DNA from: Candidatus Hermodarchaeota archaeon
GTDB taxonomy: Archaea; Asgardarchaeota; Hermodarchaeia; Hermodarchaeales; Hermodarchaeaceae
Assembly: GCA_016839365.1 (NCBI GenBank)
Contig: JAEOUH010000012.1
Location: 1-21,250, forward strand
Reading direction: 5' to 3'
Length of the DNA: 21,250 nucleotides
Positions within the stretch are counted from its first letter, which is position 1. Each line of letters starts with the position of its first letter. Under the pieces are notes generated by a model. The model was not told where the DNA came from. It saw only the letters and a program-made list of their open reading frames with translations, and searched no databases. A program made the translations under genes and the position numbers. Shown here one piece after another: positions 1-21,250 of this stretch.

Positions 1-1
1 A

Positions 2-88
2 ACGAGTCTGGGTGAAGTTCTTACAGCCTTTAAGGAAAACCAATTAGTGGAATTAACGGAAGGATGCCGGGAAGCACGTCATAAATAA
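2..88 (+). CDS. 3' end of probable NifB/NifX-family (dinitrogenase Fe-Mo cofactor-like) protein, truncated by the window edge
   Basis: Frame 2 reads TSLGEVLTAFKENQLVELTEGCREARHK* (TAA 86-88). This resembles the 'TVEEAIxAYxEGxL' C-terminal helix of NifB/NifX proteins, which typically precede MinD-ferredoxin ATPase pairs. Confidence 0.55.
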   Translation, partial: TSLGEVLTAFKENQLVELTEGCREARHK

Positions 89-127
89 TGAGTGCTCAGA
101 TCCCGTATTTTCAAAGGTGTAGTTAAT

Positions 128-973
128 GTGAAAATTGCCATTGCTAGCGGAAAGGGTGGAACGGGAAAAACATCGCTTGCTGTGAATCTTGCCCTTTCTT
201 TGTCTGGACTTGTGCAGGTATTAGACTGTGACGCAGATGAGCCTAATGTGCACACCCTTCTTCCCTTGAATGAAGAAACAGTTGAACCTGTATACACGCT
301 TGTGCCCGAGTTTGACCAAGGAAAGTGTGCTCAATCAAAGGAATGTGCAAAATTCTGCCCCAACCATGCCATCTTTGCTGGGAAAAATGGTGTCAGTTTC
401 TTTCCAGAACTATGCATCGGTTGTGGAGGCTGTATTTTAACATGCCCAAATCAAGCAATCAAGGAGGGACAACGTAAGTTAGGAGTAATCCACAGTGGAA
501 GAACAAAGGAAGGAGTGCATGTCGTTTACGGTGAATTAGATGTAGGTGAACCTCTGGTTGTCCCAGTAATCAAGGCTGTAAAAGAACGAGCAAGCATGGT
601 GAACGGGACGAACGTGATTATCGATTGCCCACCTGGAGTATCTTGTCCCATGGTGGAATCAGTTCACGGTTCAGATTATGCAATCTTGGTTACAGAACCT
701 ACACCCTTTGGTTTACATGATTTACGGCTAGCCATCGATACAATCCGCCAGCTTGAGATTCCTATCGGAGTTATTGTTAACCGGGCAGGAATTGGTGATC
801 AGCAGGTCTACTCCTACTGCTCTAGTGAGCAGCTTCCTATCCTACTAGAAATCCCCCATAGTCGAAGAATCGCTGAATTATTCTCCGAAGGTATTCCATT
901 TGTGACCCAACTAACGGAATGGAAGTCGAAACTGGAGGATGTTTTCCACACGATTCAGGAGAGGATTTGTTAA
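128..973 (+). CDS. MinD/ParA-superfamily P-loop ATPase with inserted 4Fe-4S ferredoxin domain
   Basis: GTG start at 128 after AGGTG. Deviant Walker A SGKGGTGKT, DCDADEPN, ferredoxin motifs (CAQSKECAKFCP, CIGCGGCILTCP), IIDCPPG and VTEPTPFGLHDL. Confidence 0.92.
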   Translation: MKIAIASGKGGTGKTSLAVNLALSLSGLVQVLDCDADEPNVHTLLPLNEETVEPVYTLVPEFDQGKCAQSKECAKFCPNHAIFAGKNGVSFFPELCIGCGGCILTCPNQAIKEGQRKLGVIHSGRTKEGVHVVYGELDVGEPLVVPVIKAVKERASMVNGTNVIIDCPPGVSCPMVESVHGSDYAILVTEPTPFGLHDLRLAIDTIRQLEIPIGVIVNRAGIGDQQVYSYCSSEQLPILLEIPHSRRIAELFSEGIPFVTQLTEWKSKLEDVFHTIQERIC

Positions 974-1851
974 TGAAAGAACTGGTCATAGTAAGTGGAA
1001 AAGGTGGAACAGGTAAGACATCGATTACGGCAGCCTTGGCAGTTTTAACCTCTAATGCAATCTTAGCTGATTGTGATGTCGATGCGCCAAATCTACATCT
1101 CCTGCTAGCACCAGAGATTAAATCTTCCGAAGAATTTGTAGAGGCAAAGGTCGCGGTAATTGATTCTGAATTATGTAGGAGTTGTGGTGTCTGTGAAACA
1201 ACTTGTAAGTTCGATGCAATCGCCCCAGATTTTCGAGTTGACCCGATTATGTGCGAAGGATGTGGTGTCTGTTATATCAGTTGTCCATACAATGCCATTG
1301 CGATGAGGGAGCGACTTTCAGGGTATATTTACACCTCTGAGACAAAGTATGGTCCAATGGCTCATGCCCTATTACTCGCAGGCGAGAGTAATTCTGGAAA
1401 ATTAGTAACACGTGTTCGAGAACTTGCTTCAAAATTAGCATTACAAAATAACAAAGACCTAATCATAATTGATGGGCCACCTGGTATAGCTTGCGCCGCG
1501 ATCTCTGCAATCACTGGAACATCAGCAGGTCTGGTTGTTACAGAGCCAACAGTAGCAGCCATTCATGACCTAGAACGTGTCCTAAAACTGTTCGAGCATT
1601 TTCGCATCCCAGTAATGGTTCTAATAAATAAAGCCGATTTGAATCACAAGAAAACACTTGAAATTATGAAATATTGTACACAAAATGGAATACCCATTGT
1701 AGGGAAATTAATCTATGATACCATCATGTACAAAGCTGTCGTGTCGGGCCGTCCGATAGTCGAATATGCTCCATCGAATAGCCTTTCTAATAATTTAGAA
1801 GAAATCTGGAAAAAGATTGAGCAACAGCTTGATACTCACAATGAAGATTAA
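973..1851 (+). CDS. Second MinD-superfamily P-loop ATPase with ferredoxin insert
   Basis: ATG overlaps the upstream stop (TAATG 971-975). Motifs SGKGGTGKT, DCDVDAPN, CRSCGVC..CK, CEGCGVC..CP, IIDGPPG, VTEPT. Confidence 0.93.
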   Translation: MKELVIVSGKGGTGKTSITAALAVLTSNAILADCDVDAPNLHLLLAPEIKSSEEFVEAKVAVIDSELCRSCGVCETTCKFDAIAPDFRVDPIMCEGCGVCYISCPYNAIAMRERLSGYIYTSETKYGPMAHALLLAGESNSGKLVTRVRELASKLALQNNKDLIIIDGPPGIACAAISAITGTSAGLVVTEPTVAAIHDLERVLKLFEHFRIPVMVLINKADLNHKKTLEIMKYCTQNGIPIVGKLIYDTIMYKAVVSGRPIVEYAPSNSLSNNLEEIWKKIEQQLDTHNED

Positions 1852-1894
1852 AGGATCACTTGTATTCGATTCGGACCTTCTAGATTTGCAGATG

Positions 1895-2191
1895 TTATTT
1901 TCCAACTCTTATTCCACAACTTGGACAATAATTAGCATTCACTGGCAGGGGGGCGCTGCACTTGGTGCAGAAGTTTATACCAGTTGTGAATTGGTTGGGG
2001 AATTGAATAGTAGGTTCGGAGTCTGTTTGTTGATTTTGTTGCTGTGGGTTTAGATTCCAACAACTACCAGGTCCGTAGAGCCATCCTGGGCGTTGCCATG
2101 GTGGTAAGTGTGAGAATGGACCATTTCCTGGCCATTGACCCTGATTACGGCCTTGACCTCGTCCACGTCCTCGATTACCTCGTTGCCACAT
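1895..2191 (-). CDS. Small RG-rich protein (DUF5320-like N-terminus) with C-terminal zinc ribbon
   Basis: ATG at 2191 with AGGTGA RBS upstream. RGRGRG start, PGNGPFSHLPPWQRPGWLYG motif, CTKC...CPSC zinc ribbon. The family name is from memory. Confidence 0.7.
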   Translation of the reverse strand: MWQRGNRGRGRGQGRNQGQWPGNGPFSHLPPWQRPGWLYGPGSCWNLNPQQQNQQTDSEPTIQFPNQFTTGINFCTKCSAPLPVNANYCPSCGIRVGK

Positions 2192-2207
2192 TTGGTTTAT
2201 CACCTCT

Positions 2208-2250
2208 TTTTGTGTTTATGCACATAACTATTTTGTGTTTATGCACAGAA
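2208..2250. promoter_or_regulatory. Tandem pseudo-palindromic operator pair
   Basis: Perfect 17-bp direct repeat TTTTGTGTTTATGCACA at 2208-2224 and 2231-2247 (period 23). Each sits in a 20-bp TT.TGTG-N6-CACA.AA pseudo-palindrome, just downstream of the minus-strand TATA (TTTATATA, 2259-2252). Confidence 0.75.
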
Positions 2251-2291
2251 ATATATAAATCTATCCGATGGGCAATTCATGACGGATTAAA

Positions 2292-2618
2292 ATGAGATAT
2301 CGTCGAGGATGGCGGGGCCGAGGTCGCCCGCCAAAACCAGTCAGTTTGGGAGAAATACCTGCACCAACCTCATTTATCCCTACCGAGGTCAAGAACGCGC
2401 TTCCAATTCAGGTTTTTGCATCAGAGCTTGAAGCAATGCGACTTGTTGATAAGCTTGGGCTTGAACAAAAAGATGCAGGAAAAAAGATGGGTGTTTCGAG
2501 AGGAACCATATGGCGGCTTCTTCAGAGTGGGCGAAAGAAGGTTATTACAGCACTGTCGGAGAGCCGTCCGCTCACTATTGTTGTGGAGGAAAATATACTT
2601 GCCGATGATCAATGCTGA
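2292..2618 (+). CDS. DUF134 (UPF0251) HTH DNA-binding protein
   Basis: RGRPPK N-terminus, ELEAMRLVD...LEQKDAGKKMGVSRGTIWRLLQSGRKKV signature. Typical neighbour of NifX/MinD-Fdx clusters. Confidence 0.88.
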   Translation: MRYRRGWRGRGRPPKPVSLGEIPAPTSFIPTEVKNALPIQVFASELEAMRLVDKLGLEQKDAGKKMGVSRGTIWRLLQSGRKKVITALSESRPLTIVVEENILADDQC

Positions 2619-2776
2619 GATAGTTTCATGGGGATTTGAGAAAGGCAAGGAGATATGGCTTAAGTCTACAGACCTGTGATGGCGTAGCGTTTTTAATTTC
2701 ACAACTACGTCGAACTTACCAAATTATTACAAGACAACACCAGAAGAAAGTATTCTATTTTTCGCCAATTTAGGAT

Positions 2777-4042
2777 CTAATTTTTCTTCTTGAAATATTT
2801 CCCTGGATCTTCCCGGTATACTTTCTCAACAGTTTTATTAGCTCCTGGTGTATCCAATTCTAAATCGCGTTTTGTTCCTTTGGATTCTTTTAGAACTTCT
2901 TTGAATGTATCGCTTTGAATGATTAATCGCATGATTTCACTACTTCCTGTCCAAATTGTAGCAAGGCGTGCATCGCGAAACAATCGTTCGATGGGATAGA
3001 CATCAGTATAGCCAATTCCTCCAAGAATCTGCATAGAGTCGGATACAGTTTGATAACAGGTTTCAGTGGCGAAAAGCTTGGCCTGGGATACAGCTTTACG
3101 ACTCGGTTGTCCTGCATCGGCGAGTCGGGCTGCCCGGTAAACTAGCCCCCGTGCGGCATCTAGAGAAGTAGTGCAGTCGGCGATTTTGAAACTTATGCCC
3201 TGATAACGACTTATGGTGTGTCCAAAGGCTTCGCGTCGGGCTGCATAACGAATAGCGAGTTCTAAAGCCGCTCGTCCGAGACCAATAGCCCCAGCCGCAG
3301 AAGTAAGTCGCTCTGGAACCATCATGGCATTGAATATATCCGTGGCGCTATCAAGTTCACCAATTAGGTTCTCTTTGGGGACTTCAATATCCTTCATGAC
3401 GATACGAGCGGCACCCATTCCACGACACCCCATAAGGCTATAATGCTCATCCACTTCTACGCCCATTTCCCGATCCACGAGAAAGGCACTCATCGATTGA
3501 TGTGGCGGGGCTTTGGTATTGGTTTTTGCATAAATCAAGAAGTAGTCCGCCCCGATGCCACCCGCTACGAACCGCTTCTCACCATTAATGATAAAATGGT
3601 CACCTTGAGGAATGGCGGATGTAATCGTTCCGAAGAAATCGGAGCCACCCCGGGGTTCAGTTAACCCTTCGGCACAAATCTTTTCCCCCCGTAGCGTGGG
3701 AGCAAGATACCTCTTTTTCTGATCTTCTGTTCCGAAGATATCGATGGCTTCACCAACAATGCTTGGAAGGGAATATGCACAGCCTAGGGCGATACCTAAC
3801 ACACCTATTTCTTCGATGGCTAGCATTTCGGAGACCCAGTTGAGGCCACGTCCGTTATACTCTTTGGGAAACCGTAATCCAATTAAATTCGATTTTGTGG
3901 CTGATTTGATGAAATCATAGGGGTATTCTTGCTCGTTTCCATCCATACGGATAATGAGATTGGGATCGACTTTATCACGGACAAATGCTCGGACTTCATC
4001 ACGGAGCTGTCTTTCAGTATCGGTTAGTAGTACATCAAACAT
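2777..4042 (-). CDS. Acyl-CoA dehydrogenase
   Basis: GLTEPRGGSD, INGEKRFV, R..FG..I..YQGI, QILGGIGY..VYPIERLFRDAR..TIWTGSSEIMR. Confidence 0.95.
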   Translation of the reverse strand: MFDVLLTDTERQLRDEVRAFVRDKVDPNLIIRMDGNEQEYPYDFIKSATKSNLIGLRFPKEYNGRGLNWVSEMLAIEEIGVLGIALGCAYSLPSIVGEAIDIFGTEDQKKRYLAPTLRGEKICAEGLTEPRGGSDFFGTITSAIPQGDHFIINGEKRFVAGGIGADYFLIYAKTNTKAPPHQSMSAFLVDREMGVEVDEHYSLMGCRGMGAARIVMKDIEVPKENLIGELDSATDIFNAMMVPERLTSAAGAIGLGRAALELAIRYAARREAFGHTISRYQGISFKIADCTTSLDAARGLVYRAARLADAGQPSRKAVSQAKLFATETCYQTVSDSMQILGGIGYTDVYPIERLFRDARLATIWTGSSEIMRLIIQSDTFKEVLKESKGTKRDLELDTPGANKTVEKVYREDPGKYFKKKN

Positions 4043-4092
4043 CTGTGCATCTTCCTCTTAGATAATTGAGGTGAATGATGTTCTTATGTGTG

Positions 4093-4428
4093 TTAATCCA
4101 ATAAAGCGCTTAAGGTATCCGATTCTTGTGGCTTTCGCATGATGAAAATTGCTTCTTCGGGGCAAACCAGCTCACAGGCTAGACAGTCAAGGCAGGCGGA
4201 CTCATTTACCGGGTCAGCTTTCAGGAGGCTAGAGGATACCTCCAACAGCTCAAAGACTTCTTCAGGACATAGTTTCAAACACTTCATACAGCCTGTGCAT
4301 TCATCGAAATCCACGGCCACCCGTGTTCCATGGATGCCTAACTCCGACGTTTTTGAATGCCAAACTGAATGATTTCGATGGGTCTCGGTTTGCTTCCAGG
4401 TGGTTTGGAAGGATCGATCAATAGGCAT
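4093..4428 (-). CDS. zfx: Zinc-containing dicluster ferredoxin (Zfx-type)
   Basis: MPID..F...HxxH...LGIHGTRVAVDFDEC...KADPVNE..C matches the Sulfolobus/Thermoplasma Zn-ferredoxin layout (three His plus Asp as Zn ligands). Two CxxCxxCxxxCP motifs. Alternative start at 4440. Confidence 0.8.
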   Translation of the reverse strand: MPIDRSFQTTWKQTETHRNHSVWHSKTSELGIHGTRVAVDFDECTGCMKCLKLCPEEVFELLEVSSSLLKADPVNESACLDCLACELVCPEEAIFIMRKPQESDTLSALLD

Positions 4429-4569
4429 TGAACGCACCATCTCGAATATATGAAGTAACAGAAGATGAGAGGAGTTAATTGTCTAATAGTACCCGTACAT
4501 CTTAAGTAGAGTGACTGTTCGAGGAGCACATATTCTCTGATAGCAAATAGAAAAAAGTGTGTAGGTGGG

Positions 4570-5103
4570 GTGTTGGCGATTTCTTTACCGTCATCTATAG
4601 AGATCATGCCCCTTTCAAAGAACAACCTCAAGCAGGCAGCACGTATCTATGCTCAGGGATTATTGATGGAAACACCTCCTGGGTCGACTGAGCCCCTAGA
4701 TGAATTGGTTGAAGCGCTTGAACTACATCTGCAAATTGCCCTTCAAGAAGAAGAAAAGCGCATCATTTGGCTGGCTATAAAAAATAACGTCGTAAAAGGA
4801 CTTCTCGACTTTTTTCATCGTTCATCTGAACTTGTTATTCGATTCATTTGTGCAATCCCACCCCGTCAAGGAATTGGAAGCTTACTGCTTTATCATCTAG
4901 CCCAGTATGGATTACGGCATCAGATTGGGCTGATTACAGCTACAGTGAGTTCACTTGATGTACGCGCTCAGCAGTTTTATTTTACTCATCTTGGATTTCA
5001 GAGAGCAGCCAGTCGTTTCGATGAGATGGGTTTAGAACTGTTTTTGGCAGAGGTTTCACCGCATGCTTTGATAGGTGTAATTAAGGAGATTGATGAAAAA
5101 TAG
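4570..5103 (+). CDS. GNAT-family N-acetyltransferase
   Basis: Acetyl-CoA motif PRQGIGSLLL and AQQFY..LGF. Exact start uncertain (4570/4573/4606). Confidence 0.8.
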   Translation: MLAISLPSSIEIMPLSKNNLKQAARIYAQGLLMETPPGSTEPLDELVEALELHLQIALQEEEKRIIWLAIKNNVVKGLLDFFHRSSELVIRFICAIPPRQGIGSLLLYHLAQYGLRHQIGLITATVSSLDVRAQQFYFTHLGFQRAASRFDEMGLELFLAEVSPHALIGVIKEIDEK

Positions 5104-5112
5104 GAAGGAGGT

Positions 5113-5141
5113 CCTTCACGCGCTTTGATTGAACGTGAAGG
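5113..5141. terminator. Hairpin between convergent GNAT and SSB1 genes
   Basis: Perfect 8-bp stem CCTTCACG (5113-5120) / CGTGAAGG (5134-5141) with a 13-nt loop. Confidence 0.5.
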
Positions 5142-5164
5142 CCGCCAAGAAGAGGTAGGAAGAC

Positions 5165-5680
5165 TTAGTAGCGACGACCACGGTCACGCCGGTCGCCACG
5201 GTCGCCACGGTCGCCACGGTCGCCACGGTCACCACGGTCACGCCGGTCGCCTCGCTGGTATCCACCGCCACCGCGTCCGCCAAAACTTCGTCGCCGATAT
5301 CGGGGCTGCTCGTGTTCTGCAGCCGACATATCGTTTTCGGCATCAACTTCTTCGATAGAATCCTCAGCTTCACTGATCTCTCCGTATCGACCGATGTTCA
5401 AACGAAGGTGGCCCTGAAAAAGGCTAGTATAGCCCTTTTCTAATCGGTAGGTTTTATCGACTTCGACGGCGTCAATGTTATCGTCCCAAAGGCTCAAGAG
5501 TACTGTTCCAGTTGCGTCACCTGCGGTTGCATCAAGCACACGGTGAGTTTCTCCGTCACGTCGGGATGTAACTTCGCGTTCTTCACCCTTTTCGATGACC
5601 TTGAAGGTGATGTTCAAACTTTTCATAAAAGGTCGCAATTCTGCGACTGTAGCCTCTACAGGCTCTCGATCATAGCTCAT
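5165..5680 (-). CDS. ssb: Crenarchaeal-type single OB-fold ssDNA/RNA-binding protein (SSB paralogue 1) with (RGD)n tail
   Basis: TVAELRPFMKSLNITFKVIE...GDATGTVLLSLWDD...GYTSLFQGHLRLNIG resembles Sulfolobus SSB. Start set at ATG 5680 (or GTG 5692) by comparison with the paralogue at 18921. Confidence 0.88.
   Translation of the reverse strand: MSYDREPVEATVAELRPFMKSLNITFKVIEKGEEREVTSRRDGETHRVLDATAGDATGTVLLSLWDDNIDAVEVDKTYRLEKGYTSLFQGHLRLNIGRYGEISEAEDSIEEVDAENDMSAAEHEQPRYRRRSFGGRGGGGYQRGDRRDRGDRGDRGDRGDRGDRRDRGRRY
5181..5252. repeat. 9-bp coding tandem repeat (8 units, CGGTCGCCA consensus)
   Basis: Units start at 5181, 5190, 5199, 5208, 5217, 5226, 5235 and 5244. They encode the RGD/RRD repeats on the minus strand. 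Confidence 0.9.
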
Positions 5681-5822
5681 TTTCGGTACCACGTTGCTTC
5701 GGTTACCAGGTTTCCAATACAAATCCTTCCTTGGGGTCTGCCGCAATGTGGGGTAGCCACAAGAGAATACGATTCGAAATATGGGACCTGCTTCTCTCCC
5801 CAAACCAACTCGACTATAAAAA
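5681..5822 (-). promoter_or_regulatory. TATA box plus ~110-nt conserved structured leader of SSB1
   Basis: TTTTTATA (5822-5815). Blocks GAATCGTAT (5775-5767), TTGGAAACCTG (5717-5707) and ACGTGGTACCGAAA (5694-5681) are shared with the SSB2 leader. Confidence 0.65.
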
Positions 5823-5972
5823 GGCTACGGGCAGCTCCTTTCTCCAATTAGTCTCTCCTTAGCATTCTCGGAAAGGATAAATAGCCGCCATATAATACTG
5901 GGAGCCGTTAACCCGAAATGAAAGACCTCAAGATCATACCCGTTTACAATACACGGTTGGTCGGTGATACAA

Positions 5973-6185
5973 ATGACTGAAGTAAATCCCCTTTTGGATA
6001 ATTGTAAGCCAAAGCGAGTGCATCTAGAGAAGGAAAAAGCGACCGATTTGAGCCTGGGTATCGATGAGCTGTTGGAAACAAATGCTATGCACCGTGTCGT
6101 GAGCTATCAAGAGGCCTTACGGATGATTAAGCAGTTCACCTACATCATCAAAGACTGCAATTATGTGATTGAACCTGAGAATTAA
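5973..6185 (+). CDS. Hypothetical protein (~70 aa)
   Basis: GGTGA RBS at 5963 before ATG 5973. It fills the gap ahead of the flavin reductase. No recognisable motif. Confidence 0.55.
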   Translation: MTEVNPLLDNCKPKRVHLEKEKATDLSLGIDELLETNAMHRVVSYQEALRMIKQFTYIIKDCNYVIEPEN

Positions 6186-6227
6186 GACAGTATGGTGTCC
6201 GGGAGTTTCTGGTTGGAGCTGAGTAAA

Positions 6228-6932
6228 GTGGACACGGAGTTGGATATGTCAGTGCTGTACCTTCTCAGCTATGGGATGTACGTTGTGGCAGCAAAAGCAG
6301 GTGACAAGATTAACGGCCAAATCGTGAATACAGTTTTTCAAATCACTGCGACTCCACCCCGAATTGCCGTGAGCATTAACAGGGAGAATTTGACCCACGA
6401 ACTCATATCCCAAAGCGGAATGTTTTCAGTTTCAATTCTAGATAATGAAACGCCCTTGGCCTTTATTGGACAGTTTGGATTTCGTTCTGGACGCGAGATG
6501 AATAAGATGGAACATGTCACACATTTAGAGGGTATCAATAGCTGTCCTGTGGTAGTTGATAACGCGCTTGCATATCTTGAAGTGAAGGTCACAAATCAGG
6601 TTGAAGTCGACACACATACCATCTTTATTGGCGAGGTCAAAACTGCTAAACGCCTGAAAGAAGGCACCCCCCTAACATACGATTATTATCACCAAGTGAA
6701 AGGCGGAAAGACCTCCAAACGGGCAGCCACCTACATACCACCAACAACAGAACCAGCATCAACACCTGAAAAGCGGGGTAGGTTCCAGTGTGAAGTCTGT
6801 CAATGGATCTATGACCCAACAATAGGTGACCCTGAACACGGCATTGCCCCTGGCACCCCATTTGAGGACATCCCAGATGATTGGGTCTGTCCTGTATGTG
6901 GAGCCAGTAAGAGCCAGTTTAGACCAATCTAA
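6228..6932 (+). CDS. Flavin reductase-rubredoxin fusion (high-molecular-weight rubredoxin-like)
   Basis: [56 protein letters not shown]-terminal rubredoxin CEVC.WIYDP..GD...[21 protein letters not shown]. Start uncertain (6192/6228/6240). Confidence 0.92.
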
Positions 6933-7000
6933 ACGGGTTTCTAAGAATAGCGTAACAAATAATAAGTGAGGCTAGTTCTTCGAAGAAGGTGGTGGTGCTT

Positions 7001-7453
7001 ATGGGTATGCCTGAAGTTGGGCAAGCTGCCCCAAATTTTGTTGGGATTACTGATGATGATTCGGAACTTGAGTTAAATACATTGAAAGGCAACATCGTGG
7101 TTTTGTACTTTTATCCTAAGGCTTACACACCAGGGTGCACGAAGGAAGCCTGCTCTTTTCGTGATAACATGATTCGGCTAACGGGGATTGGCGTTAAAGT
7201 AGTTGGTGTGAGTACAGACGGTGTGAGGAGGCAGGCGGGATTTAAAGCCAAACATGAGCTATCATTTCCATTAATTGCTGATGCAGACAAAAAAATCGTG
7301 GAACTTTATGATGTGAAAGGAATAGCCGGTATAGCGAAGCGCGTGACCTTTCTCATCGACCGTGAAGGCGTTATTCAATTCGTCTGGCCCAAGGTAAGCG
7401 TAACAGGACACGTGGATGAAATCATTACTAAAATTGAAGAACTTAAACTGTAA
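7001..7453 (+). CDS. bcp: Peroxiredoxin, BCP/PrxQ subfamily
   Basis: VVLYFYPKAYTPGCTKEACSFRD with CxxxxC, and RVTFLID..G. Confidence 0.95.
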   Translation: MGMPEVGQAAPNFVGITDDDSELELNTLKGNIVVLYFYPKAYTPGCTKEACSFRDNMIRLTGIGVKVVGVSTDGVRRQAGFKAKHELSFPLIADADKKIVELYDVKGIAGIAKRVTFLIDREGVIQFVWPKVSVTGHVDEIITKIEELKL

Positions 7454-7468
7454 CAAAACCTGTTTCGC

Positions 7469-7729
7469 TTACGTTGCTTGTTCCTTTGGATAGACTTTGA
7501 GTGCATCGTTTGGGCAGGCTTCAATGCAGGCGTTGCAACCGTTGCAGAACATTTGCATCGCTGGCGAAATCACATATTCCGTTGGGATAATCTCTTCTTC
7601 GCGGTTTGGCGCATACAATGCAAATACGGCCTGGGGGCAGACGCGAAGACAGCGGCTGCAGTCAATGGGGTTTTGACACTTATCGTTACTCCATTCTACC
7701 TTGTAGTAGTTTTGCACGGTTACCACCAA
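7469..7729 (-). CDS. Small 2x[4Fe-4S] ferredoxin
   Basis: CQNPIDCSRCLRVCP and CNGCNACIEACP. Overlaps the upstream gene by 10 nt. Confidence 0.85.
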   Translation of the reverse strand: MVVTVQNYYKVEWSNDKCQNPIDCSRCLRVCPQAVFALYAPNREEEIIPTEYVISPAMQMFCNGCNACIEACPNDALKVYPKEQAT

Positions 7730-8571
7730 TCCTTTAATGCAGGCAGCGATTCCCGCTCAATGAGCTCAATAGCCCTTTCTGGACACGTCTCATGGCAAAG
7801 ACCACAGCCATAACACTTCCACATATCGATGTTCGCGCGTTCGGTGGCATTTGAAAAGGTTACTGCACCAAATTGACAACGGGACAGACATTCCCGGCAT
7901 CCTGAGCATTTGTCAACATCAACTTTGGCAACCCAATGGCTTCGGATGATGTATTTGAACCCCATATCAACCCGAGGACGTAAGGCAATACAGTAAGGCA
8001 ATTCACAGTTGCACACAGCCATCGCCATTGGAAGCGGTGTTCCTGCAAGAGTATGAACACGCCCTTCTTGGTTGAATTTACGAGTCAGAGCTATGGCTTC
8101 ATCAACACTTATGCGCTCCACTTTTTCGTCCTTAGAGGGAAACATTTCAGCGGTTTCTCCATGTAGCCCTAGCGGAATACAGCACCGGTCATTTGCACCA
8201 TTTATCATTTTTCGGCAAAGACACTCAATTAGATAAGGTTCTCCTGACAGCTTGATGAGCCCTTCGATTTCTTCCCTTGTTAGAACCTGAGCGCCGTGTC
8301 CTTGTGGAAAAGTATAGGTAACATCTTCTGTGAGGGGATGAATCGAGAAGATCATGTCATCCATCATTTTTCTGATGCTTTCCGCCATCGCTGGATTCGC
8401 CATGGAGTCTCCAGCTTGAGCCGCAAGCTGGGCATATTGTTGGTGAACGTAGTGCCAATGGTCTTTTTCCCAGGGTTCAAAGCCCATTTCTTTCGCATAT
8501 TTGACTTCGACGTGACGTTTGACTTCAAACCACTTTTTACCGCCACCATGGGCTGTACAGATTTTACACAT
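7720..8571 (-). CDS. Cys-rich Fe-S protein with C-terminal dicluster ferredoxin domain
   Basis: N-terminal CKICTAH, central CLCR..CC and CNC..YC, C-terminal CSGCRECLSRC and CYGCGLCHETCP. Confidence 0.8.
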   Translation of the reverse strand: MCKICTAHGGGKKWFEVKRHVEVKYAKEMGFEPWEKDHWHYVHQQYAQLAAQAGDSMANPAMAESIRKMMDDMIFSIHPLTEDVTYTFPQGHGAQVLTREEIEGLIKLSGEPYLIECLCRKMINGANDRCCIPLGLHGETAEMFPSKDEKVERISVDEAIALTRKFNQEGRVHTLAGTPLPMAMAVCNCELPYCIALRPRVDMGFKYIIRSHWVAKVDVDKCSGCRECLSRCQFGAVTFSNATERANIDMWKCYGCGLCHETCPERAIELIERESLPALKDWW

Positions 8572-8732
8572 GAGAATCGCCGTAAGTCCAGGATTTGATT
8601 ACTTGTACCTTTACTGTTTTTCTTTTTTCCGAACATTACAATTAAAGGCTTCATTAATGGGGATTAGCGGACACAAATGAGAAGCAGTTATACTGTCCAA
8701 TTGGGTATTCTAGATATTAGGAGTGTGACATT

Positions 8733-9182
8733 TTGGGGCAATATGATTGGGCGTGCAAAGAAGGCGAATTTCCAACTAAGGATTCGAAATATTTTGAGAA
8801 TATGACGCGTGTTATCTTTCAAGCTGGTCTTAATTGGAAGGTCATCACCATGAAGTGGCCTGATTTCAAAGAGGTTTTTGCTGATTTCAACATTGACAAG
8901 GTGGCCACATATGATGATGCAGACGTGGCTCGATTGATGGAAAATAAGGCAATCATCCGAAATGAAGCAAAAATCAAAGCTACAATTTTGAATGCACAGG
9001 TTTTTCAAGACATTGCCACGGCTCATGGTTCGTTTCAAACTTATCTTAAGGACCTGTTAGCAAACCAGGACCTCAATCGCACCATGAAGATACTACAGAA
9101 ACAATTCAACCGCTTGGGTAAAACGAGTGTACATATCTACCTGTGGAGTGTGGGTGTGAAGGTGCCACACAGAGAACACTAG
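8733..9182 (+). CDS. DNA-3-methyladenine glycosylase I (Tag)-like protein, short form
   Basis: FQAGLNW..I..K...F..F..F....VA....DV.RL.....IIRN..KI.A.I.NA signature. TTG start after AGGAG. Confidence 0.8.
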   Translation: MGQYDWACKEGEFPTKDSKYFENMTRVIFQAGLNWKVITMKWPDFKEVFADFNIDKVATYDDADVARLMENKAIIRNEAKIKATILNAQVFQDIATAHGSFQTYLKDLLANQDLNRTMKILQKQFNRLGKTSVHIYLWSVGVKVPHREH

Positions 9183-9610
9183 TTGGCTGTTTGCAGTTTC
9201 TTCTGATTTTGCAGGTGATCGTCAGCAATACTAGTAAAGGCGTCAGCAGCCTCATCAATGAATCCTACCTTATCACTCGAATCGCGAAAGAAATCATGAA
9301 CCTTTTGCTCCATGCTTAAGGCGAGCAGAATTAACTGATCATCAGGACAGCCTGGCGGACATTCGGTTTTAGATCGGTATTGCTGACTTTGGATACCAGA
9401 TACAGCAGTTTTTTTCTGGTCTAGGGTTAGTTGCTGACGTAGTTGTATGAGTATCTGTATGCGGTTTTGCCCTTGTATAATTAAAGCCTCGAAAAGACTC
9501 TTCAACTCCTGAGTTTGGGTGATGGTGGTTGCTGTTTCATAGAATGCGGCTGCAGAGGCTTCCAGATCGATGGCGAAGTTGAGAATGACATCCACAGTTC
9601 CAAGAGACAT
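9179..9610 (-). CDS. Ferritin/rubrerythrin-like four-helix protein
   Basis: ILNFAIDLE..AAAFYE and LALSMEQ..HDFF repeats typical of rubrerythrin-like folds. ExxH ligands are degenerate. Confidence 0.65.
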   Translation of the reverse strand: MSLGTVDVILNFAIDLEASAAAFYETATTITQTQELKSLFEALIIQGQNRIQILIQLRQQLTLDQKKTAVSGIQSQQYRSKTECPPGCPDDQLILLALSMEQKVHDFFRDSSDKVGFIDEAADAFTSIADDHLQNQKKLQTAN

Positions 9611-9712
9611 AGATGCACATACAAAGACCTCCCTAATTACTCTTTTTTGCAGAATTTCCTCACTACCAAACCCATAAATGGCAAAAAGAAAATGAACACT
9701 TGAAAATGCGAC

Positions 9713-11110
9713 GTGATGAATGTGGATCTAGTGGTTCAAAACGGGACCATTGTGACTTCGGACACGACCTTGCGAGCAGACATTGGCATCGCAGGTGAAC
9801 AAATCACTGTTATCAAGAAGAATCTAAGACCTAGCTCAGAAACACAAGTCGTTGACGCAAAGGGAATGTTCGTGTTTCCGGGGGCGATTGATGCTCATGT
9901 CCATTTCCAGCTCCCGATTGGTGGTACCATCTCTGTTGATGATTTTGAGAACGGCACTAAAGCTGCGGCTATGGGAGGTGTGACGACTGTCATTGATTTT
10001 GCCACTCAAGAAAAGGGGAGATCAATCCAAGAAGCAGTGGAGGCCAGGCGAAAAGAGGCAGATGGAAACGTATGCATCGATTATGGCCTCCATGCAGGCA
10101 TTACTGACTGGAATGATGCAACACGAGGGGAAATTCAACAGATCATCATCAATGGAATCCCTTCCTTCAAGATGTTCATGATTTACCGAGAACGAGGGTT
10201 GATGGCAGATGATGGGATGCTCTTCCAGGGACTTGAAGAAACGAAAAAGCATGGAGGGATGATCAGTGTCCATGCGGAGAGCGCCTTTATTCTTGACATG
10301 CTCATTGAACGGTATGCCAAAGAAATGAAGACACTTGGAGCGTATGCTCACGCCCTATCACGACCAGCCTATACCGAGTCAGAAGCTGTTCATCGGGCCA
10401 TCAAATGGGCAGAAGCAACCGGCGGCCGATTATATATTGTCCACATGTCAGCAGGGGAAAGCGTGCAATACGTTCATGACGCAAGAGCACGAGGAATCGA
10501 CGTATATGCTGAAACCTGCCCACAATACCTGTTGTTAGATGATTCGGTATTCAAGCAGGAAAATGGCCATTATTATGCTAGCTGTCCACAGGTGAAGAAG
10601 AAGACAGACAATGAACGGCTCTGGCAGGGTCTTGAAACCGGTGATGTTCAGGTGGTTGCCACCGATACTTGTACTCTAAACACACAACAAAAGGATACAT
10701 GGGGAGGTGATTTTCGCAAGATCCCTTATGGCTTACCAGGAGTTGAAACCATGCTCCCCTTGATGTATACTGAAGGGGTTGGCAAGCAGCACTTCTCCAT
10801 AAATCATTTGATTGCACTCATCAGTACGAATCCGGCGAAGATCTTTGGTATGTATCCTCAGAAGGGAACTATTGCTCCGGGGAGTGATGCTGACATCGTC
10901 GTGTTTGATCCGAACAAGAAGGTAACATTGCACGCAAATGACCTCCAAACTAAATGTGATTGGAGTCCGTATGAGAACTGGTCCCTGAAAGGGTATCCCA
11001 ACACGACGATTTCCCGTGGAAAGATTATCGTTTCAGGCGGGAAATTCATCGGTGAATGTGGACACGGTCAGTTTCTGAAACGTAAACCAGTCCATCAACT
11101 GGACCTCTAA
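9713..11110 (+). CDS. hydA: Dihydropyrimidinase / D-hydantoinase
   Basis: PGAIDAHVH, GTKAAAMGGVTT, SFKMFM (carbamylated Lys), VHAE, YIVHMS, ETCPQYL, ATD, NPAKIFG.YP.KG.IAPGSDADIVVFDP. Confidence 0.93.
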   Translation: MMNVDLVVQNGTIVTSDTTLRADIGIAGEQITVIKKNLRPSSETQVVDAKGMFVFPGAIDAHVHFQLPIGGTISVDDFENGTKAAAMGGVTTVIDFATQEKGRSIQEAVEARRKEADGNVCIDYGLHAGITDWNDATRGEIQQIIINGIPSFKMFMIYRERGLMADDGMLFQGLEETKKHGGMISVHAESAFILDMLIERYAKEMKTLGAYAHALSRPAYTESEAVHRAIKWAEATGGRLYIVHMSAGESVQYVHDARARGIDVYAETCPQYLLLDDSVFKQENGHYYASCPQVKKKTDNERLWQGLETGDVQVVATDTCTLNTQQKDTWGGDFRKIPYGLPGVETMLPLMYTEGVGKQHFSINHLIALISTNPAKIFGMYPQKGTIAPGSDADIVVFDPNKKVTLHANDLQTKCDWSPYENWSLKGYPNTTISRGKIIVSGGKFIGECGHGQFLKRKPVHQLDL

Positions 11111-11124
11111 GCACTCCTTGGTGA

Positions 11125-11580
11125 TTATTCGTCCGCGTATTTTGCTGCATAGATGGCTTCTTCTTGTCCGGTTTTCGGTTCTATTGACCCTGGTTGCAGT
11201 TGCCGGATTTGGGTAATAGCTGATTCGGGTCGAACACCTTTTCGCAGCACAAGATAGAGGGCTAGTATCATTCCGGTTCGTCCGAGGCCTCCATAACAGT
11301 GAACAAGTGTTGGGAGATTGCTTTGTTGATATGCATCGATTATTTCAAGGGCAGCGGCACGTTGTTCTTGTAAACCAGCAGTGAAATCGGGTATAACAAC
11401 GGTTCTAATTTGCATTCCGAGTTGTTGTGCATGTCGCTGATCATCTGGATCGAATGGATGCAATGATAGTATAGCGCGTATTCCCTGTTTTTGATATAAC
11501 CAATCCAAACAAGGACCAGGATATCCGGATCCCGCCAGCTTTCCCTCTATCAACCAGTAAAAACCACAGGTTTCGTGCAT
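11125..11580 (-). CDS. Dual-specificity (Cys-dependent) protein phosphatase
   Basis: Active-site HCYGGLGRTG (HCX5R) and IPDF general-acid loop. Start ATG 11580, or 11592. Confidence 0.9.
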   Translation of the reverse strand: MHETCGFYWLIEGKLAGSGYPGPCLDWLYQKQGIRAILSLHPFDPDDQRHAQQLGMQIRTVVIPDFTAGLQEQRAAALEIIDAYQQSNLPTLVHCYGGLGRTGMILALYLVLRKGVRPESAITQIRQLQPGSIEPKTGQEEAIYAAKYADE

Positions 11581-11687
11581 ACAAAGCCACAACTTGAAAT
11601 TAATGGCAGAAGGAAGTAAATAGCTTTTTTAGTACTTGGATGCTGCGTAAGCGTATCTTGTGATTAATCTTGTAGACGTGGTTGTAA

Positions 11688-12509
11688 ATGGTTAAGGTCG
11701 CTTTGATGAAGTTTGGAAAGGATGTAATAGCAGCCTTTCAGCAGGCAATCAAACTAATTGGTGGTATTTCTGACCTCAATACGCCAAACCGGGAAGTTCT
11801 GTACAAATTAGGTGTGTTTGACCCGAGACAGAAAGCCTACACAACAGTACCTGTTGCACAAGCTATCATTGAAAGTTTTCCCAAGGCCCCAAAGGTTTGG
11901 TTAATTGAATCTGATAATTACCGGGGAACGGGTACTGAGCGCCTGCAGATTTGGAAAGACCTGTTTTCAGATCGTGTAGAGCCATTCAATCTCTCCGAGG
12001 ATGCAGAAACAAAGACGGTCAAGATTGCAGGAGAGGATATGGAGCTCTCACACCTGTTATTCGAAAATCGCGTATTAATCAGCTCACATACCCTGCGACG
12101 CTATTCAAAGGGGTCAGTAATTAAGAATCTCTTTGGATTGCCCCCGATGAAGAAGAAAGCAGTCTATCACAAGAACTTAGAAGAAGTCGTTCTTGACTTG
12201 TTCAAAGCGGTGGGGGGGATTGACTTGGCGGTAATCGATGGTACCTCGGTCTTTCCATCGCCCGCAGCCAAAGAAGACAAACGAATCTCCTTAAACGTGT
12301 TTCTTGTTGGTCGTGATGCTGTAGCTGTAGATGCCACAGCCTTTGCACTTATGGGTAAGGATCCTAAAAAGATGAAAATGGTTCAGCTCGCCAAGACGCA
12401 GGGTTTAGGAGAAGCGGATTTAGACAATATTGAGATTGTAGGCAATGACTTTGAGGATATCAAAGAAAAAATCAAAGCGGGATATTTAGAAAGAAACATC
12501 CGATATTGA
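11688..12509 (+). CDS. DUF362 domain protein
   Basis: IKLIGG, TTVPV..AII, IKNLFG..P, DLAVIDG, D.VAVDA....LMG.DP, A...GLG motifs. Confidence 0.8.
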   Translation: MVKVALMKFGKDVIAAFQQAIKLIGGISDLNTPNREVLYKLGVFDPRQKAYTTVPVAQAIIESFPKAPKVWLIESDNYRGTGTERLQIWKDLFSDRVEPFNLSEDAETKTVKIAGEDMELSHLLFENRVLISSHTLRRYSKGSVIKNLFGLPPMKKKAVYHKNLEEVVLDLFKAVGGIDLAVIDGTSVFPSPAAKEDKRISLNVFLVGRDAVAVDATAFALMGKDPKKMKMVQLAKTQGLGEADLDNIEIVGNDFEDIKEKIKAGYLERNIRY

Positions 12510-12514
12510 ACGAC

Positions 12515-13651
12515 TTACAGGGATTTCTGAAGAATTTCAAAGGTTTCGGTTATTTGTGGATGCCATTCATGATAAAGTTCAAGCCGTCGTTGATCAGCTT
12601 GTAAGAATTTGGCTATCGCAGGTGATTTGAGTATCTGATTGAGAATGAGAGCCTTATTGAGAAAGGGAATAGAAGCATCGATGGTTGCCTCCCAGATATT
12701 AAGCGCCTCCTCAGCTTGTTGCATAGCCAGCGGAAGGGTGTCGATGGGAAATGGATTCGGAATAAGGTCATCAACGTTTTGTGAGGGATTTAGCCCCATA
12801 ATAATGAGCACTTGTTCAGGGGGCGTGCCTTCAGGTAGAATCGCATACCAAAGCGAAGTCTGTTCGTTAATTAAAACGGAGTAGACCTGTGATCGAAGCT
12901 GCACAAATTTCCGTAGATGATCCGTGCCTTCGAGTAGCTGTTTGACTAGTCGCTGATTCGATTGTAATACGTCTGGAGAATAGGTAGCGATATCTGATGC
13001 TTCGGTGACAAACATGGGCATCACTGAAACCACTTGCGAGATTGTGTCAAGATAACGAGCAAAATGCTGCAGAGTAATAGACGGATCACTGCGGGTATCA
13101 ATTTCTTGCAGAATCGTGGAGAGAGGAACCAAAAAATCGCGACGAGCGTTTGCTTCCCAAGCCATCGCGATTGTGTGAATGTTTATAAAAAAGGATCCTT
13201 TGAATTTCTCAATTAAATTGAACATGCCAGGGGCTGCAGAGATGAGTTGATGAGAGGTGGCGATGAGCCGATCCAGTTCTTGAGCGATATCCTCGAGAAC
13301 CCAGCGAAGGTACTTCTGGTCAAACTGCTTCGTCTGTAGGATTTCTGTTGCAGTGATTTCTCGGTTCTCAAATTGGATGAGTTCGCGTTGAGTTCCACCT
13401 AGATTCTTCAATAATCCTAGTGTGTGATTGACCCATTCTTGTACAAGCTGTGTGTAATCTCGAACATATAAGAGGAGTTGGACCAAGGACTGTAACCATT
13501 CTGTTTCAAGCCGAACAGTCGCATCAGGTTCTTGTAGAATCGATTTGAGTTGGTCTATTTTGTAGATTCCAGAATCAACTTGGAATAGAGCAAGAAGGTA
13601 ATCGCGAACAGTCTCGGAATGTTGGGTGAAGGCTTGGAGAACAGTTGTCAT
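12515..13651 (-). CDS. Hypothetical alpha-helical protein (378 aa)
   Basis: Long uninterrupted ORF, L/Q/E/I-rich amphipathic pattern, no Cys, no recognisable motif. Confidence 0.75.
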   Translation of the reverse strand: MTTVLQAFTQHSETVRDYLLALFQVDSGIYKIDQLKSILQEPDATVRLETEWLQSLVQLLLYVRDYTQLVQEWVNHTLGLLKNLGGTQRELIQFENREITATEILQTKQFDQKYLRWVLEDIAQELDRLIATSHQLISAAPGMFNLIEKFKGSFFINIHTIAMAWEANARRDFLVPLSTILQEIDTRSDPSITLQHFARYLDTISQVVSVMPMFVTEASDIATYSPDVLQSNQRLVKQLLEGTDHLRKFVQLRSQVYSVLINEQTSLWYAILPEGTPPEQVLIIMGLNPSQNVDDLIPNPFPIDTLPLAMQQAEEALNIWEATIDASIPFLNKALILNQILKSPAIAKFLQADQRRLELYHEWHPQITETFEILQKSL

Positions 13652-13775
13652 CCCAATAGTCTTTGAATGTGTATGTAAAGACGTTTCGGAAGCCGTATCA
13701 GAAAATACCTCATAATTAAGAAGACCGCATGCATTATTGCTTAATGCTTAGGGGGTTTTTGTGCTTAATTGAGAC

Positions 13776-15122
13776 ATGCTTAGTGTGAAAACCATTACTA
13801 ATGTGCCTACTAGAGTAGTGCCCCAAAAGAAAAAGCCCCCCAAATCACGACCAAGCCATGAAGAGATTTTTCGCACCATCGAGAATAAGCGAGACAGACT
13901 TATCGCCCTCTTAGGTGACCTCATTCGTATTCCCACCGTGGTCCCACCTGGTAATAATTACGAAGTGATCGTTCAGTATCTCGATTCACAATTCCAGCAC
14001 CTCAATTTTCAAACCGAACGAGTAGTTGTTCCCCCTGAAGCACTTGAGCAGATACCACTTGCTCTTGAAGGCCCCCGAGTAAACCTAGTTGCGCGCCAAC
14101 ACTATAGACAACCAGAAACGGTGACCATTTACGCGCACATGGATGTGGTTCCAGTAGAAGAACCCTGGACGAAAGATCCCTTCAACGCCATCCTCGAAGA
14201 TGGCAAACTATACGGCCGAGGGGCCGTTGACATGAAAGGAAGCATAGCCGCTATGCTCGTCGCCTTCGAGGTTATTCAAGAATTGAATCTCCAACCGAAG
14301 TTCAACATCATCTGTACCCTGTGCACCGATGAGGAAATTGGTATGTACCCGGGCATCTACCATCTCGCAAAAGAGGGATATGTCCAGGGGCATGTCATTA
14401 ACACTGAACTAGGTGGTCAGATGCCACTTATTGTAGCTGGCGTTGCCGGAAACGTGGATGTCACGATTACCACTAGAGGGCGAAGTTGTCATTCAGGCAT
14501 GAACTTCATGGGTGTCAACGCCATCGAGGCCATGGTTCCTATTCTTCATGAAATTTATCGCCTTAAAGAAGAGGTAGAGAAACGAGAATCCAGCATTCCA
14601 GTGGTTCCCCTCTTACGATCTCTAGGGGCGCCTTCAGACAAGGTCACGCCTATGTTCAACATTGATATCATCCGAGGTGGGACGAAGAGTAATATCGTCC
14701 CGGCTTTATGCGAAGTCGTTATTAACCGCCGCTACATTCCAGAGGAAACCTATGAGCAGGTTGTCGATGAAATCGAACAAGCCATCGAGCGAGGTAAAGC
14801 CAAGAGCCGAGCTCTCAATGTAGAAATCACCTTCGCCCATTCCTACCGCCCCTTCAAAGCTGATATATCTAGTAAGTACGCAATGAAAATGCGCGAGGCT
14901 CTCAAGGCTGTTCATAACTATCAAGATGAGGACTTCATTGTCGGAGGCGCTGCGGCATCTACAGATATGGGTTTTATCACACGAGCCTGTGACGTCAAAC
15001 ATGTCATAGGAATGGGTGCGGCATCCTTTGATAACCTCTCAGCACACAAAGCAGATGAATGGGTTCGCCTCGATGACCTCACCAACATGATAAAACAGCT
15101 AGTCCACTACCTCTGCTTCTAG
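13776..15122 (+). CDS. M20 metallopeptidase, ArgE/DapE family
   Basis: YAHMDVVP, LYGRGAVDMKG, DEEIG, GRSCHSG...GVNAI, GG.K.NIVP, AHKADE. Start may be GTG 13818. Confidence 0.92.
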   Translation: MLSVKTITNVPTRVVPQKKKPPKSRPSHEEIFRTIENKRDRLIALLGDLIRIPTVVPPGNNYEVIVQYLDSQFQHLNFQTERVVVPPEALEQIPLALEGPRVNLVARQHYRQPETVTIYAHMDVVPVEEPWTKDPFNAILEDGKLYGRGAVDMKGSIAAMLVAFEVIQELNLQPKFNIICTLCTDEEIGMYPGIYHLAKEGYVQGHVINTELGGQMPLIVAGVAGNVDVTITTRGRSCHSGMNFMGVNAIEAMVPILHEIYRLKEEVEKRESSIPVVPLLRSLGAPSDKVTPMFNIDIIRGGTKSNIVPALCEVVINRRYIPEETYEQVVDEIEQAIERGKAKSRALNVEITFAHSYRPFKADISSKYAMKMREALKAVHNYQDEDFIVGGAAASTDMGFITRACDVKHVIGMGAASFDNLSAHKADEWVRLDDLTNMIKQLVHYLCF

Positions 15123-15243
15123 GTTTGCAATAACTTCTGAAAAAAGTGCGCTCGCTTAGAAGAAACTAGCACAAGTGTTTATTGTCTCTTTGAACACTCA
15201 ACAACACAGGTTGTTACGCTAAGACTAACTTAGTTCCCCATAA

Positions 15244-15259
15244 ATTGAATAAATTCAAT
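15244..15259. promoter_or_regulatory. Palindrome upstream of MBL hydrolase (possible operator)
   Basis: ATTGAAT-AA-ATTCAAT, perfect 7-bp arms, ~65 nt upstream of the ATG at 15323. Confidence 0.35.
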
Positions 15260-15322
15260 AGTCACATTTGCCACATCCGACAACTTATTTCACAAAACTT
15301 AGTACAGTTGAGCCAGATTTAG

Positions 15323-16210
15323 ATGGTAAGAGACTACTTGGAAGCAGTAACTGACCAGCTTTTCCTAGTACATGGTGAAAACGACGGACGGTTTCCACGA
15401 GCCCATTCGATTCTCATAATCGCTGATGAAACCGTGCTGATAGATACGGGTTGTGGAATTTCACGGTTACAGGAACTCATCGAAGCATTTGAGATAGATT
15501 ATATCATCAACTCACATACTCACCCTGACCATTCTGCAGGAAATTGGCTATTTCAGGACCGACGGATTTTCGTGCCCCAAGAAGCCTTCAGTACCAGCGG
15601 AGACCTAGTGGGGCTTTCGAAACGATTCGTAGGAGATGTCCTTGCCCCGATATGGCGTCAATTTGCTCAAACTCATATGGACTTTCAGAACTGTCGTCCC
15701 ACGCATAGTTATAATGGGAGTTCTGAATTTCGGATTGGCGAGATAGTGCTTACTCCGCTTTATACACCAGGACATACCATTGATCACTATTGTTTCTATT
15801 ATGCACAAAAACGGATACTCTTCTCCTTTGATTATGACCTTTCATCATTTCCTTGGTACGGGCATCTGGAGTCTAGCCTGACAGAATTCAGGCAATCAAT
15901 CACGCAGTTGGAGACATTACCTACTGATATGGTCGTATCCTCCCATCGAGGCATCATTACTAAAAATATCAAAGCTGAATGGCAAAACTATTCGCAGCAA
16001 TTGGATGAACGCAACCAGCACATCCTCGAACTTCTCGCAACACCAAAAACCATCGATGAATTAGTAGAAGCGAAGCCTATCTATCGAAAGTTTCCCTACC
16101 AGGAAGTCCTTTTACGATATTGGGAGAAGATTATGATCCGCTTCCACCTTGAAGAATTAAAAGCTGCGGGAAAAGTGGAACAGCAAGGCGAGGTATATTT
16201 TCTTCAATAA
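15323..16210 (+). CDS. Metallo-beta-lactamase-fold hydrolase with C-terminal wHTH-like region
   Basis: LIDTG, SHTHPDH (HxHxDH), TPGHT, SSH. Confidence 0.9.
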   Translation: MVRDYLEAVTDQLFLVHGENDGRFPRAHSILIIADETVLIDTGCGISRLQELIEAFEIDYIINSHTHPDHSAGNWLFQDRRIFVPQEAFSTSGDLVGLSKRFVGDVLAPIWRQFAQTHMDFQNCRPTHSYNGSSEFRIGEIVLTPLYTPGHTIDHYCFYYAQKRILFSFDYDLSSFPWYGHLESSLTEFRQSITQLETLPTDMVVSSHRGIITKNIKAEWQNYSQQLDERNQHILELLATPKTIDELVEAKPIYRKFPYQEVLLRYWEKIMIRFHLEELKAAGKVEQQGEVYFLQ

Positions 16211-16270
16211 AAAAGAAGTTAGGGGAGAAGTAGAATCCCCTCCAATTGTATCAGGCCTGTGAGGGATTCT
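16209..16270 (-). terminator. Structured 3' region / terminator of the small secreted-peptide gene
   Basis: Stem AGGGGA (16221-16226) / TCCCCT (16236-16241), followed on the minus strand by a T-tract. Alternative stem AGAATCCC(C)TC (16232-16242) / GAGGGATTCT (16261-16270). Confidence 0.45.
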
Positions 16271-16288
16271 GTTTTCTATTCATGCATG

Positions 16289-16531
16289 TTAGGCGGGCTC
16301 TATTTGTGGTTCGATTTCATTTGAGGTTGATCCGTCCCATCCAAGAAAGCCAAATTCGAATCCGAAAAATGGTGACGCAGAAGCGGTTACCGGATTCTCT
16401 GTGCTGAAGCTGGCACCAGCAGATACTATTGGATGAATGACAGCGGCACCATATACGGGGAGAGCGACCATTGCAAACAGAAACATTAGCCCAATTCCGA
16501 GCCAGAGGCCTTGCCTTCGTGTTGATTTCAT
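16289..16531 (-). CDS. Small secreted peptide (80 aa) with signal peptide
   Basis: GGAGGG RBS. Basic n-region MKSTRR, hydrophobic h-region, probable cleavage near VYG|AA. The mature part carries FFGFEFGFLGW and an acidic end. Confidence 0.75.
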   Translation of the reverse strand: MKSTRRQGLWLGIGLMFLFAMVALPVYGAAVIHPIVSAGASFSTENPVTASASPFFGFEFGFLGWDGSTSNEIEPQIEPA

Positions 16532-16578
16532 TTGAGAATCCCTCCATTTGGTTGTTGACTAATAGTCCTCAGAATTGA

Positions 16579-16670
16579 ATATCAATTAACGGGAGCCAAT
16601 TCGTACAAATAATTGTAGAAAATGAGCAATGAGCGACTAATTTTGCACTAAAGGGTGTAAAATCCGGTTT
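16579..16670 (-). repeat. Left copy of 92-bp imperfect inverted repeat (promoter/operator module)
   Basis: Ungapped alignment to the reverse complement of 17718-17809 gives 54/92 identities by hand count, including 18/19 at 16579-16597. Confidence 0.8.
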
Positions 16671-16682
16671 CTTCATGCGAAT

Positions 16683-17624
16683 TCATTCAACAGAAGCTTC
16701 AAGAAGAGTATCCAATTGATGTTGTCCTAATCCCCGGAATTTACGGTGAGGAAACATCACCATTGAGTGCACAACAATGCTGTAGGGAGACGTTTTCAAG
16801 TAAGAGTCGATGGCTTCAACTTGATGAAGATTCGCAACAGCAAAGTCTAGAAGCAATGTTGGTTCATCGGTTAGTAAATAGGAGGTCCAATATTCCAAGG
16901 GATACTCTTGTACTAGCCACGCGACCAGCTTTTTAGGTGAGGTATTTTCTGCGTCATAACGGAAGCGGCTTCGAAACTCTATCTGATCACCTGAACTTCG
17001 TAACCATTCAACCGATAACTGAATCATAGAGGATTTTTGGAATTCATGTAAGATCATCCGCACCCGTTTAGCAGACATCTTAGATTGTCGTGCGATATCA
17101 ACGATAGGCATTCGTGGATTTTCTCGGAGGCATCGTAACACGTTCAGCTGCAATGGTGACAGTTGGAAATCTAGTCCTTGAGGCTTGGCAAAGGATTCGG
17201 TGGTTCCATGTGGGTGCATTTCAATAGCCTCATGAATCTCCACATAGGAGACCCCATCAAGGCCCCTGAGAAATTGACCGAAGTTAACCGTACCCATTTT
17301 GCCCCGGACTTCTGCTTCAACATCGTATTTTCCATCCGCTAGACGCGAAACGAGTCGAACAACTGGACTCTCCCCAATCTGGTTGATAAACGTTCGAGTA
17401 TCTTCAGAGCCCATTGTGGTAACTTCGGCGATCACCAAATGTGCACCGAGAACTTCGGGATTCAGTTCAACGATGAATCGCTGAATCACCCCCGAGTCCA
17501 TCAGTTTCTCAACGCGGGTTCTGATGGTTTTACTTGACACTCCAAGTTTCCGGGCTAGCACTCGATAAGATTGCCGGCAATTGCCCTCTAATTCGGCAAT
17601 GATGCCTTTATCAACTAGATCCAC
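16683..17624 (-). CDS. Lrp/AsnC-family regulator with tandemly duplicated wHTH + RAM-like domains
   Basis: MDLVDKGIIAELEGNCRQSY..LA..LGVS..TI..RV..L...GVI..F, and a second HTH LSPLQLNVL..L..NPR..I..IA......KRV. GTG 17624 is preferred as start over 17687. Confidence 0.88.
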   Translation of the reverse strand: MDLVDKGIIAELEGNCRQSYRVLARKLGVSSKTIRTRVEKLMDSGVIQRFIVELNPEVLGAHLVIAEVTTMGSEDTRTFINQIGESPVVRLVSRLADGKYDVEAEVRGKMGTVNFGQFLRGLDGVSYVEIHEAIEMHPHGTTESFAKPQGLDFQLSPLQLNVLRCLRENPRMPIVDIARQSKMSAKRVRMILHEFQKSSMIQLSVEWLRSSGDQIEFRSRFRYDAENTSPKKLVAWLVQEYPLEYWTSYLLTDEPTLLLDFAVANLHQVEAIDSYLKTSPYSIVVHSMVMFPHRKFRGLGQHQLDTLLEASVE

Positions 17625-17717
17625 AGAAGCCCTTCCCTGCCCATATATTACAATCCCTTCCTGTAGAGGTGATATATATGGATTCACTTTTGAGAAAACT
17701 GAGATGTCTGAGACGTT

Positions 17718-17809
17718 AAACTGAATTTTATACCAAATTGTGCAAAATTTTGCAAAAAAGTGGTTGCTATCGTCGATAGTTGCACTACAAGGCTCCCGTT
17801 GATTGATAT
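17718..17809 (+). repeat. Right copy of 92-bp imperfect inverted repeat, containing palindrome TGCAAAATTTTGCA
   Basis: See the left copy. Perfect 14-bp palindrome at 17741-17754. Confidence 0.8.
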
Positions 17810-17868
17810 GCGATCTACCGTTTTATTCAGTTGGTCTTTGAACTCACACAATCGGATGGTGATGAAAA

Positions 17869-18129
17869 ATGGCAAGTAAGGATGTGGGACAGGAACAACA
17901 ACTGGATTATGTTCCCATGGACACAAATGAGGAAATTCGCTATCACTGGGTGTACGAAACGTTTCAAGGGCAGGATATTGAGATCCAAGTGGTTCCCTCA
18001 GGATATGGTCGGTTTACCATTGACACCCCATGGTATCGTGCACAGGTGCGAACGCTTGATCTCCTTGACACCGTTGTTCGCTTCTGCCAAACCATGTACG
18101 GCCCTGGGAAACTTACCCTAGTCATTTGA
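17869..18129 (+). CDS. Hypothetical protein (86 aa)
   Basis: GGTGA RBS 7 nt upstream of the ATG. Preferred over the overlapping 17831 ORF. No known motif. Confidence 0.65.
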   Translation: MASKDVGQEQQLDYVPMDTNEEIRYHWVYETFQGQDIEIQVVPSGYGRFTIDTPWYRAQVRTLDLLDTVVRFCQTMYGPGKLTLVI

Positions 18130-18140
18130 TAGACGTACTG

Positions 18141-18575
18141 TTAGTTGGCCTTGATTTTCGGTGGCTTGAACTGAGCGAACAACGCTTTACTGGGCTCTTT
18201 TTCAAAGGCATAAGAAGCAATCCACACACCCTCATCGCCAAAATAATCCAAACTAAATCCTGCCGCTTGGAGATTGAGGATATACTGAAAGAGGATAATC
18301 GTTTCTTCTAAAGACATTCGGAGCTCGGATTGATTAGGTGAAGACCATTCGTTGATTGTGAGATTAGCATTCAGCCCCCACATCCTCTCCGGGAGTGTGA
18401 TTTCAACTTCCAATTTAATTTGGCGGGGCTGTTGAGGGTGTTGGATGAGAAGGATTCGGATTCGATCAGTTTCATGAACGGGAACGGAACTCTCGCAAAC
18501 GCCATTTGGAGCAAAATGGTTCCCACGGAAGGAACGGAGTCGCCGGTATTCTTTGATTAAATCCGAATACCTCAT
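18141..18575 (-). CDS. Hypothetical protein (144 aa)
   Basis: ORF with GGGTGA immediately upstream, divergent from SSB2. No recognised motif. Confidence 0.65.
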   Translation of the reverse strand: MRYSDLIKEYRRLRSFRGNHFAPNGVCESSVPVHETDRIRILLIQHPQQPRQIKLEVEITLPERMWGLNANLTINEWSSPNQSELRMSLEETIILFQYILNLQAAGFSLDYFGDEGVWIASYAFEKEPSKALFAQFKPPKIKAN

Positions 18576-18780
18576 GTCACCCGGGCTCCTTGTCAGGTCA
18601 CCCCTCCAATTGTGTTCGAATAAGCGTGCAGAAAGGTTGGCTATGGTGACATTTCTATTGACGTGTCCTAGAGGGGTTCCAAAAGGGTCTAAAAAACACC
18701 GAAATACGACAAACTGGGGAGCCGGTTCAGCTTAAATCGAACCATACTATTTGGTGTTCTGGAGAGCTAAGAGGCAAGGC

Positions 18781-18920
18781 TTTTTATACTGGTATCCGAT
18801 TGGCAGGTATATCAGCGCCGAAACGTGAATCGTATCTGGGCTAGACTCTTGATTTGGTTGAGTCCCGAGTAACGTTCTCTTTTTGGAAGCCTGATTTGAG
18901 ATAGATACGTGGTACCGAAA
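18781..18920 (+). promoter_or_regulatory. TATA box plus ~108-nt conserved structured leader of SSB2
   Basis: TTTTTATA 18781-18788, GAATCGTAT 18827-18835, TTGGAAGCCTG 18883-18893, ACGTGGTACCGAAA 18907-18920. Confidence 0.65.
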
Positions 18921-19436
18921 ATGAGTTATGATCGAGAGCCTGTAGAGGCAACAGTCGCAGACTTGCGACCCAGTATGAAAAGTTTGAACATCACCTTCAA
19001 GGTCGTCGAAAAAGGCGAAGAACGCGAAGTCACCTCACGTCGTGATGGTGAAACCCACCGAGTATTAGATGCGGTAGCCGGTGACTCCACTGGCACAGTT
19101 GTACTTTCCCTTTGGGACGACATGATTGATACAGTCGAAGAAGACAAGAGTTATCGTTTGGAAAATGGCTACACCAGCCTCTTCCAAGGCCATCTCCGAT
19201 TGAACATCGGACGCTATGGTGAACTGAAAGACGCAGAAACAGAAATTGACGAAATCGACACGGATAACGATCTTTCTGCCGCTGAACACGAACGACCACC
19301 CCGTCGATCCTTTGGAGGATATGGCGGTGGTCGCAGCTACGGAGGCGGTGGCGGTGACCGTGGCGGTGGTGGTTATCGTCGCGGCGGCGGCGGCTCACGC
19401 CGTGGCAGCCGAGACCGTGGTCGTGGACGCTACTAA
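18921..19436 (+). CDS. ssb: Crenarchaeal-type single OB-fold SSB (paralogue 2) with RGG/YGG tail
   Basis: OB domain nearly identical to SSB1. Gly/Arg/Tyr-rich C-terminal tail. Alternative GTG start at 18909. Confidence 0.88.
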   Translation: MSYDREPVEATVADLRPSMKSLNITFKVVEKGEEREVTSRRDGETHRVLDAVAGDSTGTVVLSLWDDMIDTVEEDKSYRLENGYTSLFQGHLRLNIGRYGELKDAETEIDEIDTDNDLSAAEHERPPRRSFGGYGGGRSYGGGGGDRGGGGYRRGGGGSRRGSRDRGRGRY

Positions 19437-19448
19437 AAACAAATCTTC

Positions 19449-19502
19449 AAGAACGGAGGCACTGCCACAAAGTCCGGCATGCTCTCCCGTTTTTCTTTTT
19501 TT
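19449..19502 (+). terminator. Hairpin plus T-tract after SSB2
   Basis: AACGG..GCA.TGCC / GGCA.TGC..CCGTT stem, followed by TTTTTCTTTTTT. Confidence 0.6.
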
Positions 19503-19528
19503 CAATGCATATGAACGAGGCCAAGGAC

Positions 19529-19999
19529 TTAGGCGGATTTTCGCTCGACCCGTGACCATTTGAAGCCTCGTGAACGTCGAGGGGGTTTGTTCTGACGAGT
19601 TTCAGATCCCATCATACGCTTGGACCCAGAGGAAGTAGAGCTAGCTTTTAATGATAGATTTTGTTCCCTATTGACTTCTTTGAAGATTTGGTCCGAAGGC
19701 TCAAGTCTTCCATTTCGTCCTAGACTAACTTGTAATTGTCCTTGGAAAAGCCCTGACTGTCCACTGATAATGCGAAAGGCTTTCCCATCTTCAATCAGTG
19801 AGATTTCATCATCCCAGAGTGTAAGGCGTAAGACGCCTGTTTCGTCTCCGATGAGTATATCGGCAACACGATGTTTGGAGCCGTCATGACGGCTTTGAAC
19901 ATTGCGAATAGTTCCAGTTTTTAGGGCCTTAAAGACGATTGTGAAGCCCTTTTGGTAAGGCTGAATGTTTGAAAGTTTTTGTGCATTGCTTGTTGACAA
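19529..19999 (-). CDS. Divergent single OB-fold SSB-like protein (paralogue 3), basic tail
   Basis: SRHDGSKHRVADILIGDETGVLRLTLWDD...GLFQGQLQVSLGR aligns with SSB1/2. TTG start. Confidence 0.8.
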   Translation of the reverse strand: MSTSNAQKLSNIQPYQKGFTIVFKALKTGTIRNVQSRHDGSKHRVADILIGDETGVLRLTLWDDEISLIEDGKAFRIISGQSGLFQGQLQVSLGRNGRLEPSDQIFKEVNREQNLSLKASSTSSGSKRMMGSETRQNKPPRRSRGFKWSRVERKSA

Positions 20000-20477
20000 A
20001 ATTATGACCTTAGTTTATTAGCTGATCTGCGAATCAAAAAAGCCGCCTTGACCCACAGACAAGCCATCTTTCACAAGCTAGTACCCAGGAGCCGCGTAAC
20101 TTTTCTTAAACAGACCGATTACACAATTCTCAGAGCCCCTTAAATATTTACCCTGTCACCAACGAATTACAGAGAACGATTCGTAAGAAGAACGCAAGAT
20201 AAATTTCAATATGCAAAAGCTAAGACTTTCTAAATTAAGAATGATAGTGTCTGAACCGATGAGTTTCTATAATCTCTTATTGCCGAAGTTAAGTCGAGTG
20301 CTATGGGTGAGAATGAATGAGATTTCCGTTCCATCCCTCTACGTTAGATGCACACTTCTAGACAAATATCTAAGCCCAGAACTTATATGAAGTGCTAGAA
20401 AATACATTAAATTCCTAAAAAAGGAAGAGGAACCCGTCCAAGAATTGAGACGAGTCCCGTAATATTGTCATCCCGAA

Positions 20478-21167
20478 CTATATGAGTTTGAACCAACAGG
20501 TGGGAGGTGCCTCTAGTGGTATCCAACCAAGGAATTTCAGTAGAGCGATGTCCATATCACTATTCCATTCGCCAGAATCATCTATAATGTAAAATTTAAA
20601 CGAATGTGGTCCATCTCCGATGACATCTTTGAGTTCACCGGCTCGAAAAACAGCTCCAACCCTGTAGAAATAAAGAGGATATCCTGGGTCACCCAAATGT
20701 GGAACAAAGACAATGGGTGAAATTCGAAGGTCCACCTCATATGGATTCTCAGTCTCCCAATCGATGATCACTTTTACTTCGATGGTTTCCTGCATTTCCT
20801 TAGCGGTCTTCTGTGTTAGTGGAATTCCGTCGTAGTCCCGATCGATGCTCATTCCGAAACCGATTACGATCTCGTCGTCACCATTATACTCGGGCATATC
20901 AGGATCCCAATCTTCCCCAGCCTGAAGGTTATCGAATGGCTCACACCACCAATAGAATATGAGACGACTGGTGTCAGGATCCCATGAGTCGATCATTGTT
21001 TGCCATGGCGCGGCGTGCCAATTGGATGGAAAATTGACGCCAAAACTGGGAATGTGGATGAATGAAATGAGTTCTCCGTGGCTGGCAGCAGCACGGGGGA
21101 CAAAGGCGAAGCCAAGGATTGGTACGAAAAGCGATAGCGCTAGTATTATCTTTGTTTTGTTTCTCAT
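20478..21167 (-). CDS. Secreted/exported hypothetical protein (229 aa)
   Basis: Signal peptide MRNKTK-hydrophobic-RAAA|S, GGAGGG RBS, acidic Trp/Pro/Asp-rich mature region. Confidence 0.8.
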   Translation of the reverse strand: MRNKTKIILALSLFVPILGFAFVPRAAASHGELISFIHIPSFGVNFPSNWHAAPWQTMIDSWDPDTSRLIFYWWCEPFDNLQAGEDWDPDMPEYNGDDEIVIGFGMSIDRDYDGIPLTQKTAKEMQETIEVKVIIDWETENPYEVDLRISPIVFVPHLGDPGYPLYFYRVGAVFRAGELKDVIGDGPHSFKFYIIDDSGEWNSDMDIALLKFLGWIPLEAPPTCWFKLI

Positions 21168-21250
21168 TGTTTGTTTTTCCCTCCAACTTGGTCGTTGAGT
21201 GTCCTAAAACGACCTGTGAAGCGATGGGTTTTAGGGTTTAATCGTTTTAA

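Follow-up and report, generated by a model that had tools for sequence, protein, structure and literature searches.

What do two SSB genes of one Hermodarchaeota genome share between promoter and start codon, and what has kept it there? In the 21,250-nt stretch of DNA analysed here, referred to below as the window, SSB1 and SSB2 encode proteins that are 76% identical and that carry the OB fold PF21473 and an arginine/glycine-rich tail, with greatest similarity to Sulfolobus SSB and human SSB1 (hSSB1). For SSB1 the matches are Pfam PF21473 at 8e-11, Sulfolobus SSB 1o7i at 2.7e-14 and hSSB1 at 4e-13. The promoters, genes and leader elements are as follows.

5165..5680, (-) strand: SSB1 gene, 171 aa, Ssb-like OB fold and RGD/RRD-rich tail
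18921..19436, (+) strand: SSB2 gene, 171 aa, same OB fold, RGG/YGG-rich tail
5815..5822, (-) strand: SSB1 promoter TATA box TTTTTATA, with GCC just 5', kept in all S1 orthologues
18781..18788, (+) strand: SSB2 promoter TATA box TTTTTATA, from the sequence and orthologues
5707..5790, (-) strand: SSB1 long hairpin HP1 (predicted fold), CAGGU (5790-5786) with ACCUG (5711-5707), then CCA/UGG inward
18811..18895, (+) strand: SSB2 long hairpin HP1 (predicted fold), closed by AUCAG (18811-18815) with CUGAU (18891-18895)
5685..5707, (-) strand: SSB1 small hairpin HP2 (predicted fold), GGUA-A-CCG ... UGG-UACC
18896..18920, (+) strand: SSB2 A/U-rich linker with GUGGUACC box (18909-18916), from the sequence

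Two promoters followed by collinear leaders

Exactly 24 nt after TTTTTATA, both strands carry a CAG (5790-5788 for SSB1, 18813-18815 for SSB2), and the two stretches then run through the same ordered blocks, GAATCGTAT, GGCTA, CCC.AG.AA.G, TTGGAARCCTG and ACGTGGTACCGAAA-ATG, to start codons at 5680 and 18921, with a TATA-to-ATG spacing of 134 nt in SSB1 and 132 nt in SSB2. This arrangement, which a preliminary description of the locus had taken for the mark of a structured leader, is confirmed in the sequence. By the usual archaeal geometry, transcription is predicted to start 23 nt past the TATA box, at an A at about 5792 for SSB1 and at A18811 for SSB2; the predicted SSB2 transcript begins AUCAG and would enter its closing helix at +1, and that of SSB1 at +3. 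Both stretches are probably the 5' untranslated leaders, of about 110 nt, of the ssb1 and ssb2 mRNAs, and are referred to as S1 and S2.

An in-frame TGA in S2 (18897), together with orthologue indels that are not multiples of three, shows that the leader is non-coding and eliminates an N-terminal extension or upstream ORF. A 212-aa frame of SSB1 that starts at a TTG was also discarded; it begins upstream of the predicted transcription start. A terminator scan finds no attenuator in either leader, where the U-tract is just four or five U.

Conservation between paralogues and across the genus

The two leaders are 67% identical overall, with identical blocks of 9-17 nt, whereas 56-64% of same-residue codons differ synonymously in the body of the S1 and S2 coding sequences. 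The blocks are thus conserved beyond the neutral divergence of the duplicates. In a whole-genome search, an S1 leader profile finds the S2 leader (E = 3.5e-4) and an S2 profile finds S1 (2.6e-3), with no other match to S1- or S2-type profiles in the 2.2-Mb genome, which is 84% complete; a structural model based on S2 finds only S2 genome-wide. The divergent paralogues SSB3 and G011:C25 are without the leader. SSB3, the third divergent paralogue in the window (19529-19999, (-) strand; 34% identical), is convergent with SSB2 and has no TATA-plus-leader of the SSB1/SSB2 type, and two more OB-fold relatives lie on contigs C75 and C37.

We find that the leader precedes S1/S2 orthologues in 14/14 genomes of the genus that have a match, and that 14 S1 and 12 S2 orthologues there keep its blocks; the sister genus, whose versions we denote Sa and Sb, has both the leader and the blocks. 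Each paralogue retains its own leader type in every species of the genus. Since both types persist across the genus and its sister, the duplication must be old and the blocks held by selection in each lineage, and comparison of the sequences places the duplication before both genus and family.

These data bear directly on whether the blocks might be functionless, as leftover similarity or as a product of gene conversion between the duplicates. Such an origin would account for the near identity of S1 and S2 from the 3' end of the leader through codon 40; it is hard to reconcile with the age of the duplication and with one leader type per paralogue in every species, with fixed S1-v-S2 differences (GCT v GCA) embedded in that conserved stretch, or with a design common to orthologues that are 58-70% identical and past nucleotide-profile detection. 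The orthologue data largely refute this explanation, which we regard as barely credible.

Compensatory changes maintain a closing helix

In the predicted RNA, a 5' end of the form NNCAGGN pairs with NCCUGNN, which lies some 25 nt ahead of the ATG. Numbered from the predicted start, this closing helix comprises 5 bp from +1 in S2 and 5 bp from +3 in S1, where the two outermost pairs are mismatched (G-G or G-A). Covariation was assessed for 90 distinct leaders, in a MAFFT alignment that was not fitted to any structure, with 500 shuffles and slid controls. Changes on both sides of the helix occupy 65 cells compared with 33 in the shuffles, none of which (0/500) reaches as high, and the covariation score is 0.188 compared with 0.112 for shuffled alignments and at most 0.082 for the slid controls; the sequences are related, and kinship inflates these counts and shuffle statistics so that their significance is overstated. 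Covariation among orthologues, the check that the preliminary description had named, is thus found for the closing helix. Pair 3-133 is GC in 32 leaders, UA in 21, GU in 13 and AU in 4; pair 2-134 is UA in 20, AU in 18, GU in 4, GC in 3 and CG in 1; pair 8-128 is UA in 24, CG in 8 and UG in 6; and one leader replaces CAGG/CCUG with CAAG/CUUG. Several of these switches are independent events, and the closing helix is maintained by compensatory changes across lineages.

The constraint acts on the RNA strand, as judged from the G-U pairs and from a far lower score on the reverse strand: a structural model built on S2 (R1) scores the SSB2 leader at 88.7 bits and its reverse strand at 19 bits. This is relevant to the view that the blocks are transcription-factor operators downstream of the TATA box and that control is exerted on DNA. 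They do begin in the region of transcription start, where archaeal repressors commonly bind, and an initiator role for the invariant CA is conceivable. Yet arms that lie 85-100 bp apart keep their complementarity through compensatory changes and G-U pairs that are meaningless in duplex DNA, the structural model gives the reverse strand a much poorer score, and conservation spans the entire leader and about 120 nt of coding sequence, all of which makes an operator reading very improbable.

The interior is predicted to fold as an extended hairpin without fixed pairs

Inside the closing helix, single-sequence folding predicts one long, irregular, end-to-end hairpin for nearly every leader in every branch, and an extended hairpin is the interior fold that we infer. 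The pairings proposed in the preliminary description for the hairpin region are largely recovered in the MFE folds, namely CAGGU/ACCUG with CCA/UGG in S1, and AUCAG/CUGAU with CCGAAA/UUUUGG and an apical GACUC/GAGUC hairpin in S2, whose HP1 is predicted to form GAAU/GUUC as well. A GUGG/CCAC hairpin that it had also placed in S1 is unused in the fold and not conserved in orthologues.

The most informative comparison for the interior comes from related leaders of a second Asgard family, f6 (described below). In an alignment of 31 f6-type sequences, 84% of interior cells pair compared with 34-49% in slid controls, and 29 cells show both-sided changes compared with 12.5 in shuffles, which supports the long hairpin moderately well. 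Within Hermodarchaeota, interior changes are mostly one-sided. S1 and S2 share a GAAUCG block, whose partner is GAUUU in the former and GUUC in the latter, a shift of one register. What is conserved is the architecture, not the individual base pairs of the interior. The original proposal of a selected RNA structure is supported for the closing helix, which covaries, and is not borne out for the interior helices it had listed.

The gain in predicted stability is modest. All 31 of 31 Hermodarchaeota leaders are more stable than their own shuffles (mean z per group, -0.7 to -1.9); in the window the MFE z values are weak, at -1.1 to -1.4 for SSB1 and about -1.6 for SSB2 (copies range from -1.1 to -1.7). 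RNAalifold returns no pairs on the MAFFT alignment of all Hermodarchaeota leaders and only the closing helix on 95 leaders; MAFFT cannot align the variable interior.

Structural models extend detection to the sister genus. R1 scores an Sb leader at 35.8 bits compared with 19.1 bits for a sequence-only model, and it finds Sa leaders at their exact coordinates only when structure is included; it fails to retrieve S1 leaders above a noise floor of 9-11 bits. A second model, R3, built on f6-type leaders, scores f6 genomes at 25 and 17.5 bits and the Sb leader of the sister genus at 15.7 bits, and finds neither S1 nor S2 of the window above noise.

A U-tract and a purine-rich loop lie 5' of the CCUG strand in both leaders, as UUUUGG-AAG-CCUG opposite CCGAAA in S2 and UAUUGG-AA-ACCUG opposite CCA in S1. 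We find no K-turn or C/D box features on inspection and no RUGAUGA; that assignment was rejected, as the CUGA is Watson-Crick paired with UCAG and reads CUGC in f6-type leaders, with no Rfam match. No pseudoknot is evident on inspection of the leaders. Rfam gives no match at gathering score in the window and none in the leaders at E up to 10, which agrees with the earlier suggestion that the RNA is new.

A sub-optimal ribosome-binding box and a start codon predicted to be accessible

The canonical k-mers GGAGG, AGGTG and GGTGA are enriched 4.5-5.6-fold upstream of 1391 long ORFs, from which it follows that this Asgard genome (G000), with GGAGGUGA as its usual Shine-Dalgarno sequence, employs Shine-Dalgarno initiation widely; the MAG assembly has no 16S rRNA gene, and this usage is read from k-mer enrichment independently of an anti-Shine-Dalgarno sequence. 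In all Hermodarchaeota SSB leaders, GUGGUACC is fixed 4-6 nt before the AUG. By its sequence it is a non-canonical, sub-optimal Shine-Dalgarno-like box, with GUGGU as an apparently weakened GAGGU and with UACC also fixed. In SSB1 the box (5692-5685) forms part of HP2 at the Shine-Dalgarno position. This hairpin, GGUAACCG/UGGUACC, varies on one side alone (C to U opposite G) across 16 S1-type leaders, and no hairpin of the HP2 type is found in S2-type leaders, in Sa or in one Sb.

A pattern search locates GTGGTACC-N4-ATG in the S1 leader. Elsewhere in the genome, GTGGTACC-N3-6-ATG occurs at G000:C24:56739-56753, C31:11210-11223 and C83:10854-10867, which may be chance; a reversed-pattern control gives 1-2 matches per strand.

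Predicted accessibility, averaged over 90 leaders, shows positions -7 to +3 open, and at 37 C the AUG region is expected to be accessible. This observation weighs on two simpler accounts of the leader. The first is a purely constitutive element, in which a 5'-terminal hairpin guards an abundant mRNA from 5'-end-dependent decay and leaves the ribosome-binding site open, and nothing is sensed. It is consistent with a closing helix that starts 0-2 nt from the predicted start, with a strong promoter, with the accessible AUG window and with a hairpin interior that is free to vary. It leaves unexplained why the element occurs with one gene family and nowhere else in the genome, why the internal loop, the U-tract, the GAG.AAC box and GUGGUACC are conserved far beyond the needs of a generic protective stem, and why a sub-optimal Shine-Dalgarno-like box should be fixed, and we consider it unlikely.

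The second is an RNA thermometer of the cspA type, in which the leader alone would refold with temperature and gate translation or stability, with no protein involved. The family of the gene product includes a cold-shock protein (PMC10684826), the leader is long and adjoins the start codon, and S2 offers alternative pairings, first pointed out by an earlier reader, in that CCGAAA occurs twice and CGUAUCU can pair with AGAUACG. Only S2-type leaders have these alternatives, which S1, Sa and f6-type leaders do not conserve; the AUG is predicted to be open already at 37 C, and nothing matches the Rfam cspA model. A thermometer acting by itself is thus distinctly unlikely. As judged by eye, the S2-only CGUAUCU/AGAUACG pairing (18831-18837 v 18903-18909) can be formed through G-U wobbles in G014 and G007, and cannot be formed in G008 and G004.

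Constraint may extend into the coding sequence

Over the first 40 codons of S1 and S2 (5560-5680, (-) strand; 18921-19040, (+) strand), just 17-32% of same-residue codons differ (3/18, 6/19), compared with a synonymous difference of 56-64% later in the coding sequence. Fixed S1-vs-S2 differences, e.g., GCT v GCA, lie inside this suppressed stretch, and from their presence there the RNA-level constraint seems to extend into the coding sequence, as the comparison of the two genes suggests. Two candidate hairpins, both tentative, fall in this region.

5632..5647, (-) strand: candidate hairpin in the SSB1 coding sequence, GUCGCA-GAAU-UGCGAC, codons 12-17 (tentative)
18954..18969, (+) strand: candidate hairpin in the SSB2 coding sequence, GUCGCA-GACU-UGCGAC, +34 to +49 (tentative)

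The covariation count for the codon 12-17 hairpin among relatives is weak and register-ambiguous. In f6-type relatives this perfect 6-bp hairpin is represented by GGCU...AGCC instead, with Ala GCC accompanying Arg (A/C)GG and GCU accompanying Lys AAG. A second small predicted hairpin, GCCU-GU(A/U)G-AGGC at codons 6-10 (5652-5665, (-) strand; 18936-18949, (+) strand), is present in most relatives, and two synonymous GAG-to-GAA changes at this hairpin co-occur in several lineages.

A leader family in at least two Asgard families

Close SSB orthologues in species-representative genomes are found in 17/18 genomes of the window's own family (f1), in f32 and f3, and in roughly 80 genomes of f6, often in 2-6 copies each; they are absent from the other families sampled, e.g., 0/135 in f9. 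This f6 subfamily can reach 5-6 copies per genome, sometimes in tandem (G362:C89, G357:C45, G321:C28). In the f6 genomes G023 and G033, the leader is present in all four upstream regions read. Among 80 metagenome loci picked up by an OB-domain scan, every 58-82% identical orthologue with enough upstream sequence has the same leader design. Upstream regions of distant SSB orthologues (42-54% identity, in other Asgard families) could not be related to it. A pattern search with TTGGAAGCCTGA and two mismatches proved too loose to be useful.

The f6-type design consists of a TATA-like box and, about 24 nt on, (U)GCAGG, a variable interior, CUAGUUUUGA-N3-5-CCUGC(A), a small UCGC-loop-GCGA hairpin, a G(A/U)G(A/G)GUA box and the ATG. 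This uncatalogued, Thorarchaeota-like SSB leader is the nearest relative of those in the window: it precedes the same gene family at the same distance from the TATA box. Like S1 and S2, it has a 5'-terminal closing helix with a CAG...CUG core, whose second strand is a block 20-35 nt before the ATG; a UUUUG(R) tract, paired with a 5' strand of C(N)AAA type, and a short purine-rich internal loop (3-5 nt) before CCUG; a GA(G/A)GAAC box and the Shine-Dalgarno-like box G(A/U)G(A/G)GUA; and multi-copy genes that each carry a leader. In contrast, its sequence has diverged past profile detection, its closing helix is UGCAGG/CCUGCA where the window has AUCAG/CUGAU or CAGGU/ACCUG, and it measures about 125-135 nt compared with about 110 nt. 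The sole counterpart of its small UCGC/GCGA hairpin in the window is an analogue in S1, with nothing comparable in S2, and GUGGUACC is specific to Hermodarchaeota.

From these sequence comparisons, the element appears as the Hermodarchaeota branch of a leader family that is specific to one SSB gene family and present in at least two Asgard families. The window leaders are a divergent branch that shares the f6-type architecture, not proven members at the level of a model. The preliminary description, which spoke of two paralogues, was right about these and understated the scope.

Proposed function and mechanism

What might such a leader do? We consider, with a probability of roughly 0.6, that it is a gene-specific cis-regulatory 5' UTR that would control SSB level post-transcriptionally. 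Gene-specific control of this kind is what its restriction to one gene family, its conserved loop, U-tract and Shine-Dalgarno-like box, and a nucleic-acid-binding product together point to. In our literature searches, no account of a leader before Asgard SSB genes came up. To our knowledge, no gene-specific cis-regulatory RNA from Asgard archaea has been catalogued, and little is known of their post-transcriptional control.

Conservation, gene specificity, strand specificity and closing-helix covariation are demonstrated by the comparisons above and form the starting point for a model. The 5' bases of the RNA would pair with the CCUG(A) block about 85-90 nt downstream, so that nearly the whole leader is one irregular hairpin, followed by a short linker that holds the GUGGUACC box and an accessible AUG. 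The terminal helix would shield the 5' end, protect the mRNA and set the shape of the ribosome-binding region. Excess SSB could then bind, coat or melt the leader of its own mRNA, which would make that mRNA less stable or less well translated, and cold, by stabilising the helix, could lead to more SSB expression; every step of feedback and of cold response is inferred. If the leader is gene-specific, feedback by SSB itself is a serious possibility that we put at somewhat below even odds. The SSB product may act as an RNA chaperone. The SSB of Saccharolobus, a crenarchaeal counterpart, binds RNA and melts RNA duplexes, and is a dosage-sensitive cold-shock protein and RNA chaperone that becomes more abundant at low temperature; overexpressing it is toxic, and how it is regulated is left open (PMC10684826).

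Three known systems help to place this model. The first comprises the bacterial cold-shock 5' UTRs, among them that of S. aureus cspA, which is subject to autoregulation (PMC10684826). As in the SSB genes, a long conserved leader precedes a small gene for an OB-fold nucleic-acid chaperone, paralogues share the leader, and the product can melt RNA structure, so that feedback through its own leader is natural. Unlike them, the SSB leader is archaeal, with a TATA promoter and without a cold box; it has no similarity to them in sequence or model, and it is one end-to-end hairpin as opposed to the multi-helix cspA fold. The E. coli cspA 5' UTR is reportedly a thermosensor (Giuliodori 2010).

In the second system, gene 32 of phage T4, a translational operator is autoregulated by an ssDNA-binding protein, with a 5' pseudoknot as the nucleation site for cooperative binding and, after it, an unstructured A/U-rich tract that covers the ribosome-binding site. 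The SSB leaders resemble it in preceding a gene for an ssDNA/RNA-binding protein and in having a structured extreme 5' end, followed by a less structured, A/U-rich stretch to the start codon, which is seen only in S2 (18896-18920). They differ in that no pseudoknot was found, the sequences are unrelated and SSB of the type in the window is monomeric. We know of no sequence-specific binding by SSB proteins of the Sulfolobus type.

The third is the E. coli ompA leader, a 5'-terminal stabiliser stem-loop. As in the SSB genes, the stem begins only a few nt from the 5' end and precedes a gene with high expression, which for SSB is probable, but the SSB leader is much longer, is specific to a gene family and has conserved loops, and archaeal decay machinery differs. 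By analogy, then, the leader would be akin in its working to the cspA-family leaders or to the T4 gene 32 operator and a member of neither family.

A more far-reaching extension of the gene-specific reading, which is possible and which we hold to be doubtful, is that the leader is the sensor of a homeostatic circuit like that of cold shock, arisen independently of bacterial csp genes. In such a circuit, SSB would melt the 5'-terminal helix of its own mRNA, exposing the 5' end and the ribosome-binding region and causing down-regulation, and cold would lock this helix and boost SSB synthesis. If this were true, Asgard archaea would have their first described autoregulatory RNA of a gene-specific kind, and it would be of ancient standing in the lineage from which hSSB1/NABP-type proteins arose.

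The occurrence of the leader before every copy of a multi-copy SSB family, in two Asgard families, suggests that a shared circuit controls this probably abundant protein. It gives the question of how SSB of the Saccharolobus type is regulated a concrete RNA target, with the closing helix as a mutational handle.
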